DNA of 64,000 nucleotides from the NCBI GenBank assembly GCA_045540275.1, contig JAZQGX010000235.1, positions 7,610 through 71,609 of the forward strand. The letters run 5' to 3'. Below the pieces are notes generated by a model. That model worked only from the letters and a program-made list of their open reading frames with translations, was not told the DNA's origin and ran no database searches. The position numbers and the translations under genes are program-made. This document shows positions 1-64,000 of this stretch, piece after piece (within the stretch, counting starts at the first letter, position 1; every line of letters begins with the position of its first letter). The DNA is from Kiritimatiellia bacterium. Its GTDB lineage: Bacteria; Verrucomicrobiota; Kiritimatiellia; RFP12; UBA1067.

Positions 1-22
1 ACTGGAGCAGTCTCTTTCAGAG

Positions 23-289
23 ATGGAACAAAGAATTTTAGAATCTTCTGCAGAAACGCACGACGACATCGAATTTACCGACTTTGAAATCCTTGAGCCG
101 GAGACTGTTGAAAATCCGCCACCTGACCGTGCACAGGAAACATCGTCCGCTAGCAGTGCAAACGAACAGTCACCTCAGGGAGGAACAGGAAATTGGAACA
201 CGCTAGCGGCTCTTGAAGCGCAAGCTCGTCGCGAACTTGCCGCTATCAACGCAGAAGGCGGCTTGTCTTCATTATTCGGGAGAAAATAA
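23..289 (+). CDS. Small acidic hypothetical protein (may be 5'-truncated by the window edge)
   Basis: 88-aa ORF, acidic and low-complexity, ending 2 nt before the next ATG. Confidence 0.55.
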   Translation: MEQRILESSAETHDDIEFTDFEILEPETVENPPPDRAQETSSASSANEQSPQGGTGNWNTLAALEAQARRELAAINAEGGLSSLFGRK

Positions 290-291
290 TC

Positions 292-1899
292 ATGTTAGAC
301 AACAATTCTCAGTGGTTCTTGCGCACAGACCCGACATCAATTTTCGGGCCGACATCGATTGACACACTTATTCAATGGGCGCAGCAAGCTAGAATCCTTC
401 CCGGTCATGAAGTTTCTAAAGACCGTAACTCATGGATCCGTGCCGAATCGCTTCCTGAATTGGCAATGGATACCTACATCGACCTTGGCGATGACCGGCA
501 GAGCGGTCCCTTCAACCGGGTCGCCGCCGAGGCACTTCTTGCTTCCGGGAAAGTTCCGGCCGGAGCTAGAATTGTAAGATCAGACGATCCCATATCTGAA
601 AATGACGATGACGAAACCCAAGAAGAATCACCCGTCGATGAAACTGAAACATCATTCAAGGGCGATTTCGCCGACGAAGACAACGAACAATCAAATACGG
701 TTGAAAACACAGTTGGATCTGATACCGCAACGGTGCAGAATGCAGGCACGAGCGCATGTTTAGAATCTGAGACGGTCGAAAAACTAAACAGGCAATTGAT
801 TGAAGCCAACCGGGAAAAAGAAGTGCTTGAAGAACAGAACCGCCAATTGCGCGCAAGTCTGACTGTAGAAAGCGACAAATTGCGCGATATGCTCGCAAAG
901 TACGAATCAGCCGAATCAAGGGCTGACGACGCGATAAAGAATCTCAGCTCCCTCAATACCAAACTCATTGAAGCCGAAAATATACTTGGAACAACCCAGA
1001 CAAAACTTAATGATGCGAACCTGAAACTCGTCACTGCAGAGCAAAAGATGGAAGAGTATCTCGTTCGTATCGAAAGCATTGAGTCTGACTGCAGAAATCT
1101 CCGAAACGAGAATGAGCAATTGTCCAGTCGAAAGCTTGCTCTCGAAGGCGATATTGCAAAACTAAATCACCATATTGCCGACCTGGACGCACTAGCGGCT
1201 GAGCGCGAACAACAGCTTAACGATGCAAAATCGTCGATATCCGAAATAAACGCACAAGCAGCCCGCAAGGCTGATGAATTTGCCAAAACCGAAGCGGAGC
1301 TCCGTAAAAACTGCGCTCTTTCGCCGGAGGCCGTACGTAAATTTCATGAGGACCGACAGTTGCTTTATACCGCTGCCAAGGATTCCGCCGAAAAGATCGC
1401 GCAATCGCTCGAAGAGGAATTCACGCTGTTAGAACAATTAAAACAACTATCTGCCCAACGGCAGCATCTGATGCTTGAAAACCGCCGCACCCTGTTGCGC
1501 ATTCATGACAATGCGCCTTCGGATGTCATTAAATTGAGCATTTCCGGCAGAGAAAGCGAGGCGCAGATATTGCACTTGCGCGCCCAGCTTGACAATATCA
1601 CCCACACCGCCCAAAGAGAGAAAGCATTTGCCGAGACAAGAGAAAACGAACTTCTGCGGAAAATCAGAATGCTTGAAAATGAATTGGCGCATACCAGCGA
1701 AAATCTTATCAAGCGGGAAGCGGTTGCGGCACGTGCCGAGATTGCTGAGAATTCCCTTGCGGAACGAGACAAAGAGCTCCAATTGGAACGACGAAACCGT
1801 GTAGAGGAACAGCAGAATTTCGAAGTCAGCAAATCATCATTTCTGGCAAGAATCGAAATGCTTGAAAAACGGCTTGCCGCACTCGGCGAGACAGAATAA
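292..1899 (+). CDS. GYF_2 (DUF4339)-like domain protein with long coiled coil
   Basis: N-terminal W-x-GP-x-L-x-W...W motif (WFLRTDPTSIFGPTSIDTLIQW...SWIRAESLPEL) and a second GP repeat (RQSGPFN); acidic linker; about 370 aa of heptad-rich E/K/L/Q coiled coil. Confidence 0.7.
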   Translation: MLDNNSQWFLRTDPTSIFGPTSIDTLIQWAQQARILPGHEVSKDRNSWIRAESLPELAMDTYIDLGDDRQSGPFNRVAAEALLASGKVPAGARIVRSDDPISENDDDETQEESPVDETETSFKGDFADEDNEQSNTVENTVGSDTATVQNAGTSACLESETVEKLNRQLIEANREKEVLEEQNRQLRASLTVESDKLRDMLAKYESAESRADDAIKNLSSLNTKLIEAENILGTTQTKLNDANLKLVTAEQKMEEYLVRIESIESDCRNLRNENEQLSSRKLALEGDIAKLNHHIADLDALAAEREQQLNDAKSSISEINAQAARKADEFAKTEAELRKNCALSPEAVRKFHEDRQLLYTAAKDSAEKIAQSLEEEFTLLEQLKQLSAQRQHLMLENRRTLLRIHDNAPSDVIKLSISGRESEAQILHLRAQLDNITHTAQREKAFAETRENELLRKIRMLENELAHTSENLIKREAVAARAEIAENSLAERDKELQLERRNRVEEQQNFEVSKSSFLARIEMLEKRLAALGETE

Positions 1900-1933
1900 A
1901 AAAAGACGGGGTTTTCACCCCGTCCTTTTTTTT
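1898..1933. terminator. Bidirectional intrinsic terminator
   Basis: A7-GACGGGGT-tttc-ACCCCGTC-c-T8 between convergent genes. Confidence 0.9.
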
Positions 1934-3933
1934 CAGAACCGATATAGATTTGTAGCGTGACCGAATACTGTTGTTTTCAATATTCCGTCTTTCGGTTCAG
2001 GCAAATCAATCTGACGCCAGACATCACGCACTTTGCGATCTGTAGGCAACTTGAACTTGGCAAGGTCGCATTCAACCGTCTGGTCCACCGACGAGGGATT
2101 GAACAGCGCCAACGCCCAGCCATTATCAGACAGCGGGCGTATCCAAACCTCGATGGTGCCGACTGTCCCAACCAGCTCGGCCCCGCGACCGAGCGGATCT
2201 TGATCAATCGCAATCACCTCATCATTGGTCAGCAATGCATAGGTAAAATCGTCCAACCGCGACATGTCGCAACCAATCATCAACGGTGAAGCAACCATTG
2301 CCCAAAGCGAGATGTGCGAATATTGTTCGTTCGGAGTAAGCTTGGTCTGTTTAAGCGTCGGACGAACCACCAACATGTCCGGATCGTTCCATCCGCCAGG
2401 ACGTGTATAGCGCCCGATATAAGCCTGACGTCCAATTGCGGGAGCGACAACATTCCAATTATCCCAGACATCCCCGGTAGTGCGCCATGAACTGCCTCCT
2501 ACTTCGGCGCCCCATTTCCAGACATCATGCATTCCATATTGGCAAATTGAAAATACAATATCGCGACCGACATTTTTCAGGATGGTTCCCATCAAGCGAT
2601 AAGGATAAATCATTTTTTCGGAGTATTTTCCTTTGAACTTCACCCCTCCGTAGCTGCACCAATCGTATTTGACAAAATCGAATCCCCACTTAGCCCAAGT
2701 CTTGGCGTCAAGCTCTTCATATTTGTATGAACCGGTACAACCACCGCAAGTGTGCGGACCTGGTGAAGAATACAGACCGATCTTTAAGCCCAAACTATGA
2801 ACATAATCGGCAAGATTCTTCATGTCTGGGAATTTAGCATTCGGCAATATCGTGCCGTCCTCCGCGCGTTCTGGGCCGTTGAGCTCAGGGCGGCCTTTGC
2901 CGCGTTTGCCATTGTTGCGCTGCCAGAAATCGTCGATATTGACAAACTGATACCCGTGATCGGCCAAACCGCGAGCTATCATCGCTTCAGCTTGTTTGCG
3001 GACAAGTTTATCAGACACACTGTCATGGACCTGATTCCAGCTGTTCCACCCCATTGGAGGAGTCAGCGCCAGCGTATCACCCACCACCAGGGTAAACACC
3101 TTATCGGCATGACCATGCGCGTTTTTGGCGCGAACCACAAGAGGATAATTTCCCTTCTTTGATATAGTTCCGCGCAATGTCTGTTTGGCCGCATTGAACC
3201 GTAATGCTTTCCCGGGCAGCGCATCGAGACCTTCGATGGTAATTTCCATCGGACGGGCGCCAGTTACTGGGACACGGAAAATCATTTCATTCCCGGGGCG
3301 AACGCCGTAAACGGCAGGAGTATTGATGCGGGGCTGCTTGCTTTCGGGTGGAGTAAGAATGCCCAACTGGGTTGTGTACTTTCTTAGATCGCCTGGCTTG
3401 AAACCTTTTTTGAAGCGAAATGCAGCATTGCACCAGTCGGCATGATCGCAATTGATCCCATCACCGCCATCGGTAACGACAAGTTCAACAACCTTGACAT
3501 CAGTCAAATCGGCGTAAATTGGTTTGGCGCCATCTTTTTTTCGCATGATGCCGGTCCGGGCAAGCACCTTACCGTCGCCATAAATAATAAATTCGGCGCT
3601 ACCCTGCCCTCCGACTTCATGATCGATGCCAACCATCGCCGAAAATGAAAGCGCGTTTCCTTCAAGTGCTACTTCATAGCGACTTGGCGCATGGGTTCCG
3701 ACACCGCAAGTATATGTCTTTCCTCCAATGATAAGAGGCTTTCTTTCGTTAGCGAAACCCTTCTGCGCACTTCCGCTGCCGCAGGTCATGCTGGACAAAT
3801 CCATCTTCATCAATGGAATAACTTCGACATCAGCGGCATCAAGCTGCTTCGTCTTCGGACAATCGGCGCAAGGCTCTGCCGCCCAAATGGCAAATGGAAG
3901 CAACGCCAAACTTAAAACAATCAAACGTTTCAT
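1933..3933 (-). CDS. Secreted GH27 alpha-galactosidase with NPCBM/NEW2 and Ig-like domains
   Basis: Signal peptide; NPCBM motifs GVGTHA...GDGINCDHADW; GH27 motifs TPPMGWNSW, NIDDFW, DFVKYDWC, WRTTGD, WNDPDML; start 3933 gives ATGA overlap with the upstream stop. Confidence 0.92.
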   Translation of the reverse strand: MKRLIVLSLALLPFAIWAAEPCADCPKTKQLDAADVEVIPLMKMDLSSMTCGSGSAQKGFANERKPLIIGGKTYTCGVGTHAPSRYEVALEGNALSFSAMVGIDHEVGGQGSAEFIIYGDGKVLARTGIMRKKDGAKPIYADLTDVKVVELVVTDGGDGINCDHADWCNAAFRFKKGFKPGDLRKYTTQLGILTPPESKQPRINTPAVYGVRPGNEMIFRVPVTGARPMEITIEGLDALPGKALRFNAAKQTLRGTISKKGNYPLVVRAKNAHGHADKVFTLVVGDTLALTPPMGWNSWNQVHDSVSDKLVRKQAEAMIARGLADHGYQFVNIDDFWQRNNGKRGKGRPELNGPERAEDGTILPNAKFPDMKNLADYVHSLGLKIGLYSSPGPHTCGGCTGSYKYEELDAKTWAKWGFDFVKYDWCSYGGVKFKGKYSEKMIYPYRLMGTILKNVGRDIVFSICQYGMHDVWKWGAEVGGSSWRTTGDVWDNWNVVAPAIGRQAYIGRYTRPGGWNDPDMLVVRPTLKQTKLTPNEQYSHISLWAMVASPLMIGCDMSRLDDFTYALLTNDEVIAIDQDPLGRGAELVGTVGTIEVWIRPLSDNGWALALFNPSSVDQTVECDLAKFKLPTDRKVRDVWRQIDLPEPKDGILKTTVFGHATNLYRF

Positions 3934-5213
3934 GCTTTGCAAATCCTTTCAAAAAGCATTTTCCCGTCACTGGTATACTGCTGAACGACAAGTTTCTCTT
4001 TGTTGTACGAACAATGCGTAAGGGTGGCATCCGCAAACGGATGTTTAATCCGTTTTTCAGGTGTTAATATATTGCATCCGCCACCGACCACAACGGGATA
4101 TGGACAGAATTTATTAGGATCGGAATTTGCGCAACTGTGCAGATGCGCGGCCAGCACAAGAGAAACATTCGATTTCTTCAATGTATTGCAAAGACGCTTG
4201 TGACGGCGCGTTCCACCGTTCCACATTCCACCATCAAGCTTTTTGCACCCCGATGGCGGGATGTGCATAACCGCGATACGGAACGCGGCGTTGCGCCAGG
4301 CTTCGGAGGCGAACTCGTCTTCAAGCCATTCGATTTGACTGTCAAGATAATGGTCAAAATCGACAATCCCGGAATACTCGCGATGATCGTCTTCTTTATC
4401 TTCGCCGGTATCAATAAAAGCGATGCGGCCTGCACCGAGAGTCACCGCTCCGTAGAACAAGCCTCCAGGCAATGCCAAATGCTTGCGCAGATGACGGGCG
4501 TAACCGCCACGGGTCTCGTGATTTCCGCGCAAATACCACATTGCCGCACCGGTCTTGTCGCTCACGTACGCCAGCGGAGCGAGCAAATTGTGCACTACGC
4601 AAGCTTCACTGTCGGTGGAGTTCATAATATCTCCAGCGAACACCGTGAAATTAACAGGTTTTTTGACATTGTCAAGCAAAGTCGAATAAATCGCATGATT
4701 GCAATGCACATCATTGAACATTGCAAACGAAACGGTTCCGTCTGCCGGCACCAGCGGTGCCAATTTGCTCTCAATCTTCTCAACATCACCTTTGAAAAAA
4801 GTTTTGTAGGCAAATACATGGGGAGTCTCTTGAGAACAAGCGCGATAAACCACCGGCATAGAAGGTTTGAACCCTCTCAAGGTGGCGACATGAACCCTGC
4901 TTCCCGCATCCCGCAGACCGTCCTTCTCGTCCCAAGCGGTTTTCCAGCTGGCGCCATTGTCCTGGCTCCATTCAACGAAACCGGTTGCCGGGCGCTTGGT
5001 CATCCACACCACCGCCGCCGATTTTTCATCAAGCAGCTGCAAATGGGGCTTGACCATAAATAGCCCTGCTGCCGGCATCGTAGCCGCCTCGACTGCTGTA
5101 GGCGGCTTCACCTCTTTTTTAGCAGCATTTTTAGCTGATTTTTTTTGCGCGGGAGCGGCAACGGCAGCACCGGCAGCCGCAATGCTTCCCAGAAGAAAGC
5201 TTCTCCTTTTCAT
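3930..5213 (-). CDS. Tat-exported purple-acid-phosphatase-like metallophosphoesterase
   Basis: Twin-arginine signal MKRRSFLLG; motifs NDVH, GD, RGNHE, HLH; GAGGAG RBS before 5213. Confidence 0.85.
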   Translation of the reverse strand: MKRRSFLLGSIAAAGAAVAAPAQKKSAKNAAKKEVKPPTAVEAATMPAAGLFMVKPHLQLLDEKSAAVVWMTKRPATGFVEWSQDNGASWKTAWDEKDGLRDAGSRVHVATLRGFKPSMPVVYRACSQETPHVFAYKTFFKGDVEKIESKLAPLVPADGTVSFAMFNDVHCNHAIYSTLLDNVKKPVNFTVFAGDIMNSTDSEACVVHNLLAPLAYVSDKTGAAMWYLRGNHETRGGYARHLRKHLALPGGLFYGAVTLGAGRIAFIDTGEDKEDDHREYSGIVDFDHYLDSQIEWLEDEFASEAWRNAAFRIAVMHIPPSGCKKLDGGMWNGGTRRHKRLCNTLKKSNVSLVLAAHLHSCANSDPNKFCPYPVVVGGGCNILTPEKRIKHPFADATLTHCSYNKEKLVVQQYTSDGKMLFERICKA

Positions 5214-5214
5214 C

Positions 5215-7824
5215 TTATTTACTCCTCTTGAATGTTTGCTGCTTGAAACCAAACCTGCTGGACATGCTCTTCATGCCATTTTCACTTGCCTCAAAAACCG
5301 TTGCGCCACTGCTTTGCGCTTCAATTTCTTTCTGATTGTCATCGTTGATTTTATCCAAACGGTCGGGATAGAGATAAGTCAAATCATTTTTCGGTCTGCC
5401 GTGGTAGCGGCAAAGCGGTTCACCTTTGCTAATCCAAGTATTCCCGTCCATTTTCAATGAACCTGACCAGTCGTTGAAAAGACGCATAATGCAGTTTTCA
5501 GAACAATCAAAAACATTATCTCTTACCACGAAGTTTACAGTCGGTGTAGTCGTATCGTAGAGCATCAAATGTGCGGCATTAGGATTCCACCTCGCCTTGT
5601 GTCCCCATCCCTTGCCCGCATTGCGGAAGGTGTTCTTTTCGACGATCACATTTTCGGTGAACGCATCTTTACCCTGCTGCCAAAACTCAAAAGAGTATTC
5701 GCAGTTCCAAACCTGGTTTCCGCGCCATTCGATATTGCGCTGGACTGATCCCATCTCGCTCGATTGGCTGGTCAACGCAGCGTCCCAGCACTCCCAAATG
5801 CGATTATTTTCAACCTTGATGTCCTCTGCGGCCCCCCAGAATTCAATTCCATTGCCGAAGCGGACGCCGTCCCCCTTGTCGTTGATATAGTGGAACCCGC
5901 CGCCAATCCAGAAAATATCGCAATTGCGAATAGCGTAACGCTTTGCCTTCGTTCCGCCAAATCCGTGTGCCGCGCTGTATCGAACCGCAAGTCCATCGAC
6001 GATTACGTCGTGAATGCGGTCATGACACACACCGTGGATTTTTTCGGCAGCTTCCAGCGACTTCCAGCGGCTTGAGGGCTTTTTATCCGATTTAATCCAA
6101 AGCTGCTGTTTTGCCAAATTCCACCAGAAATCTCCTTCCGCCTTGAGTTCGGACTTGCGATTGCACTTGCGTCCGCATCCGTCCTCGCCGTGGTTGAAAA
6201 CCAAATTGCCGATGTCGTACTCGGCATCATCCAGACGGTAGCTCCACAATCCATCGGACTCTTTTTTCCAAATCCAAGGCATGGCACTCAAATCGTAACT
6301 CGGCTGAATGTAGGGTTTTTCATCACCCTCGCCATAGGCGGTATAGACGATGGGCTTGTCAGATGTACCGCTCACGAGCGCCAACTGTCCGCGGTAAACT
6401 CCGCCGCGGCGGAAAAGGAGGCGGGAGCCAGGATCAAGCACGGCGCGATTTGCGCGCTCAAGCGTCTTCCAAGCCTTTTCGGGAGAACGTCCGTCATTGA
6501 AATCGTTTCCATTCTTGGAATCCACATAGAAATCACCCCTCACCGAAGCAATGCGCTCTTCGAATATCCAACTTGGAGCATGGGGACCGAGCTTGGAACC
6601 GTGAATCATATTCTGCTGCACCACAAGACGTTTGGGCCCTTTCAAATTATTAAAGAGCAGAACTTCGCCGGAAGGCGGACAAACATAGTCCCCAAGACCT
6701 ATTAGAATACGCGCAGGACAGGTCACGCGCGTAGCCAAATGGGAAAGAGCCATATAATCAAGCGCTTTCGACCAACCCGGCTGCCAACCGCCCAGCCGCT
6801 TGAATTTTGAATATCCTGCAAAATCAGAACTCCACGGAATAGTCACATCGGTAAGAGAGACCTGTTTGTCGAGAGCAGCCAGACCGATAGCCTGGTATCC
6901 GCCCATTGAACCTCCGGTTGTAACCATATCCTTTCCGTTCCAATACGGGTGAGACTTAGCCCACCGCATCGCCATCAAACCTCGCATCAGCATTTTGCAA
7001 TAATCGGTATTCTCCGGCTTTCCGCGGGTATTGCGGAAACAGAAATTCTTGCACAAATTCGTCTGAAGATTGGAGTAGTATGCGTCCTTTTCACGCGGTT
7101 CTTCACCCTGTCGCGTGATGGCCACCTCAATGCGGCCGCCATTTCGCTTTACGGCGGGCAAATGGATGCCGGTCCGGCCGAATCCGTAACCAGTTACGCA
7201 AATTTTCAGCGGCAGCGACTTGAGCGGCATATTTGTAGGCCATGCGGCGACACCTGTTGCATTGTGTTTTCCGTCAGGCATCGGAATGCTGAACTTTACA
7301 TAAGCAACATGCTTCTCGTTTGATGGCAGCTCCTCGACCTTCGCATTGCAAGGAGCCTTGTTGACCTCATCGACCCGTGCGTCCCAAAATGCGTTAAAGT
7401 CTTCTGGAATAGGCCAGGCTTCAATTTTGTTGACCTCGGCACCAGCACTGCCGTCCCATGAAACGGAACGCTTCCCATTACCGATGCTCTCCCATTTTTT
7501 AGGATCCTTGGAGCTTCTTACCCGGACAACCAAATGCACGAAGCCGGGTTTTTCAATTTTAGTGACGACTTTCAACGGCTGTGTGCTGTCGGCCTCGCCG
7601 CTTTCTTTAATTCCGTCGTCACCGGTACGCTCCCAAACCAAGGTCCTGCCGGGAACCGCCGCACAACCGGCATCGCGATCAACCAGCCGAAGGGTGAAAA
7701 TGATGGGCTGTCCGCAAGCATATAACATCGGATTGGAATCAGTTCCCCCGACAAAAGCAAGATCCTCGGCTACTGCAAATAAAGGCAACATCAAAGCTGC
7801 CAAGCAAAATTTTATAGTTTTCAT
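5215..7824 (-). CDS. Secreted fusion of CE7-like acetyl xylan esterase and right-handed beta-helix domain
   Basis: Signal peptide; GGSMGG nucleophile elbow, GLGDYVCPP, terminal H; then FYVDSKNGNDFNDGRSPEKAWKTL beta-helix start and GNGIEFW repeats. Confidence 0.8.
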   Translation of the reverse strand: MKTIKFCLAALMLPLFAVAEDLAFVGGTDSNPMLYACGQPIIFTLRLVDRDAGCAAVPGRTLVWERTGDDGIKESGEADSTQPLKVVTKIEKPGFVHLVVRVRSSKDPKKWESIGNGKRSVSWDGSAGAEVNKIEAWPIPEDFNAFWDARVDEVNKAPCNAKVEELPSNEKHVAYVKFSIPMPDGKHNATGVAAWPTNMPLKSLPLKICVTGYGFGRTGIHLPAVKRNGGRIEVAITRQGEEPREKDAYYSNLQTNLCKNFCFRNTRGKPENTDYCKMLMRGLMAMRWAKSHPYWNGKDMVTTGGSMGGYQAIGLAALDKQVSLTDVTIPWSSDFAGYSKFKRLGGWQPGWSKALDYMALSHLATRVTCPARILIGLGDYVCPPSGEVLLFNNLKGPKRLVVQQNMIHGSKLGPHAPSWIFEERIASVRGDFYVDSKNGNDFNDGRSPEKAWKTLERANRAVLDPGSRLLFRRGGVYRGQLALVSGTSDKPIVYTAYGEGDEKPYIQPSYDLSAMPWIWKKESDGLWSYRLDDAEYDIGNLVFNHGEDGCGRKCNRKSELKAEGDFWWNLAKQQLWIKSDKKPSSRWKSLEAAEKIHGVCHDRIHDVIVDGLAVRYSAAHGFGGTKAKRYAIRNCDIFWIGGGFHYINDKGDGVRFGNGIEFWGAAEDIKVENNRIWECWDAALTSQSSEMGSVQRNIEWRGNQVWNCEYSFEFWQQGKDAFTENVIVEKNTFRNAGKGWGHKARWNPNAAHLMLYDTTTPTVNFVVRDNVFDCSENCIMRLFNDWSGSLKMDGNTWISKGEPLCRYHGRPKNDLTYLYPDRLDKINDDNQKEIEAQSSGATVFEASENGMKSMSSRFGFKQQTFKRSK

Positions 7825-7830
7825 GAAATG

Positions 7831-7859
7831 ATTTTACCAAATAGCTTTTCTTTTTGCAA
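7831..7859 (-). promoter_or_regulatory. Sigma70-type promoter (TTGCAA-17-TAAAAT, extended -10 TGn)
   Basis: Reverse complement of 7854-7859 is TTGCAA and of 7831-7836 is TAAAAT; 17-nt spacer; ATG only 6 nt downstream. Confidence 0.65.
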
Positions 7860-7987
7860 AAATGATATGTCAACTTTCTTCAATTTCTTGCAATCTGGCC
7901 CCCTTCCCACGCACATACCATGCGGCATGCGGGGATGTTCGCGCTCTGTATCAGTCTAATCTTCTACCTCAGGCTCTCGCGCCTTCC

Positions 7988-9199
7988 CTACCCGATTTGT
8001 ACCAGCTTTATTTTGCCGATATCATCGGCCTTGCAATCTGGAACATCACACGCCAGATAATCCGCGCTCCACCCATGCCCAGTGCCATTCTCATCAACAC
8101 GTTCAATAAGCACCTCGACCTGAGTACCGAGATGCCTTCGCGCAAAACAATCTTTTTTCTCGTCGCGCAGTGCAATTAAACGGGAAACCCGCTCCTTCTT
8201 TTCGCGGTCAGGCACCTGATCTGAAAATTCGGCGGCCGGGGTTCCCGGACGCTTGCTGTAGGGGAAAATGTGCAAATTCGAAAACGGATAATCGTTGATA
8301 AGCGAAAATGTATTTTCAAACTGTTCCCGGCTTTCTCCGGGGAAACCCACAATCACATCAGCACCCAACCCGAACAGAGGAAGTCTTTCGCACACATTAT
8401 CAAGCATCTTGCGCAAATACGCCACATCGTAATGACGCCCCATGCGGCGAAGGATTTCATCATCGCCACTCTGCAGCGGCAAATGCAGAAACGGACAGAG
8501 CTTATCGCAATTAGACATCAACTCGCCAATCTCTCGCTCGAAAGAACCGGGCTCGAGCGAACTCAAGCGTACACGGAAATCTCCGGGCAGTGCGGTCAAT
8601 GCATCAAGCAGATCGGGAAGTCGCCGTTTTCTGTCTTCATATAATGCAAGATTGCACCCGACCACCACAATCTCGTGATACCCTGCCTCGACCAGCCACG
8701 ACGCCTCTTGCAAACAATCCTCAAATTTGCGGCTGCGGGGCAGACCTCTGGCAATCGGAACAAAACAATACGAGCAGAAATTCGAACACCCATCTTGGAC
8801 CTTGAGAAGCGCACGGTGCAGCTCTGTGCCCGGCGAAGCAACTCCGCATTTGCCGGATGCAGGGAATCTCTTGAGTATCTCGCCGGTCACATCAGCGTCA
8901 TCACCTGGCTTGAATATCAAATCAACGCCGACGGCATGAAGCCTTTGAGAATCAGCGGCTTTTGCCGCACATCCGGAGAACACCAGAAAAGTGTCGGGAT
9001 GTCTGCGCTTGACGGTGACGGCCAGGCGCAAGCACTCCGCCTCGGCAGCATGCGTAACCGCACATGAGTGCAAAACCGTAACGTCAGTCGCCTCCCCGAA
9101 CGGCAAAACATCAAAACCGCCGGTCAGAAGACTTTTCATTCGTCGATCGGTTTCTGCACGGTTCAAGCGGCAGCCGAAAGTCTTGAAGCTTACGGTCAT
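7988..9199 (-). CDS. mtaB: tRNA methylthiotransferase, MiaB/MtaB family (radical SAM)
   Basis: TFGCRLN, HSCAVT, SGC; KVQDGCSNFCSYC CxxxCxxC motif; HIFPYSKRPGT; C-terminal TRAM. Confidence 0.88.
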   Translation of the reverse strand: MTVSFKTFGCRLNRAETDRRMKSLLTGGFDVLPFGEATDVTVLHSCAVTHAAEAECLRLAVTVKRRHPDTFLVFSGCAAKAADSQRLHAVGVDLIFKPGDDADVTGEILKRFPASGKCGVASPGTELHRALLKVQDGCSNFCSYCFVPIARGLPRSRKFEDCLQEASWLVEAGYHEIVVVGCNLALYEDRKRRLPDLLDALTALPGDFRVRLSSLEPGSFEREIGELMSNCDKLCPFLHLPLQSGDDEILRRMGRHYDVAYLRKMLDNVCERLPLFGLGADVIVGFPGESREQFENTFSLINDYPFSNLHIFPYSKRPGTPAAEFSDQVPDREKKERVSRLIALRDEKKDCFARRHLGTQVEVLIERVDENGTGHGWSADYLACDVPDCKADDIGKIKLVQIG

Positions 9200-9201
9200 T
9201 G

Positions 9202-10611
9202 TCAGATTTTCTTGATCTTCTGCCCGTCCTTTGAGTCGCGGACTTCCCAGCCAAGTCGAGCTAGTTCGTCACGCAGTCGATCCGACTCAGCCCAATTCAG
9301 TCCGGCGCGAGCTTCGGCGCGGGCGTCAAGCAAGGCCTTAATTTCAGCAGGCATCGCTACATCTGTCGAAACACGTCCGAAAAAGACAACTCCCAAGACC
9401 TTATCCATCATGCGGAATACGTCAAGTACGGCTACAGCAATATTCGCGCGGCAATCGGATTGAGCCAGATACACATTGGCTGCTCGCACCAACCCGAACA
9501 TTGCGGCAAAGGCCTCAGGAATATTCAAGTCGTCATTGACCGCCGCGGTAAACGCATCAAGTGCATTTTTCGCCCAATCGACATCCGACAGCGGAGCTGG
9601 CGGTACATCACCTGCGATAGCTTCAAGCGCACCGAGACACTCGTCCAGACGCGCAAGCGAGGTGCGCGCTGCGGCAAGCGCATCAAATGTAAAGTTGAGC
9701 GGCTGCCGATAATGGGCATTGACCAAAACATAACGGATTTCTCGCCCGGTATACCCTTTCTCTAGCAGATCGCGCAAAGTGAAAAAGTTTCCGAGTGATT
9801 TAGACATCTTCTCGCCGTTTACGCGCAGATGGGCGCAATGCATCCAGAAATTGACAAAGGGTTTTCCGGTTGCAGCTTCGGCCTGGGCTATTTCATTCTC
9901 GTGATGCGGAAAAAGATTGTCAATGCCGCCAGTGTGCAAATCGAAGGTTTCACCGAGATACTTCATCGACATCGCGGAGCATTCGATATGCCAGCCAGGA
10001 CGGCCTTTGCCCCACGGAGATTCCCATGCCACGGGACCGTCGGACTCTTCCCATGCCTTCCAAAGCGCAAAATCGCCGACATTTTCCTTGTCGTATTCGT
10101 CTGAGGCACAACGAGCGCCAGTTCTTTGATTGTCGAAATCGATGTGGGCAAGCTTACCATAGCCCGGGAACTTGGTCACCGCAAAATAAACAGAACCGTC
10201 CTCAGAACGATATGCCACCCCCTTGTCGATCAGCTGCTGAACAAGTGCAATCATCTCGGGGATGTGATCGGTTGCCGCCGGATACACCTCCGCAGGTTCT
10301 ATGTTCAGTGTTGTCAAATCTGCAAAAAAAGCATCTTTGTAGGTCTTGGTATACTCGGTCAGCGGCTTGCCTGACGCATTTGCTCCGCGAATGGTCTTGT
10401 CGTCGACATCGGTCAGGTTCATCACCTGCTTAACCTTCATGCCGCCGAATTCCAATGCGCGACGAAGCACATCTTCAAAAGTATATGCGCGGAAATTGCC
10501 GATATGGGCGAAATTGTAAACCGTCGGTCCGCAGGTGTACATCCCGACCTTACCTTCGGACAACGGTGTGAACTGTTCTTTGCGATGATTGAGACTGTTG
10601 TATACTTGCAT
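9202..10611 (-). CDS. cysS: Cysteine--tRNA ligase
   Basis: CGPTVYNFAHIGN, GRPGWHIECSAM, FPHHENE, KMSKS. Confidence 0.98.
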   Translation of the reverse strand: MQVYNSLNHRKEQFTPLSEGKVGMYTCGPTVYNFAHIGNFRAYTFEDVLRRALEFGGMKVKQVMNLTDVDDKTIRGANASGKPLTEYTKTYKDAFFADLTTLNIEPAEVYPAATDHIPEMIALVQQLIDKGVAYRSEDGSVYFAVTKFPGYGKLAHIDFDNQRTGARCASDEYDKENVGDFALWKAWEESDGPVAWESPWGKGRPGWHIECSAMSMKYLGETFDLHTGGIDNLFPHHENEIAQAEAATGKPFVNFWMHCAHLRVNGEKMSKSLGNFFTLRDLLEKGYTGREIRYVLVNAHYRQPLNFTFDALAAARTSLARLDECLGALEAIAGDVPPAPLSDVDWAKNALDAFTAAVNDDLNIPEAFAAMFGLVRAANVYLAQSDCRANIAVAVLDVFRMMDKVLGVVFFGRVSTDVAMPAEIKALLDARAEARAGLNWAESDRLRDELARLGWEVRDSKDGQKIKKI

Positions 10612-10631
10612 AATTAACCTCCAGCAAAAAT

Positions 10632-11135
10632 TCAGTGCAATGGGAATGCCATCGCTATTTCAGGACAGGTGAAAGGATTTGCGTGCTTGGTACATCCCAT
10701 GCATCCGATGTAAAGCTTGTGCATCACCTGGGTTTTGGGAATCACAACAAATCCCATCGACTTGAAAAACTCAGGAGCGAATGTCAGCACAATAACCTGC
10801 GACGCATTGAACCGCCGCACCGAATCAATCACGCGGGAAACCAGCGCCTCTCCGATTTTCTTTCGGCGATACTCCTTTGCGACTGCAACCGACTGTATCT
10901 CAACCGCGGCGCCCTCGGGGTTCCCGATCTCCGGAAAAATCTTCCATGAGGCACATCCGATGAGCCGCCCCTCTTCATTTTCGGCAATCACAAAGCGATC
11001 GATGTTTTCAACGATGTCACCGATAGATCGCGGAACCAGCATATCGCTGTGAGCACGAATCATCTCAAAGATTGGCTTTGCATCGCCCAAAACCGCCGTT
11101 CGAACCGAACAAGCTACCCGTTCTTCATCGCTCAT
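10632..11135 (-). CDS. GNAT N-acetyltransferase (short ArgA-like amino-acid acetyltransferase)
   Basis: AEIQS-like VEIQSVAV, RRKKIG acetyl-CoA motif, VLTFAPEFF, C-terminal CxxC...C; ATGA overlap at 11132-11135. Confidence 0.8.
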   Translation of the reverse strand: MSDEERVACSVRTAVLGDAKPIFEMIRAHSDMLVPRSIGDIVENIDRFVIAENEEGRLIGCASWKIFPEIGNPEGAAVEIQSVAVAKEYRRKKIGEALVSRVIDSVRRFNASQVIVLTFAPEFFKSMGFVVIPKTQVMHKLYIGCMGCTKHANPFTCPEIAMAFPLH

Positions 11136-11785
11136 TTCTTTCCTTTCAAGGCTTTTCCCGAAAGCCATTTCGCAGTCGGCGTGAAATTTTCCGCCGCCGG
11201 CCGGATATCATCATCGGTTTCCGGAAGGCGATCGGGGCCGCAGGAATAAAGCACGGGAAACGTCGATGAATCGGCCGGCGGCATATAAACATACGGCTTG
11301 CTCCAGATGTCATTGCGAATCTGATTGACATAAGGACCGCCCCAGCCGGCCACCCCGGGATCTCGAACCAAAGAAACCAATCCGTCTTCGGGCGACGGAT
11401 AACAACCGGTGTCATGCCGATAGCGGGCAAGCGCCTGAGCCAGCGCATCAACGCTTTTCATCGTGCGGGAGACGGGATTGACCGTCATGCGGCGTTGAAC
11501 TGACTTGTCGGCCGATGAAATTAGACAGGCTCCAAAAATGAAAAGGAATAGTACGACAAACAAAAGCCTTTTTCGAGGAATGCGGAATAAATTTGAACCA
11601 ACCGATGAAAGCATCTCCTTCTGCTGCTCAAAATCCCTCAGGATGCGCTCTCTGTTTTTGCGTTTCAAATGCCGCATCTCCGCCGACATGCGCTTGGGCA
11701 CAATCACGGTTCGGCCGCACGACGGGCAGCATGAGGGAACCGGATCCTCCAGCAAGCTTTTGCAATATGGACAGCGGTATTTCAA
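11132..11785 (-). CDS. Membrane protein with zinc ribbon and type II secretion GspG-like C-terminal domain
   Basis: CPYC...CPSC; one TM segment; ALARYRHDTGCYPSPEDGLVSLV...WGGPY...DIWSKPYVY...SCGPD..DDDI matches the T2SSG pattern. Confidence 0.75.
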   Translation of the reverse strand: MKYRCPYCKSLLEDPVPSCCPSCGRTVIVPKRMSAEMRHLKRKNRERILRDFEQQKEMLSSVGSNLFRIPRKRLLFVVLFLFIFGACLISSADKSVQRRMTVNPVSRTMKSVDALAQALARYRHDTGCYPSPEDGLVSLVRDPGVAGWGGPYVNQIRNDIWSKPYVYMPPADSSTFPVLYSCGPDRLPETDDDIRPAAENFTPTAKWLSGKALKGKK

Positions 11786-13728
11786 TATCCACCTCCTAAA
11801 TCGCGGAGGCTGTAATGTTCATGAAGGAGATTTCGCGGTATCTCTTTCAAAAAGCGCGAGGGTTTGCAAATCATCGTTCCGCCGTCGCGCATGAAACGCA
11901 CGGAGGGCGAACTGATGATCAGATGATCCTTGGCGCGGGTCAATGCCACGTAAAATAGACGGCGTTCCTCGCTGTCGTCGGCATCGTCTTCAAGCTTGCC
12001 GGAAGGAAACATACCTTCGCTCGCCCAAATGATGAATACCACCGGCCACTCCAGCCCTTTCGACTGATGTACCGTTGAAAGGTGAATGCGGTCCTGATTG
12101 TCGTCGTGCCCATGCGCGGCGTCCTCGTTGGTCAGCAGCGCTACCTCCTGCAGGAATCCAGCAATGCCGCCAGACGCTGCGTCGATTTGCCGTCCTACTT
12201 CGCGAATGTCATTTTCGCGGTCATCGGCATTGTCGTATTTGCGGCGAAGATAATCGGAATAGAACAAATCGCAAAAACGCGAAAGCAGCTCGCTGCCCTG
12301 CCTAGCTTTTGCCGTATGCTGGTATTCTTCAAAAATTGAAACCAAAGATTGAATCTGCTTCTTCGCTTTTGCCGGAGCCGCTTTAAGCAGAGCATCACGT
12401 GACGTTTTGCTGCAGACATCGAAAATGCGACCAATCTTATCCCAGATTTTTGCCACAGTCTTCTCGCCAACTCCGTCCAGCAGCCCCATGAAACGTTCAA
12501 AAGCCATCTGGTCGCGAGGATGCTCGCAAATCCTCAAAAACGAGATGACGTCCTTGACATGGGCCTGCTCAAACACTCCGGCACCCGAGGTGATGCAATA
12601 CGGGATGCGAGATCGCGCCAGATCCATCTGCAGTTCGATGGAATGGAAATGCGCGCGATAAAGCACCGCCATCTGGTCGAGCCTGTACCCGGCATCCAGA
12701 AAACGCCTGATCAATCCAAGCACCGCGGATACCTGTTCGGAAGCATCGCGCAATTTGAACAAATGAGGTTGAGCGCCGGGACTGCGAGTGGCGCGAAGCG
12801 TTTTCTGAAATTGATCGGGGTTGCCTTTGATAACCTCGTTCGCCACCTCCAAAATCGCAGGGACGCTACGATAGTTACGTTCAAGTCTGACGATTTTGCA
12901 ATCAGGCCAGCGCTTGGGAAATTCCATGATGTTCTTGAAATGAGCACCGCGCCAAGAGTAAATGCATTGGAAGTCGTCACCGACCACCATCAGATTGCGA
13001 TGTTTGGCGGCGAGCAAATCCACAATCTGCGCCTGCAGCAAATTGGTGTCCTGATATTCATCCACCAACACGTGGACGAAGCGCTCTTGATAAAACGAGA
13101 GCACGTCTTCGTTTTCGCGAAGCAGCTTTAATCCGTTGATCAGCAGATCGTCGAAATCCATCACCCCGAGTTCACGCTTGCGTTTGGCGTACAGGTCGCT
13201 GACCTGGCGGATACCGGAAGCATACAGCGTTTTCAGCTCGAAAGCCGATTCATCAATCACGGTGTCGATAGGCACGCACTTGTTTGCCGCTTTGCTGATC
13301 AATGAGCCGATGACGTCTTTTTTGGGGAAATCTTTGGGATTGGGCACACACTCAACGATACACTTCTTGATTAGCGACCGCGAATCGTCCTGATCGAGAA
13401 TGGTAAAGCCGGGTTCATAGCCGAGACGGGTGGCGAAGTGACGCAGGAACCGATTGCAAATATGGTGAAAGGTCCCGCTCATCAATGTCCCAACCGAATC
13501 GCCGACCTGCTGGCGCGCACGCTCCATCATTTCGCGGGCGGCGCGATTAGTAAAGGTGAGCAAAAGCATATTCTCCGGCGGAATACCCTTCTCCACCAGG
13601 TAGGAAACGCGATAAACCAAGGTTCTGGTTTTGCCTGTTCCCGCCGCAGCGAGAACAAGCAGTGGACCATCGCCTGCCGTGGCAGCTTCCAGCTGCTCGG
13701 GATTCAACAATGCTGCGTAATCGGTCAT
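11782..13728 (-). CDS. pcrA: UvrD/PcrA/Rep family ATP-dependent DNA helicase
   Basis: LNPEQ, AAAGTGKT, TFTNRAA, VDEYQD, GDDFQCIY, NYRS, TVHQSKGLEW, EERRLFYVALTRA; start 13728 by ATGA overlap. Confidence 0.93.
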   Translation of the reverse strand: MTDYAALLNPEQLEAATAGDGPLLVLAAAGTGKTRTLVYRVSYLVEKGIPPENMLLLTFTNRAAREMMERARQQVGDSVGTLMSGTFHHICNRFLRHFATRLGYEPGFTILDQDDSRSLIKKCIVECVPNPKDFPKKDVIGSLISKAANKCVPIDTVIDESAFELKTLYASGIRQVSDLYAKRKRELGVMDFDDLLINGLKLLRENEDVLSFYQERFVHVLVDEYQDTNLLQAQIVDLLAAKHRNLMVVGDDFQCIYSWRGAHFKNIMEFPKRWPDCKIVRLERNYRSVPAILEVANEVIKGNPDQFQKTLRATRSPGAQPHLFKLRDASEQVSAVLGLIRRFLDAGYRLDQMAVLYRAHFHSIELQMDLARSRIPYCITSGAGVFEQAHVKDVISFLRICEHPRDQMAFERFMGLLDGVGEKTVAKIWDKIGRIFDVCSKTSRDALLKAAPAKAKKQIQSLVSIFEEYQHTAKARQGSELLSRFCDLFYSDYLRRKYDNADDRENDIREVGRQIDAASGGIAGFLQEVALLTNEDAAHGHDDNQDRIHLSTVHQSKGLEWPVVFIIWASEGMFPSGKLEDDADDSEERRLFYVALTRAKDHLIISSPSVRFMRDGGTMICKPSRFLKEIPRNLLHEHYSLRDLGGGY

Positions 13729-14258
13729 GATCTCCGCAATCCGCCTCCCATCACATTTTTCAGGTTGGTCCCGACCTGCAAATAGCGCTGTTGGGCGGCA
13801 GCCGGAGTGAGACGCAACGCCTTGGCGCACGCCATCATCGAGAGACCTTTGAAATGACGCAACTCTACGATTTCGCGCTCATCTTCGGGCAAGTCGCGCA
13901 ACATGCGGTGCAGCGAAGCATACGGATCCGACGGAGCCATACGAATCTTGCTTGAATCGTTGAAGCCGCTCATGTCGATATCGACGCTTCCTTCACGCTC
14001 GCGGGCGCCAGGGCAGTATTTGTTCTCGTAGGTATCCACCAGCGAAGCAATCTCGCGCTCGAATTCCCGCTCATAACCGGAGCCGGCGAAGCGGTCTAGG
14101 TTTCTCGCTGCACGCAGATACGCATCCTGCACCACCTGATCCGGGGTGACGGATTTCCGAAGCGCAGCACTCATGCTGCGCTCGGCAAGTCCAATCAAAC
14201 CGGAACGGATGCGAGCAAAACGTGATGCGAACTCATCCATGCTCAATGTTTCGGCCAT
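13725..14258 (-). CDS. ECF-type RNA polymerase sigma-70 factor
   Basis: Region 2-like DQVVQDAYLRA; region 4 LPEDEREIVELRHFKGLS...AKAL. Confidence 0.75.
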   Translation of the reverse strand: MAETLSMDEFASRFARIRSGLIGLAERSMSAALRKSVTPDQVVQDAYLRAARNLDRFAGSGYEREFEREIASLVDTYENKYCPGAREREGSVDIDMSGFNDSSKIRMAPSDPYASLHRMLRDLPEDEREIVELRHFKGLSMMACAKALRLTPAAAQQRYLQVGTNLKNVMGGGLRRS

Positions 14259-14274
14259 AAAGCCTCCTTATGTT

Positions 14275-15411
14275 TCAAAGATCGGACATGGAAACGACAG
14301 GAAGATTCTTCTTGAGCGTGATTTTCATCGGCTTGAGTTTGGAGCTGTCAAACTTGTAGCCTTCCTTGGCGTCAAGCGGCCAAACTTCCGGTGCGGTATT
14401 GAGAATCGTCGCCTTGAAGCCCTGCATGGTGGCACCCATATTTCCGGTGTGGGAGGAATTGCATCCTTCATTTTCGATTACGAAGGGATACTTGTAACCC
14501 TTTGCCATCAATGTCTTGAGGAAAAGCGTCCAGTCCATTGAATCGCTGCCGCCGAAGCCGGGCAGACGCGGTTCGTAGCTGATGCGATCCCACTCGCAGC
14601 TGGGCTGCGGGACCTTGGCGCGACGGGCAAGACGGTCGTTAACCTTCTGCGCAGGGAAGAATCTGCCCCAGTGCAAAGCGGCAGGAGTATTGGTGAAATT
14701 GCGCGTACCCTTGATGTGAACGCGGCGCAGACGACTGAAGTCCATGGCGTTAATCACTTCGCTGGGATCGATGTGCTGCCATACGTCGTGCGAGGGATCG
14801 TAGGTTTCGGCGTGAGCCTTGGAAGGAATCAGCGCATACATGAGCTTGCGGGCGGCAAGACAGCCGGGAAGATTGTTGTAGCAGTCGGGGGCGGTAACCG
14901 CCTGCCAGCCTTCCATCGGGCAGTTCTCGTAGCACAAGGTAACGCCGAGAGATTCTGCGTATTTGACGATGGGGGTAAACACACGCTTGTACTCGAGCAG
15001 ATTCTTCTCGAATCCACCGTCCTGACGGCCCAATTCGTTGTTGTACCCGACAAATGTTCCGCAAACCACATCATTGGCATCTCCGCCCAAAAGCGCAGCG
15101 ATTCGGATGAGTTTGAGAATGTGGTTCTGATTGTTCACGCGTTCTGCCGGATCGCCGCCGATCAGATTGTCATAGGCGCCGACCGAAATGCGAAGACCTT
15201 CTTTATTGCAACGATCGACGATTTTTTTTGCAGTCTCAAGATCGAACTCTTCGTAGTCGAGATGGGTGGCGGTGTGGTCTTTGCGAGTACCATCGCGGCG
15301 AAATACGCAAAGCTCCAGACCTTGAGCGCCAACACTCTTGGCGCGTTTAATCACCTGATCAAAGCTCTGACCAGGAAATGCCGATGTCATCAACCAAATT
15401 GGATTATTCAT
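14275..15411 (-). CDS. Sugar phosphate isomerase/epimerase (xylose-isomerase-like TIM barrel)
   Basis: GLELC, YENCPMEGW, YDPSH, VHIKG, IENE motifs. Confidence 0.8.
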   Translation of the reverse strand: MNNPIWLMTSAFPGQSFDQVIKRAKSVGAQGLELCVFRRDGTRKDHTATHLDYEEFDLETAKKIVDRCNKEGLRISVGAYDNLIGGDPAERVNNQNHILKLIRIAALLGGDANDVVCGTFVGYNNELGRQDGGFEKNLLEYKRVFTPIVKYAESLGVTLCYENCPMEGWQAVTAPDCYNNLPGCLAARKLMYALIPSKAHAETYDPSHDVWQHIDPSEVINAMDFSRLRRVHIKGTRNFTNTPAALHWGRFFPAQKVNDRLARRAKVPQPSCEWDRISYEPRLPGFGGSDSMDWTLFLKTLMAKGYKYPFVIENEGCNSSHTGNMGATMQGFKATILNTAPEVWPLDAKEGYKFDSSKLKPMKITLKKNLPVVSMSDL

Positions 15412-15481
15412 CTTTTATTCCTTTCTTTTGCGTATTTGTCCGTAATCGCACGGTAACATCCATTGCGCAACCGCGCTGAAA

Positions 15482-17896
15482 CTATTCTCTGACATCCACA
15501 CCGAGCTTGCTCTTGAGCGACTCGATGACCTTCCTGAACGAAGCGTTTACCTCTTCATCGCGAAGTGTCCGGTCTGCGGCGCGGAAGGCCATTGAATAAG
15601 CCACACTGCGCTTACCGTCGCCGAGCTGCTTCGAGCGGAAGGTGTCGAAAAGTTCAATCTCGGTCAAAAATTCGCCGCCGGCGGCTCGAATCGTATCCAC
15701 GATGCGCTCATGTGTGATTTCACCATCGGCGATGAAGGCGACATCACGACGAGATTCGGGGAAGTTTGGCGTCGGTTGAATCGATCCAGAAATTTCATCA
15801 GCCTTCTTTAACAGCACCGAAAGCCGCAATTCGCAAAGCGCCATGGGTTGCGTCATGCGCCAGGGATGTCGAAGCGCCTTTTTCGCTAGGCCAATAACAC
15901 CGGCCTTCTGCTTGCCGATTTTGACTTCCGCACTCCATCCCGGCTCAAAAGCGGGATGTTCCACTGGTGTGAACGAGAGTTGATCGGTATGGAGAGCCGC
16001 CGCCAATTCTTCAACTGCCCCCTTGAGCCACAGCATACTTTCTTCGTTGGAAACCGCACGGCGGCGATCAAGCGCCGAACGACCGAACGGTCCCATCAGG
16101 CCGATCGCCAGGCGCTCCTCCTCATGTGGAATGCCGCGGGGATCGGCAAAGAAAATACGGCCGATTTCAAAGAGCCCGGCGCGTTCGACCTGATGCGAGG
16201 CGTTGCGACCAAGCGACTGGGAAAGCTGGGGAAGGAGCGAATCTCGAAGTAGCGCATATTCGGCGCTGACGGGATTGGGAATCTCAACCCGCCGCTTGAC
16301 ATCGCGGGAATCGAACACGTCAAGCTCCTTGCGCGAGAGAAAGCTGTAGTGCATCGCTTCGGAAAAGCCAAGTCCCAGCAACAGCGAGCGAACACGGGCC
16401 TTGCGATAAAACGGACGATCGTCAAGGGTGGATACCGAAGTTGCGTCGGGCATCTTGGACGGAATCGCATCCAACCCGTGCATTCTTGCTATTTCCTCGA
16501 CCAGGTCCGCTTCCATCGTCAAGTCGAGACGCCATGACGGGATTGCAAATTTTGCCATTTCACCATCGCATTCAACGGTTTTAAGCCCCAGACTTTCAAG
16601 GATCTCAACCATTCGGGAATTCTCTATTTCCGCACCGATCATCGCGCGAGCCCGCGCGAAGTCGAGCGCCACGGGATTTTCTCTAAACTTGCGGTTATCA
16701 GCGTCAACCACTCCGGAGGCGATCCTCGCCTTGCCGTATTTGAACATCAGATGGGCGGCGCGGCGGCTTGCCCAACCAGCAAGATCAGGATCAACGCCAC
16801 GGATGTAACGATATGAGGATTCTGTGGCCAGTCCGAGCTTCTGCGCCGTGAACTTGACGCAAGGCGCATCAAAAAGCGCACTCTCAATGAGTACAGTAGT
16901 GGTATCAGCGGATATCTCGCTGCCCTCACCACCCATAACGCCGGCAACCGCCACCGGAACGGTTTCATCACAAATGGCAAGCATTGAGGAGTCAAGTTTG
17001 CGATCGATTCCGTCGAGCGTCTTTATTGTTTCGCCCTCGGCGGCGGTGCGCACCACAATCTGTCCGCCCTTGAGCAGCCGGTAATCGAACATGTGAAGCG
17101 GCTGTCCGCATTCGAGCATGACATAATTCGAAACATCGACGGCAAGTGAAATCGAACGGACCCCGCACTGCTCGAGACGTTTAGCCATCCAATCAGGCGA
17201 AGGGACGTCGGTAACGTTTTCAACGATGCGAGCGGTGTAGCGGGGACAGAGGCTGCCCGCTTCAACTTTCACCGTAACAAAGTCTTCGACCTTGCTTTCG
17301 CTTTCTTCAAAATCGGTTTCCGGCATTTTCAGCGGACGATTGAGCAATGCCGCCATTTCACGGGCGATACCCAGTACCGACAGGCAGTCGGGACGGTTCC
17401 AGGTAATTTCAAGATCAAGCACCGTTTCTGGGGGAGGCACCAGCGAACTGACGAGCGTACCGCAAGCGATCGACGCGTCCAACTCCATGATTCCTCCGTG
17501 ATCGGAGGAAATGCAGAGTTCGTCGGCGGCGCAAAGCATTCCGCAACTTTCCACCCCGCGAAGCTTACGAGGTACGATAGTGAAATCACCTCCCGGGATG
17601 TACGCCCCCAGCTTGGCAAAGGGAGTCTTTAAACCGGCACGGGCGTTTGGTGCACCGCAAACCACCTGGAACACCTCGTTACCGTCGGAAACCTTGCACA
17701 CATGCATGTGATCGCTGTCAGGATGCGGAACGCATTCCAAAATCTCACCGACAACGATATTGTCATCGAGGTTGGCACCCACGACATCGATCGACTCCAC
17801 CTCAACCCCGGAAAAGGTTAGCTTATCGGCAAGTTCTTTGACCGACAGATCTGAAACATCAACAAATTCATTCAACCAACTGACAGGTATTTTCAT
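15482..17896 (-). CDS. pheT: Phenylalanine--tRNA ligase beta subunit
   Basis: MKIPVSWL, VVCGAPN, LRGVESCGMLC, ITWNRPDCLS, DLVEEIAR, C-terminal FDX-ACB (RDVAF...RTL). Confidence 0.98.
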   Translation of the reverse strand: MKIPVSWLNEFVDVSDLSVKELADKLTFSGVEVESIDVVGANLDDNIVVGEILECVPHPDSDHMHVCKVSDGNEVFQVVCGAPNARAGLKTPFAKLGAYIPGGDFTIVPRKLRGVESCGMLCAADELCISSDHGGIMELDASIACGTLVSSLVPPPETVLDLEITWNRPDCLSVLGIAREMAALLNRPLKMPETDFEESESKVEDFVTVKVEAGSLCPRYTARIVENVTDVPSPDWMAKRLEQCGVRSISLAVDVSNYVMLECGQPLHMFDYRLLKGGQIVVRTAAEGETIKTLDGIDRKLDSSMLAICDETVPVAVAGVMGGEGSEISADTTTVLIESALFDAPCVKFTAQKLGLATESSYRYIRGVDPDLAGWASRRAAHLMFKYGKARIASGVVDADNRKFRENPVALDFARARAMIGAEIENSRMVEILESLGLKTVECDGEMAKFAIPSWRLDLTMEADLVEEIARMHGLDAIPSKMPDATSVSTLDDRPFYRKARVRSLLLGLGFSEAMHYSFLSRKELDVFDSRDVKRRVEIPNPVSAEYALLRDSLLPQLSQSLGRNASHQVERAGLFEIGRIFFADPRGIPHEEERLAIGLMGPFGRSALDRRRAVSNEESMLWLKGAVEELAAALHTDQLSFTPVEHPAFEPGWSAEVKIGKQKAGVIGLAKKALRHPWRMTQPMALCELRLSVLLKKADEISGSIQPTPNFPESRRDVAFIADGEITHERIVDTIRAAGGEFLTEIELFDTFRSKQLGDGKRSVAYSMAFRAADRTLRDEEVNASFRKVIESLKSKLGVDVRE

Positions 17897-17996
17897 TGTC
17901 TGGAGACCCTCTGATTTCCCGCGGTTCGAACATAAGAGGCGATTCCGTCCCTAGACGGTTTTCCGCATCGGCAAAACAACGAACCGAAAAAGAAAT

Positions 17997-18025
17997 ATCA
18001 TAATGTTTTTAAGCGTTTTGGTCAA
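17997..18025 (-). promoter_or_regulatory. Sigma70-type promoter for pheT (TTGACC-17-TATGAT)
   Basis: Reverse complement of 18020-18025 is TTGACC and of 17997-18002 is TATGAT; 17-nt spacer. Confidence 0.55.
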
Positions 18026-18239
18026 TATTTGAAATGAGAATCGTCTTCTATATTTAAATGATATTTACCAATCGCAACTCGAGACATTTGGCGCTGCGAG
18101 CGTGAAACAAACGGCCAATTTGCCATGGGCCGGAAATCGACCGATTTTTTGCGATGAACAGCTTCATATTATTTAAAATCCGCAGCGATGGATGAAAATT
18201 GCATTTGTTGCACACCGCGATTTGGAGTATAATCAGTTT

Positions 18240-21200
18240 ATGAATTTTAAAATGAAAATAGCCGCCACGCTCGTCTTCGGCGCAATTGTCATCGCCTTGA
18301 TGCGTCCAGCGCCGAAGCAGAATGAAGTACTTCTCGCGCGAAAAGGTCATAGCCCCGCAATGACCAGAGTGCGGTCGAACGCATACCCGGTAAAAAAAGC
18401 CCGCACGGTCGATCACAAAGTTTTTATTAAAACGCATGAGGTTCAGCATATTTGCGCTCCAGAATCCAGACTCGCCCCCATCCGGCAGCTGGCGAACGCA
18501 AACCAACCCATCGCCGATCAAAATCGGATGAATGACAAACAAGTGGTACTGCGCAAAAGAGTTATCAAAATCCCGCAATCCAAGATGCGCTTTGTCGGCG
18601 CAAATGCTCATATTCAGGAGCCGTCTCCCCGCGGAACCATCCCCCGGATTGCGATACTCAGAAAAAATTCAACCAGCTCTTGGGCCAAATCCCTGCCCGG
18701 CATCACCCTTCACGGCTATCTCCCCTCGAAAGCCTGGCTGATTGAAGCAACCGATGAAGGTCTTAAAAACCTTTATCTTCACCCCGACGTCGTCGCCGTC
18801 GACGAATGGCGTCCATCCGATAAGACCCATCCCGTCATCGATGCATTTTCTGAGCATCTTAACCCGTCGGATATGATTCGACTCTCGGTGCGTTTTTTCA
18901 ATGCCGCTGATACTCGCTTTCTGATGGATATCACCAGCTCATGCGGAGGTAAAACGCTCTCTGTCACCACCCACGACCAATGGTGTTCCATGCACATTGT
19001 CGCACCGGTAAAAACCATCGCCGAATTGTCTTCTTCGGGAGCGGTACAGTGGATTGAGGAATCACGACAGCTGGCGATGAGCAACTTCCGGGCCGTATTG
19101 CCCGACGCATTGAATGTCACCAACAGTTGGCTGCAACTGGGAATCGCCGGGAAAGATCAGGTAATCGGCCATGCCGACTCAGGGATAGACACCGGCAGGC
19201 TTGATGGCATCCACCCCGATTTTACCAATACCGTAATGGCGCTCATAAGCTATGTTGGCGGCGGTACCGAAGACTATGACGGTCACGGAACCCATACCGC
19301 AGGCTCGCTCGTAGGCGACGGTTCTGCCAGTCAGGGTAAAATCAAAGGAGTCGCATGGCAGTCAAAACTCGTGCACCAGTGTGTAATAGATAAAGACGGG
19401 TATTTTTCCGATTTTAACATTTATTCGCTTTTTTCAGACACCCTTGATTACGGCGCCACCATCCATTCCGACAGCTGGGGCGACACCGGCAATTTCGGCG
19501 TATACAGCATCGATTGTCAGGATACCGATTTGTTCGTTTGGGACAACCCAGAATTTCTACCGGTATTCGCCGCAGGCAACTTCGGCACCGATTCCAATAA
19601 TGATGGGGTGATCGACTCCGGATCGATTACCGCCCCCTCTTGCGCAAAAAATGTTATTTCAGTCGGCGCCGCCGAAAACCACCACGACAGCGACGGATTC
19701 AGTTCATATCGATGGAGCGACCTTTATTCGCCAAAATGCAGTTTCAACGCCGATCCCATCAAATCAGACTACATAACCACGTCGGCCGACACTGAAAACG
19801 GCTTGCGCGGAATGGCGGCGTTTTCAAGTCGTGGTCCCTGCGAAGACGGAAGAATCAAGCCCGACCTCGTCGCTCCCGGTTCGGATATTTACTCCTGCCG
19901 GTCAACGCTGACTTCAGGCAGCGGATTCTACCGCTATGATCTGGGCACCAGCATGTCTACGCCTTTAGTTGCTGGTTGCGCGGCACTGGCCAGACAATAC
20001 CTGATTGAAAAACACAATATTGAATCTCCAAGTGCGGCGATGGTGAAGAGCATCCTGCTCAACAGCGCAAAATCGCTTACGCCCGGTCAATACGGGATCG
20101 GCGCACACCGCGAAATCCCCGCCGCGACCCCGAACAACGTTGAAGGTTGGGGAATGGCCGACATTGAACGGGTCGTAAATGCAAGTAATACTCTTTCATG
20201 GGTTGCCGATCGAATCGAAGTTTTGGAAGATTCCCCCTACTCATTTGAATTCGAAGTGAACAAAACCGGAGAAGATTTAGCAGCGACTCTGTCGTGGACC
20301 GACTATCCGGGGACACCGGGTAGCGGCAGCATGCTGATCAATGATCTTGACCTCACTCTAACTCTTCCCGACGGTACCGTCGTCATTCCCAATTCGCTCG
20401 GCCAGGCCGATCGCCTCAACACGGTTGAGTCAATAAAAATCTCCCCGGCGCCGGTTGGAAAATACAAGCTGACCGTCTCTGCCCACGCGTTACCATATCA
20501 GGGCGCGGTTGCGGCACTCGCTTTGCGCGGAGCGCTGAGTAACTTGCCGGACACGCACACGCTTACCATCAAGATGATCGATGAGAGCAATCCTGATTCA
20601 GTTTTCAAAGAATACACCTTGCATTATGCCCATTCTCAAACAATCAGCTCGCCTGCCGCCCCGTCAATAATCTGGGTAGATAATGGGGGCATCAGCGACC
20701 CGTATGTTTTCTGTTCCTGGGAAATCGACGGCGTCCGTCAGCCCGATGGGAAAACGACCGCCGCAAACCCGGTGCATAACATCGTGATGAATGCCAATCG
20801 TACTGCAACAGCGCGATATGAAAGTTTTTTCAGGACTGATCCGCTTTATGGAGATTATTTCACCTTCTCCTGGTGGAACAAACGCTATTTCGGCGGCGAG
20901 GGGACGGCAGAAGATTTGAACTGGAGCGCAAATCCCGATTCGGATTGGGCGAATAACGCATACGAGATGTATGATTATACCGATCCGCGAAACGCGGCGG
21001 ATTCCCCGCGCGAACCGTCAATAACCGTGAAGGCTCTACCTGTATTCAACAGTGAACGCTGTCCCTGGCCGGTTATTGCGGAGATTACCGACAATCTTAT
21101 TGTCGCCGACGCCAACCTGATTTGGCGGCAGAAAGGCGAAACCTCATGGCGGCATACCCCAATGACACAGCTGACCGATACGCTTTGGGGCGCGTATCTC

Positions 21201-22055
21201 GAGCCGACCAATTACGGGAATGCCCGAATCGATTATTATGTTGCGGCGGCGGATTGGCTGCAGTACAATCTCAACGAAACGACGAGCAGTCCCGTTTACA
21301 GCGTAATCGGCGACTACACCAACCCTTGGCCGCAACTCACCCCGGACAAGCTGCCCGATCTGGTTATGTATGGTGAACAGGCCGTGGTGGAGCTAACCTT
21401 GGAAAATCTTGCGGGAGCCGATCTGCAATGGAACGCAACGCTTTCAAACGAACCCGAAGGATCGTGGATTACAACGGATAGCGCATTGCAGGGTTCGCTG
21501 GTCGCCAGAGAAAAGACCGGCATCATTCTCAACCTTGACAGCTCCAAGCTTCCCGTGGGCAGTTTGGGCAAGGTCGGCATCAAAATCGACCATAACGAAC
21601 CGGGCAGTACCGAGCGCGAATTCACGGTAAAGCGACTGCCGCTGATCGCCGGGATACACGGTGTGCCGGTCGCGTGGATGCGTGCGCACGGCATTGAAAC
21701 TGACAACTACGATCTTGCCGCCGAAAGCGATCTCGACGGCGACGGATTTGCAACGTGGCAGGAGTGGCATGCCGACACCGATCCGCTTGACGCCGACTCA
21801 TCACTGGGTATTATCGCCTTCGAGTTAAAAAATGGCACTGCGTCAATAAAATGGAAAGGCGGCGTCAATGCGACTCAATGGCTTGAATGCGCCGCCTCCC
21901 CTGCCGGCGGCTGGACGAAATGCGTTACGCTGAATCCGCCCACCGGCATCACCAATGCCATCGGCGTCCCGGCTTCCGTCCACAAAGAAAAACCATTTTT
22001 TCGAATATCGGTTCCGTTAAAGAAATCACTGGCTCTGGAGAATATAAATGAGTAA
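18240..22055 (+). CDS. Secreted S8 subtilase (KP-43-like) with C-terminal extension domains
   Basis: Catalytic triad DSGID, HGTHTAG, GTSMSTP; oxyanion AAGN; P-domain-like WTDYPG...INDLDL; C-terminal DLDGDGFATWQEWHADTDP; start 18240 or 18252. Confidence 0.9.
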   Translation: MNFKMKIAATLVFGAIVIALMRPAPKQNEVLLARKGHSPAMTRVRSNAYPVKKARTVDHKVFIKTHEVQHICAPESRLAPIRQLANANQPIADQNRMNDKQVVLRKRVIKIPQSKMRFVGANAHIQEPSPRGTIPRIAILRKNSTSSWAKSLPGITLHGYLPSKAWLIEATDEGLKNLYLHPDVVAVDEWRPSDKTHPVIDAFSEHLNPSDMIRLSVRFFNAADTRFLMDITSSCGGKTLSVTTHDQWCSMHIVAPVKTIAELSSSGAVQWIEESRQLAMSNFRAVLPDALNVTNSWLQLGIAGKDQVIGHADSGIDTGRLDGIHPDFTNTVMALISYVGGGTEDYDGHGTHTAGSLVGDGSASQGKIKGVAWQSKLVHQCVIDKDGYFSDFNIYSLFSDTLDYGATIHSDSWGDTGNFGVYSIDCQDTDLFVWDNPEFLPVFAAGNFGTDSNNDGVIDSGSITAPSCAKNVISVGAAENHHDSDGFSSYRWSDLYSPKCSFNADPIKSDYITTSADTENGLRGMAAFSSRGPCEDGRIKPDLVAPGSDIYSCRSTLTSGSGFYRYDLGTSMSTPLVAGCAALARQYLIEKHNIESPSAAMVKSILLNSAKSLTPGQYGIGAHREIPAATPNNVEGWGMADIERVVNASNTLSWVADRIEVLEDSPYSFEFEVNKTGEDLAATLSWTDYPGTPGSGSMLINDLDLTLTLPDGTVVIPNSLGQADRLNTVESIKISPAPVGKYKLTVSAHALPYQGAVAALALRGALSNLPDTHTLTIKMIDESNPDSVFKEYTLHYAHSQTISSPAAPSIIWVDNGGISDPYVFCSWEIDGVRQPDGKTTAANPVHNIVMNANRTATARYESFFRTDPLYGDYFTFSWWNKRYFGGEGTAEDLNWSANPDSDWANNAYEMYDYTDPRNAADSPREPSITVKALPVFNSERCPWPVIAEITDNLIVADANLIWRQKGETSWRHTPMTQLTDTLWGAYLEPTNYGNARIDYYVAAADWLQYNLNETTSSPVYSVIGDYTNPWPQLTPDKLPDLVMYGEQAVVELTLENLAGADLQWNATLSNEPEGSWITTDSALQGSLVAREKTGIILNLDSSKLPVGSLGKVGIKIDHNEPGSTEREFTVKRLPLIAGIHGVPVAWMRAHGIETDNYDLAAESDLDGDGFATWQEWHADTDPLDADSSLGIIAFELKNGTASIKWKGGVNATQWLECAASPAGGWTKCVTLNPPTGITNAIGVPASVHKEKPFFRISVPLKKSLALENINE

Positions 22056-22818
22056 AACGGCACGAGGGGTCTTGATAACCGGCGCCAGCTCTGGAATAGG
22101 CGCTGCGCTTTGCCTCAGATGGGCGGAGTGCTGCGAGACGCTCTTCATCTGCGGTCGAGACGAAAAACGCCTTAACGACGTCGCAAACCAGGTGTTTGAA
22201 GCCGGGTTCAAGCGGCCGCATGCAGCCGTCATCGACGTCGGTGATGCCGACGGCATGAAAATCTGGATGCAGAAGTGCAATCAAATCACGCCGCTCGACA
22301 TCGTCCATGCCAATGCCGGGGTTTCTACCGGAGAAGAAAACGAAATAAACATCCGCAACACTTTTCGCGTTAACGTCAACGGGGTGCTGAACACCGTGCT
22401 GCCCGCCGTTGAAATAATGAAACAGGACGGGGAACGTCAATATCCAAAACGGATTGCGATAACCTCATCGATAGCCGGCTATCACGGTTTGAGCGGCTGT
22501 CCCAGCTATTCGGCGACAAAAGCGTGTGTCAAAGCGTGGGGAGCCGGGCTGCGCGGATTTCTTGCGCGGAACGGCATTGGCGTAAATGTGATTTGTCCGG
22601 GATTTGTCCGCTCGCGCATCACCGACAAAAACACCTGCCCGATGCCCTTTTTCATGGAAGCAGAACCGGCGGCGAAAATCATCGTCAAAGGAGTTCTGAA
22701 AAACAGTCCGATCATCGCATTTCCATTACCGATGCGTCTTGCCGCATGGATGGTTTCCATACTACCGGAACGGCTCGGAGAATTGATCTTCCGGGCATTG
22801 CCGAAAAAATCAACCTGA
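22048..22818 (+). CDS. Short-chain dehydrogenase/reductase
   Basis: TGASSGIG, NAG, YSATK, PGFV. Confidence 0.92.
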   Translation: MSKTARGVLITGASSGIGAALCLRWAECCETLFICGRDEKRLNDVANQVFEAGFKRPHAAVIDVGDADGMKIWMQKCNQITPLDIVHANAGVSTGEENEINIRNTFRVNVNGVLNTVLPAVEIMKQDGERQYPKRIAITSSIAGYHGLSGCPSYSATKACVKAWGAGLRGFLARNGIGVNVICPGFVRSRITDKNTCPMPFFMEAEPAAKIIVKGVLKNSPIIAFPLPMRLAAWMVSILPERLGELIFRALPKKST

Positions 22819-25191
22819 AACACGCCGACGGAATTTAAAAATCGCCAGCGACACCGAAACCGGCACCGCTACCAGCAGTGCAGAAACCACCGCTCCTGCG
22901 GCGCCGTAACCGATCTCCGCGAAAGGAACGGCGAAGGAGGCGGGCAACCCCCAGTGCGACATTGCACTCCTGGTGGCCCAGGTAAACAACCATCCCGCCA
23001 AGGCTCCGACCGGGAAACCGAACACCATTCCACAACCCGCCACACGCATCGCCTCCCCCACCATCCTTGCTGCCAATTGAACCCGCGTTGCACCGACGGC
23101 TCGCAAAATTTCAAACTCGCGCCGCGAAGCATCGGCAAAACCGGTCAACATGGCGACGAAGCCGAGCGAAAGCACAATCAGAAAAACAAACGGCACCCTG
23201 ACCATAGCGCCAATGAGCTTCGCCCCGTGCGCCAGTGTACCATCGGCGATTTCATCGCGGGAATGAAGTCTGATTGCGCACTCGACGGGATTGCCCAAGC
23301 GATTAGTTATTTCTCGTTCGACTCTTCTGCCGGCGCCGAAAACACCGTGACGCTCGACAAATGCGGGTTTGTAGCGCAGCCAAAGATGGGTCATTTTTGA
23401 CATTAACGAAGGAACCGGCAGTATATTGTACATCGTTTCGAAAGAGACGAAAACTGGGCCATCGGTGTCCGACGGCATGCCGTTAAGTCCGCGCACCAGT
23501 CCGCGGCTGGTAACCATGTGCCAATTCAAATCGGCAACAGCGGCGATTTTCAACCGGTGCACCTCACCGCGCACTTGAACAACCAACTCGTCACCCGGCT
23601 TAAGGCGGCGAGCTCTGGCCATCATCCAGGTAATAATGCACGCCTTTTCCCGCTTTACCGAATCAATCGCCACATCTCGGTTGCCGCTGATTATTTTAAG
23701 AGGGAGCAACGGCTCTTTGCCATCGAACATCAATTCAGGGCGACCGGCCATCAGAAGCGCATTTCTCAGCGAAACGCCGCCGCGCCCGCTGCGCTTCGTT
23801 TCTTCGTGCGGGAAAAACGGAGCTTGAATCACCTGCAGTTCGCCTATCCGTTCAACTCCGTCAAGTCCTGAGAGCTTATCAATGTCGTAAGGAGAAACTC
23901 CGCCAGGCAAAAGTGAAACTATTGCGTCAGGCCACTCTTTCGACGGAATAAACGATTTCATCAGCGAAGCGCCCCACACTTCGACGGCGACGAATGCGCC
24001 GAATCCGCAAGCAAATGCAATCATCATTCCGATGCGTCGGTATTTCACGGAATTTGGACTGTCCTGCGAAGCCACCTCCAGCGCGCGAACAGACAGTGCG
24101 GGACGCAAAACGCAAAGAGCTGCCGGTACGCAAAGAACAATCGAACAGAGCGCCACGGTTGCTGCAACCGACCAGCTGAATACCGCCCCTTCAGGGAACA
24201 GCGACGATTCGCAAAAGACGTAGATTTTCAAAGATGCCGCCGCCAACCCGCACCCGAGTAGCGAACCGGCCAATCCCGCCATTAACGACTCGGCAGCAAC
24301 CATTCTCGCAACACCATGGCTGGTCATGCCGACCACACGAAGCAACGAGATATTCCGTCTCGTCGCCTCGACCGACAACAGCAGCGAATTAACCAAGAGG
24401 CACAGGGCGCTCATTGCCGCCGCCCATAGCATCAACGGACCGGCACGATCGAGATTGCGCCCGGCATCGGATGCGAACTGCGAGGAAATATCGTCGATTC
24501 CTGAAACTCCAGATGCGTCGACATTATGCTTCCAGAGGCGGATTTTCCCGTTTTGCCGGTTTTTGATACCGTCGAAGGCTGTCCTATTTGCAAAAACCCC
24601 CGGGAAGCCGAGCGGTGTCTTTTCTTGTTCGAGCACTCCTACCAATTTTGCGCTGAGAGTCTTGTTCTCACCGATGAATTTAATCATCGCGCCTAGTTGC
24701 GGTATCTCACCGCGTCCGAAGCGACTTAATGCAGATCTGGCGGCAACGACCTGCGCCTCATCAGCATTCCATTCCGGCCAAGTGCCGACCAGCGCGGCGT
24801 TGCCGAATATATTTGACGCGGACGATGGGGAAATTACCGTTCGCGCGGGAGGCCCTTGCAACACACGTCCCCCGGGGCGCAAATCAATCGCCACGGGAAT
24901 TGCCTCAAGCGTCAAATCTGCCTCGGGTAAATTGGTCGGATCAGAATGAGACATCTTTTTTTTCGAAGTCGCCTCGCCCCGCCGCCCGGGAAACATTTTG
25001 ACTCCTTCAATTTTCCAACTCTTCCATGGCGAAACGGTTTTGGCCGCACGGACGGATGCTTGCGCGTCGTTGGTTGCTTCGAGGGAAAACACAAAATCCA
25101 CAGCACCACCGGCGGCGGCTATTCCCAACGCTGCACAGAGAAATCGCACTTTACCGCGGAGAATGTTTTTTATGGCAAGCGAGAAAATCAT
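22810..25191 (-). CDS. ABC exporter permease, FtsX/MacB family (duplicated)
   Basis: Two MacB-like repeats with LLRVVGM and ILRAVGAT motifs and multiple TMs; start 25191 by ATGA overlap. Confidence 0.82.
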   Translation of the reverse strand: MIFSLAIKNILRGKVRFLCAALGIAAAGGAVDFVFSLEATNDAQASVRAAKTVSPWKSWKIEGVKMFPGRRGEATSKKKMSHSDPTNLPEADLTLEAIPVAIDLRPGGRVLQGPPARTVISPSSASNIFGNAALVGTWPEWNADEAQVVAARSALSRFGRGEIPQLGAMIKFIGENKTLSAKLVGVLEQEKTPLGFPGVFANRTAFDGIKNRQNGKIRLWKHNVDASGVSGIDDISSQFASDAGRNLDRAGPLMLWAAAMSALCLLVNSLLLSVEATRRNISLLRVVGMTSHGVARMVAAESLMAGLAGSLLGCGLAAASLKIYVFCESSLFPEGAVFSWSVAATVALCSIVLCVPAALCVLRPALSVRALEVASQDSPNSVKYRRIGMMIAFACGFGAFVAVEVWGASLMKSFIPSKEWPDAIVSLLPGGVSPYDIDKLSGLDGVERIGELQVIQAPFFPHEETKRSGRGGVSLRNALLMAGRPELMFDGKEPLLPLKIISGNRDVAIDSVKREKACIITWMMARARRLKPGDELVVQVRGEVHRLKIAAVADLNWHMVTSRGLVRGLNGMPSDTDGPVFVSFETMYNILPVPSLMSKMTHLWLRYKPAFVERHGVFGAGRRVEREITNRLGNPVECAIRLHSRDEIADGTLAHGAKLIGAMVRVPFVFLIVLSLGFVAMLTGFADASRREFEILRAVGATRVQLAARMVGEAMRVAGCGMVFGFPVGALAGWLFTWATRSAMSHWGLPASFAVPFAEIGYGAAGAVVSALLVAVPVSVSLAIFKFRRRVSG

Positions 25192-25922
25192 CGGCAGAAC
25201 TCCAGATATGCCTTTGAAATTTCTGACGCATCGTGCATAGCTTCGAGCGATGCGCAAATCCTACCGTCCTTCATGAAGTGAACTTTGTTTGCGTACGCAG
25301 CGACCATTGGATCGTGCGTCACCAGCAAAATGGCGCTTTTTTCGACCCGATTGAGACTTGATAAGGTTTCACACAGCCGGGCGGACGCCTCCATATCGAG
25401 ATTGCCGGTAGGTTCATCGGCAAGAACGACATCAGGCTTTGCAACTAGTGCGCGTGCTACCGCCACCCGTTGACGCTCGCCGCCGGACAAATGTTGGGGC
25501 AATGCCTTGCGTTTGGCCGAAATCCCCAAAATGTCCAGCAAGCGGTCAAGACGCTCGCGGTCGACGGGAGAACCCGCCAGCTTCAGCGGAAGCGCGATGT
25601 TGGCGCACACATCAAGCGATTCAACCAGATTGAACGACTGGAAAATCACTCCGAGATGCTCGCGACGGAACACCGCCGCCTCAGTATCGGACATTTGAGT
25701 AATTTCACGGCCGCCGATTTCTATTTTGCCGGAATCGGGAAGCAGCAGTCCGCATGCCAAATGAAGGAAGGTCGACTTGCCCGATCCCGAAGGTCCCATC
25801 AATGCCTCGAATGAACCGGGGCGAATCGCCAAATCGAAGTCCTTGAGCACGGCATTCCCCGCGCCGTAATGGTGGCATACCTTACAAGCATCAAGCGCAT
25901 TCATTATTAACTCCATTGTCAT
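25188..25922 (-). CDS. ABC transporter ATP-binding protein (LolD/MacB-like)
   Basis: [30 protein letters not shown]. Confidence 0.93.
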
Positions 25923-26000
25923 CGTTCACGACTATAGCAACGCACGAAATAGCGGTAAGGTTCACCGCAACTTGCAAATGCCGTGTTTCCGGACAAAGTA

Positions 26001-26681
26001 TTATTTGCCGAACCAGGCCGTGAGCCGGGCACCCCAAAGGCGGTTGAACATTCCGACAAAACGACCGACGAGCAATGCAATGAGCACTGTTCCCTCGCGT
26101 ACCGCCGCAAGCTTGTGCGGGGGAGCGGACAATGAAATAACCACGGCTATCGACAACAACGAAATATCAACGATGTTTTTGGCATCATGAAACTTTAGTC
26201 TTCCATTTGTCGCATCGCTCCAGGCAAGCGAAAGCCCCTCGGCAGGCATGGGGATCAGACGCGGCAGGATGTACAGCGAAACGCCGGCACCAATTAGGAC
26301 GGCCGAAACAAGAGTGTAGACTATCATCATCAGGTAAGAGCCAGGCTCCGGTAAAAATGAAAGCAGATGTCCACGGTCAGTCCAGTAGACGAAAAAGGCC
26401 AGCAGAAACGATGTGGCGAATTGCAGCAGCTGAACAGGCGCATATTTGCGGCGCAAGATGACGATCTGCAAGAGGATGAGCAATGCGAAAACAAAATAAA
26501 TGTAATAGGACAGATGCAGCTCAAGTCCGAACACACCCTGAGCACGCTCAAGCGCGTAAGGCGTCGCACTGACCGCTGAGATGCCCAATGCCGCACATTT
26601 GGAAACATTGATTCCAATCGCAATGACAAAAAAACCTACAACGTAGGAAATAATTCTGCGTACGAGATTTGCAATGTTCAT
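26001..26681 (-). CDS. YczE/YitT-like (DUF6198) membrane protein
   Basis: LGISAVSATPY, PMPAEG, VREGT motifs; about 6 TMs. Confidence 0.72.
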   Translation of the reverse strand: MNIANLVRRIISYVVGFFVIAIGINVSKCAALGISAVSATPYALERAQGVFGLELHLSYYIYFVFALLILLQIVILRRKYAPVQLLQFATSFLLAFFVYWTDRGHLLSFLPEPGSYLMMIVYTLVSAVLIGAGVSLYILPRLIPMPAEGLSLAWSDATNGRLKFHDAKNIVDISLLSIAVVISLSAPPHKLAAVREGTVLIALLVGRFVGMFNRLWGARLTAWFGK

Positions 26682-26700
26682 CTCTTCATCCTCCTGATTT

Positions 26701-27957
26701 TTATTTGCCAGAACAATTCTCTTCAGATAAAAACTCCGTCACCGACTCGAATCTGGCCGTTCGCGGAAACATGTTGAAAAGTTTTGCACTCGCCGGACGG
26801 TATCCGCCTTTCGCAAGCAACTTCGCATCTCGCGCCAGCGTGGCGGGATCGCATGAAACGTAAATCACCTTTGCAAAACGGTGTTTGACCACCGACTCGA
26901 TGCATCCTGAATCGGCACCGCCCCGCGGCGGATCCATAATGACGGTGGTTCGAGTCGCGTCCCGTATCCACTTTTGGTGAATCGCTCCGCCCCCCGTCAG
27001 AGAAGCGCGGATAAAACGCGCAGCAACGCCGCAGGCGGCAGCGTTCTTTCGCGCCAGTTCAATCGCATCACCGCAAGATTCTATTCCGGTGGACGTTAGC
27101 GCTCCGCATTGTGCGCAGAGAATGCCAAATACTCCCACCCCGCAAAAAAGGTCAAGCACATGCGGGGTTTTGGACCGACCGTCCGAATACAAATCTGCCA
27201 CATGCCCGGCGACCGCCGTACTCACCTCGCGATTGATCTGATAGAAACCGCTGGCTTTTACCTCAAGCATTCCGCAGAGCGCGCACTCACGCAAAAGCGG
27301 CTCGCATTTAGTTTCGAAAACATCGGTATCCGCATTCCAGAAGCTCTTCCTGCCGTGGCGAGAAATGCGTATAACGCTTTCACCGGCCCCCGAAGCTGAA
27401 CGAAACACCACATCGTCACCATTTTTGAGGGAGACAAACGCCTTGCTTGATCGAAAACGAGACAACAGCGAATTGACTTCAGGATTCGCCAATGGACATT
27501 TAGGAGTGTCGACGACCAGATGCGAAGACTCTTGCCGGTAACCTAGCAAACCGTCGGAAAAATGGAGTGTTATCTTGTTGCGATAATGCAATACAGCGGG
27601 GGAATTTTCCGGTGGAAGAAAAATATCAACATCACCGAAAATGCGATTGAGAAAATCGGCGTACTGTTCCTGCTTGGCAGCAAGTTCAGCTTCGGGAGTC
27701 AAATGCGCATATACGCAGCCAGGTGCAGGCCTGTAGCTTATCAGGCAGTTGCAGTCAATTCGATCTGGAGAGGCCTCTTCGATTTGCAACAGCTCTGCTT
27801 CTGCGAAATTTTTGCGCATGCGCGTCACTCTGACGCGCACCTTCTCTCCTTTTAACACGCCAGGGATGAAAACCACCACGCCGTCGATGCGGGCGAGCCC
27901 TTTACCGCCGTAGACAAGCTTCTCAATGGAACATGAAAACTCATCGCCGCTTTTCAT
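26701..27957 (-). CDS. TRAM-domain RNA (uracil-5)-methyltransferase, RlmD/TrmA family
   Basis: N-terminal TRAM (IEKLVYGGKG), FYQIN, LDLFCGVG, DPPRGG, YVSCDPATLARD, MFPRT. Confidence 0.88.
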   Translation of the reverse strand: MKSGDEFSCSIEKLVYGGKGLARIDGVVVFIPGVLKGEKVRVRVTRMRKNFAEAELLQIEEASPDRIDCNCLISYRPAPGCVYAHLTPEAELAAKQEQYADFLNRIFGDVDIFLPPENSPAVLHYRNKITLHFSDGLLGYRQESSHLVVDTPKCPLANPEVNSLLSRFRSSKAFVSLKNGDDVVFRSASGAGESVIRISRHGRKSFWNADTDVFETKCEPLLRECALCGMLEVKASGFYQINREVSTAVAGHVADLYSDGRSKTPHVLDLFCGVGVFGILCAQCGALTSTGIESCGDAIELARKNAAACGVAARFIRASLTGGGAIHQKWIRDATRTTVIMDPPRGGADSGCIESVVKHRFAKVIYVSCDPATLARDAKLLAKGGYRPASAKLFNMFPRTARFESVTEFLSEENCSGK

Positions 27958-28811
27958 CGCTCAGCCTCTTTTGACGCATTGAGCAGCATTTCCACCTCGG
28001 CGCCCCATTTGCTCTCATCAGGGGTCTCCAGCACTAGAGGAATCCCCCTGAATCTGACATCCTTGGCGATTGCGAGGAAAAGCTCCGCGCCGATTTTTCC
28101 GAATCCGATGGATTGATGCCGATCTTTTCGAGAGGCAAAATCAACCATCGAATCATTAAGATGCATACCGCGCAGATATTTCAAACCGATAAGACGGTCG
28201 AATTCGTCTACTGCTGCCTGCCAACCTGATTTTTCATGTACCGCAATACCGGCACCGAAACTGTGCATGGTGTCAATGCAGACTCCGATCCGGGTCTTGT
28301 CGCCGACACCATCAATTATAGCGGCAAGCTCGCTGAACGTCGAGCCGAGATTGCCGCCGGAGCCGGCGGTATTCTCCAACACGATAGAGACCCCGGAAGT
28401 TGCAGCCAATGCGCGGTTTATTGAATCGGAAACCAATTCACACGCGGCCTCCGTCGAAATCAACTTGAGAGAACTGCCGGGATGGAGGTTCAAACGGTCA
28501 AGACCGAGACTGGCACAAATTTCAAGTTCGCAAACCAGTGAATCGAGCGAACGATTGCGCTTGTCCACGTCGGGATTGGCGAGATTGATGAGGTAGCCGG
28601 CATGAGGCAGCACACATGATGCGTTATACCCAAACGATTCCATGGCCTCGGCAAATCGTTCCGCTTCCGAAGCGGTTGGTATCTTCGCCTGCCACTGCCG
28701 CTGATTCTTGACAAACATTCCAAATCCGGTCGCGCCGAACGAATGGGCGTTGAGCGGAGCGTTGAAAACTCCACCGGAAATAGAAACATGCGGTCCGATA
28801 AAAAAATCCAT
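27954..28811 (-). CDS. nfo: Endonuclease IV (AP endonuclease)
   Basis: GPHVS, PHAGYLINL, HPGS, LENTAG, CIDTMH, HLNDS, DRH, LETP. Confidence 0.95.
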   Translation of the reverse strand: MDFFIGPHVSISGGVFNAPLNAHSFGATGFGMFVKNQRQWQAKIPTASEAERFAEAMESFGYNASCVLPHAGYLINLANPDVDKRNRSLDSLVCELEICASLGLDRLNLHPGSSLKLISTEAACELVSDSINRALAATSGVSIVLENTAGSGGNLGSTFSELAAIIDGVGDKTRIGVCIDTMHSFGAGIAVHEKSGWQAAVDEFDRLIGLKYLRGMHLNDSMVDFASRKDRHQSIGFGKIGAELFLAIAKDVRFRGIPLVLETPDESKWGAEVEMLLNASKEAER

Positions 28812-28813
28812 CG

Positions 28814-29680
28814 CTACACTCCTTGAATTGCCGTGGCAAAGCGGTCGCGGCCGGAATAATCTTTCAAGACTTGGATATTGACAAATCCAAAATCCTCCAG
28901 CAAGGCGGTAATCCCGCCACGCTGATCATCCCCTATTTCAAAAAAAAGCCCACCGCCTGGTTTTAGCACCATCGTCGCGTCGACTAGCAACGTCCGATAG
29001 ACATCCAAGCCATCAGCTCCGCCGTCAAGCGCAAGACGCGGTTCCCAATTTCTGATTCTCGGATCAAGCGAGTCCACTGTCTGCGTCGGAATATAGGGCG
29101 GATTTGAGACGATGATATCGACGGAAGCCGCATCCAGTTCGCCACATCCGTCGGATTGCACAAAAAGCACCCTTCCGTCCAATCCGGTGAACTTAGCATT
29201 TTCGCAAGCCAGCGCCAACGCATCTGGACTGACATCCAATCCAACGAAAACACCATCTCTCATCTCTTTGGCGAGACTCAAAATAATGCAACCGCTTCCT
29301 GTACCGACATCAACCACCAACGGCTTGGTCCGCTTTGCAAGTTCAGACTTAAGCACCAACTCAACGAGCTGCTCGGTTTCCGGTCGGGGAATCAACGCCC
29401 TGCGATCGGTTTTAAGTGTCAGCAATCGAAAATCCCACTCCCCGATGACATACTGCACCGGCTCACCGTCGATAACCCGTCTCATGCCCCGTCTCATAGC
29501 CTCGACTACTCGCTCGGACGGGGTCTGATCAAGATACTTGTAGAGTCCGGAACGATTACTCGAGTACAATCTGGCAATCAGGAGTTCGGAGACGGTATGT
29601 GCGTCTGGAACTCCTTTTGCCTCCATGAAACCAGCGGCCAAAGTTATCAGCTCGCGCAATGTTTTTACAGGTGTGGACAT
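28814..29680 (-). CDS. prmC: Release factor glutamine methyltransferase HemK
   Basis: GEPVQYVIG, LIPRPETE, DVGTGSG, SNPPY, EPRLALDGG. Confidence 0.95.
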   Translation of the reverse strand: MSTPVKTLRELITLAAGFMEAKGVPDAHTVSELLIARLYSSNRSGLYKYLDQTPSERVVEAMRRGMRRVIDGEPVQYVIGEWDFRLLTLKTDRRALIPRPETEQLVELVLKSELAKRTKPLVVDVGTGSGCIILSLAKEMRDGVFVGLDVSPDALALACENAKFTGLDGRVLFVQSDGCGELDAASVDIIVSNPPYIPTQTVDSLDPRIRNWEPRLALDGGADGLDVYRTLLVDATMVLKPGGGLFFEIGDDQRGGITALLEDFGFVNIQVLKDYSGRDRFATAIQGV

Positions 29681-29686
29681 TCTCAG

Positions 29687-30061
29687 TTAGAACGGCATTT
29701 CATCGTCGAACTGATCGCTTACGGGAGCAACCGGCGGAACTGTCTCGGAGGCAGGCGCTTGCGCAGCAGGCACTCTGGCGGTACCATCGGCGTCAATCTG
29801 CTCCAGACGGAAGCAGACCAGATCGTTGAAAACGCGTCCGTTGTATTCACGGCCACGGATGTCAAATGTGACCTTTACTTTGCTACCGACCTGAACTCCG
29901 TCCAGGAGCGAGGTGTTGTTCTTCAAAAAATTGAAGCTGATAACCTGCGGATAGTTTCCGTCAGGACGCTCAAGAATCAATTCACGTTTGGTAAATCCGC
30001 TGGGAAAGGTTTGCACGGGCTTAACTTCTTTCACCAGACCTGTCATTTCATAAGTTTCCAT
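29687..30061 (-). CDS. DUF3127 OB-fold protein with SSB-like acidic tail
   Basis: SGFTKRE...YPQ...FDIRGREYNGRVFNDL; C-terminus DDEMPF. Confidence 0.78.
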   Translation of the reverse strand: METYEMTGLVKEVKPVQTFPSGFTKRELILERPDGNYPQVISFNFLKNNTSLLDGVQVGSKVKVTFDIRGREYNGRVFNDLVCFRLEQIDADGTARVPAAQAPASETVPPVAPVSDQFDDEMPF

Positions 30062-30075
30062 TTGTCTATCCTTTT

Positions 30076-30981
30076 TTAAATGCTCAAATCGCTTCCAGCT
30101 AATGCTTTGTATGCACCCAGATACTTTTCACGGGTTTTGGCAATTACCTCCGGCGGAAGTTCCGGTCCCGGCGACTTGCGGTCAAAGCCGATTTCGTCAA
30201 GCCAATCGCGAACGAACTGCTTATCCAGCGAAGGCGGGTTGCTGCCAACGGCGTATGACGAACTAGGCCAGAAACGCGAGCTGTCAGGGGTCAGCACCTC
30301 ATCGGCAAGAACCAGCCTACCATCAGCATCGCGGCCGAATTCGAATTTTGTGTCAGCAATGATGATACCGCGTTGAGCCGCGTAATCAGCCGCTTTGCGG
30401 TAGCATGAAATCGACACATCGCGCAATTCACCAGCTTCAGCCTCGCCCAGCGCATCGACCACGACATCGTAGCTTACCGCTTCGTCATGATCTCCGATGT
30501 CGGCCTTGGTGGTCGGAGTGAAAAGAACTTCGTCGAGCTTGGAGGCATTCTGGTACCCGGCGCGGAGTGCCTGGCCGTTGACAGTGCCTTTCTTAACATA
30601 TTCCGCCCAGCCGCTGCCAGTCAGATAGCCGCGGACAATGCATTCAAACTGGACCATATTGACTTTTTTTACCAGCATCGACCGACCGCGCAAATCCTCC
30701 TTAACACCTTTGAGAAAATCGGGATACTCCTCTACATCGGCGGTAATCAAATGATTGCGAACTCCAAGAAAATCCATCCAGAAGAGAGAGAGTCCGTTGA
30801 GAACCTTTCCCTTGTCGGGAATGCCGGTTGGAAGAATTACGTCAAAGGCGCTTACGCGGTCTGAAACGACCATAAGCAACTTGTCGCCAAGGTCAAAAAC
30901 ATCGCGGACTTTTCCGCTTTTCGGTGCCGGGATACCCGGAATTGCGCAATCCAGCAATGCGTGGTTTTTATCGTATGTCAT
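30076..30981 (-). CDS. purC: Phosphoribosylaminoimidazole-succinocarboxamide synthase
   Basis: SGKVRD, SDRVSAFD, ECIVRGYLTGSG, ADTKFEFG, DEVLTPDSSRFW; AGGAG RBS before 30981. Confidence 0.97.
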   Translation of the reverse strand: MTYDKNHALLDCAIPGIPAPKSGKVRDVFDLGDKLLMVVSDRVSAFDVILPTGIPDKGKVLNGLSLFWMDFLGVRNHLITADVEEYPDFLKGVKEDLRGRSMLVKKVNMVQFECIVRGYLTGSGWAEYVKKGTVNGQALRAGYQNASKLDEVLFTPTTKADIGDHDEAVSYDVVVDALGEAEAGELRDVSISCYRKAADYAAQRGIIIADTKFEFGRDADGRLVLADEVLTPDSSRFWPSSSYAVGSNPPSLDKQFVRDWLDEIGFDRKSPGPELPPEVIAKTREKYLGAYKALAGSDLSI

Positions 30982-31065
30982 CTTCTGACTCCTGATTTTT
31001 CGTACCGGAGCGACCGGTACAGCCATTACAATACAGTTAAAGAAAAATTGTTCCAAGCCGGCAAA

Positions 31066-31947
31066 CTACTTACCAGAAACCGTCTCGTCCTGAGTAACGG
31101 TATAGAAGAGGCCTTCGTACTCTGCAGGAGGCTTGGGATTATTGATCATCAACGCAAAAGGCTTAACATTGCCGGGGGGCGTAGTCTGAACGATGTGGCG
31201 GAGGAATGGTCCATCGGTATGGTAGCTGTTGCCGAATCCGGCGACCGCAACCCCGTGAGGAACCGCGGAGACGATTCTGCGAACATATTCGGCCTTGCCG
31301 TCGCCATCGGAGACGGGATAGACGATTCTGGGCGAAATCACGCCTCCGTCGCTTTCAAGCTGTATGCCTGTAATTTGCGAAACCGGAATGCCGAGAGTTT
31401 CTGCGGTGGCCCGAACATAAACTTGCGGGCTGGCGGAGATGACATGCATTTTAATTCCGGCGGCCTTCAATCTGGTGTAGATTTCCTTTGAGGAGGAAAA
31501 AATCCAATGCTTCATCGTTTTTTCAAATTCACGCTTTGCGAAATCAGCTATCACTGATTCTTCCATACCGACGTGGAGTTGGGCGATAAAGGGATAGCCG
31601 AGCCATACTCCGAGCTTGCACAACTCGGGATAGATTACATCGTTGTAACGCTTGACGTCGCTTGGTTTGATTACCGGCGACAGCCCCGCCTTGATGGAAA
31701 GCTCTGCAAGACCGGAGTAGATGAAATTTCCGTTTTTACCCGGCAAGCCGCAAGAGATATCTCCTTTGATGATGGTGCCGTCAAAATCCCAGAACATCAT
31801 GGGAACGGCGTGTGGATCAGCCTTTTTGACTTTCGCAACAACATCCAATACTTGATTGACGACATAATCAACATGCGCCTCGCGCGCGATGGCGACCGCC
31901 GTCAGCATCATCGCCCCTCCAAACAGAATAAACAGCTTTTTCATCAT
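31066..31947 (-). CDS. Secreted HAD-family hydrolase
   Basis: Signal peptide; WDFDGT motif I, ISAS motif II, GK and GNSYHTD motifs. Confidence 0.8.
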   Translation of the reverse strand: MMKKLFILFGGAMMLTAVAIAREAHVDYVVNQVLDVVAKVKKADPHAVPMMFWDFDGTIIKGDISCGLPGKNGNFIYSGLAELSIKAGLSPVIKPSDVKRYNDVIYPELCKLGVWLGYPFIAQLHVGMEESVIADFAKREFEKTMKHWIFSSSKEIYTRLKAAGIKMHVISASPQVYVRATAETLGIPVSQITGIQLESDGGVISPRIVYPVSDGDGKAEYVRRIVSAVPHGVAVAGFGNSYHTDGPFLRHIVQTTPPGNVKPFALMINNPKPPAEYEGLFYTVTQDETVSGK

Positions 31948-32426
31948 TCTCCTTTTCTTTCGTTCAAGAGTACCACGCAGTGTACCACAATGCCAACACC
32001 TTTTCCGACATCATCCATCTTCTCATTGGTCTTGCCTTTGACCGAGACGCATGACGTATCCACTTTGAGGATTTCCGCAATACGCATGCGTATCGCATCC
32101 ACGTGAGGTCGCAACCTTGGCTTTTCGCAGATAACGGTAGCGTCAATATTGCCGATGCGAAAACCGGCGTCTGCGATCAGGTCGACAACGCTACCCAGCA
32201 GTTTTGAAGAATCGGCCCCCCGCCACCTGTCGTCGGTATCGGGGAAATGCTCACCGATATCACCCATAGCCGACGCACCGAGCAAAGCATCGATGATTGC
32301 ATGCAAAAGCACATCGGCGTCAGAATGCCCTTTCAAACCGGAAACTCCTGGAATGAGAATACCCCCTAGCATCAGAGCACGACCATCTTCAAAACGATGG
32401 GAATCATATCCAAAACCTATGCGCAC
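31944..32426 (-). CDS. ispF: 2-C-methyl-D-erythritol 2,4-cyclodiphosphate synthase
   Basis: RIGFGYDSH, GHSDADVLLHAIIDALLG, GDIGEHFP; GTG start with GAGGAG RBS. Confidence 0.96.
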   Translation of the reverse strand: MRIGFGYDSHRFEDGRALMLGGILIPGVSGLKGHSDADVLLHAIIDALLGASAMGDIGEHFPDTDDRWRGADSSKLLGSVVDLIADAGFRIGNIDATVICEKPRLRPHVDAIRMRIAEILKVDTSCVSVKGKTNEKMDDVGKGVGIVVHCVVLLNERKGE

Positions 32427-32519
32427 TGCAACTCCTCGTCTCAAAACCGACATTTCGAAGAATTTTATTTCCAAAATAAAAAGCAGTCAAGCAATATTAC
32501 GAGACGGACGATTTTATTA

Positions 32520-32549
32520 TTGCCAAGTATTTAAGGGAAAGTGTATAAT
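32520..32549 (+). promoter_or_regulatory. Sigma70-type promoter of the three-gene operon (TTGCCA-18-TATAAT)
   Basis: TTGCCA at 32520-32525 and TATAAT at 32544-32549 in the AT-rich divergent intergenic region. Confidence 0.6.
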
Positions 32550-32603
32550 TTTTTAATGTCAAAACGAGGTATTCATCACAACAACAAAAAAAGGGGGTAC
32601 AAC

Positions 32604-33704
32604 GTGAATTCCTCACGCATCAAAGCATCATTACTATTGGTAGTATTTGCGGCACTGGCCGTTTTCTCTGGATTGGCGTTCATCGACAATATTGACATCA
32701 TTGTCAAATATTGGAAAGATTTCAATGCTGTAAGTGGCGACTCAGCCAAAATGGCCAAGGAATACACCGGCATAATTCCTTGTTTGGATTGGACCACGGT
32801 CGACTACTCTGCAGTCACGACCTTCATTCCTTTCTTCGGTTTTCTCTTTGCGGCGATTGGATGCCTTCGTGTTATTTTCAAAAAGAAGCTGCATTCAAAT
32901 GACTGCTTCCCGTATTTCCCTTACACCGATCTTCTCAATATTTCGCTGGGCTTGATCGGTACCTTGTGGGGAATCATCGTTATCGGCTACTACGACATGT
33001 CCACCATCGAGATCGACATTCTCATTGAATGTCTGCACACTGCGTTGTTCTCGACGTTGATGGCTGTTGTCTGGGTTTATCTGATTGACCATCCGATCAT
33101 CCGTCCTTTGATGCGTAGCTGCATCAGCACCGCACAGATCGAGACCGACGATGACGAAAAAGACGTTATCGAGATCATCGAAGATTTGCGTCGCAGCGCA
33201 TGCGGCATCCGTAGCGCTTGGGAAGATGAACGCATCAATCTTGAAGGACTTGTCACCCAGATGAAGTCCGCCAAAGATTCGATGAGCGAATTTGACCGTG
33301 CCACCAAGCAAGCCGGGATCGCGATTGACAAGACACTTGCATCGGCAGTGCAGGCGATCACCGCCCGCCTTTCCGATGTGGCGGAACAGATCGAAGCGAA
33401 CCGTCGCGCTTCAGAGGAACAGGCGGCCGAGCGCAATGCTCGTCTGAACGAGGCCTATGACAAGCGCATCACCGATCTTAACAATGCTTTTGACAAGCGC
33501 ATTGCGGTAATTGCCGAAGAGAACAGCAAGATTGCCGAAATCTGCGAAAAGCTTGAAGCGCAATCCAAGCGATTGCTTGATGAAAACGTACAGCTCAAAG
33601 CCGATCTCAAAACTTCCGAAGAAGCGGGACGCGAACTGAAGAGACGCGCCGAGAAAGCGGAAGACAACCTCAACACCATCAAAAAGGTCATAGCCGGTGA
33701 ATAA
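32604..33704 (+). CDS. MotA/TolQ/ExbB-like proton-channel membrane protein with long C-terminal coiled-coil tail
   Basis: About 4 TMs; SLGLIGTLWGII and HTALFSTLMAV resemble the conserved LGxxGT / ALxxT pore helices; about 200-aa helical tail; start GTG 32604 (AAGGGGG RBS) or ATG 32556. Confidence 0.62.
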   Translation: MNSSRIKASLLLVVFAALAVFSGLAFIDNIDIIVKYWKDFNAVSGDSAKMAKEYTGIIPCLDWTTVDYSAVTTFIPFFGFLFAAIGCLRVIFKKKLHSNDCFPYFPYTDLLNISLGLIGTLWGIIVIGYYDMSTIEIDILIECLHTALFSTLMAVVWVYLIDHPIIRPLMRSCISTAQIETDDDEKDVIEIIEDLRRSACGIRSAWEDERINLEGLVTQMKSAKDSMSEFDRATKQAGIAIDKTLASAVQAITARLSDVAEQIEANRRASEEQAAERNARLNEAYDKRITDLNNAFDKRIAVIAEENSKIAEICEKLEAQSKRLLDENVQLKADLKTSEEAGRELKRRAEKAEDNLNTIKKVIAGE

Positions 33705-34446
33705 GAAGCAAGCGCTTCTGAAGCAGCTGTCGCGGAAGGGACCGTCAGCGCTCACTGTATCAGTGAATGATTTGAACGGACTGCTGCTCCAGATCTCATT
33801 GGCAATCATGATGATTTTCGTGATGGCCTACTTCATCTTCCGCACGCAAAAGAATGAAAAGATTCTTGAGATTCAACGCCAGAAACTGGAATTGGCGGTT
33901 GATACTGTCGATAAAGAGTATAAAGTGCGCTATGGTCTGAACGTGCTCACTTCGGGAATAACCCGTCGTGAGGGCTCTACCAACGTTTACTTTGACGCAT
34001 CATCGATCATTACCAACGGAGCGATGACGCAAAACCATGCCATCCGTGCTGCCTTCATATCTGCCTCGCAGAATGGGCAAGCCGACTTCGCCGACAAACT
34101 GGCGTTGCGTAAAGGATGGTGGGATAAGGTCATGAAGGCGGCAGCACTTGACAGCGACATCACGCAAGAGAACACCCAGTGGCTAAATGACACAGTGGAC
34201 ACCTGCATCGCTGATTATGTCGATTCCGTGCATGCTATCCAGTATGGATGCGCAACCATGCTGCAGAAATATTGGAGCGAGCATCCTCAACAGGTCAAAG
34301 ACGAAGAGATCGAAAAGATTCTCACCAAATTTAATACTGCGGACGAGAAGACAAAAATGCTCTTGATTACCGACCTTGCGGAGGCGTTGCGTCGCTACAG
34401 TATTGAAACATTGTCCAAACTGGCAGGAGCGGAGTTGCTGCAATGA
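33697..34446 (+). CDS. Single-TM MotB/ExbD/ZorB-like partner without a recognisable OmpA domain
   Basis: SVNDLNGLLLQISLAIMMIFVMAYFIF has Asp just before one N-terminal TM; overlaps upstream stop by 8 nt. Confidence 0.5.
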   Translation: MNKKQALLKQLSRKGPSALTVSVNDLNGLLLQISLAIMMIFVMAYFIFRTQKNEKILEIQRQKLELAVDTVDKEYKVRYGLNVLTSGITRREGSTNVYFDASSIITNGAMTQNHAIRAAFISASQNGQADFADKLALRKGWWDKVMKAAALDSDITQENTQWLNDTVDTCIADYVDSVHAIQYGCATMLQKYWSEHPQQVKDEEIEKILTKFNTADEKTKMLLITDLAEALRRYSIETLSKLAGAELLQ

Positions 34447-36494
34447 AAAAGAACACGATAATCTCCATGTGTGCGGTGCTCAGCGCCGCCACAACTTTCG
34501 CCAGCGAACTTGTGCAGGCGGAAAATCTAAAAAAAAGCTCATCGCATCTGGCGGCGCAATTGGTTGTTGACAGGCTTCGTGACGATGTTGCAACCAACAA
34601 CAATGCAGTCGCCGATTTGGCAAAAGCGATGCTTTCCGACCCTGTTCGATACCGTAAGACGGGCGAAGCAAAGATACTTTTGGAACCGGAATTTTCCGAA
34701 AGTATAAAAAACACCTTCCGTAAGCGTGTTGACGACCTTCTTGACCGGATGGCGAAGCCCAAGACTCGGCAAGAGTATTTTGGCGCGGAGTTTCTGTCAA
34801 AAGCGGAAGACCCGGGGAATGCGTTCTTGAAAAAGGTTGCGGCCGATTCGTATCAGAACGCATTTAAGGAAGCCCGTAAAAAGGCTTGTGAAGAGCAGGC
34901 GAAACGTCTTTCGTCGGCGATTCGCCCTACCGAGGAAGAAGTTGACAGTTCCGATCGTGGAAGCTTGGTTCATCGAATTGCCGGTAAACTCATCGAGGCG
35001 AAAAAGAACGCCATTTTCGATGAGAACGTCGGTTATATTCTGAACACGATTGCAGGCCCCGTAGTTGTCGAGGCTTACAATCAGCGTGATATGCAGCGCG
35101 AGTCATATATGACGATGCCGGTCAACACCTACACTCCTGAATTTCTCGTCACCAACATGTTGAAAAACATCAAAGGTGAAGTATCTCGAATCCAGCGTGA
35201 ACGGAAGGCTGAGGGGCAGTACGGGTACGGGCTATTCCCGTCCACGACCAATAATTCACTGGTCGCTAAGATGGCAAAGAATCGTGCGATTAAAAATCTG
35301 ACGGATGCGCTGTCAAACGTATCGACAAATATTTTCGACCGCAAATGGGCGGAAAAGGAAATTTTGACGAATATTGACAAGCATCGCAATCGAGGAGATT
35401 CGGAAAATGCCTTCCGGGTGCTTAACAGCAAAAAGATGGAAGATCTGGCGCTGGCAGAGATCCGCAGGAGGGTTCCGAAAAACGAGAAAGCACGTTTTGA
35501 GGAGTATTTTGCAAAAGACGGTTCACAGAATTCGAGATATACGAATTTGCGTTGGAATCGCGCTGGCAATGAATTTTGGCCGCTGGTAGTGCAGGTTCGC
35601 AACTCGTGTGCGAGCAATCAGATGTCAAAATTCTACAAGAAACTGCAGAACAAGGATTGGTATCCCGATTATGATGTTGTGGATGCGATCAGTCTCAGTT
35701 CCGATTTGTCCCGCGAATGGGCACTTTGGCGCAAATACAAGGAGTTTTCGGAATTCTCTGACCTTGAGAAGAAGCAACCGATTATCGGTGAAACTTCGGC
35801 AATGGTCAACAATGCGATGAGGTACGCGTTGGGAGCTGGTGAACGCGCTCGTTCATGGCAGCACGGTATTGTGCGTAATATCTATCATTCGATTCGCTCT
35901 TACTACGAATCGACCGGAAGTCGACCTTCAATTGAGACGGTTGTAGCGGATTATGAAAAGCGCGTCACCGATCAATGGCTCAAGAATATAGCCAAGGCGA
36001 TGGAGGGGTACGAGAAAGCAATTCCAAAATACGAAAAGCTTTTCAACAGCACTCGTGAGCAGATAGAATTGCGTGCCAAGGCGATTGTCAGCATGTCAGG
36101 ATCCTCGAACACGGCAAAGGGAGATGGCTCAGATGATGGTGATGTCATTCCTTGTTCAGCCACGATTACATTTGACATCAAAGATGACAAGGTGATAGAA
36201 GCATCTATTCGCTACAATGGAGAAACGGTTTCGACGGTGAAGGCAAACCTAGAGAAGAAGGCGTTCAAGCGAGAACTTAACAATTTCTCGCGCAGCGTTT
36301 CTGATCAGGTATTGAACCGAATCCGCGAAGCGGCAAAGAACGATCGACTCAATGTCCGGTTGAATCTTGTTGTTCGCGACAACCTCGTATACTATGGAGC
36401 TGTAATTGATGTATATGACAGCATCCGTTTTGGGGTTGAGAAATTAGGTCCTAGGATCAACTCATTCCGCACCTTTGGTGCGCCTCGCGATTGA
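34443..36494 (+). CDS. Secreted alpha-helical protein with a C-terminal ExbD/TolR-like domain
   Basis: Sec signal MKKNTIISMCAVLSAATTFA; ATGA overlap; C-terminus ITFDI...IRYNGETV...VRLNLVVRDNLVYYGAVIDVYDSIRFG. Confidence 0.45.
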   Translation: MKKNTIISMCAVLSAATTFASELVQAENLKKSSSHLAAQLVVDRLRDDVATNNNAVADLAKAMLSDPVRYRKTGEAKILLEPEFSESIKNTFRKRVDDLLDRMAKPKTRQEYFGAEFLSKAEDPGNAFLKKVAADSYQNAFKEARKKACEEQAKRLSSAIRPTEEEVDSSDRGSLVHRIAGKLIEAKKNAIFDENVGYILNTIAGPVVVEAYNQRDMQRESYMTMPVNTYTPEFLVTNMLKNIKGEVSRIQRERKAEGQYGYGLFPSTTNNSLVAKMAKNRAIKNLTDALSNVSTNIFDRKWAEKEILTNIDKHRNRGDSENAFRVLNSKKMEDLALAEIRRRVPKNEKARFEEYFAKDGSQNSRYTNLRWNRAGNEFWPLVVQVRNSCASNQMSKFYKKLQNKDWYPDYDVVDAISLSSDLSREWALWRKYKEFSEFSDLEKKQPIIGETSAMVNNAMRYALGAGERARSWQHGIVRNIYHSIRSYYESTGSRPSIETVVADYEKRVTDQWLKNIAKAMEGYEKAIPKYEKLFNSTREQIELRAKAIVSMSGSSNTAKGDGSDDGDVIPCSATITFDIKDDKVIEASIRYNGETVSTVKANLEKKAFKRELNNFSRSVSDQVLNRIREAAKNDRLNVRLNLVVRDNLVYYGAVIDVYDSIRFGVEKLGPRINSFRTFGAPRD

Positions 36495-36504
36495 TTCATG
36501 TACC

Positions 36505-36538
36505 AAAAAAGGGACGCCCAGCCGGCGTCCCTTTTTTT
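36505..36538 (+). terminator. Intrinsic terminator
   Basis: A6-GGGACGCC-cagcc-GGCGTCCC-T7 right after the operon. Confidence 0.9.
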
Positions 36539-36626
36539 AGGGTCTGTCCCCCTAATGTATTCTAGGGTCTGTCCCCTAAATGAAAATGGTCGCCAAACCT
36601 GCGCCTATTTTGAGGGTATGTCCCTA
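36538..36626 (+). repeat. Cluster of REP-like TAGGGTCTGTCCCC motifs (2 exact, 1 degenerate)
   Basis: Copies at 36538-36551 and 36563-36576; degenerate GAGGGTATGTCCCT at 36612-36625. Confidence 0.85.
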
Positions 36627-36723
36627 GAACGACTAAAAATTATCGTTGAAAAAGGTTGTCGCAAAATCTCGTGTATTAGGGTATAATCATTACGATTTTC
36701 AAACACAATCTAGGAGAATGACC

Positions 36724-38142
36724 ATGGCTGCGAATTGCAAATGTTCCTCAGGTAAGAAAAAGTGTTCAAATGGCAAATGCGAATGCAAGGCGGATAAAAA
36801 ATACGCTTTTGTAGCTCCCATTCAACTCTTGCGCGAGATGAAGGCAAAAGCCGACAAAAGCTCACCGATTTTTGCAGTTGCCCTTGAACGGGACAATGGC
36901 TATGTTACCCGTTACGACTTGCCGATTCCTTCCGGCATGGGAAAAAAGGAAATCGTTAGAAAACTTTGTGAGAGAATCGTAAAGTTCTTGCTTTGGTCTT
37001 CGGGCGGGTACAAAATCACCATCGCCGGCCCCAGTGCCATTTGCAAAAAAATCAAAGCAGACTACCAAATTGGTGGTGCACGTGACTTTGACGCAAAATT
37101 CTTCAAGAAAGTTTATCATCAGGATTTGACTGTAAAGGTTGTCAAACTTGACAAAATGCCGAAAGCTAACGAACGTGCGCTGAAGGTCAATGCCAAGAGT
37201 AACGGATGTCGTCTCGGATTTGATTTGGGTGCAAGTGATTTTAAAATCAGCGCAGTTAAGAATGGCAAGGTAACCTTCTCTGATGAATTTCCCTGGGATC
37301 CCAGAAATCAAGCAGACCCCGACTATCATCTGAACAAACTAAACGAAGGACTTAAGAAGGCAGCCGCCACTTTGCCCAAGGTTAATGCCATCGGTGGAAG
37401 TACCGCCGGTGTTGTAATTGACAACTACTTGCGCTCTGCCTCACTCCTTCGAGCTGTCGAGGAAAAAAACAATCAGCGCTTTGAAGAGGGACAGTCCATT
37501 TTCTACCGTCTGCAAAAAATTTGGAATGTACCGGTTGAGGTTGCCAATGATGGTGATGTTACCGCTCTTTGCGGAATGCTGACAATGAACAAAAAAGGAA
37601 TTCTCGGCGTTGCCATGGGCTCAAGCGAAGCGGCCGGCTTTATCAACACCGACGGGTGTCTTACAGGTCGGCTGACGGAACTGGCCTTCGCTCCGGTTGA
37701 CTTAAGCGATCAGGCGCCAACGGATGAATGGTCTGGGGATACCGGGGTCGGAGCAATGTACTTCTCGCAACAGGCCGTCAACTTCCTCGCTTGCAATGAA
37801 GGCTTCAAATTCCCAAAGACCATGCCCCTTCCCGAACGGCTTAAAGTAGTCCAGAAGGCCATGTCAGAAAATGATCCTCGTGCGCTGCGCGTCTATCAAC
37901 GGATAGGATTGAATCTCGCGCATACCGTACCTTGGTATCGCGAATTCTACGACTTCAACAGTCTGATGATTCTGGGACGTGTCACAACTGGCATGGGCGG
38001 TGTGATTATTCTTGAAACCGCGCGTTTGATGCTGAAAGACATCTATCCAGAAACTGCTGCCGAGGTAGAGATTTTCATGCCAGATGAAAAAGCTCGCCGC
38101 CTTGGCCAATCAGTGGCCGCAGCATCGCTCCCCGAGCTGTAA
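36724..38142 (+). CDS. ROK-family sugar kinase/regulator-like protein
   Basis: GFDLGASD, VANDGD, GVAMGSSEAAG, GRLTELAF; AGGAG RBS. Confidence 0.8.
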   Translation: MAANCKCSSGKKKCSNGKCECKADKKYAFVAPIQLLREMKAKADKSSPIFAVALERDNGYVTRYDLPIPSGMGKKEIVRKLCERIVKFLLWSSGGYKITIAGPSAICKKIKADYQIGGARDFDAKFFKKVYHQDLTVKVVKLDKMPKANERALKVNAKSNGCRLGFDLGASDFKISAVKNGKVTFSDEFPWDPRNQADPDYHLNKLNEGLKKAAATLPKVNAIGGSTAGVVIDNYLRSASLLRAVEEKNNQRFEEGQSIFYRLQKIWNVPVEVANDGDVTALCGMLTMNKKGILGVAMGSSEAAGFINTDGCLTGRLTELAFAPVDLSDQAPTDEWSGDTGVGAMYFSQQAVNFLACNEGFKFPKTMPLPERLKVVQKAMSENDPRALRVYQRIGLNLAHTVPWYREFYDFNSLMILGRVTTGMGGVIILETARLMLKDIYPETAAEVEIFMPDEKARRLGQSVAAASLPEL

Positions 38143-38149
38143 AAGAAAT

Positions 38150-38185
38150 AAAAAAGAGCGCTTCGCTGAGAGGCGCTCTTTTTTT
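38150..38185. terminator. Bidirectional intrinsic terminator
   Basis: A6-GAGCGCTT-cgctgag-AGGCGCTC-T7 between convergent genes. Confidence 0.88.
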
Positions 38186-38204
38186 GAAAAATTGCAAATT
38201 GGGT

Positions 38205-39119
38205 TCAATTGGTTTGTGATTGTCTGAATTCAACCTTTTTAAGCATTCTAATTTGCAAATATGCAAAAGCAATGAGAACAGTGCCCAAAAACCATGCCAT
38301 GGTTGTTGCGGTCGAAAAACGCAAATTATTATACGCCTCTTTCCAGATCATCAGTGACAGAACATTTGTAGCATCTCCTGGACCTCCGAATGTAAGAAGG
38401 AAGATACTGCCCATGCCCTGACAGGCTGCAATAAATGCTCCTGCAAAATTTATTACCATTAGCGGCAAAAGCTGCGGAAAAGTAATATGCCGAAAACGCG
38501 ATAGAATTCCAGCACCATCAATTGCCGCCGCCTCATAGTAATCGCGGGGCAGCGAATGTAATGCCGCAAGGTAAATAAGGCTCGCCATACCGGCATTAGC
38601 CCATACCCCCGGTAAGATGCAACAAACCATCGCCAATGCAGGGTCTTGCAACCAACTACAAGCATCAAGACCGAAGACTTCCAGCAAACGGTTGAGAATT
38701 CCATTTTCAGTTGGATCGTACATCATCTTCCACAGCAAGGTAATAACCAAAGCGCTGGTCAGATGTGGCAAAAAATACAACGTCCGAAACAAAATTTTAC
38801 CGCGCGGTATTTCGGATAAAAGCACCGCCAGCACAATCGGCGAAATGAACCCAAGCAAAAGAGTCAAACCGACATACTGAGCAGTTCTTCCCCACGCCTT
38901 CCAAAAACCCGGATCGCATGCTACTGCAATAAAATTATCCAAACCGCTCCATGTTGAAGAGCCGACCAAATGATAATTTTGGAATGCCATTAAAGCACCG
39001 CGTAAAAGCGGATAGTATGCCCATAAAAGTATACTTAGAACAGCAGGTGCCAAAAAAAACCATGGCAGGAAGCGATTACGGGATTTTACATCCGCTTTTC
39101 TGTCTATAGGTGTCATCAT
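38205..39119 (-). CDS. Carbohydrate ABC transporter permease (CUT1)
   Basis: GLDNF, EAA motif YEAAAIDGAG, FRHITFPQL. Confidence 0.9.
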   Translation of the reverse strand: MMTPIDRKADVKSRNRFLPWFFLAPAVLSILLWAYYPLLRGALMAFQNYHLVGSSTWSGLDNFIAVACDPGFWKAWGRTAQYVGLTLLLGFISPIVLAVLLSEIPRGKILFRTLYFLPHLTSALVITLLWKMMYDPTENGILNRLLEVFGLDACSWLQDPALAMVCCILPGVWANAGMASLIYLAALHSLPRDYYEAAAIDGAGILSRFRHITFPQLLPLMVINFAGAFIAACQGMGSIFLLTFGGPGDATNVLSLMIWKEAYNNLRFSTATTMAWFLGTVLIAFAYLQIRMLKKVEFRQSQTN

Positions 39120-39964
39120 TCAGCAATCCAGCGTGAATACACGCCACTAGGAAGTGGAAGGGTATTTTCCGAGCCGGAAAGAAGCATCTCGCCGTTTTCG
39201 AATCGCCCTTCCCCCATAATCTGACCTAAAACATTGCCAATAACGATTGGGGTATATCCCGGAGTATGTGCAGAAAGCAACACAAAAAGCGGGTTATCGC
39301 TAAGCAAGGCACGGCACAACCGGAGAGTTTCCGGCAGGTCCTTTTCAATTTTATACATTTCGTTATTTTGTCCACGTCCAAAGGTCGGAGGATCCAGAAT
39401 TACTGCGTCGTACTTGCGGCCGCGTCTAGCTTCACGGGAAAGAAATTTGTGTGCATCTTCCACAATCCAACGAATTGGATGGTTTTCAAGGCCGTTAAGC
39501 TTTGCATTCTCTCTTGCCCATTGGACCATGCCGCGCGACGCATCAAGATGACACACTTCTGCACCTCCTAATGCGCTAGCCATTGTTGAACCACCAGAAT
39601 AAGCGAAGAGATTCAAAACAGAGACGTTACGTTTTCGCAATTTTATTGCAGAAGAAACTTGATTGCGAATCCATTTCCATTGATCTCGCTGCTCAGGAAA
39701 AATACCCAAGTGTCCAAAGTCAGTACCGGATAATTTAAATTTGATACCGGCGGTTTGAATTATCCACTGATCAGGTAATCCTTTGCGATTATGCCAGCGA
39801 TTCCCATCTTCGCGATCGAATTTGGCATTTGCAGAATTCCATAGATATTTTTCAAGCTGTGGTGACCATACCGCTTGAGAACATGGCCGAACAAGGGAAA
39901 TTTTCCCAAATCGCTCAAATTTACGACCATGTCCGCTGTCTAAAAGTTCATAATCGTCGATCAT
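39116..39964 (-). CDS. Class I SAM-dependent methyltransferase (RlmI/RlmK-like)
   Basis: YELLDSG, HLGIFPEQ, LNLFAYSG, ILDPPTFG. Confidence 0.85.
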   Translation of the reverse strand: MIDDYELLDSGHGRKFERFGKISLVRPCSQAVWSPQLEKYLWNSANAKFDREDGNRWHNRKGLPDQWIIQTAGIKFKLSGTDFGHLGIFPEQRDQWKWIRNQVSSAIKLRKRNVSVLNLFAYSGGSTMASALGGAEVCHLDASRGMVQWARENAKLNGLENHPIRWIVEDAHKFLSREARRGRKYDAVILDPPTFGRGQNNEMYKIEKDLPETLRLCRALLSDNPLFVLLSAHTPGYTPIVIGNVLGQIMGEGRFENGEMLLSGSENTLPLPSGVYSRWIAE

Positions 39965-39971
39965 ACTGCTC

Positions 39972-41438
39972 CTAAATTTCAAGAACTGGTGTATCAAGGC
40001 TGGCTATTTCACGATCAAAAAGCTGAAGCTGATTTGAAAAACTGTCGGGTAAATCAGAGACCCCTGCTCGTTTTAAATCCGCACCGAAATTGAGAATTGA
40101 ATTGAGAACATCGCGAACGCGTAGTGAAGATGCATCACCGCAAAGCACATAATTGCCATCTGAATCGTCATCAACTTTAAGAAGGATGCCGACATTTACA
40201 AGTTCATTGATAATTCTCGAACAGATGCTGCGGGGTATGGCGTTGTCAGTAGCGAATCTGGATACTGACAGAGGATGAGGGGCTGCATCCGTTGCCGATT
40301 TTGCCGCCGCTGAAACTAGCATCAGGGATAATGTTAGCCGAGAACGGACACTGAGCATCTCAGCAATTGACGAATAGAAAAAGAGGTTGCAATATTGTGC
40401 GGCGAAGGCAATTTCAGCTCCGACAAGCACTATTTTCCAACTCATAAAAAGCCATGCGAGCAGGATGGGAAGAGTAGCAAAGCCACCGTACAAAGTACTG
40501 AACTGAGCAATTCCAATTTGCAGCATTGTACATAGTTTCAACCACAGTGTTGCCAATACAGCGGTGACCAGACCTCCAATAACGGCAGCTTTGGCACGCA
40601 CCTTGGTATTCGGCATAAATCCGATAAGAAACGAAAAGAAAATCCAACCGAACAGAATGACCGTGGCGATCTTGACTATGGGGTTGTTGCTGAAAAAGTC
40701 GAGAATGACGGATCCTTTTTCGCCCGCTATTTTGGAAATTACGCCCGAAAGCGCTGACACCACCGGAATGGTTGATGCGGCCAGGCAAAGAAACGGGAGA
40801 ATAATAATGGCAAAGAGATAGTCGGCCGCCTTTCGAACCAAAGGTCGGCCGGAGCGCACATTCCAAACCTCATTAAAACTGGTCTCGACCTTATCCAACG
40901 TTCCGATAACCGTCCAAAGCAACATCACAGCGCCGATACCACCAAGCGTTCCAAAATTGATATTATCGAGTTGGGAGAGCAATTCATCGGCCATTTTTCG
41001 CATTTTCGAGGAAATTGCCGATGCTGACACCGTTTGAGGTGGGAGTTGGTTGGTTTTGGATTGTGTGAGGGCAATTGCGTTTTGCATTGCATTTTCATCT
41101 GACGGGAGAGTGTTGCCTGACTCGAGTTCAGCGGTCCAGGTTTCTACCACTGCATAAATTTTTTCCTTTGCCAGTTCGCCGCCGCCAAATGCGCGGGCCA
41201 AGGCTAAGGTCATTGCCAATACGGGGATAAGTGCCATTAGCGAAAAAAACGTCAAGGAGGCGGCATGAAGATTGCAGCGATTAGATTTTAGGCGCGAACA
41301 GACCAAAGAAAGAAAACGCAATGCTCTTATAGTCAACCTATGGATTCGACCTAATTCTTCGGTATGGAGCTGCCAAAGTTCGTATTTGATGAAACGAATC
41401 AAACCTGACAATCCTGTCAATTTATTCTGTTTGTTCAT
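39972..41438 (-). CDS. YihY/BrkB family membrane protein with C-terminal HTH-like extension
   Basis: AASLTFFSLMALIP, ETSFNEVW, LYGGFATLPILLAWLF...GAEI. Confidence 0.87.
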   Translation of the reverse strand: MNKQNKLTGLSGLIRFIKYELWQLHTEELGRIHRLTIRALRFLSLVCSRLKSNRCNLHAASLTFFSLMALIPVLAMTLALARAFGGGELAKEKIYAVVETWTAELESGNTLPSDENAMQNAIALTQSKTNQLPPQTVSASAISSKMRKMADELLSQLDNINFGTLGGIGAVMLLWTVIGTLDKVETSFNEVWNVRSGRPLVRKAADYLFAIIILPFLCLAASTIPVVSALSGVISKIAGEKGSVILDFFSNNPIVKIATVILFGWIFFSFLIGFMPNTKVRAKAAVIGGLVTAVLATLWLKLCTMLQIGIAQFSTLYGGFATLPILLAWLFMSWKIVLVGAEIAFAAQYCNLFFYSSIAEMLSVRSRLTLSLMLVSAAAKSATDAAPHPLSVSRFATDNAIPRSICSRIINELVNVGILLKVDDDSDGNYVLCGDASSLRVRDVLNSILNFGADLKRAGVSDLPDSFSNQLQLFDREIASLDTPVLEI

Positions 41439-41455
41439 TTATCATCTATCCTTAT

Positions 41456-42157
41456 CTAACGAATTTTAGAAAGCACTCTGATTGCAACGGGGCGGACTAC
41501 GCAAGAAAGTTGACATGCTCCGCAACCGACACACAACTTTTCATCCACCAGCAACTGATTTTGTGGCCACTCCGTGGATTCCACCAGACTCAACGCATTA
41601 ACGGGGCAATGGTCAATGCATATTCCGCAACGGCGTTGCGACTCCAAACAAAGCGTTACATCAACATTGGCAACTGCTGCAATTGCTGGTTTCGACATTC
41701 CGGATTTTAGAACCGGGATGGCGCCCGTTGGACAGACGATCATACATTTCTTGCAATCGGTATTACAGAATTTATCGATAAAATTCAACTGTGGTGCAAG
41801 CCATTTTTTTCCACCTTCAGAACTTAGTTCGATTATATGCTCAGGGCAAGCAGTGATACAAGCTCCGCATCGAATGCATTTTCTAAGAAAATCCCCTTCA
41901 CTTACCACCCCCGGCGGGCGGATTGCCCGATTAGGGCCTGTCCCCTCCGGATTAGGGCCTGTCCCCTCCGAATATTTCTCCGTATGCGTGTCATCGTCTT
42001 TATTAGGGTCTGTCCCCTCTTCCCGAACGTTACGTTTAGGGTCTGTCCCCACATGGGGATCATTTAACGCAGAAGAATGCGCGGCACCTAGACAAAGCAA
42101 CAAGACACCGATGAATCGGCGTCTTGTCGTCTGTTGGCATGTAGCGGTTCGCTTCAT
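41456..42157 (-). CDS. NapG/MauM-like 4Fe-4S ferredoxin with Tat-like signal and in-frame REP repeats
   Basis: TRRRF signal; IRPPG; [12 protein letters not shown] plus three more Cys clusters; ATG 42157 overlaps purL stop. Confidence 0.82.
41929..42050 (+). repeat. Four REP-like motifs inside the ferredoxin CDS
   Basis: TAGGGCCTGTCCCC at 41932 and 41953 (within a perfect 21-bp tandem, 41929-41970); TAGGGTCTGTCCCC at 42004 and 42037. Confidence 0.92.
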
Positions 42158-45100
42158 TTCATCGCAAACGCGTAAGCATTGCGGAACATCCGCATCCAAG
42201 GGCCACATTCTCCTTCAAACAAACCGCCCCGATATGAGAGTTGCGAGGAGCGGAATCCGCGTTCCGGATGTGGCATCATGATGGTTGCACGCCCATCATC
42301 AGAGGTAAATGCCGTCAAACCACCCTTTGTCCCGTTCGGATTGTAAGGATAGCGTACGGTAGGTTGAAGCTGACTGTCGACATATCGCGCAGCAATCTTG
42401 ACCTTCCCTTCTGATTTTTCACTGGCAAATACGGCGCGGCCCTCGCCATGGGCTACCGCTATAGGAACTTTTGAACCCGCCATACCCTTGAAGAAAATTG
42501 AAGGAGAATCCATCAACTCAACCGTGCAATATCTCGCTTCAAACTGCTCTGAGACATTACGCTTAAACTCCGGCCAATGCGTTGCGCCTGGAATAAGGCT
42601 CTTGAGCTGCGACAGCATCTGACAGCCATTGCATACCCCCAATGAGAATGTATCCGGGCGATGGAAGAAATCCTTGAACATCTTTTTTAAACGCGGATTA
42701 AACAAGATTGACCGCGCCCAGCCTGAACCGGCACCGAGCACATCGCCATAACTAAAGCCGCCACATGCAACCAGTCCAACGAAATCAGCCAAATCCGCTC
42801 GACCGGCAAGTAAATCGGACATATGAACGTCAACACTATCAAAACCGGCAAGCGCAAAAGCCGCCGCCATTTCAATGTGGCCGTTCACCCCTTGCTCCCG
42901 CAAAATCGCGACCCTCGGCCTGCGGGTCTTTTTTGAGACCCTCACCTTTACATTGGCGTCCGGATCGTAAGTCAGGAAGAAGTTCATACCTGCATCATTA
43001 ACATCAAGCGCGTTATCATATTCTTCACGCGCAGAAACAGGATTGTCCCGAAGCGCCTGCATCCGATAGGTTGTCTCGCTCCATGCTCGGCGTACGGCAG
43101 TAATATCGGTTGCAATTACCAGTCGTCCACCGATACGAATTTCAAATTTACGGGAATCGGTCATCGGTTTGCCGATAAGTGCAACATCCGAACCTAAACC
43201 TGCATCGGTGAAGATCTTCATCACTGTCGCAAGTTTCGAATCCGCCACCTGAAGTACAGCGCCAGGTTCTTCACTGAACAAAACCGCCAAAGGATCCGCG
43301 TTCTGGTCAGTCATGCGCACATCAAGGCCGCAGCCGCCGGAAATTGCCATTTCAGCGAGAGTAATCGCCAAGCCGCCATCCGATCGGTCATGATAGGCCA
43401 GTGCAAGCTTGCGACGCACAATCTTTTGCATGGCATTGAAAAACGCCTTAACACTCTTGGCATCGGCATCTGCCGGCTCGTCTCCAAGTTGGTTGTAAAC
43501 CTGAGCCAGGCAACTCGCACCTAAACGGTATTTGCCATGTCCTAGGTCAATATAAACTAACGTACTCGCTTTTACTGCGCGTTTGATATCCGGGGTCACG
43601 GTAAGAGTAGCATCTTTAACAGGAGCAAATGAAGAGACCACCAATGACAATGGTGCAACCTGACGATGTGATTGACCCTTTGAATCGGTCCAAACCGTTC
43701 GCATTGAACAGCTATCCTTCCCTACGGGTATGGAAATCCCCAATGCCGGGCAGAAATTCATCCCCGTTTCCTTGACGGTTGCATACAAATTGGCATCTTC
43801 ACCCGCCTCCCCGCACGGTGCCATCCAATTGGCTGAAAGACGAACGTTGGAGATGTCTCCGCAATCGGCAGCCGCTAGATTAGTCAATGCCTCGGTTATT
43901 GCCATACGGGCGGAAACAGGACCACTGATCAATGCGCTTGGGGTACGCTCACCGGTCGCCATCGCTTGTCCATTGTGAGTCTTGTATCCCATGGTGGTAA
44001 CGGCACAGTCGGCTACTGGGAGCTGATATGGGCCAACCATCTGATCGCGGGCCACAAGTCCAGTAACCGAGCGGTCTGTAATGGTTATCAAAAATGTCTT
44101 GTCGGCGATAGTGGGCAAGTGGAGCAATCTGAAAAACGAACTCTCTGCCTCAATATCTTTGAAATCTAGCTTCTCATGCTTGACGGAGACGCTTTTCACA
44201 TCTCGAACCATCCGAGGGGGTTTGCCAAGCAAAACATTGATGTCCATGTCAATCGGATTGTCGCCAAAATGGCTATCGGAAAGCACCAACCGGCCATCCC
44301 CGGTTGCAACGCCGAGGAAAGCAACGGGGCAACGCTCACGGCGGCAAAGATCTTCGAAGAACTCCTTTGCTTCAGGGCGCAATGCCAAAACATAACGTTC
44401 CTGCGATTCACAGCACCAGATTTCCATAGGACTCATCGATGGTTCTTCATTGTGAATTGCACGCAACTCAAATTTAGCGCCGGTTACCTCGGCTAATTCA
44501 GGGCAACCATTGGAAAGACCGCCAGCACCAATATCATGAATGGCGACTACCGGATTGTTCTTGCCCATTGAAGCGCAAGTATTGATCACTCCCTGGCAAC
44601 GGCGTTGCATTTCTGCATTTCCGCGTTGCACGGAGTTGAAATCAAGCGCTTCGTCATTCGTACCGGTGGCCATGGAAGAAGCCGCGCCACCGCCCAAACC
44701 AATACGCATTGCAGGCCCACCGATTTGTACGATAAGGGCGCCTGGTTTAACGGGCTTCTTGTTAACCTGGTCGCGAATTATAGTTCCATGACCGCCGGCC
44801 AGCATGATTGGCTTATGATATCCGCGATATCCACCCACGGTCTCCTGCTCATAGGTTCGGAAGAAGCCGGTTAATTGAGGACGACCGAACTCATTACCGA
44901 ATGCAGCTCCGCCGAGAGGTCCGTCAATCATGATATCAAGCGGGGAGGCCAAACGTTTCGGAAATTCAGCATATGGTTTTTCCCACGGCTGTTCGCCTCC
45001 GGGGATATGAAGATTACTGACCATAAAACCGCAAATACCGGCAACGGTGCGAGAACCCGAACCGGTTGCCGCTTCATCGCGGATTTCACCACCGACACCG

Positions 45101-46068
45101 GTTGCCGCACCCGGGAACGGTGAAATTGCGGTCGGATGATTGTGCGTCTCCACCTTCATCAACTGATCGAGCTGTACCTCGCTGAATTCGTAGCTGCGAG
45201 GCATTGCGACAGCCTTGATATCAGCAGGAGGTGCCGGGGTGAAAATTTCGGTTTTAAAACCTTTAACCACGGACGAATTATCCTTGTAAGCGACCAACGT
45301 GCCCTTCCCGTTTTTGGCATGAGTATTTTTAATCATGCCAAAAAGGGATTCTTTTTGTTTTTTGCTATCAATAATAAATTCGGCACCAAAAATCTTGTGG
45401 CGACAATGCTCTGAATTAACCTGCCCGAACATTACCAACTCGGTATCGGTAGGATTGCGCCCTGCCGCCTTGAAAGAATTGGCAAGATAAGCCATCTCTT
45501 CTTCAGAGATAGCCAGGCCGAGCTCGTCATTCGCCTTGCGTATTGCGTCGATCCCGCAATTTAAAACATCAAAACTGCGGCCGGGGGCTGGCGGTGGGCA
45601 ATCGAAGAAGTCATTCAATTCGGTGTAGATACCCTCGGTCATGCGGTCATAGAGCAAATGGGCGGCAGGTGCAAGCTCTTCACAGGTCAGCAAGCGCGGT
45701 GATGTCGATGAATTTTCATATGCGCTTATTTTAAACTGGATACCCCGCTCAACTCGCGGCACGGATTTGATTCCGCAGGAGTGAAAGATGTCGGTTGCCT
45801 TAGATGACCAAGGGGAAATGGTACCCTTGCGGGGAGTGACAAAAAAACCTTCCTCGGAAACGGGGGCATCCAAAGCATTGAGCAGCAGGACAGCCTTTTT
45901 CAGCTCATCATCAGCGACCTTATCGGTATTGAGCAGATAAACATAATTCGCGGTTATGGAAAATTTTGAAAATGCCGGAAGCGAATCCTGGAATCCCGAA
46001 TTGAGAGCATCGAGACGGAACGGTGAAATTGCGGCGGCTCCCGCAAGTAGAGTCAGATTCTGAGCCAT
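42154..46068 (-). CDS. purL: Phosphoribosylformylglycinamidine synthase (large fused form)
   Basis: [68 protein letters not shown]. Confidence 0.98.
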
Positions 46069-46106
46069 AAAAAATCCTTCACAATTGATATCAAAAAGAC
46101 CTGATT

Positions 46107-46135
46107 ATTTTACCACAACTAAACGTCGGTAGCAA
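46107..46135 (-). promoter_or_regulatory. Sigma70-type promoter for purL (TTGCTA-17-TAAAAT, extended -10)
   Basis: Reverse complement of 46130-46135 is TTGCTA and of 46107-46112 is TAAAAT, preceded by TGG. Confidence 0.6.
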
Positions 46136-46200
46136 ATTTTCGTTATCGAAAAGGAGTAAAATTTCGCATCGGATTGACACATTAAACCCGATAAAATGAA

Positions 46201-46962
46201 TCAACAGCGGAAATGAGCTTCTATTTCAGACGCAAACACGGATAAGTCATCATAGGTTGATTCAGAATAGATATCGAAGTCGGTGGGCTGAGCATTGACG
46301 ATAAACAGCTTACCACCGCTTTTAAGCGTCAAATCAGGAAGACCTGCTGCGGGGAAAACGCGCAACGAGGTGCCTAAAACAAGTAGGATATCAGCTCTGG
46401 ATGCTAGCACTATCGCGGATCGATAGGCTTGCTCCGGCAGTGCTTCTCCGAAGAAGGTGTTATCAGGCTTGAATATGCCTCCACATTCGCATTGCGGAAT
46501 ATATTTTTCGCCAAGGGCCTCAATACCTCCGTTAGCGTCGATAAGTTGCAAAATGCGATCAAAATCGATTGATCTTGCGCATTTTCGGCAGCTGTGAACG
46601 ATTGGAGAACCATGGATTTCGCAAACATCATTTGATCCTGCCCGTTGGTGGAGCATATCAATATTTTGCGTTATTATTCCTTTTAGGATTCCGACATCCT
46701 GTAAAACTTTCAATGCTTTATGCACTGGGCCTGGCGTAAAAGCGTGGAGATTGTATACGAGCTTCTTCGCTGCCCGATAATAAATGGACGGGTCACGGTC
46801 AAACCACGCAATGTCAAAAATCCGTTCTGCGTCAACATTGGAACTGGAATAAAGGCCACCGGCACCTCTGAAATCGGGAATACCGCACAAGGTACTGATG
46901 CCGGCACCGGTCAGGGCTACGGCATGGGAAGAAGTGGCAAGCGCATTAATTAGACTTTTCAA
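46201..46962 (-). CDS. cobB: NAD-dependent protein deacylase (sirtuin)
   Basis: TGAGISTLCGIPDFRG, TQNIDMLH, IHGS, CxxC...CxC, FGE, GTSL, VN. Confidence 0.93.
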   Translation of the reverse strand: MKSLINALATSSHAVALTGAGISTLCGIPDFRGAGGLYSSSNVDAERIFDIAWFDRDPSIYYRAAKKLVYNLHAFTPGPVHKALKVLQDVGILKGIITQNIDMLHQRAGSNDVCEIHGSPIVHSCRKCARSIDFDRILQLIDANGGIEALGEKYIPQCECGGIFKPDNTFFGEALPEQAYRSAIVLASRADILLVLGTSLRVFPAAGLPDLTLKSGGKLFIVNAQPTDFDIYSESTYDDLSVFASEIEAHFRC

Positions 46963-46983
46963 CGATATTTTCCTTTAATGAAG

Positions 46984-48372
46984 TCATTTTATAAACTTGC
47001 CGGTGTCACGATTGTATTCGAAGGAACCGCCCTCCCAGGTCATTTTCCCATTTACGCAATCGTCTATTACGGTATATGAATTTGTTTTTTTCCAACACCC
47101 ATTTTCTTTAATCAAAACATCAACGGCATCACATGGGCGATTTCCTCGCACTTTTGCGATGATGCTTTTGCCGGGGATGGTAAGTTCAAATCCGCTGCCG
47201 TCTTCGAGCATTTTGACTACAAATGAGACTTTTGCATGTCCGTCATACATTGGGATAATCGCTCCCGGATAATAGTCGATTGAGCGGTCCCAAACATCCA
47301 TCACGTAACTCATATCCTGGTAGCAATTACCGGTAATCCTGCCGGTTTTGGCATCCATATAGAAATGATTAACTTGGTTACCGTCACGTGCATTGACACA
47401 AATGTGAAAATGTGCAGGAAAATCGGTGTGTCCGTTGGCAAAATTCGACTCAAAACCGCCTATCCAAATTTTTCCGTCTTTAATGGTCCCGGCTTCACCG
47501 AAGCCGAGTCGTTCGAACGCTTCGCGAAGTGCAAAGACGAAATTGATTACCGCTTTAATTTCGTTTTCGGGGTATGGCACCTTACGGTGAGGTCCGGCTT
47601 GCATCCCCTTCATGTTGTGAGAGAGCGACCAGGTGATATCGCCGAGAGCGGGGAAGGTGGTATCAAAATGGGTTGGTGTTTTTTTGGCGGAGGGGATAAA
47701 CGAAGAGGAAGTGGCGTTAATTACGATATTGCTGGCACCGTACACGGCTCGGATTCCAGCATGAGGCCATGATGCCTTGATAAGTGGGGCCGGGTGGTTA
47801 AAACCATCGCGTTCAAAGGTCAGATACGCCTCACGTATGTTGACGCCGGAATATTTTTCACCTTCGACGAGTCGCCATCCGTCAGGTATGCTGAGTTTTG
47901 GCATCGGGTCATCACCCAAACGCTGTTTCATTATCTTGACCGCATAGCGAGTAACATCACCTTGATATGCATTTACAAATATAGTCCAATTGGTGGGCGC
48001 GGAATATTCATATTCGATACCTCCGTTATTTTTGCGATACCACTTGAATTTTATGGTACCATCTTCTCCTAGCGACTCCTCCCATTCGTCGCCGGATTTG
48101 TCGGTTTTGCGGAGTGAAAGGCAAACCAGCTTGCTGTTACGGTTGAATTTGTAAACTCCACGTGAATCGGGCTTTCCGCGTACGCGTTTGCTAAAATTGT
48201 GCCCTTCTTGTTCTAGAGCATGATACCAAGCCAATTTATCTTCTGGTCTACGTGATATTTGAAATTTTTCTCCTAACTCTTTTGAGCTAGGAGTACGGCA
48301 GCCAGCAAAAATGCATACAGCCATCAGAATGATTTTGGGGACAGACCCTTTAAAACATATCACCAAGCTCAT
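46984..48372 (-). CDS. Hypothetical lipoprotein
   Basis: 462-aa ORF with GGAG RBS; lipobox FAGC; GHTDFPAHFH motif. Confidence 0.65.
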   Translation of the reverse strand: MSLVICFKGSVPKIILMAVCIFAGCRTPSSKELGEKFQISRRPEDKLAWYHALEQEGHNFSKRVRGKPDSRGVYKFNRNSKLVCLSLRKTDKSGDEWEESLGEDGTIKFKWYRKNNGGIEYEYSAPTNWTIFVNAYQGDVTRYAVKIMKQRLGDDPMPKLSIPDGWRLVEGEKYSGVNIREAYLTFERDGFNHPAPLIKASWPHAGIRAVYGASNIVINATSSSFIPSAKKTPTHFDTTFPALGDITWSLSHNMKGMQAGPHRKVPYPENEIKAVINFVFALREAFERLGFGEAGTIKDGKIWIGGFESNFANGHTDFPAHFHICVNARDGNQVNHFYMDAKTGRITGNCYQDMSYVMDVWDRSIDYYPGAIIPMYDGHAKVSFVVKMLEDGSGFELTIPGKSIIAKVRGNRPCDAVDVLIKENGCWKKTNSYTVIDDCVNGKMTWEGGSFEYNRDTGKFIK

Positions 48373-48421
48373 TTGATTTCTCCATTTCTTTTAATGATTT
48401 TGGGGGCAGCCCCTTTAAAAC
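48328..48421 (-). repeat. Two 29-bp direct repeats carrying the REP-like core, 3' of the transposase
   Basis: AATGATTTTGGGGACAGACCCTTTAAAAC (48328-48356) and AATGATTTTGGGGGCAGCCCCTTTAAAAC (48393-48421), 27/29 identical. Confidence 0.9.
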
Positions 48422-48433
48422 TTACATTTCTTT

Positions 48434-49279
48434 TTAAGCGGATCGTTGGCCATGAGTTGCATAAACCACACATGGTCCAAGCATGTAAGAAACTATTTTA
48501 TGCAGCTTACGTTTAAAGCAACTGGAATTGAGATTGATGGCGTTTTTCACAAATTCGAGGCTTCCGATGACGCCCCCATTTTCAAAGCGCCGATTTCGTA
48601 CCAAATATAATCTTTGATCACTTTCATAGCGATATCCTAATACTAATAGTGACAGACCCTTGGCGGCAAAAATATCTCCGTTTCTTGCAGCTCCTAGCGC
48701 ACTCCATTCATATTCTTCTGGAGTTTTAACCATTTGCGCTCGAACAGGATTGCTGTGAATGTAGCCAATAACATTTTTTAAATTGTCTCCATCTTCGATT
48801 AGAGCACTTTTAAATCTTCCTGCCCACAACGTGCCTTCATGGTTGCTATAGCGATTATACCATTGCGAAAAACGCTGCTTTAAGGTTTTCATAAATTCGC
48901 TTAAATCGCCCATTCTAGCTCGCATTTTATTTATCATTGATTCCGCACACTCCATATCATTCGCATTTTTATAGTCATTAAGTCGATTAACAAATGCATT
49001 TTTGTAGTTTTCTCCGTATAAAACCGCAACTCTTCGAATAACCTCGGCTTCTGACACGATATTTTTATTTTCCGGCACTCGTATGCACAAATGAAAATGA
49101 TTATCCATTATGACATAAGTAGCGACATCCACTCCGCTGAATTCTGCAGCGCGGTGCAAAATATTAAGTAGGACTCGCTTAGCCTTGTCATCAACTAGCA
49201 AAAATGCCTTATTAGCTATCCTGCTAACAACATGATAATAAGCCGTCTTAGTGGCCTTGACTCTGTTTGTTCTAGACAT
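48434..49279 (-). mobile_element. REP-associated tyrosine transposase (RAYT, Y1 HUH family)
   Basis: YYHVVSR, IMDNHFH (HUH), LWAGRFKS, YIHSNPVRA, WSA; AT-rich; flanked by inverted REP-like motifs. Confidence 0.88.
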
Positions 49280-49409
49280 AGAAACCTGCCTTTCTTAAAT
49301 AATTTTTCAACAGCAAGTGAACTATATCAAAAAAAATTAAGCGTGTTGTCAAAGCGATGTAAAAGTTTTGTAAAAAATTTGTAAAAAAGTTGTTATATCT
49401 TTTGCTATT

Positions 49410-50363
49410 TTAGGGTCTGTCCCCAATTGTTCCGGCCAAAATCTGTAGCAAAGCATCTTTTAGCTGATTTACTCGGCGCTCCCTATTAGAAGTACGATAA
49501 CCTTTAATGCAGATCAATCGTCCGCCATAATCATTGCCATCGTCCCAGACGGGCGCACCGTCTGTGGTGATAACACGTTTGCCGCGCTCCAGCGCTTCTG
49601 CAACCACTAACCCAAAATTCTCGCTCAACGTCGGCAACACCAGCACATCACACCAATCCCAAGCCTCTTCTTTTTCCGCTTCGCTCACCACCCCGCAGAA
49701 CTTCACATTCAATTCATGCTCCTTCGCCATCTGCCGAAGTTTACCCCCCTCTCCCTCATCCTTGCCAATGACTTTCAGTTCCAATCTCTGCGTCTCTGCA
49801 CCTCTGCGTCTCTGCGTTAAAAAACATCTCATCGCTTCAAGCAAAAATTCCACGCCCTTCAAAGGATGCAACCTGCCGATAAAAAGCAACCGCAAAGGAT
49901 TGTGCACACTCTTCAGCGGCATATCCAACGCTCCGTCCCCAAGCGAGAGCATCTCAACCGTTTTGACCTTCAGCTCAAACTTCCGCACCCACTCGACTTC
50001 ATCATCGCAAGTCGCCACAACCCGATCTGCTCTCCCGAAAAGCCAGCGCTCAATTGGCGTCACCCACATTTTTTTCCACCAGCGATGCCGCCGTTTAACC
50101 GGATCCATGCAACCATGCGGCATTCGAACAAGCGTTTTCTTAAGCCGCAATGCCGTCCATGCCGCCCTCATCACACCCGGCGTCCACATGGAATGCACCC
50201 ACACCTCATCTGCAGCAGCAATCTGCCGTTGTGTCCACGCCTTGAAATCGACACACTCTACACTCTTCCCGCTCGCGATCTGCCGCCGTGCCACCATTTT
50301 CGCCGCAACTGCGATTCCGCACGTCGGATCATCAAGCCCCGGAACTATATGAAGTATTTTCAT
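49410..50363 (-). CDS. Glycosyltransferase family 4
   Basis: MKILHIV, FIGRLHPLKG, ENFGLVVAEAL. Confidence 0.9.
   Translation of the reverse strand: MKILHIVPGLDDPTCGIAVAAKMVARRQIASGKSVECVDFKAWTQRQIAAADEVWVHSMWTPGVMRAAWTALRLKKTLVRMPHGCMDPVKRRHRWWKKMWVTPIERWLFGRADRVVATCDDEVEWVRKFELKVKTVEMLSLGDGALDMPLKSVHNPLRLLFIGRLHPLKGVEFLLEAMRCFLTQRRRGAETQRLELKVIGKDEGEGGKLRQMAKEHELNVKFCGVVSEAEKEEAWDWCDVLVLPTLSENFGLVVAEALERGKRVITTDGAPVWDDGNDYGGRLICIKGYRTSNRERRVNQLKDALLQILAGTIGDRP
49411..49424 (+). repeat. REP-like motif 5' of the transposase
   Basis: TAGGGTCTGTCCCC, inverted relative to 48337-48349; encodes the last codons (GDRP*) of the GT gene. Confidence 0.9.
49786..49824 (+). repeat. 4x CTCTGCNN 8-mer array plus TAAAAAA, in frame in the GT4
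   Basis: CTCTGCGT-CTCTGCAC-CTCTGCGT-CTCTGCGT-TAAAAAA, translating as FLTQRRRGAETQR. Confidence 0.9.
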
Positions 50364-51190
50364 CGGAAAAAATTATAACCAATTAATCCAATCCACTCGT
50401 GAACTGCGATTGAATTTTTAAGTAATGCCTCAGCATTAGGCATAAAATCATAAAGCCCTAAAGATCGGTACCTCATAATCGAATACTCAAAATCAGCCGG
50501 TGCGCAAACTACTTCCACGTCAGGCGCATACTTTTCAAACATCAACCTCGCGCGCTTCATGTGCCATGCACTCGTCACTAGCAATATTTTCGATTTTGAG
50601 GCGGAATGATCTTTGATTGGATTGGCACACGATTCGTTTTTAACGACTTCCCCACCCATCGACTTGCCCGAACGTAATAACTGTTTTCGAACCACCTTGG
50701 CTTCTTCCTCGGTATTTCTTGCCTCTAAAAACACCACTTTCTTCTCTTCCACTCCGAAATCCATCAAAACACCGAGCGTGCTATCTTTAGGATTAAAACC
50801 GGTTGAAATAATTATTGGTGCCTTTCCTGCCTTCCAAAGTCGTGCAGCCTGCCAAACCCTATCGGCATTTGACGACATCTCACCATATGGACTTAATTCA
50901 ACATTTCTTCCCATCCCGCCGCCGAGCAAAACTATTGCATCAGCCTTTGAGAAATTCTCTACTGACGGCACCCGGCCATCAACAAGAAATTCACTTTCCA
51001 ACGGGATGCCAAATAGAACCCTCATTATCGGCATTGAAAATAAAACAAGGCATACAACACTGCTGAATACAAAAAACAAACCGAGACGTAACCGTCCCTT
51101 CCAGACAGAATAAAAACCAATTGATAACGCTATTAATATCAACATCAATGGACTTGATAAAAAACCCACAAATTTATTTAAATAATACAT
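50360..51190 (-). CDS. YdcF/ElyC (DUF218) family protein
   Basis: N-terminal TMs; IVLLGGG, ISTG, EARNTEEEA, LVTSAWHMKRA, HEWIG. Confidence 0.88.
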   Translation of the reverse strand: MYYLNKFVGFLSSPLMLILIALSIGFYSVWKGRLRLGLFFVFSSVVCLVLFSMPIMRVLFGIPLESEFLVDGRVPSVENFSKADAIVLLGGGMGRNVELSPYGEMSSNADRVWQAARLWKAGKAPIIISTGFNPKDSTLGVLMDFGVEEKKVVFLEARNTEEEAKVVRKQLLRSGKSMGGEVVKNESCANPIKDHSASKSKILLVTSAWHMKRARLMFEKYAPDVEVVCAPADFEYSIMRYRSLGLYDFMPNAEALLKNSIAVHEWIGLIGYNFFR

Positions 51191-51378
51191 TATTCTCCCT
51201 TTACGAAGTGATTAATTTAAGTCTCATCTCTTGTAAAATTGACAATCAATAAACAATCATATGATTCAATGTTCGGATTTCATAAATAAGCATTGAAAAA
51301 AATTAAAATAAAAGCGCCTTGTGTTTCAATAGTCAATTTTTCTAATACTAGATATGGTCAATTCATTTTCTAAAATAA

Positions 51379-52734
51379 TTACCTCTTGTTGCGTTTGTAT
51401 AATGTGTAAATGCCAGTTTTTGATGCTGCGTGATAATACATTGGAATTGATTTACTAGCCCAGGACATATCAAGAAGAGCATTTTTGTCAAATGTACCAG
51501 CAGGGACAATAATATATTCACTTTTGCCACATTTAATATCATTAAGCATACAATCTCTATACGCAGAAGATGCAACTGATATGGTTCCTTGAAATGGGAA
51601 TCGTGTTGGAGTTTGCGCATTTAGATAAAGATATACTAAGCAATCGCATCCCATAACAGTTACCGAATTAAAGTCTGTAATTTTAGATTTTAATTCGTTC
51701 ATGGCCAATATCTTATCATCGTTATTGTGACACAGATTACGTTGCATTATCGCGATTATTAAAATTGATACTGCCACCGTAGTAGCAATGTGACGTAGCA
51801 ATTTATTCAGCTTGCAGTACAGAAGAGACAAAGGCAAAATGCATGCAGGTAAAATTGGACCATAGTATCTAAAAGTGCCCCCTGATAAAATCACCATCGC
51901 CCAAGCAATAAAAAAATACATCAAATTAAGTTGTATAATCGATTTAAGCTTTTTAGAACCATCGTAAAAAAAATATTGATAAACCGCAACAAAAAATATA
52001 AATGCAACAATAAAAAATCCGCGATTTATTTCTGGTAGCAAATTCAAACTCCCAGAATATATTTTATTATAAACTATATATACCTCCCAGAATGAATACA
52101 AGGCATCATTCACCCAAAAATATAACATAATAGGCGCAAAAACGAGCATAAAACCAATTATAAGGCCTATTAAAGCTTTAGTTTTATTTTGTCGCCATAA
52201 CCAACACAACCCAATGGGACAAGCAACTGTAATCATATTCAGTTTTAGCATGAAAATTGCACCTACGCATAAACCCATAACGATGCAATCTAACATAGAC
52301 CAAGCATTCTCTTGTATACAAATCAGATATGAAATTAAAGCAAACACAATTATATACATTTCTGGCATGTTCCCACCGCATGCTAATAGGTGATAAATAG
52401 CAGAGATAGGAAAGATTACACTAATCGCTATATCCGCACTAACATACCTACGCGCCAATTTATAAGTAAGATACATTGCTAAGAGAAATATAAAGCTATC
52501 TAAAATAAAGATTCCCAAAAATGATGTTGGTGAAATCAGCCACCCCAATGCATCTATAAAATATATTAATGGGCCTTTATGATCAAAAACATGTAGATAT
52601 GGGACTAATCCATTGTTTAACATGCGGGCAACATACAAAAAAATTGAACTGTCCGTCCCTGCAGTATTTAAATAAGGATTAGAAAGAAATCCGAAACAGG
52701 CAAAAACCAAAAGAAAATAAATAAAAATACGCAT
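51379..52734 (-). CDS. Polytopic GT-C (ArnT/PMT-like) membrane glycosyltransferase
   Basis: TDSSIF, PYLHVFDHKGPLIY, many TMs; very AT-rich. Confidence 0.72.
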   Translation of the reverse strand: MRIFIYFLLVFACFGFLSNPYLNTAGTDSSIFLYVARMLNNGLVPYLHVFDHKGPLIYFIDALGWLISPTSFLGIFILDSFIFLLAMYLTYKLARRYVSADIAISVIFPISAIYHLLACGGNMPEMYIIVFALISYLICIQENAWSMLDCIVMGLCVGAIFMLKLNMITVACPIGLCWLWRQNKTKALIGLIIGFMLVFAPIMLYFWVNDALYSFWEVYIVYNKIYSGSLNLLPEINRGFFIVAFIFFVAVYQYFFYDGSKKLKSIIQLNLMYFFIAWAMVILSGGTFRYYGPILPACILPLSLLYCKLNKLLRHIATTVAVSILIIAIMQRNLCHNNDDKILAMNELKSKITDFNSVTVMGCDCLVYLYLNAQTPTRFPFQGTISVASSAYRDCMLNDIKCGKSEYIIVPAGTFDKNALLDMSWASKSIPMYYHAASKTGIYTLYKRNKR

Positions 52735-52740
52735 AACAAA

Positions 52741-53988
52741 TCAAACATTAAGCCTAATGGTGTCTGGAACTAGCGGATCAAAGACTTCATTTGCCCACAT
52801 AACCGTCACCATGTCCGTATCGCCTACATTGACAATGTTGTGCGTGTAACCTGGCGGAATGCGCACGATTTCCAGCTTCTCCCCACTCACCTTGTAGGAG
52901 ATTATAGGCGCATTAGGATTATCCGCCATGCGAAAATTGATTTCCCCCTTGCCGCTCACAACAAGGAACTTCTCATGCTTCGTGTGATGCCAATGCTGCC
53001 CCTTGGTTATCCCGGGCTTCGAAACGTTCACGCTCACCTGCCCGCGCTCGGCGGAATGAAGCACCTCGGTGAAGCTACCGCGATTATCGCAATGCATTGT
53101 GAGCGGATAGCTAAATTTATCTTCCGGCAGCGCGGCAAGGTAGGTTGAGTAGAGTTTCTTGGTGAAACCATCCATCTGATCCGGCACCATCAGCGTATTC
53201 GGCTCATCATGAAAACTCTTTATCAGATCCACTATCTCCCCCAAAGTCTTCGTGTAGGAAGGCGACACGGAGAAAATAGTGCTGTTTTTTAACGCAGAGT
53301 GGCAGAGTGGCAGAGTGACAGAGCCTATATATTCCCTCTGCTTCCCCGCTTCTCCGCTACTCTGCGTTAAACCATCCCCACAATCCTGTCCGGAACCTAA
53401 AACGCGCAACCCGAAACCCTCATCCAACTTACAACTCTCAACTTTCCCAACAAAACTCCTCACCACATCATCAATATACACCAGTGTCACCGTCGCTTCA
53501 GTATCTCTTACCATAATCGGCAGATCCCGTGCGATATTGTAAACCCAAGTCGCAACAGCACTGTTGTAATTCGGCCTACACCATTTGCCGAACACATTAG
53601 CGAGTCTATACACATACACCGGCGCGCCGGTCTTCTCGCCATACGCCGTTACAGCGTCCTCAGCAGCCTTCTTGCTCTTACCGTAATCGTTATCAAGAGC
53701 GGCTTGAATGCTCGAACTTAAGAGTACCGGCGGCGGATTGCTCCTTGCCGCCAACTTCTCAAGAATATCCTCAGTGAAAACAGCATTCCCAGTCTGGAAC
53801 TCTGCCGGATCCTTCGGACGGTTCACTCCGGCCAAGTGCATCACGAAATCGCATTCAGCAATATAGGCGTCAAGTTTCGCCTCATCGCCGAGGTCGTATT
53901 TCAGCACCTCAATATCAGGCATCTGTTCCAGCGTCAGGCACAAATTCCGCCCGACAAACCCCTTTGCCCCTGTTACGAGTATTTTCAT
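52741..53988 (-). CDS. wbjC: UDP-2-acetamido-2,6-dideoxy-beta-L-lyxo-4-hexulose reductase (FnlB/CapF/WbjC) with repeat-derived insertion
   Basis: TGAKGFVG, HLAGVNRP, SSSIQA, YGKSK, FGKWCRPNYNS; C-terminal cupin DNRGSF, KGQHWHHTK, PPGYTH. Confidence 0.92.
   Translation of the reverse strand: MKILVTGAKGFVGRNLCLTLEQMPDIEVLKYDLGDEAKLDAYIAECDFVMHLAGVNRPKDPAEFQTGNAVFTEDILEKLAARSNPPPVLLSSSIQAALDNDYGKSKKAAEDAVTAYGEKTGAPVYVYRLANVFGKWCRPNYNSAVATWVYNIARDLPIMVRDTEATVTLVYIDDVVRSFVGKVESCKLDEGFGLRVLGSGQDCGDGLTQSSGEAGKQREYIGSVTLPLCHSALKNSTIFSVSPSYTKTLGEIVDLIKSFHDEPNTLMVPDQMDGFTKKLYSTYLAALPEDKFSYPLTMHCDNRGSFTEVLHSAERGQVSVNVSKPGITKGQHWHHTKHEKFLVVSGKGEINFRMADNPNAPIISYKVSGEKLEIVRIPPGYTHNIVNVGDTDMVTVMWANEVFDPLVPDTIRLNV
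53285..53446. repeat. Composite repeat insert inside wbjC: 8-mer-arm palindrome plus 9-mer and 7-mer units
   Basis: Left arm TTTTTTAACGCAGAG-TGGCAGAG-TGGCAGAG-TGACAGAG (53285-53323); 12-nt spacer; right arm CTCTGCTT-CCCCGCTT-CTCCGCTA-CTCTGCGT-TAAA (53336-53371); AATCCTGTCC at 53382; AACTTAC-AACTCTC-AACTTTC at 53426-53446. Confidence 0.88.
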
Positions 53989-54004
53989 AGTTTTTATCGT
54001 TTTG

Positions 54005-54061
54005 GACATGATTAACAAGATTTACAAGATTCATAATCCCGTTAATCCTGTAAATCCTGTC
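54005..54061. repeat. Palindrome built of 3+3 9-mer tandem units
   Basis: GACATGATT-AACAAGATT-TACAAGATT-cat-AATCCCGTT-AATCCTGTA-AATCCTGTC between wbjD and wbjC. Confidence 0.9.
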
Positions 54062-55190
54062 AAAAAGTCTCACCCCAAACCCGGCGTTTGATGTAATCAG
54101 TATAAGAGATTATTATGCGGACGACCTTCTCGCTTACATCGGGCATGGAATAGTCATACACCTTCCGGCAGGGCTTCGCGACATCCAGATGCTTAAGCGC
54201 CTGAAGAATGCGCTCCTTGTTCTGCCCGACCATCATCACCGCCGCCTCTTCCATCGCTTCCGGACGCTCATGCGCCTCACGCAGATTAAGCGCCTTGAAA
54301 CCAAGAATGCTCGACTCCTCGCTGATCGTTCCTGAATCGCTCAAGACCGCCTTTGCGTTCAGCTGCAGCGCCAGATACTCCGTAAGTCCCATCGGCTTCA
54401 TGAGCTTTACGAGCTTATCGAACTTGACTCCTTTCGTTTCAATCATCTTGCGCGTACGCGGATGTGTCGAAACGATGATTGGGAGCTTATATGCCGCTGC
54501 AATCTCATTTAGACATTCCACCAGATTCAAAAAGTGGCGTTCATCGGCAATGTTCTCTTCGCGATGCGCACTCACCACAAAATACTTGCCTTTGACTACC
54601 TTCATCGCCTTTAGAACCTTCGCCGCATTGCGCTTCACTTTCGGCATTTGCTCGGTGAGAACCTCCAGCATCGGCGAACCAGTCTTGATGACCTGATCTG
54701 GGGGCAGACCTTCCTTCAAAAGATATTCACGCGCAATGCTCGAATAGCACAAATTGATGTCGCTGATGTGGTCGACAATCTTGCGGTTCGTTTCTTCCGG
54801 GACACGCTGATCGAAGCAGCGGTTTCCCGCCTCCATGTGGAATACCGGGATATGACGCTTCTTCGCCGCGATTGCACAAAGACAGCTGTTCGTATCGCCA
54901 AGTACCAGAAATGCTTCCGGCTTCGTCTCTTCAAGAACTGGGTCGATCGCTTCAAGAATCTTCCCGGCCGTCACCGTGGCATTGCCACCAGCGGCGTTAA
55001 GGAAGTAGTCGGGCTTCCTTAGACCAAGATCTTTGAAGAATACCTCGTTCAGTTCGTAGTCGTAGTTCTGTCCAGTATGCACAAGCACATGCTCAACGGC
55101 TGGACTCGCATCGAGTTTCTTCATCACACACGCAAGCCTGATTATCTCAGGCCGCGTACCGACAACTGTCATCACTTTCAACTTTTTCAT
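54060..55190 (-). CDS. wbjD: UDP-N-acetylhexosamine 2-epimerase (FnlC/CapG/WbjD)
   Basis: VVGTRPEIIR, HTGQNYD, LGDTNS, HMEAGNR, PEETNR, SDSGT, ERPEA. Confidence 0.93.
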   Translation of the reverse strand: MKKLKVMTVVGTRPEIIRLACVMKKLDASPAVEHVLVHTGQNYDYELNEVFFKDLGLRKPDYFLNAAGGNATVTAGKILEAIDPVLEETKPEAFLVLGDTNSCLCAIAAKKRHIPVFHMEAGNRCFDQRVPEETNRKIVDHISDINLCYSSIAREYLLKEGLPPDQVIKTGSPMLEVLTEQMPKVKRNAAKVLKAMKVVKGKYFVVSAHREENIADERHFLNLVECLNEIAAAYKLPIIVSTHPRTRKMIETKGVKFDKLVKLMKPMGLTEYLALQLNAKAVLSDSGTISEESSILGFKALNLREAHERPEAMEEAAVMMVGQNKERILQALKHLDVAKPCRKVYDYSMPDVSEKVVRIIISYTDYIKRRVWGETF

Positions 55191-55196
55191 AAAATC

Positions 55197-55269
55197 AATC
55201 CTTTTGATCTTAGTAATCCTGTAAATCTTGTTAATCCTGTCCACTCGGAACTTACAACTTACAACTCTC
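55197..55269 (+). repeat. 9-mer array followed by 7-mer array at a gene junction
   Basis: AATCCTTTT-GATCTTAGT-AATCCTGTA-AATCTTGTT-AATCCTGTC (55197-55241); AACTTAC-AACTTAC-AACTCTC (55249-55269). Confidence 0.85.
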
Positions 55270-55654
55270 TCCTGAAATCATCATTTTCAAATTCCCCGAC
55301 CTTACAATCGGAGAATACCATAACTTCAGCATTTCCATCCTGCACAATCTTGAACCAATTTCCCGGCGACACTTTTAAAACGCATGGTCTCTCTGCATCA
55401 AGCACAAACTCCTCTGCACCTCTGCTACTCTGCAACTCTGCGTTAAAACTCTCAATGACAATAACCGTCCTTCCGCTCAACGGGAAAAACCACTTCGTCT
55501 CTTTCTTATGCCCGATCCATCCCCGCACCGGCTGTTCTGCGCTGTTGGAGATGGTGTAGAACCGCTTCACTGCCGACATATCAAAGTCGTTGCAGAACCG
55601 CAATGCACCACGCACATCTGTATGCAGCCCACCTTGTATCAACATTGGATTCAT
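55259..55654 (-). CDS. WxcM/RmlC-like cupin (sugar epimerase/isomerase)
   Basis: GGLHTDVRGAL, VKRFY, RGWIGHKKETKWF, PGNW. Confidence 0.8.
   Translation of the reverse strand: MNPMLIQGGLHTDVRGALRFCNDFDMSAVKRFYTISNSAEQPVRGWIGHKKETKWFFPLSGRTVIVIESFNAELQSSRGAEEFVLDAERPCVLKVSPGNWFKIVQDGNAEVMVFSDCKVGEFENDDFRREL
55412..55448 (+). repeat. 4x CTCTGCNN 8-mer array in frame in the cupin
   Basis: CTCTGCAC-CTCTGCTA-CTCTGCAA-CTCTGCGT-TAAAA, translating as FNAELQSSRGAE. Confidence 0.9.
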
Positions 55655-55661
55655 AGTTTTA

Positions 55662-55836
55662 TTTTTAACGCGGAGTGGCAGAGAAATTAAGAACTGACGG
55701 ACTCTTCATGTCCCATGCAAACTTTAACCAATATCTATCAATATTAAAACCTCTGCTACTCCGCACCTCCGCTACTCTGCGTTAAAAAATCCCACCCCAA
55801 AAAAACTCTGCCTCTCCGTACCTGTGTGTTTAAAAA
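55662..55836. repeat. Intergenic 8-mer-arm palindrome plus an extra degenerate arm
   Basis: TTTTTAACGCGGAG-TGGCAGAG (55662-55683) ... CTCTGCTA-CTCCGCAC-CTCCGCTA-CTCTGCGT-TAAAAAA (55751-55789); degenerate arm at 55806-55836. Confidence 0.85.
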
Positions 55837-55879
55837 CACACAGTTCATAACAATTCTACGTCCTTTCCCCACGCGGTTG

Positions 55880-57205
55880 CTACATATCTTCAATTGATAA
55901 CCCTGACAAATTCATCGCCATACCGCTCTTTTCGGGATGCTTCTTGAAGAACGCTATTGTTTTTTCCCGCAGTCGCGCCTCGTCATAACGTTCACCTGAA
56001 AGTTTCACTTCATAAAAATCCAATACCCCCTCAAACTCATTTTCGCACACCAAATCTATTTCATTCTCACCCTTACGATCCCACCAACTGCCGATTCGCG
56101 TATATCGTCCCTCCTCGAAAAACTTCGCCTTGAAATATTGCTCAAGAGCCCGCCCGGCAAAAACATCAAAATCGCGTTCAATAATTTTCTGGAATTGCAC
56201 CATCTGCCTCTGCTCGACAAGGTGTAGATACTTATAGACAAATCTAAACCAAAATCTGAAAAAGCAATCATTTATTCCATAAAGACAATTTCTGGTCGTA
56301 ACCTGCTCATAAATTGGATGCGTCTTTGAAATATAACCATATGAAGACTCAAGCTTTGTCAAATGTCCTCCAATTTCAGTTCCAATAATATTTCTAATTT
56401 CAGCGAATGACGTCTTACCCGCCGCGATAGAGGTTAATATTGAAAAATATGTACCATAATCCTTTCCAAACTCATCACTTAAAATGACGCGTCCTTCGTC
56501 AATATACGATGAACTTGGCGAACATACATACTTAATCATATCTGCTTTAGTAAACGACTTAGCGTCCATCAGCAATTCCACATAGCGCGCAACACCTCCA
56601 CTAAGTGTCCAAAGAGCCAATAAATCCCGGTTGACAACGCATCCCGCACATTCCTCAAGCACCTGCTTCATGACTTTCACAGGGAAAGGTTCTATATGCA
56701 ACTTCGCGGTATTCCTGCCGTAAAGGGGTTGGGAATCGTCAAAAAAGATTTTCGTCATCAATCTATTTACGCTACCGCAAACAACCAAATTAAGGCGGCT
56801 CTTCTTATGATAGCGATCCCAAACAGACTGTATCTCTCCAAAAATCCCAGAATTTATCCTATCAAATTCCTGAAATTCATCAATCACAAGTGTCAACGGT
56901 TTTGTAACGGAATAAGCCATTATAATCTCAAACAGTTGACCAAATCGCTCCGCGTTACCTAATATGGGCTGATCAATAACCTTTTGAATCTCCTCTTGAA
57001 AAATTGAACACAAATCTTTTTCTGTACGGCGAGAAACAAAAAGATACAAATAAGATCCTACACCATCATTAAGCGCCTTGTCAACAAGCTCTGTTTTCCC
57101 AATACGCCGCCGCCCCGTCACAACAGTAAATTGCGACGTTTCGCGCGAAATCTCAAGAATGCGCTTAAGTTCCGCGATTTCTATATCTCTGCCATAAAAT
57201 TTCAT
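55880..57205 (-). CDS. AAA/archaeal-type ATPase with C-terminal DUF234 PD-(D/E)xK-like domain
   Basis: FYGRDIE, GRRRIGKT, IDEFQE, CGS, GGVARY, DCFFRFWFRF, WWDRKGENEIDLV...YEVK. Confidence 0.88.
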   Translation of the reverse strand: MKFYGRDIEIAELKRILEISRETSQFTVVTGRRRIGKTELVDKALNDGVGSYLYLFVSRRTEKDLCSIFQEEIQKVIDQPILGNAERFGQLFEIIMAYSVTKPLTLVIDEFQEFDRINSGIFGEIQSVWDRYHKKSRLNLVVCGSVNRLMTKIFFDDSQPLYGRNTAKLHIEPFPVKVMKQVLEECAGCVVNRDLLALWTLSGGVARYVELLMDAKSFTKADMIKYVCSPSSSYIDEGRVILSDEFGKDYGTYFSILTSIAAGKTSFAEIRNIIGTEIGGHLTKLESSYGYISKTHPIYEQVTTRNCLYGINDCFFRFWFRFVYKYLHLVEQRQMVQFQKIIERDFDVFAGRALEQYFKAKFFEEGRYTRIGSWWDRKGENEIDLVCENEFEGVLDFYEVKLSGERYDEARLREKTIAFFKKHPEKSGMAMNLSGLSIEDM

Positions 57206-57219
57206 ATTCGCCCCCCTTA

Positions 57220-57290
57220 TTCACAAACACTCGTTTGCCAAACATGTGTTTGTGAAGAGGTATTATATCACCATTCTATTTACACCGCAA
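57220..57290 (-). promoter_or_regulatory. Promoter (TTGCGG-17-TATAAT, TGn extended) with a downstream 37-bp inverted repeat
   Basis: Reverse complement of 57285-57290 is TTGCGG and of 57262-57267 is TATAAT; IR TTCACAAACAC...GTGTTTGTGAA at 57220-57256. Confidence 0.65.
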
Positions 57291-57482
57291 TGACCATTCC
57301 ATCAATAGTAAAATGACATATCAATCTTATCTTGTATACTTTCAGCCGCAAAAAAGGACGCATAGGGCGTGTAGTTTTTAGCCGTGTAAAACGTGGAGAA
57401 ACGTGGAGATTTTGTAATATGCTTGGGTATTGCCACACCTTTAATCATCCTTTCTTCGCCCTTAAACTTCCACTATCACATC

Positions 57483-57524
57483 CTCTGTTTCTCTGCCACT
57501 CTGCTACTCTGCGTAAAAAAAAAA
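57483..57524 (+). repeat. 4x 8-mer array immediately 3' of wbjB
   Basis: CTCTGTTT-CTCTGCCA-CTCTGCTA-CTCTGCGT-A10. Confidence 0.88.
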
Positions 57525-58562
57525 TCACACCCCGAATTCCTCCCTCACCAGCTCCAGCTTCAGCAGCAGCTTCTTCATCCCTTCAACATCCAGCCTCTCC
57601 GTGTTATGCGAATGGTACGTATCCAGCGCCGCCGCAATCTCCTGCCCCTCCACAAAATACTTATCGTAATTCAAGTCCCTCGAATCCGCCGGAACACGGT
57701 AGTAATCCCCCATGTCAATCGCCTTCGCCATATCCTCACGCCCAACCAGCGTCTCATACAGCTTCTCGCCATGACGCGTACCAATCACCTTGATTTCAGC
57801 CTTCTCCGCCAACGCCCTGAGCTTTGTTCCTTCCTTCGCCAACTCCAGAACAGCCTTCGCCAGCGTCTCGATCGTTGCCGCCGGAGCTTTCTGTACAAAC
57901 AAATCCCCGTTCTCGCCATGCTCCCAAGCAAACAGCACCAGATCCACCGCATCCTCAAGCGTCATCATGAAACGCGTCATGTTCGGATCGGTTACTGTCA
58001 GTGGTTTCCCTGCCTTGATCTGATCGATAAAGAGCGGAATCACGCTTCCCCTACTCGCCATAACATTCCCGTAGCGAGTACAGCAGATCGTGGTCGCCGC
58101 CCCCTTGCCTAAGGCACGCCCTTTCGCAACAGCAACCTTCTCCATCAGCGCCTTGCTCATCCCCATCGCATTGATAGGATACGCAGCTTTATCGGTAGAA
58201 AGCACCACCACATTCTTAACCCCATGCGCAATCGCACTCTCAAGCACATTATCTGTGCCAACGACATTCGTCATCACCGCCTGCATCGGGAAAAACTCGC
58301 AACTCGGGACCTGCTTGAGCGCCGCAGCGGCGAAGACATAGTCTACACCGCGCATCACTCCATCAACGCTCTGCCGATCCCTAACATCACCGATGTAGAA
58401 CTTCACCTTCGGGTTCTGCAGTTCATGCCGCATGTCATCCTGTTTCTTCTCATCTCGCGAGAAAATTCTGATTTCCTTGAAATCATTTAGGAACCGGTTC
58501 AGAACGGCATGGCCGAACGATCCTGTACCGCCAGTAATTAGCAAGACTTTATCATCAAACAT
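57525..58562 (-). CDS. wbjB: UDP-GlcNAc 4,6-dehydratase/epimerase (FnlA/CapE/WbjB)
   Basis: ITGGTGSFG, SRDEKKQ, AALKQVPSCEFFP, STDKA, RYGNVMASRGSV, GTRHGEK, YHSHN. Confidence 0.95.
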   Translation of the reverse strand: MFDDKVLLITGGTGSFGHAVLNRFLNDFKEIRIFSRDEKKQDDMRHELQNPKVKFYIGDVRDRQSVDGVMRGVDYVFAAAALKQVPSCEFFPMQAVMTNVVGTDNVLESAIAHGVKNVVVLSTDKAAYPINAMGMSKALMEKVAVAKGRALGKGAATTICCTRYGNVMASRGSVIPLFIDQIKAGKPLTVTDPNMTRFMMTLEDAVDLVLFAWEHGENGDLFVQKAPAATIETLAKAVLELAKEGTKLRALAEKAEIKVIGTRHGEKLYETLVGREDMAKAIDMGDYYRVPADSRDLNYDKYFVEGQEIAAALDTYHSHNTERLDVEGMKKLLLKLELVREEFGV

Positions 58563-58580
58563 CTTGTTTCCTCTCTCTCG

Positions 58581-59516
58581 TTAATTATTTTTAGCATTGC
58601 ATTTTATGGTCCTAATCGCATCCACTAGTGATTGCACATCCGGCTTATCGATAACATGAATAAATTGTCCGTATTTCTCTTTAAGATGTCCCGTATCGGA
58701 TGCTATAACCGGCTTACCGGTCTCAATCAATTCAAAAATCTTACTTGGGAAGTGGTAGCGCATTAATGGATATGACTCATCCCTGAGACACAATAAAACA
58801 GAGGCCTTCGCATAAATAGTCTTTAATTCCGACTGGGAAACCAATCCTACATACTTAATCCGGTTATCGCACTTGATGGCAGATTTCACTTTTCCCAGCA
58901 AATCAACATTTGGAGCATTTCCCACAAGAATCAACTCGGTATCACTGTCATTGCATATCTGCATATATTCCAACATCGTATTAATGCAGTTGTATGGTTG
59001 TAGTGCTCCAGCATAAACTATGGTAAATTTATTATTTAAACGGAGATTTGAGAGATCATGTGGGGTTGACTTATTGAAAAGGAACTGTTCACGCAATCCG
59101 CTACCATCTTCCACCTCATATGGCAATCCCGGCGCAAAATCATTGGCTATTGCATCTGTTATGACGATCCGCCTCTGCACAAAACATAATTCCTTTGCCA
59201 TCTTTACCTGCCAAGAATCCGACACGTCAGATACTATTGCAGTGACAGGTATCTTAAAAAAAGAGGCAACGGAATTTATCAAATTAAGGGGGGCTCTCTT
59301 CATTAAATTATAAACTACAATCCTGTCAACCTTTCTTAAGAGAATCACAAATGGGAGAAGTAATATCGCAAAAGGGTAACGCTTTACACTTAACTTTATA
59401 AGACGTCCTTGAGAAGAAAGTTTTTTACACCAAAGCATTTGCGTTATCCAAGAAGCCACATTCGGACTTTTCTCGATGAAAGTCTTAGGAAGCGAATTGA
59501 TAAATAATATATTCAT
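58581..59516 (-). CDS. Glycosyltransferase family 4
   Basis: YAGAL, YVGLV, FPSKIFE, GKPVIAS. Confidence 0.8.
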   Translation of the reverse strand: MNILFINSLPKTFIEKSPNVASWITQMLWCKKLSSQGRLIKLSVKRYPFAILLLPFVILLRKVDRIVVYNLMKRAPLNLINSVASFFKIPVTAIVSDVSDSWQVKMAKELCFVQRRIVITDAIANDFAPGLPYEVEDGSGLREQFLFNKSTPHDLSNLRLNNKFTIVYAGALQPYNCINTMLEYMQICNDSDTELILVGNAPNVDLLGKVKSAIKCDNRIKYVGLVSQSELKTIYAKASVLLCLRDESYPLMRYHFPSKIFELIETGKPVIASDTGHLKEKYGQFIHVIDKPDVQSLVDAIRTIKCNAKNN

Positions 59517-59528
59517 GATGCAATCAAA

Positions 59529-60611
59529 TCAGGGTTTGCTAAATCCCAGGCTCCACGGAATAAAACGTCTTACAAGCTTTGAAAAACTCATACATAAATA
59601 CATTAAAAGCAAGGTGACAAAAAAATCCAAAAGCAGAACAAGTATGGTATTGCCAAGAAGAAACCGACAATATCTTCCTAATAGAACTTGGATTGCTACT
59701 AGCGGAAATTTATGGAACAACATTATTCCGATTGTCCATTGAGCAAAAATAGAAAAGCGATGAAACGCATGTATCTTTGAAATAAAAATAAATAGCATGC
59801 ATAATATCAACGCCGTCATCACCCAGCCAATCCAAAATGGGGAACTCTCTCTTGCTATCGGAAATATAGCAGAAAGAATAAAATATGCCCAAATTGGCAA
59901 TCCGACCATAACAGGCAAACTAAATCGCGGCTTCACTTCATTGAATATAAAACCCGAAAGCCAATGCCCGAAAGCAATGAATGGAACATATCTAATTATC
60001 TGCGGCAAATTAAAAGGGCAAATCAACTTGATGACAGGAGAAGACCATAGTAATACACATAATAATAAGCCTACAGCAACTATTAGCCATTCTTTGCGCT
60101 TAAATAGTCTTGCGATCCAATAGTATATTAGCTCACTACAAAACAAAACCGGCAGAAACCATAAAACGCCATTAAAGCAAAAACCCTTGCCGTCTGGCCA
60201 AGCGCCTGCATGAAGAATGGACAAAAGCGGGACGTACCACTCAGCATTAAAAGATTTTTGAGAAAAACTATCAGTTGTCGCAACAGTTAAAATTTCACCT
60301 ACAACAATCTGACCCAGCAAAACATATAGAATAGCGCTGAAAAATCCCCCAAAATAATAGGGTAACATCAAGCGAAAAAACTTTTTTTTCAAAAAAGATA
60401 AAAAATCATCTTTAGCCGTGAAAGTAATTCCGGCAATAATAAAGAAGAGTGGTACATGAAACGAATAAATAAACTTGAAAAAAACATTTGAAACTTCATG
60501 AGGAAGCGCTTTGGTCATGTTGGCAAATGTTGCCAATACATGGCCAAGCACTATTAAAAAGATTGCGAACCCTTTTAAATCATCAAGCCATTCAATACGT
60601 TTCATTGACAT
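59529..60611 (-). CDS. Acyltransferase family 3 (OafA-like)
   Basis: RIEWLDDLKGFAIFLIVLGH, FHVPLFFIIAG, RLMLPY, LWFLP. Confidence 0.9.
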   Translation of the reverse strand: MSMKRIEWLDDLKGFAIFLIVLGHVLATFANMTKALPHEVSNVFFKFIYSFHVPLFFIIAGITFTAKDDFLSFLKKKFFRLMLPYYFGGFFSAILYVLLGQIVVGEILTVATTDSFSQKSFNAEWYVPLLSILHAGAWPDGKGFCFNGVLWFLPVLFCSELIYYWIARLFKRKEWLIVAVGLLLCVLLWSSPVIKLICPFNLPQIIRYVPFIAFGHWLSGFIFNEVKPRFSLPVMVGLPIWAYFILSAIFPIARESSPFWIGWVMTALILCMLFIFISKIHAFHRFSIFAQWTIGIMLFHKFPLVAIQVLLGRYCRFLLGNTILVLLLDFFVTLLLMYLCMSFSKLVRRFIPWSLGFSKP

Positions 60612-60613
60612 CC

Positions 60614-61915
60614 CTAAAATTGAAAATAAATAAACGGGCTAGCATTTCCAGAAGGATAAATCAATGCTAATAAAAACAAAGTAATTGAAATTGTTATCAG
60701 CCAAAAACCATTCTGCTTGATTCTATCATGAAACACGTGACCTAAAATAGTTATTAGCACAGCACAATACACATGAGGATGATACCATTCAATACCCGCA
60801 GAGAGACCTAACATCCGCACAAAAAAAACATATGCCTGACTGAAATCTTCTGCCCGGAAAAGAATCCACCCGGCCAAAACGGTTGACATTGTCAAAAACC
60901 ATGCTAGCGGTTTCCACATTTTATGTGATTTCGACCAAAACTTGTGTACACACAATGCCCCTCCATGTAAACCGCCCCATGCTATAAATGACAAATCCGC
61001 TCCATGCCAAGCACCGCCAATCAACATCGTAATCATCTGATTCAGATACTGGCGAACAGCCCCTTTGCGGTTGCCACCCAGCGGAATATAAATATAGTCC
61101 CTGAGCCAGGTTGAGAGTGAAATATGCCAACGTCGCCAAAATTCCGTAACGTTGGTCGAAAGGTACGGATGCTCAAAATTCTTCTTGTATTCAAACCCAA
61201 TCCCACGTGCTACACCAATTGCCATATCAGAATAGCCCGAGAAATCGCAGTAAATCTGAACCATGTATGCAATTGCTGCCAACCATAACGTGTATCCATC
61301 AAATAGATTGCAACTGTCAAAAACTCTTCCGACGTAAACAGACAACCTGTCAGCGATAAATACTTTTTTAAACATCCCAAATGAAAACTGTATAAACGCA
61401 TATTTCAAATTTAATAACAAATCGGTCCTGCAGAATTTTGAACTGATAATTCTATCTAATTCCGGGAAAAAATCGCCAGCTCGGACGATTGGTCCTGATA
61501 GAAGCTGTGGGAAGAAAGAAATATACAAAGCCACATCCAACAGGGAACGCTGATTATTCTGTTTACCCTTGTAACAATCTACAGTATATGATATTGCCTG
61601 GAATGTATAAAAACTTATTCCTACCGGCATGACAATAGAATTTATCCAAAGTCCAAGATATTTGAATACCGCTAAAATCAATACACTGCCACCAACTGCG
61701 CAGAACATTGACCACCGCTTGTTTATTCGTGATGCCCACCAATGAATTATACAAGTAAATGCCAGTAGCATGGAAAATCGCCAATCCCACATGGCATAGA
61801 ACCAGTAACTGGCCAAAAGCAGTCCAACCTTTCGCATGCTCGCAAAAGGAAGTCGCATTAAGCCAAATGTGACAATTATGAAAAAAAGAAAAAACGCGAA
61901 TGAATTAAAGAGCAT
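60614..61915 (-). CDS. MBOAT O-acyltransferase (AlgI/DltB/PatA-like)
   Basis: MLFNS, PVGISFYTFQ, FFPQLLSGPI, YCDFSGYSDMA, FWRRWHISLS, WHGA, FIYFQF. Confidence 0.94.
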   Translation of the reverse strand: MLFNSFAFFLFFIIVTFGLMRLPFASMRKVGLLLASYWFYAMWDWRFSMLLAFTCIIHWWASRINKRWSMFCAVGGSVLILAVFKYLGLWINSIVMPVGISFYTFQAISYTVDCYKGKQNNQRSLLDVALYISFFPQLLSGPIVRAGDFFPELDRIISSKFCRTDLLLNLKYAFIQFSFGMFKKVFIADRLSVYVGRVFDSCNLFDGYTLWLAAIAYMVQIYCDFSGYSDMAIGVARGIGFEYKKNFEHPYLSTNVTEFWRRWHISLSTWLRDYIYIPLGGNRKGAVRQYLNQMITMLIGGAWHGADLSFIAWGGLHGGALCVHKFWSKSHKMWKPLAWFLTMSTVLAGWILFRAEDFSQAYVFFVRMLGLSAGIEWYHPHVYCAVLITILGHVFHDRIKQNGFWLITISITLFLLALIYPSGNASPFIYFQF

Positions 61916-62921
61916 AAGTTTCTTTCAAATAGTTAGCAATGTGATTAAAGACAGTGTCAATTCCAACTTGATTCAAATGCCCAAAACATGGACCGCCCAA
62001 ATTGGGGAACCCGCGGGCAACAGTTGATTTGCGATCAAATAAATCCAAAAGAACATCAGTCAAATCAATGAAACCAAAGCCACGAGCTTCAGCACCATTT
62101 TTTAAACTCTTGGCATTATCTGATTCGTAATTATCGCGGCAAACCACCCCCTTCTTTATTCGAGGAATATCGGGACAATATACGATAATCACCGGGGAGT
62201 GTAACTGTGTTTTCATTGAGTTTAAAATATAGTTCAGCTCATCTTCTAGTTTCTGGGATTCCCTATGATTTGGCCTGACCGGTTGGAAAATGCGGCCGTA
62301 CTTACCATTGAGTGCGTACAATTTTTTAACGACATCAGTCACAAAATTCAAATGGAACAAATTAACGATTCGTGAACAAAGCAGCTTCCTTTGTGAAATC
62401 GGGACGACTCGCTTGCAGAACCCACCATCTTTTTTTTCGACTTCATCACCACCATCTTCAAAAACATCGTTGCTAATCCCACTGGCACAGAAAAAAATGT
62501 GTGCTTTAGGATAACCAAGCGCTTTTTCGTATTCGATAGCTCTTCCTATCATAGAGGGGAATCCGTAACCAGATCTGCCTACCCCATAAGCAACAGCACT
62601 ATTAGACAACGATCTGGTTAAAACCGCATCAGGCTTATTTTCGTCTGACACCTGCAGGGCTTCGACGAAAGAATCTCCATGTAAAAGAAAAAATGGTTTA
62701 TTCCTATATTCTATTTTATCCTGATATGAATTTAATCCGAGAGTTCCATAACGAGAAACTCCGCACCCCTCTGTAAACCTAGTAACAACACTTCCCTTTG
62801 CTGGTAGCTGCAAACCTGTCTGTGGGTCGTTTACTCGAAAAGTAGGGTGCGAACCTAAAAAGATTGACACGCCCCAGACAATGAGCAATGAAAATGACAA
62901 TGAGCAGAAAACACTTTTCAT
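61905..62921 (-). CDS. SGNH-hydrolase-like partner (AlgJ/PatB-like)
   Basis: N-terminal anchor; GDSF block I, G block II, ND block III, GHLN block V; adjacent to MBOAT. Confidence 0.7.
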   Translation of the reverse strand: MKSVFCSLSFSLLIVWGVSIFLGSHPTFRVNDPQTGLQLPAKGSVVTRFTEGCGVSRYGTLGLNSYQDKIEYRNKPFFLLHGDSFVEALQVSDENKPDAVLTRSLSNSAVAYGVGRSGYGFPSMIGRAIEYEKALGYPKAHIFFCASGISNDVFEDGGDEVEKKDGGFCKRVVPISQRKLLCSRIVNLFHLNFVTDVVKKLYALNGKYGRIFQPVRPNHRESQKLEDELNYILNSMKTQLHSPVIIVYCPDIPRIKKGVVCRDNYESDNAKSLKNGAEARGFGFIDLTDVLLDLFDRKSTVARGFPNLGGPCFGHLNQVGIDTVFNHIANYLKETYAL

Positions 62922-63979
62922 TCCGACTCCTTTACTAATCGCATATATTGATCTATCACTTTGTCAACGGAAAAATTCTCTCGAATAATCTCACGAGCTC
63001 GCAAGCCGAATAATTGACATTTTCTATAATCCGAGGCCAATTCAACAATCGCATTAGCAAGCGATTTCACATCTTTAACAGGAGCAAGATATCCAGACAA
63101 ACCATTCTCGACCATTCGATAATTATCTCCGACATCAGTTGCCACAACTGGAAGCGATGCATTCATCGCCTCAAGGATAGAATTGCTGACACCTTCCGAT
63201 ATGGATGTTGATAGATAAATATCACATTCAAATAACAGCTTCTTAACATCATAATCTCCTGGATAAATATTCACAACATTAGAAAGTTTTAACTCATCAA
63301 TCCAACTGCGCACATTCCCTTCCTCATCCCCCCATCCAACTATATGAGACTTGACATTGACCCCTTCGTCAACAACCGTTCTGATCGTCAATAGCCATGT
63401 ACGATAGTCCTTCTCTGGAGTAAAACGACCAACAGTCACAACATTGATACTTCGTGAACCATTTTCGTTGAAATTTCGCTGCCTCCAAAGATCTATCGCA
63501 TTTGAAATTACAATTGACTTTTGCGTCAAAAAACCCAATCCAGAAAAATACTCCATCCCGCGATAAGAATTAAACACCGTCTTAGTGACGAAGAAACGAT
63601 TGATTATTTTTTCTGCTATCAATTTACTTCGTGGAAGCCATCCGCAACGAATGCCTGCATAAATTCTTCTAATACCCGCTATCCGCCCAATCAATGCCCC
63701 ATAGAAATTTGGGCGGGATAAAAAAGTAAAAAGAACAGCATCCTTGTTCCTTTTAAAAAGTTTCCACAATACTATACACGCCTTTACTTTATTTCTTGGT
63801 AGAGAAATTAGAGGAACAGATCCAACAATTTCCTTATTTGAAGCCTTTATCTTGTCTCCATAATCAAGTATAATCGACGTATCAATACCATATTTACGGC
63901 GAAGTCCTACCGCAACGATTGAACACTGCTTCTCTGCGCCACCGGCGGCAAGTGTTGGAATGTAAAAAAAGACCTTCAT
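62918..63979 (-). CDS. Glycosyltransferase family 4
   Basis: GGAEKQ, VGRFTPEKD, SEGVSNSILEAM, ATDVG. Confidence 0.92.
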   Translation of the reverse strand: MKVFFYIPTLAAGGAEKQCSIVAVGLRRKYGIDTSIILDYGDKIKASNKEIVGSVPLISLPRNKVKACIVLWKLFKRNKDAVLFTFLSRPNFYGALIGRIAGIRRIYAGIRCGWLPRSKLIAEKIINRFFVTKTVFNSYRGMEYFSGLGFLTQKSIVISNAIDLWRQRNFNENGSRSINVVTVGRFTPEKDYRTWLLTIRTVVDEGVNVKSHIVGWGDEEGNVRSWIDELKLSNVVNIYPGDYDVKKLLFECDIYLSTSISEGVSNSILEAMNASLPVVATDVGDNYRMVENGLSGYLAPVKDVKSLANAIVELASDYRKCQLFGLRAREIIRENFSVDKVIDQYMRLVKESE

Positions 63980-64000
63980 TTTTTTAACCTTAAGCCTTCA

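Follow-up and report, generated by a model that had tools for sequence, protein, structure and literature searches.

We consider it somewhat probable that three consecutive genes (A, B and C) in the window, the whole 64,000-nucleotide stretch of Kiritimatiellia DNA that was analysed, encode an undescribed subtype of the MotA/ExbB/TolQ/ZorA class, an inner-membrane machine powered by ions, because a distant relative of the motor subunits (protein A) is paired with proteins B and C, which represent two families unlike any known. The operon would then specify an envelope machine of a new subtype driven by ion-motive force, and its target is most likely outer-membrane, LPS or cell-wall homeostasis, because of the genes that recur next to it.

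Operon layout, distribution and neighbors

The features of the operon, all on the forward (+) strand, are as follows.

32520-32549, +: sigma-70-like promoter site, TTGCCA-18 nt-TATAAT, 11 of 12 matches, a consensus match alone
32541, +: alternative upstream GTG of gene A, which would give 387 aa
32591-32597, +: Shine-Dalgarno-like AAGGGGG, 6 nt upstream of the GTG at 32604
32604-33704, +: gene A, 366 aa, distant MotA/ExbB/TolQ/ZorA-superfamily membrane subunit with a coiled-coil tail
32946-33074, +: last two predicted TM helices of A, GLIGTLWGI ... CLHTALFST (residues 115-157), the region matching Pfam MotA_ExbB and TolQ
33129-33701, +: coiled-coil-like cytoplasmic tail of A (residues ~176-366), with the conserved end RAEKAE..L..I
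33697-34446, +: gene B, 249 aa; basic N-terminal end, a single TM helix and a periplasmic domain made of helices only; belongs to no known family
33769-33840, +: TM segment of B with D25 (residues 25-48); invariant L31, Q32, A36, F41 and A44
34443-36494, +: gene C, 683 aa; N-terminus resembling a signal peptide, then a helical domain of ~530 aa, a short linker and a C-terminal beta-alpha domain
34443-34502, +: N-terminus of C (residues 1-20), MKKN and a hydrophobic stretch ending in TFA, read by eye as a cleavable signal peptide; low pLDDT
36144-36476, +: C-terminal beta-beta-beta-alpha-beta-alpha-beta domain of C (residues 568-678) with the LVVRDNLVYYGAV motif
36511-36538, +: intrinsic terminator, hairpin GGGACGCC-CAGCC-GGCGTCCC followed by TTTTTTT

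An earlier note, made from the sequence alone, had claimed an own promoter, overlapping start and stop codons and an own terminator. The overlaps and a strong terminator were confirmed, and a promoter-like site was found. This site is a match to the consensus, and sites of this kind are abundant (10 found versus 4.7 +/- 2.1 in shuffles). A overlaps B by 8 nt, and B overlaps C by 4 nt on the same strand. The terminator was missed by the pattern scan that found the sigma-70-like site; it is an 8-bp GC hairpin (36511-36531) with seven T residues up to 36538, at -25 kcal/mol (z -6.0), and none of 200 shuffles equaled its hairpin. The start of gene A is likely the GTG at 32604, because the -10 box lies inside the frame of the 387-aa version, the AAGGGGG is suitably 6 nt upstream and an identical protein in the database has 366 aa. 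As a hint of expression, contigs from RNA libraries (three libraries of one study), which may contain DNA, span parts of A, B and C as well as the B/C junction.

In the phylogenetic-profile and synteny check proposed by the earlier note, 58 of the 61 related loci that had at least 3 kb of sequence downstream of A preserved the order A-B-C. B adjoins A in 59 of the 61 loci with room, and when the search was started from a distant C protein, B and A lay upstream in all 10 loci. A stands without B and C in three loci (L018, L036 and L037), and A-B without C in one (L086). Judged from these sequence comparisons, the operon is a stand-alone unit that has been kept vertically. The hosts are Kiritimatiellia and Lentisphaeria from animal guts and from digesters; A was found in 5 of the 201 genomes sampled in the class and C in 6 of 41 relatives, a patchy distribution that would be unusual if the function were a core one of the envelope. 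In a sister clade, A-B is joined by a coiled-coil/TM/OmpA-domain protein encoded separately in the operon.

The absence of adjacent flagellar, TonB, Tol and ZorC/D/E genes had been pointed out before, and no flagellar, TonB, Tol or Zor genes were seen within ~12 kb on either side. The earlier view of a self-contained system unlike any described one is supported, and B and C hit 0 PADLOC families. In the window and in the related loci scanned, the flanks are housekeeping or envelope genes; the two sets of neighbors scanned, 143 and 128, showed neither defence nor mobile genes. Several lineages have housekeeping genes next to the operon, or genes for LPS and the cell wall. Of 36 A-identity groups, 5 have lipid A or LPS genes (LpxD/Skp, LpxL-type, LpxK, WaaA, LptE) within 3.5 kb. 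A GT2 gene comes directly after C in 5 groups, and murein amidases lie nearby in 3 loci, a modest enrichment given as raw counts from related genomes. Elsewhere in the genome there are five canonical ExbB and six ExbD genes, and TolB_N was found in none of the 41 genomes of this order that were searched.

Protein A as a distant ion-motor relative

Profile comparisons identify protein A as a distant member of the MotA/ExbB/TolQ/ZorA superfamily, and the earlier assignment as MotA/ZorA-like holds in this distant sense. In the TM3-TM4 region, the whole protein matches Pfam PF01618 (MotA_ExbB) with 14.1 bits (E 0.041) and the TM core with 15.9 bits (E 0.011), both below the curated cut-off of 22.9 bits; all 59 TM cores of A relatives match the same family at E<=0.1 (best 1.2e-6), and a precomputed PF01618 match is on record in one relative. 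The TM-core profile gave 5 matches at E<=10 among PDB sequences, four of them TolQ, with alignments that rest on GLxGTVWGI and ALIAT, and an hhalign comparison with 18 canonical ExbB proteins from related genomes reached a probability of 63% (E 6.9e-5). The PADLOC model ZorA2 hits the TM core at E 6.8e-5, which is sub-threshold, and ZorA2 models match up to 21 of the 59 relatives at E<=0.01, while ZorA1 and NCBIfam ZorA_3 match the tail, likewise sub-threshold. Every curated cut-off stands above the scores of A.

Four TM helices are predicted in A, and the last two bear the Thr-containing motifs of the family. The LGLIGTLWG and ALFSTL helices noticed earlier are indeed present, and across 59 sequences of the A family, GLIGTLWGI and HTALFST vary little or not at all. 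Between positions 140 and 155, 12 of 16 residues are invariant or near-invariant, Thr/Ser positions included, and an invariant His-Thr pair (H145-T146) sits next to the usual Thr/Ser residues (T120, S150 and T151). The tail of ~190 aa (77-276 in relatives) appears coiled-coil-like, as had been proposed, its matches being weak and of coiled-coil type throughout.

This layout recalls several known motors. TolQ and ExbB share the GLxGTxWG and ALxxT helices with A, but their large cytoplasmic domain is absent from A, which has the tail instead. MotAB and PomAB likewise combine four TM helices in the A subunit with a single-pass B subunit encoded downstream, whereas the large TM2-TM3 cytoplasmic torque domain and the OmpA-like domain and plug of MotB are absent here, and no flagellar genes are nearby.

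Protein B and the putative ion site

Like the B subunits of 5:2 motors, protein B has a single N-in TM helix and is encoded directly downstream of A. Its basic N-terminus leads into one hydrophobic helix, preceded by the S-x-x-D-L pattern that had been described (S22-V23-N24-D25-L26), and the structure model (pLDDT 90.3) is all-helical, with a helix at 23-78. The protein had been called truncated; instead, it has a periplasmic domain of its own, ~200 aa, helical and confidently modeled, of neither the ExbD/TolR nor the OmpA type. As reported earlier, no OmpA motif is recognizable: B matches no Pfam, NCBIfam or PADLOC family, OmpA included. Among PDB chains, the sole sequence match at E<=10 is a histidine kinase (E 0.27), and similarity to ExbD is not significant (hhalign 5.4%).

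The TM residues L31, Q32, A36, F41 and A44 are invariant in 52 sequences. Near the cytoplasmic end of the helix, where a conserved Asp is expected, B has Gln32, at the place of the essential Asp of ExbD, MotB and ZorB; it falls in the Asp column of ExbD in the same weak hhalign comparison (5.4%). Its membrane depth is also that of the ExbD Asp: the next charged residue follows this Gln after 17-21 residues in 52 of 52 sequences, and the ExbD Asp after 14-23 residues in 19 of 19. Residue 25 is acidic (D or E) throughout the 77 relatives compared, and D25 sits 7 residues before Q32, two helical turns nearer the cytoplasm. Thus, the Asp claimed for B survives as a conserved acidic residue but not at the canonical depth, where the invariant Gln stands. 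The ion site of A/B appears non-canonical, and with Gln at the canonical Asp position, ion coupling may be lost or different.

A comparison in working principle only can be made with GldLM and PorLM. The axle subunit there (PMC9389320, PMC8986121) is without the canonical Asp and its first periplasmic domain is helical, the ring subunit has a cytoplasmic extension, and the output goes to periplasmic partners, not to peptidoglycan; the essential protonatable residue lies on the ring subunit (GldL E49; PMC8986121). However, no sequence or fold match to GldL, GldM or PorM was seen and no T9SS genes are nearby, and GldL has two TM helices versus four in A.

It is improbable that the operon is a Zorya-like anti-phage system, in which a ZorAB-type envelope sensor would signal by its tail or act as a depolarising channel, with C as periplasmic sensor or plug. 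The best named matches of A are ZorA models, all sub-threshold, the distribution is patchy, a single-pass partner is encoded directly downstream, and a long cytoplasmic helical tail follows a compact TM domain, as in ZorA (PMC11946911). The ZorA tail, however, is roughly 500 aa in E. coli versus about 190 in A, whose coiled-coil-type matches may be compositional. The ZorA_3 score of 23 bits stays below the cut-off of 250, B lacks both a Zorya match and the peptidoglycan-binding domain of ZorB, and Gln replaces the Asp that the Zorya paper calls universal. In addition, ZorC, D, E, F and G are absent within ~12 kb, the third protein is exported, and the housekeeping and envelope flanks are not a defence-island context.

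We also regard it as unlikely that the operon encodes a degenerate motor relative without ion conduction or rotation, that is, a static inner-membrane scaffold or signaling complex holding B and C. The invariant Gln in the canonical Asp column, the strong divergence of A from working motors and the missing anchoring domain in B are consistent with such a scaffold. Nevertheless, the TM helices are the most conserved parts of A and B, which fits a working interface, the acidic residue of B is kept in 77 of 77 sequences, and GldLM works without an Asp in its axle (PMC8986121).

Protein C and the proposed mechanism

The sequence features mark protein C as exported and helical, and as a member of a new family whose proteins are 600-850 aa long. 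Of the earlier description as a 683-aa Sec-exported helical protein, the length, the hydrophobic N-terminus and the helical model (pLDDT 89.9; mostly helical, with five strands and two helices in the C-terminal part) stand, whereas export was read by eye. The N-terminal hydrophobic stretch is just 11-22 residues long and is followed by small residues. A search of 1.84 billion representatives yields 400 clusters of the family at E<=1e-3, and 0 of 28 divergent members had a Pfam match reaching the curated cut-off of the matched family. Distant members keep the same layout, in which a signal peptide is followed by the helical domain, a low-complexity linker (rich in Pro/Glu in many relatives) and a variable end.

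The gene order of channel subunit, single-pass subunit and long periplasm-facing protein is that of ExbB-ExbD-TonB and TolQ-TolR-TolA, and the conserved N-terminal part, low-complexity linker and variable C-terminal domain of C follow a TonB/TolA-like transducer plan. In contrast to TonB and TolA, C has a signal-peptide-like N-terminus and not a TM anchor, and no TonB_C or TolA match was found in Pfam, so that the linker is the one diagnostic feature of these transducers that C shares; B resembles ExbD and TolR in a weak TM pattern alone.

The earlier note had seen in ORF3 the ExbD-like part of a split B subunit, and we consider it very unlikely that ORF2 retains the TM or plug part while the ExbD/TolR periplasmic domain has been displaced to the C-terminal end of ORF3: although RDNLVYYGAVIDVYDSI of C lines up in register with the ExbD strand-helix unit (ADxxVxYGxVVxVMD) and the model of the C-terminal end has five strands and two helices, hhalign of this domain (89-sequence alignment) against 19 ExbD gave 3.4% (E 0.013) over 66 columns in that register, the full-length C profile gave 0.1%, no HMM match to PF02472 (ExbD) occurs in C or on the contig of the window, the second half of the domain (beta4-alpha2-beta5, bearing the VYYG motif) is absent in 49 of 72 related loci, and B has its own folded periplasmic domain. 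The ExbD likeness of the C-terminus is, at the sequence level, a motif-level resemblance only, and the split B subunit is not supported as a statement of homology. Fold matches of the C-terminal domain are generic. As for the functional idea of a divided B subunit, the sister clade, which puts its OmpA peptidoglycan-binding domain on a separate operon protein, speaks in its favor.

For the preferred reading, an undescribed ion-powered member of the motor class, we propose that A would ring the B helices, as in 5:2 motors, and that ion flow at the A/B interface would drive relative rotation or a conformational cycle. The helical domain of B, together with C, would pass the work on to the periplasm or outer envelope, following the logic of ExbBD-TonB, TolQRA or GldLM, and the tail of A may serve as cytoplasmic anchor or regulator. 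A bolder form of this proposal, to which we give tentative credence as rather doubtful, is an additional class of 5:2-type ion motors, with the otherwise universal axle Asp exchanged (Gln in its place, the charge two turns toward the cytoplasm and His on the ring). In such a class, the ring would be held by the coiled-coil tail, or in the sister clade perhaps by the coiled-coil/TM/OmpA protein, the B dimer would turn as a shaft, and the soluble exported transducer C would deliver the work to the outer membrane or to LPS assembly, in bacteria that yielded no TolB.

To our knowledge, MotA/ExbB-type motors are the only route by which membrane energy reaches the periplasm and outer membrane in Gram-negatives, and we know of few described classes (Mot, Exb, Tol, Agl, Gld and Zor). 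Should the operon turn out to serve in defence, it would represent a relative of Zorya that lacks cytosolic effectors. If the motor reading is true, the operon adds a class with two partner families of unknown fold relationships, and its non-canonical ion site would bear on which residues are truly needed for coupling, in two host groups, Kiritimatiellia and Lentisphaeria, whose envelopes are little studied.

Operon layout, flanks and transcripts

The three genes are arranged head to tail, with overlaps of 8 bases (A/B) and 4 bases (B/C), between a promoter-like site and a hairpin.

Features of the operon
32520-32549: sigma-70-like site TTGCCA-18-TATAAT, 11/12 consensus matches
32541-33704, + strand: ORF1 (A), 387 aa counted from the first GTG
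33697-34446, + strand: ORF2 (B), 249 aa
34443-36494, + strand: ORF3 (C), 683 aa
36511-36531: terminator hairpin with an 8-bp GC stem, 3' of the C stop, followed by seven T to 36538

Because the -10 box falls within the 387-aa frame, AAGGGGG lies 6 nt 5' of the GTG at 32604 and the database protein identical to A is 366 aa long, we took A as 32604-33704, and its residues are numbered from this GTG. The hairpin folds at -25 kcal/mol (z -6.0), and none of 200 shuffles was equally stable. The sigma-70-like site, the overlaps and the hairpin with its T7 tract thus bear out the promoter, overlapping genes and terminator described in the earlier note. Short contigs of three metatranscriptome libraries from one study, whose strand and ends are not shown and which can contain DNA, match parts of A, B and C at a level of at least 95%; the matches fall within 32593-36600, and two contigs bridge the B/C junction. 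No RNA-library contig lies in 32450-32588, though the DNA run covers it, and such gaps carry no weight.

Upstream of A lies ispF in divergent orientation, and a Pfam scan of about 12 kb on each side found purC, purL, ABC transporters, a tRNA methyltransferase and similar genes. The scan found no flagellar, TonB, Tol, Zorya or mobile genes, in agreement with the claim that the operon stands alone. Downstream of the terminator, a gene at 36646-38142 (+) encodes a 498-aa protein whose N-terminus is rich in Cys and Lys (CKCSSGKKKCSNGKCECK) and whose match to ROK is only weak (E 0.0016). This protein is kept in all four same-genus genomes at 65-67% identity; since ispF and the genes A, B and C are all absent from its surroundings there, out to 1.5 kb, a clean insertion site is not definable. 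About 4 kb upstream, 26701-28811 (-) holds an AP_endonuc_2 TIM-barrel gene and a TRAM/tRNA-U5-methyltransferase gene, and because this pair recurs directly 3' of C in four related loci (L055, L063, L066, L078), part of the wider neighbourhood is kept. A 253-aa Sir2-family protein about 10 kb downstream (46201-46962, -) is most likely a CobB-type deacetylase, not a defence gene.

Protein A and the ion site of protein B

Reading of the alignment divides A into a basic N-terminus, TM1, a conserved periplasmic loop of about 45 residues (conserved positions W36, G56, W63, D67 and S69) and TM2, followed by a short cytoplasmic loop with an FPFF..D..LN motif, TM3 (GLIGTLWGIIVIGY), TM4 (CLHTALFSTLMAVVWV) and a helical tail. 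The invariant H145-T146 pair adjoins T120, S150 and T151. Past CLHTALFST, the tail spans 77 to 276 residues among relatives, and its end, RAEKAE..L..I, is conserved. Pfam MotA_ExbB matches TM3-TM4 of A at E 0.041 (14.1 bits, cut-off 22.9), and the TM cores of 59/59 relatives match it at E<=0.1, the best at 1.2e-6. Against PDB sequences the TM core was used alone, because the full-length profile was swamped by apolipoproteins and other coiled-coil proteins; four of the five matches of the TM-core profile at E<=10 are TolQ (E 0.13-0.15), in alignments resting on the two TM motifs. Additionally, hhalign of A against 18 canonical ExbB-type proteins of related genomes gave 63% probability (E 6.9e-5, 27 columns). 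From these profile comparisons A is predicted to have a MotA/ExbB-type fold, and the relatives, the TolQ matches and the hhalign result uphold the class of machine proposed in the earlier note. Elsewhere the genome carries five canonical MotA_ExbB genes and six ExbD genes, none of them on the window's contig.

The TM core is also matched by the PADLOC ZorA2 models, at E 6.8e-5 for the window protein and at E<=0.01 for 21, 11 and 9 of the 59 relatives. Matches of ZorA1 and NCBIfam ZorA_3 to the tail (E 1e-4 to 3e-5, far under cut-offs) are treated as compositional because the full-length profile mostly finds coiled coils. It is improbable, in our estimate, that A-B-C is a Zorya-like defence system: beside the ZorA2 scores, no defence or mobile genes were seen among the neighbour ORFs scanned at related loci (143 downstream, 128 mostly upstream).

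B matches nothing in Pfam, NCBIfam or PADLOC, and its single match at E<=10 among PDB sequences is a histidine kinase (E 0.27), which is not meaningful. Foldseek against the PDB gave no match at E<=0.001 for the models of B and C, and the ESM Atlas returned only unnamed clusters for B, with scores up to 0.91. The model of B (pLDDT 90.3) consists of one long helix (23-78) and a helical bundle to residue 243. The S-x-x-D-L pointed out earlier corresponds to S22-V23-N24-D25-L26. All 77 of 77 relatives have D or E at position 25, whereas position 24 is D in most relatives and N in the window protein.

Across 52 sequences, L31, Q32, A36, F41 and A44 of B are invariant. hhalign against 19 ExbD-type proteins (4 coincide with Pfam ExbD matches of the own genome, the others were chosen by position and motif) is weak, at 5.4%, and sets LLQ32ISLAIMMIF of B on L(M/I)D..F.LL..F of ExbD with the invariant Phe in register. 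Independently, the next charged residue follows the Gln after 17-21 residues in 52/52 B sequences and the Asp after 14-23 residues in 19/19 ExbD sequences. Because the register and the distance agree, Gln occupies the canonical depth in B, with the acidic residue two turns closer to the cytoplasm, in the first turn of the helix. The Zorya paper describes the Asp as universally conserved and essential (PMC11946911); for GldLM, the gliding/type IX secretion motor, the essential protonatable residue is placed on the ring subunit, as E49 of GldL (PMC8986121). With Gln at this depth, A-B-C might also be regarded as a non-motor scaffold, which we think unlikely beside the acidic residue kept by all 77 relatives of B.

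Protein C and its proposed ExbD likeness

C has no family match in Pfam, NCBIfam or PADLOC, no meaningful match among PDB sequences and no usable match in the ESM Atlas. It begins with MKKN and a hydrophobic stretch ending in TFA; in its relatives this stretch covers 11-22 residues with small residues at the end (e.g., LSA|GN), and read by eye it appears to be a cleavable signal peptide. A lipoprotein was ruled out by eye, most relatives having no Cys at the end of the stretch. The model (pLDDT 89.9) is helical from 12 to 556, with a low-confidence linker (555-565) and a beta-beta-beta-alpha-beta-alpha-beta domain (568-678). In a wide fold search the matches were taken up by the C-terminal domain and the 530-aa helical domain was barely covered; because the list was filled in this way, we do not claim a new fold for the helical domain.

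The earlier note had proposed a split B subunit whose ExbD-like domain sits on C. The motif resemblance of the C-terminal domain to ExbD is real, and hhalign of an 89-sequence alignment of this domain against ExbD covers 66 columns in the expected strand-helix register, but at 3.4% probability (E 0.013); the full-length profile gives 0.1%, and PF02472 has no match in C. ExbD and TolR are not among the 50 fold matches listed for C, a short list that amounts to no exclusion. On these comparisons we lean against an ExbD-like domain, and the split B subunit is wrong or at least unproven. Two runs of complex prediction for residues 49-249 of B and 28-683 of C each returned an ipSAE of 0.00, which is uninformative on binding either way.

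A search of 1.84 billion representatives with the C profile recovers 400 clusters at E<=0.001, 308 at 1e-10 and 188 at 1e-30. None of 28 divergent members reaches a family's curated cut-off in a Pfam scan. Distant members keep the signal peptide, the helical domain, a linker that is charged or rich in Gly/Pro, and a module at the C-terminus. In most cases this module is again the VYYG-type domain; of ten members inspected, three have hydrophobic TM-like segments there instead. Distant homologues of these kinds, some with such endings, include P0237, P0258, P0244 and P0188; in P0188 (1377 aa), two tandem copies of the helical domain precede a Gly-rich linker. In related loci the C-terminal domain is long in 23 and short in 49 (three strands and one helix). 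Where the domain is long, B and the tail of A are longer too, and the two forms may simply mark two lineages.

Related loci and the envelope reading

Relatives of A number 522 at E<=0.001 among 8000 candidates scored; together with the 400 C clusters and the confident models, they rule out chance ORFs. Related contigs come from Kiritimatiellae/Kiritimatiellia, Lentisphaerae/Victivallales and "Verrucomicrobia" MAGs, mostly of ruminant guts, faeces and digesters. The distribution is patchy: C is present in 6/41 genomes of the order (the window's own counted) and absent from all four other genomes of the genus, A is present in 5/201 genomes sampled across the class (E<=1e-10), and a distant C query finds at least 22/401 genomes sampled across the phylum, a floor from a stricter first look. 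A pattern scan over one genome per species (185,579 species) gave 108 stretches, of which 94 were confirmed and 80 kept. The order A-B-C occurs in 58 of the 61 of these loci with at least 3 kb downstream of A; A stands alone in two near-identical loci (L036 and L037), and A-B lacks C in one from Victivallales (L086). Searching from C, B was directly upstream, with the end of A before it, in 10/10 loci fetched, 4 of which belong to another family of the phylum. Orphan A genes with neither B nor C downstream lie at 3128-4474 in L018, where a GH4 gene follows, and at 6995-7900 in L036 and L037; in L036, TPR proteins and LptE lie upstream.

Two genomes of another family of the class carry a weaker A match (403 aa, E 1e-11 to 1e-13) and, 3' of it, a B-like gene of 249-251 aa with NANDALVQISL, which retains the Gln and has its Asp 4 residues ahead of the Gln. 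Neither locus has C.

Sister-clade loci with A-like and B-like genes
L135 (G066:C82), 320-5105
L136 (G041:C149), 1633-3911

In L135 these genes are followed by an ORF of 143 aa and by a 777-aa protein, which combines a long charged coiled-coil region with a single TM segment and carries an OmpA domain at its C-terminus (E 4.9e-14). Peptidoglycan binding by a protein of its own within the operon would agree with the functional part of the split-subunit idea, and the arrangement suggests that an OmpA-domain partner of this type may hold the A tail.

After sorting of the loci into 36 groups at 80% identity of the A core, lipid A/LPS genes lie within 3.5 kb in 5 groups, a raw count in which related genomes are not independent; they are Skp-LpxD, an LpxL-type acyltransferase, LpxK, a Kdo transferase and LptE adjoining an orphan A. 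In 5 groups the gene directly 3' of C encodes a GT2 protein of about 260 aa, and it often overlaps C or lies within 25 nt of it. In one group of the long-form clade (L007 7811-10969, L008, L010, L011, L017; in L002, L013, L015, L023 and L041 the GT2 gene alone), it is followed by a protein of about 550 aa without clear family (weak DUF1570), an ECF sigma factor and a zf-HC2 anti-sigma factor, with Skp, LpxD, an epimerase and RbsD/FucU upstream. Murein amidases lie near the operon in 3 loci, and the remaining neighbours are housekeeping genes (obg, rsgA, purE, hisD, aroC, rpoD etc.). This LPS/envelope pattern should be taken as a lead rather than as a test. The TolB N-terminal domain (TolB_N, PF04052) had no match in any of the 41 genomes of the order, carriers and non-carriers alike, with a model that is narrow because the control matched only in E. 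coli and Caulobacter.

No publication on such a system in these bacteria was found in literature searches on the motor families, on Zorya and on Kiritimatiellia-type bacteria with ExbB/MotA. The literature covered includes a review of 5:2 motors (PMC9389320) and a paper on MotAB evolution that describes heterogeneous non-flagellar "generic ion transporters" (PMC12505986). As a whole, the original observation was largely right. Our best reading, with a somewhat better than even chance, is that the operon encodes a MotA/ExbB-type envelope machine of a new subtype, in which both partners are novel and the ion site is non-canonical. Most of the weight within that reading, at slightly under an even chance, goes to envelope or outer-membrane work as what this machine may do; this is favoured over the two rival readings, Zorya-like defence and a non-motor scaffold, each of which is unlikely.

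What the first reader, a model, noticed from the sequence alone, without database searches (positions are those of the whole stretch)
49786..57524. Dispersed system of 7-, 8- and 9-mer tandem-arm palindromes confined to the polysaccharide locus
Seen: three unit families, 8-mer CTCTGCNN (49786, 53285/53336, 55412, 55662/55751/55806, 57483), 9-mer AATCCTGTN (53382, 54005-54061, 55197-55241) and 7-mer AACTTAC (53426, 55249). They occur mostly as arms of 3-5 units, often as inverted pairs forming long imperfect hairpins. Intact 8-mer arms end in GCGT(T)AAA, so paired elements read TTAAC...GTTAA, loosely like integron attC R''/R' boxes (GTTAAAC at 53366 fits GTTRRRY). They mark every junction from wbjB to wbjC, and I saw no such arrays in the first 49 kb. 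From recollection, similar arrays flank GxxExxY and four-helix-bundle genes in other glycan loci, but I know of no described mechanism. Inference: recombination sites of a cassette-shuffling system that diversifies surface-glycan loci, possibly ssDNA-hairpin based; the adjacent HUH RAYT is one candidate catalyst.
Basis: partly seen in the sequence, partly recalled or inferred. Interest (0 to 1): 0.8.

Follow-up and report, generated by a model that had tools for sequence, protein, structure and literature searches.

The report
Hairpin repeat elements inside glycan genes
The short 8- and 9-base tandem arrays are real, but they are empty copies of a little-studied selfish hairpin cassette that is scattered over this gut bacterium's whole genome and its relatives, and here three copies sit in frame inside sugar-coat enzymes rather than forming a locus-specific recombination system.

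Summary
The arrays are real and far above chance: 12 triple 8-mers against 0.03 expected, all at 49786-57512. They are not confined to the glycan locus. The 9-mer family has 65 arms on 32 contigs of this genome, and both unit types recur across the taxonomic order.

Three arrays lie inside ORFs and are read in frame: a GT4 glycosyltransferase, the CapF/FnlB linker (about 43 extra residues, absent from 4 orthologues) and an FdtA-like cupin.

The same arms bracket small PD-(D/E)XK 'GxxExxY' genes in this genome and in relatives. Analogous arms bracket four-helix-bundle (23S-rRNA-IVS-protein) genes. I therefore read the window's copies as gene-less, MITE-like derivatives of IVS-like hairpin cassettes.

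Unit number differs between strains: 9 nt, 21 nt, and a 36-nt presence/absence.

The integron reading fails. There is no IntI, and 1 of 5 arm ends fits the R' box. The adjacent RAYT has its own different REP. How the elements move is unknown.

This scan has noted the same design before in other phyla.

The parts
49786..49821 (+). Solo 8-mer arm (4 units plus TAAA, 36 nt) inside the GT4 glycosyltransferase ORF, translated in frame on the - strand
   Evidence: In run X2 a contig joins 49773 to 49839 with 29 other letters between. That is 36 nt shorter than the window, the exact length of this arm.
49410..50363 (-). GT4 glycosyltransferase (317 aa) carrying the arm in a loop of its C-terminal domain
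   Evidence: Pfam Glycos_transf_1 and Glyco_trans_1_4 hits span residues 154-276. Translation without stops.
53282..53369 (.). 8-mer hairpin (two inverted arms, 12-nt loop) inside the CapF/FnlB ORF
   Evidence: RNA fold -45.4 kcal/mol on the - strand, z -8.45. Arrays.
53283..53446 (.). Composite in-frame insertion in the SDR-cupin linker of CapF/FnlB: the 8-mer hairpin, one 9-mer unit (53382) and 7-mer units (53424-53446). The stretch absent from orthologues is about 129 nt.
   Evidence: Query residues 196-252 have no counterpart in Cap5F (PDB 2zkl), which has 12 residues there. About 43 residues are absent from 4 orthologues. Strain X1 has 21 extra nt (3 x 7) at 53423.
52741..53990 (-). CapF/WbjC/FnlB-like bifunctional enzyme (SDR plus cupin domains), host of the composite insertion
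54001..54064 (.). 9-mer hairpin between the fnlC stop and the fnlB start. Its first bases supply the fnlC stop codon.
   Evidence: -23.2 kcal/mol on the - strand. Strain X1 lacks one 9-nt unit at 54015.
55197..55266 (+). Solo 9-mer arm (55215-55240) followed by a 7-mer AACTTAC array (55249-55266), between the cupin gene and fnlC
55412..55447 (+). Solo 8-mer arm inside the FdtA/WxcM-like cupin ORF (55259-55654, - strand), translated in frame
   Evidence: A weak alignment to the WxcM-like protein 4zu4 shows about 7 extra residues in a turn. Strain X1 has 132 nt in place of 66 nt at 55378-55445.
55659..55795 (.). 8-mer hairpin with a 65-nt loop (an empty cassette) between the ATPase gene and the cupin gene
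   Evidence: z -3.5 and -7.1.
55806..55860 (+). Degenerate 8-mer arm plus a small perfect palindrome after the ATPase stop
57483..57524 (+). Solo 8-mer arm directly after the fnlA stop codon
55880..57205 (-). AAA ATPase (ATPase_2/DUF234; PADLOC candidate PDC-S27) set between fnlA and the rest of the fnl genes and flanked by 8-mer arms in direct orientation. It is a neighbour, not shown to be cargo.
   Evidence: Similar AAA_14/DUF4143 genes on C123 and C249 are also flanked by arrays.
48434..49279 (-). RAYT (REP-associated tyrosine transposase), a separate repeat system. It is flanked by inverted GGGGACAGACCC-type motifs at 48337-48348, 48402-48413 and 49413-49424.
   Evidence: Pfam Y1_Tnp. NCBIfam NF047646 scores 80.3 bits against a cut-off of 80. 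Flanks. The motif has 23 copies in the genome and its reversed control has 0.
41401..41417 (+). Weak two-unit 9-mer arm outside the glycan locus

Best explanation
The arrays are solo arms and paired arms (hairpins) of small palindromic repeat elements. Each arm is 3-5 tandem 7-9-nt units.

They are gene-less derivatives of a hairpin cassette. Its full form is left arm, ribosome-binding site, a small gene, then the inverted right arm. The small gene is a PD-(D/E)XK 'GxxExxY' protein (TIGR04256). In sister cassettes with other units it is a four-helix-bundle, 23S-rRNA-IVS-type protein (TIGR02436). The relation resembles that of MITEs or REPINs to their autonomous parents.

Shown:
- the arms, their folding, and their genome-wide and order-wide spread;
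- identity of units and end motifs with arms that bracket GxxExxY genes;
- a decayed intermediate;
- in-frame residence in three enzymes, at a domain linker, a loop and a turn;
- whole-unit length changes between strains.

Inferred:
- Copies arise by duplication or insertion of arms at gene boundaries and at permissive coding sites.
- Only copies that keep the frame survive inside genes.
- Unit number then drifts by slippage.
- Spread probably uses the single-strand hairpin or a nuclease-made break repaired from another copy. That step is unproven.
- By analogy with rRNA intervening sequences, the transcribed stems may be RNase III substrates.
For: 1. Same arms around a gene.
- In this genome CTCTGCNN/CTCCGCNN arms bracket PDDEXK_3 genes at C59:690-1040 and C216:947-1294.
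- NCBIfam calls all 3 tested proteins GxxExxY (119-135 bits against a cut-off of 35) and all 4 tested four-helix-bundle proteins TIGR02436.
- In relatives, 9-mer arms bracket GxxExxY genes in G027 (L097/L136) and G031 (L105).
- 8-mer arms with the window's TTTTAAC...GTTAAAA ends bracket one in G005 (L142). Similar arms do so in G004 (L140) and G006 (L143).

2. Association beyond chance.
- The flanking inverted-repeat score is >=20 for 7 of 10 testable cassette genes, against 3 of 728 control ORFs.
- It is >=17 for 21 of 30 relatives' loci examined.

3. Arms and gene travel together.
- Arm type needs 17 changes on the protein tree, against a shuffled mean of 23.6. None of 200 shuffles is as low.
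- The 9-mer clade has support 100/96.

4. Decay series. G032 holds a C-terminal GxxExxY fragment of about 30 residues joined to a right 9-mer arm only.

5. Gene-less copies outnumber full ones. There are 45 9-mer loci with no gene-bearing copy, and 20 8-mer loci against 2.

6. Insertions.
- About 43 residues in CapF are absent from Cap5F and from 4 orthologues.
- At one site of the C217 protein the own genome has the 9-mer peptide, a congener has another repeat and G023 has none.
- X2 shows a 36-nt presence/absence.

7. The nuclease motif D...ExK is invariant or nearly so in 32 sequences. The AF2 model has pLDDT 94 and a PD-(D/E)XK-like fold.

8. Precedent. The Coxiella 23S IVS has a four-helix-bundle ORF, a 28-bp terminal stem, tandem heptamers whose number varies by strain, and RNase III excision (PMC4990558, passages read).
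Against: - Array counts across 41 genomes do not track GxxExxY gene counts (Spearman 0.09 and 0.13). They track Y1_Tnp counts weakly (0.31 and 0.35, p 0.05 and 0.02; relatives are not independent).
- Four array-rich genomes gave no PDDEXK_3 hit: G003 with 51 hits, G010, G017 and G023. G032, with 74 hits, has only a fragment. So a resident nuclease is not needed for the arrays to persist.
- In G024 the gene sits between two complete 9-mer hairpins, not in a loop.
- Arrays also flank unrelated accessory genes: AAA_14/DUF4143, ORF6N, KilA-N and LPD3.
- I saw no target-site duplication and no nucleotide-exact empty site. The X2 allele is one low-depth contig with diverged flanks.
- No movement was observed. 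Conservation of the units across an order could also reflect a host function.
- Arm types on the tree were assigned by eye.
Confidence: 0.7

Rival explanations
1. First reader's model. The arrays are integron-attC-like recombination sites of a cassette-shuffling system that diversifies the surface-glycan locus, with the neighbouring RAYT as recombinase.
For: - Arrays stand at 4 of 4 junctions from fnlA to fnlB.
- One arm end (53366) fits GTTRRRY.
- In several places single accessory genes lie between outward-facing arrays. These are the AAA ATPases in the window and on C123 and C249, ORF6N on C40, KilA-N on C63, and a GxxExxY gene between two hairpins in G024.
- fnl gene order differs from that of relatives.
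Against: - No integron integrase is found: the best hit is 75 bits against a cut-off of 265.
- Four of 5 arm ends do not fit the R' box.
- Arms occur in both orientations and inside ORFs.
- There is no enrichment near GT genes outside C235.
- The nearest strain contig is collinear across the arrays.
- The RAYT is flanked by a different palindrome.
Confidence: 0.07
2. The arrays are REP/REPIN-type elements mobilised in trans by a Y1 HUH transposase (RAYT). The small genes in some loops are passengers.
For: - A RAYT lies 500 nt from the first array.
- Array counts correlate weakly with Y1_Tnp counts (rho 0.31-0.35).
- 15 of 17 array-rich genomes have a Y1_Tnp hit.
- No TSD was seen, as expected for HUH enzymes.
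- The hairpin design suits ssDNA recognition.
Against: - All 3 Y1_Tnp genes of the genome carry their own, different flanking palindromes, which is the defining REP-RAYT anatomy. None has 8- or 9-mer arms.
- G038 has 13 Y1_Tnp hits and no arrays.
- G004 and G024 have arrays but no Y1_Tnp hit, although both are only about 65% complete.
- Arm type follows the GxxExxY tree.
Confidence: 0.1
3. The arrays are host-selected cis elements, not selfish DNA. They could be RNase III or other processing sites, mRNA stabilisers, or binding sites for a conserved protein.
For: - The units are conserved across an order: 20 of 41 and 32 of 41 genomes.
- All three hairpins in the window fold better on the mRNA-sense strand.
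- An RNA-library contig covers the CapF hairpin without a gap.
- The IVS precedent shows RNase III cleavage of such stems.
Against: - Genome-wide, the better-folding strand of the 9-mer hairpins is sense in 5 cases and antisense in 7.
- Positions are not conserved. Orthologous fnlB loci of 4 relatives lack arrays, and there is turnover at the C217 site.
- Copies sit inside enzymes, where a processing site would be harmful.
Confidence: 0.1
4. The arrays are plain slippage microsatellites. Inside the three glycan genes the 8-mers act as contingency (phase-variation) tracts, because one unit more or less shifts the frame.
For: - Unit-step differences exist between strains (9 nt and 21 nt).
- 8-nt units inside a GT4 gene, CapF and a cupin of a surface-glycan locus would switch the frame.
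Against: - No +/-8-nt variant appeared at the three coding arrays. Only contigs were laid, and contigs drop rare variants.
- Units are imperfect and few (4).
- Slippage alone explains neither the inverted pairing, nor the shared end motifs, nor dispersal of identical arms to over 30 contigs, nor the link to GxxExxY genes.
Confidence: 0.05

Closest known systems
23S rRNA intervening sequences (IVS) carrying an S23p/four-helix-bundle ORF, e.g. the Coxiella burnetii helix-45 IVS (PMC4990558; passages read)
   Same: A small ORF is enclosed by terminal inverted repeats that form a long stem. Tandem heptamer units lie next to the ORF and their number varies between strains. The element is regarded as selfish and horizontally spread. 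The same protein family (TIGR02436/PF05635) sits in array-armed cassettes in this genome.
   Different: - The window's copies lie in protein-coding operons and inside ORFs, not in rRNA.
- They carry no gene.
- The parent of the 8- and 9-mer arms carries a PD-(D/E)XK GxxExxY gene, not S23p.
- RNase III excision was not tested.
REP / REPIN / BIME elements with their RAYT (recalled from Bertels and Rainey 2011 and Messing et al. 2012; Di Nocera 2013 PMC3733652 was named in an earlier scan note and not read)
   Same: They are short imperfect palindromes, occur singly or as inverted doublets, are dispersed in many copies mostly between genes, and form mosaic clusters with other repeats.
   Different: - The arms are tandem arrays of units.
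- There is no GTAG head.
- The genome's RAYT genes are flanked by other palindromes.
- Copies occur inside ORFs.
Rickettsia palindromic elements, RPE (recalled: Ogata et al. 2000; only a search listing seen)
   Same: Palindromic repeats are inserted in frame in many unrelated protein genes and translated. Here these include GT4, CapF, the cupin and at least 10 further ORFs that read NPVNPVNPV or TGLTGL.
   Different: There is no sequence relation. These elements are much shorter (27-130 nt), their arms are periodic, and a gene-bearing parent is identified.
MITEs such as Correia/NEMIS and BOX (reviews PMC10969869, PMC2229807, PMC3184786; search listing only)
   Same: They are non-autonomous derivatives with terminal inverted repeats that far outnumber the gene-bearing form.
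   Different: No target-site duplication was seen. The parent encodes a PD-(D/E)XK nuclease-fold protein of unknown activity, not a DDE transposase.
Integron attC sites (features recalled)
   Same: They are imperfect palindromes at gene-cassette boundaries, and a single-strand hairpin is plausible.
   Different: There is no IntI, the core boxes do not fit, orientation is mixed, and in the full form the gene lies inside the hairpin loop.
Dispersed 7-nt tandem repeats: cyanobacterial STRR (recalled: Mazel 1990), GGGNATC repeats of Xanthomonas and Nostoc (PMC4692102, abstract read), TAACTGA repeats of Beggiatoaceae (PMC4679880, passages read)
   Same: Tandem 7-9-nt units are spread over the genome, mostly between co-directional genes, with variable unit number. 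Their function and origin are unknown.
   Different: Those papers describe direct arrays. MacGregor reports one inverted case. They draw no link to a bracketed gene. Here inverted pairing and the GxxExxY or four-helix-bundle cargo define the family.

Membership tests
Integron attC site | An integron integrase (IntI) in the genome or next to the array | tested here: not met
   TIGR02249 on the whole genome: the best hit is 75.3 bits against a cut-off of 265. All 12 hits are generic tyrosine recombinases on other contigs. The genome is 94% complete in 324 contigs.
Integron attC site | R'' (RYYYAAC) and R' (GTTRRRY) core boxes at the two ends (feature recalled) | tested here: not met
   Read. Of 5 arm ends, only 53366 (GTTAAAC) fits R'. 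The ends at 49815, 55441 and 55785 read GTTAAAA, and 57515 reads GCGTAAAA. No attC covariance model was available.
REP/REPIN-RAYT system | The RAYT gene is flanked by its cognate REPs in inverted orientation | tested here: not met
   The three Y1_Tnp genes (C235, C322, C300) are each flanked by a different palindrome, none by 8- or 9-mer arrays. This feature is met for the separate GGGGACAGACCC repeat.
REP/REPIN-RAYT system | Short imperfect palindromes, solo or as inverted doublets, dispersed mainly between genes | tested here: met
MITE | Terminal inverted repeats plus a target-site duplication | tested here: inconclusive
   Inverted ends are present. No direct duplication was visible at the 21 bracketed cassettes. 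The TTAA and T-run/A-run ends are themselves palindromic, so a TSD cannot be told apart from the repeat.
MITE | A longer element with the same ends that encodes a transposase | tested here: not met
   The longer form encodes a GxxExxY PD-(D/E)XK protein. No transposase activity is known for it, and PMC3424549 lists its function as unknown.
GxxExxY (TIGR04256) hairpin cassette, gene-less derivative | The same unit sequence and end motif as arms that bracket a GxxExxY gene | tested here: met
   8-mer: C59 and C216, L140, L142 and L143. 9-mer: L097/L136 and L105. Family calls.
GxxExxY (TIGR04256) hairpin cassette, gene-less derivative | Intermediates between the full and the empty forms | tested here: met
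   G032:C77 holds a gene fragment of about 30 residues plus the right arm only. PDDEXK_3 copies with internal stops occur at C235:78190, G005, G021 and G031.
GxxExxY (TIGR04256) hairpin cassette, gene-less derivative | Dependence of array spread on the encoded protein | tested here: inconclusive
   Counts are uncorrelated (rho 0.09-0.13), and 4 array-rich genomes have no gene hit.
23S rRNA IVS-type element | A terminal inverted stem enclosing a small S23p/four-helix-bundle ORF, with tandem short units | tested here: met
   Met by C164, C139, C236 and C244 in this genome. The window's own copies are gene-less.
23S rRNA IVS-type element | Location in 23S rRNA helix 25 or 45, and excision by RNase III | not tested
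   The window's copies are in mRNA-coding DNA. The rRNA genes of this MAG were not examined, and cleavage needs RNA end mapping.
RPE-like in-frame palindromic element | A dispersed palindromic repeat found inside ORFs in frame and absent from orthologues | tested here: met
Contingency-locus SSR | Unit-number heterogeneity that switches the reading frame | tested here: inconclusive
   Between-strain changes seen were 9 nt (non-coding), and 21 nt and 66 nt (coding, frame kept). No +/-8 nt change was seen, but only contigs were laid.

The most novel reading that the evidence does not exclude
The tandem-unit hairpins are the ends, or landing pads, of a general non-integron gene-cassette system found across bacteria.

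In this reading, a PD-(D/E)XK GxxExxY nuclease (and, in sister cassettes, an Avd-like four-helix-bundle protein) recognises its own periodic arms as a folded single strand. It drives copying of the cassette, or of its empty hairpin, into gene boundaries and permissive coding loops.

The same hairpins would then serve as entry points for other small accessory genes, such as AAA ATPase defence candidates, ORF6N and KilA-N. 23S rRNA intervening sequences would be only the first-noticed members of this class.
Probability: 0.15. Interest if true: 0.85.

Novelty: new variant of a known kind. Interest (0 to 1): 0.6.

Why it matters
- It connects three things that the literature I could search treats apart. 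These are dispersed 7-9-nt tandem repeats of unknown origin, the unexplained 'GxxExxY' and 'four helix bundle' genes that annotation pipelines find inside operons, and 23S rRNA intervening sequences. All three fit one element design with full and empty forms.
- It gives a concrete, testable candidate (a small PD-(D/E)XK protein with intact catalytic residues) for a mobility or maintenance mechanism.
- It shows that such elements can live in frame inside enzymes, as in Rickettsia.
- These repeats break assemblies. Sixteen of 22 8-mer arrays lie on contigs under 10 kb, which hold 28% of the genome. They also inflate ORF calls and add spurious low-complexity peptides to predicted proteins.

Tried and rejected
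- Transposase next to the near-identical 9-mer hairpins. The neighbour is thrS plus a mosaic of other short repeats, not an IS.
- RNA-level strand selection. There was no sense/antisense bias (5 against 7, with 7 undecidable).
- GT-gene proximity as a proxy for glycan loci. There was no enrichment outside C235. The proxy is crude, and 28% of the genome lies in contigs under 10 kb.
- Taxon naming. The Atlas search gave no taxa. The genome-contig scan with the RAYT found only distant relatives, the best at 42% identity in a Verrucomicrobiota MAG.
- Sequence search of the PDB with a GxxExxY protein gave 0 hits. The fold search gave only weak PD-(D/E)XK matches (E >= 1.8e-3, TM 0.43-0.51: Cas4, MGME1, Hjc), so no specific activity can be inferred.
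- PADLOC on the SIR2 and 462-aa genes beside the RAYT gave no hit.
- Joints that link 54066 to 57491 or 57527, 53324 to 55751, and similar. Their sides are under 40 letters and lie in repeats, so I read them as other genomic copies, not rearrangements.
Small shares of words are no evidence of habitat.
- Earlier-findings look-ups by place and by sequence returned nothing.
- Literature. Searches found no paper that ties GxxExxY or four-helix-bundle genes to tandem-unit inverted arms outside rRNA. Subscription journals and supplements were not searchable.

Full report
**Observation**

Tandem Repeats Finder lists 8-mer arrays at 49785-49817, 53294-53323, 53336-53362, 55412-55441 and 57491-57512. 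It lists 9-mer arrays at 54006-54060 and 55214-55240, and the 7-mer at 55249-55266 (sequence).

- A triple 8-mer pattern with up to three mismatches occurs 12 times in the 64-kb window, all between 49786 and 57512, against 0.03 expected from shuffles.
- A double 9-mer occurs 7 times against 0.07 expected. One of these is a weak copy at 41401, outside the locus.
- The inverted pairs fold into long stems with regular small mismatches, with z-scores from -3.5 to -8.5.
- Arrays sit at all four gene junctions between fnlA and fnlB.

The arrays are seen in independent assemblies of four public runs, so they are not an assembly artefact.

All genes here are on the minus strand.

- The GT4 glycosyltransferase (49410-50363) reads straight through the array at 49786.
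- The FdtA/WxcM-like cupin (55259-55654) reads through the array at 55412.
- The ORF 52741-54018 is a CapF/WbjC/FnlB-type enzyme with SDR and cupin domains. Its linker holds the 8-mer hairpin, a 9-mer unit and 7-mer units.
- Against the solved Cap5F structure sequence, query residues 196-252 face only 12 residues.
- Four orthologues from relatives, at 60-75% identity, lack about 43 residues at that point. Their loci have no such arrays.

**Genome-wide and order-wide picture**

The genome is a 3.63-Mb MAG of 324 contigs, and the window is C235:7610-71609. Counting arrays of three or more units gives the following:

| Family | Arrays | Contigs | Reversed-core control |
|---|---|---|---|
| 8-mer CTCTGC | 22 | 14 | 4 |
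| 9-mer AATCCTGT | 65 | 32 | 0 |
| 7-mer TTACCT | 47 | 17 | 1 |
| 8-mer CAGTTT | 35 | 17 | 3 |
| 8-mer AATCTCC | 26 | 16 | 0 |

- TRF shows still more unit families.
- Nineteen 9-mer pairs form hairpins with loops of 10-52 nt. About ten of them are near-identical copies.
- Five of the 20 8-mer loci lie on C235, so the local cluster is real. Outside C235, array loci are no closer to glycosyltransferase genes than chance.
- Among 41 genomes of the same order, the triple 9-mer is found in 20 and the triple 8-mer in 32. One genome has up to 212 hits, and controls are near zero.
- 'Confined to the polysaccharide locus' is therefore wrong.

**In-frame copies elsewhere**

With crude ORF calls, 9-mer arms lie deep inside long ORFs in at least ten proteins. 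They are translated as NPVNPVNPV, or from the other arm as TGLTGL or RINKIDRI. Three pairs of paralogues share the insert at the same site.

At one such site, in the C217 protein of 1132 aa, the own genome has the 9-mer peptide. A congener at 76% identity has a different repeat, another relative has nothing, and two more distant ones keep a whole domain there. These sites are permissive and turn over.

**What the arms belong to**

I tested that here.

- The genome has 5 PDDEXK_3 and 5 strong 23S_rRNA_IVP hits.
- Seven of the 10 testable ones have flanking inverted arrays scoring >=20, against 3 of 728 control small ORFs.
- Each four-helix-bundle cassette has its own unit. CTCTGCNN/CTCCGCNN arms bracket the PDDEXK_3 genes at C59 and C216.
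- NCBIfam names the proteins GxxExxY (3 of 3) and four helix bundle protein (4 of 4).
- In relatives, 9-mer arms with the same T-run and A-run ends bracket GxxExxY genes in G027 and G031.
- An 8-mer cassette in G005 has the window's TTTTAAC...GTTAAAA ends.
- Of the 30 relatives' loci examined, 21 have inverted arms scoring >=17. Twenty-nine of these loci were returned out of about 90 listed matches, and L105 was added. The units form a related purine-rich series.
- Arm type clusters on the protein tree: 17 changes against 23.6 in shuffles, with 0 of 200 shuffles as low. The labels were assigned by eye and no rows were dropped.
- The C59 protein is 94% identical to one in another genus.
- G032 holds a truncated gene with only the right arm.

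I conclude that the window's arrays are gene-less derivatives of these cassettes.

**The protein**

Thirty-two GxxExxY sequences keep G, G, E, Y and the D...E-x-K nuclease motif. The model is confident (pLDDT 94) and resembles PD-(D/E)XK nucleases only generally. Its function is listed as unknown in the superfamily survey PMC3424549.

**Strain variation**

A 5.6-kb contig of run X1 is collinear with 50694-55789 at about 97% identity. It differs by:

- +21 nt (three 7-mers) at 53423, inside CapF;
- -9 nt (one 9-mer) at 54015;
- 132 nt in place of 66 nt at the cupin array.

In X2, 29 letters replace 65 nt at the GT4 array. That is 36 nt fewer, the exact length of four units plus TAAA. A contig from an RNA library covers the CapF hairpin without a gap, which is weak evidence against removal at the RNA level. 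Only contigs were available, so rare variants cannot be seen.

**Rivals**

- Integron. There is no IntI, the boxes do not fit, and orientation is mixed.
- RAYT. The window's Y1 protein is a RAYT by NCBIfam, only just over the cut-off. It and the two other Y1 genes are each flanked by their own palindromes, here GGGGACAGACCC with 23 copies. Against my reading, array counts correlate weakly with Y1_Tnp counts and not with GxxExxY counts, and several array-rich genomes gave no GxxExxY hit.
- Host function. There is no strand bias relative to transcription and positions are not conserved.
- Slippage. It explains the length changes but not the dispersal, the pairing or the cargo.
- Some arrangements keep a cassette-site reading alive at low odds. 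A gene lies between two hairpins in G024, and arrays flank AAA ATPases, ORF6N and KilA-N genes.

**Known relatives**

The closest studied system is the 23S rRNA intervening sequence. The Coxiella IVS has a four-helix-bundle ORF, a 28-bp terminal stem, strain-variable tandem heptamers and RNase III excision (PMC4990558). Dispersed heptamer arrays have been described without any link to a bracketed gene (PMC4692102 abstract; PMC4679880 passages). In-frame palindromic repeats are known from Rickettsia (recalled). Four searches found no paper joining these threads. Supplements and subscription journals were out of reach.

**Verdict**

It is wrong on the integron and RAYT points. The mechanism of spread is open.

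Noticed in passing
window 48337-48348, 48402-48413, 49413-49424, with the RAYT gene at 48434-49279: The RAYT is bracketed by inverted GGGGACAGACCC-type motifs. The motif has 23 copies in the genome, and its reversed control has 0. The copy at 49413 supplies the last codons and the stop of the GT4 gene. This is a separate, classical REP-RAYT system. A tandem doublet of a related 21-mer lies at 41929-41970.
   Followed up: partly
window 55880-57205: The AAA ATPase (ATPase_2/DUF234) inserted among the fnl genes matches the PADLOC candidate defence family PDC-S27 (E 2.9e-42). Two similar AAA_14/DUF4143 genes elsewhere (C123, C249) are also flanked by tandem-unit arrays.
   Followed up: partly
genome contigs, not in the window (k-mer census): The most abundant repeat is a 26-mer with 56 copies, of unknown nature. 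A 30-mer with a palindromic core has 34 copies and looks like a CRISPR repeat (my recollection of type I-E-like repeats, not tested).
   Followed up: no
G000 contigs C316, C72, C153, C259, C228 and others: Upstream of thrS, and at about ten other places, several different hairpin families (9-mer, TTACCT 7-mer, CAGTTT 8-mer) stand side by side in mosaic clusters of 0.3-0.7 kb, like BIMEs. Many contigs end in them.
   Followed up: partly
window 54060-54064 and 57525; L097 1492-1500: The T-run and first bases of a hairpin often overlap or directly follow the stop codon of the upstream gene. Examples are the fnlC TGA inside the element, the arm right after the fnlA stop, and the G027 cassette right after a TAG.
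   Followed up: no
window 50360-52734: A low-G+C stretch holds a DUF218 gene and a 451-aa multi-pass membrane protein with a weak PMT_2 hit (possibly an O-antigen polymerase or ligase-like protein). It looks like a foreign insert in the glycan locus.
   Followed up: no
window 46201-48372: A SIR2-family gene and a 462-aa protein without any Pfam, NCBIfam or PADLOC hit lie between purL and the RAYT.
   Followed up: partly
L153 (C310:4494-7415) and L156 (G003): A further repeat family with units like CTACACGNN is translated as STRSTRLKN-type peptides. It occurs next to 9-mer inserts in a methyltransferase-like protein and at the C217 site of a congener.
   Followed up: no
G032: One relative has 31 Y1_Tnp hits, together with 74 8-mer array hits and no intact GxxExxY gene. 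It is worth a look as a test case for the RAYT rival.
   Followed up: no
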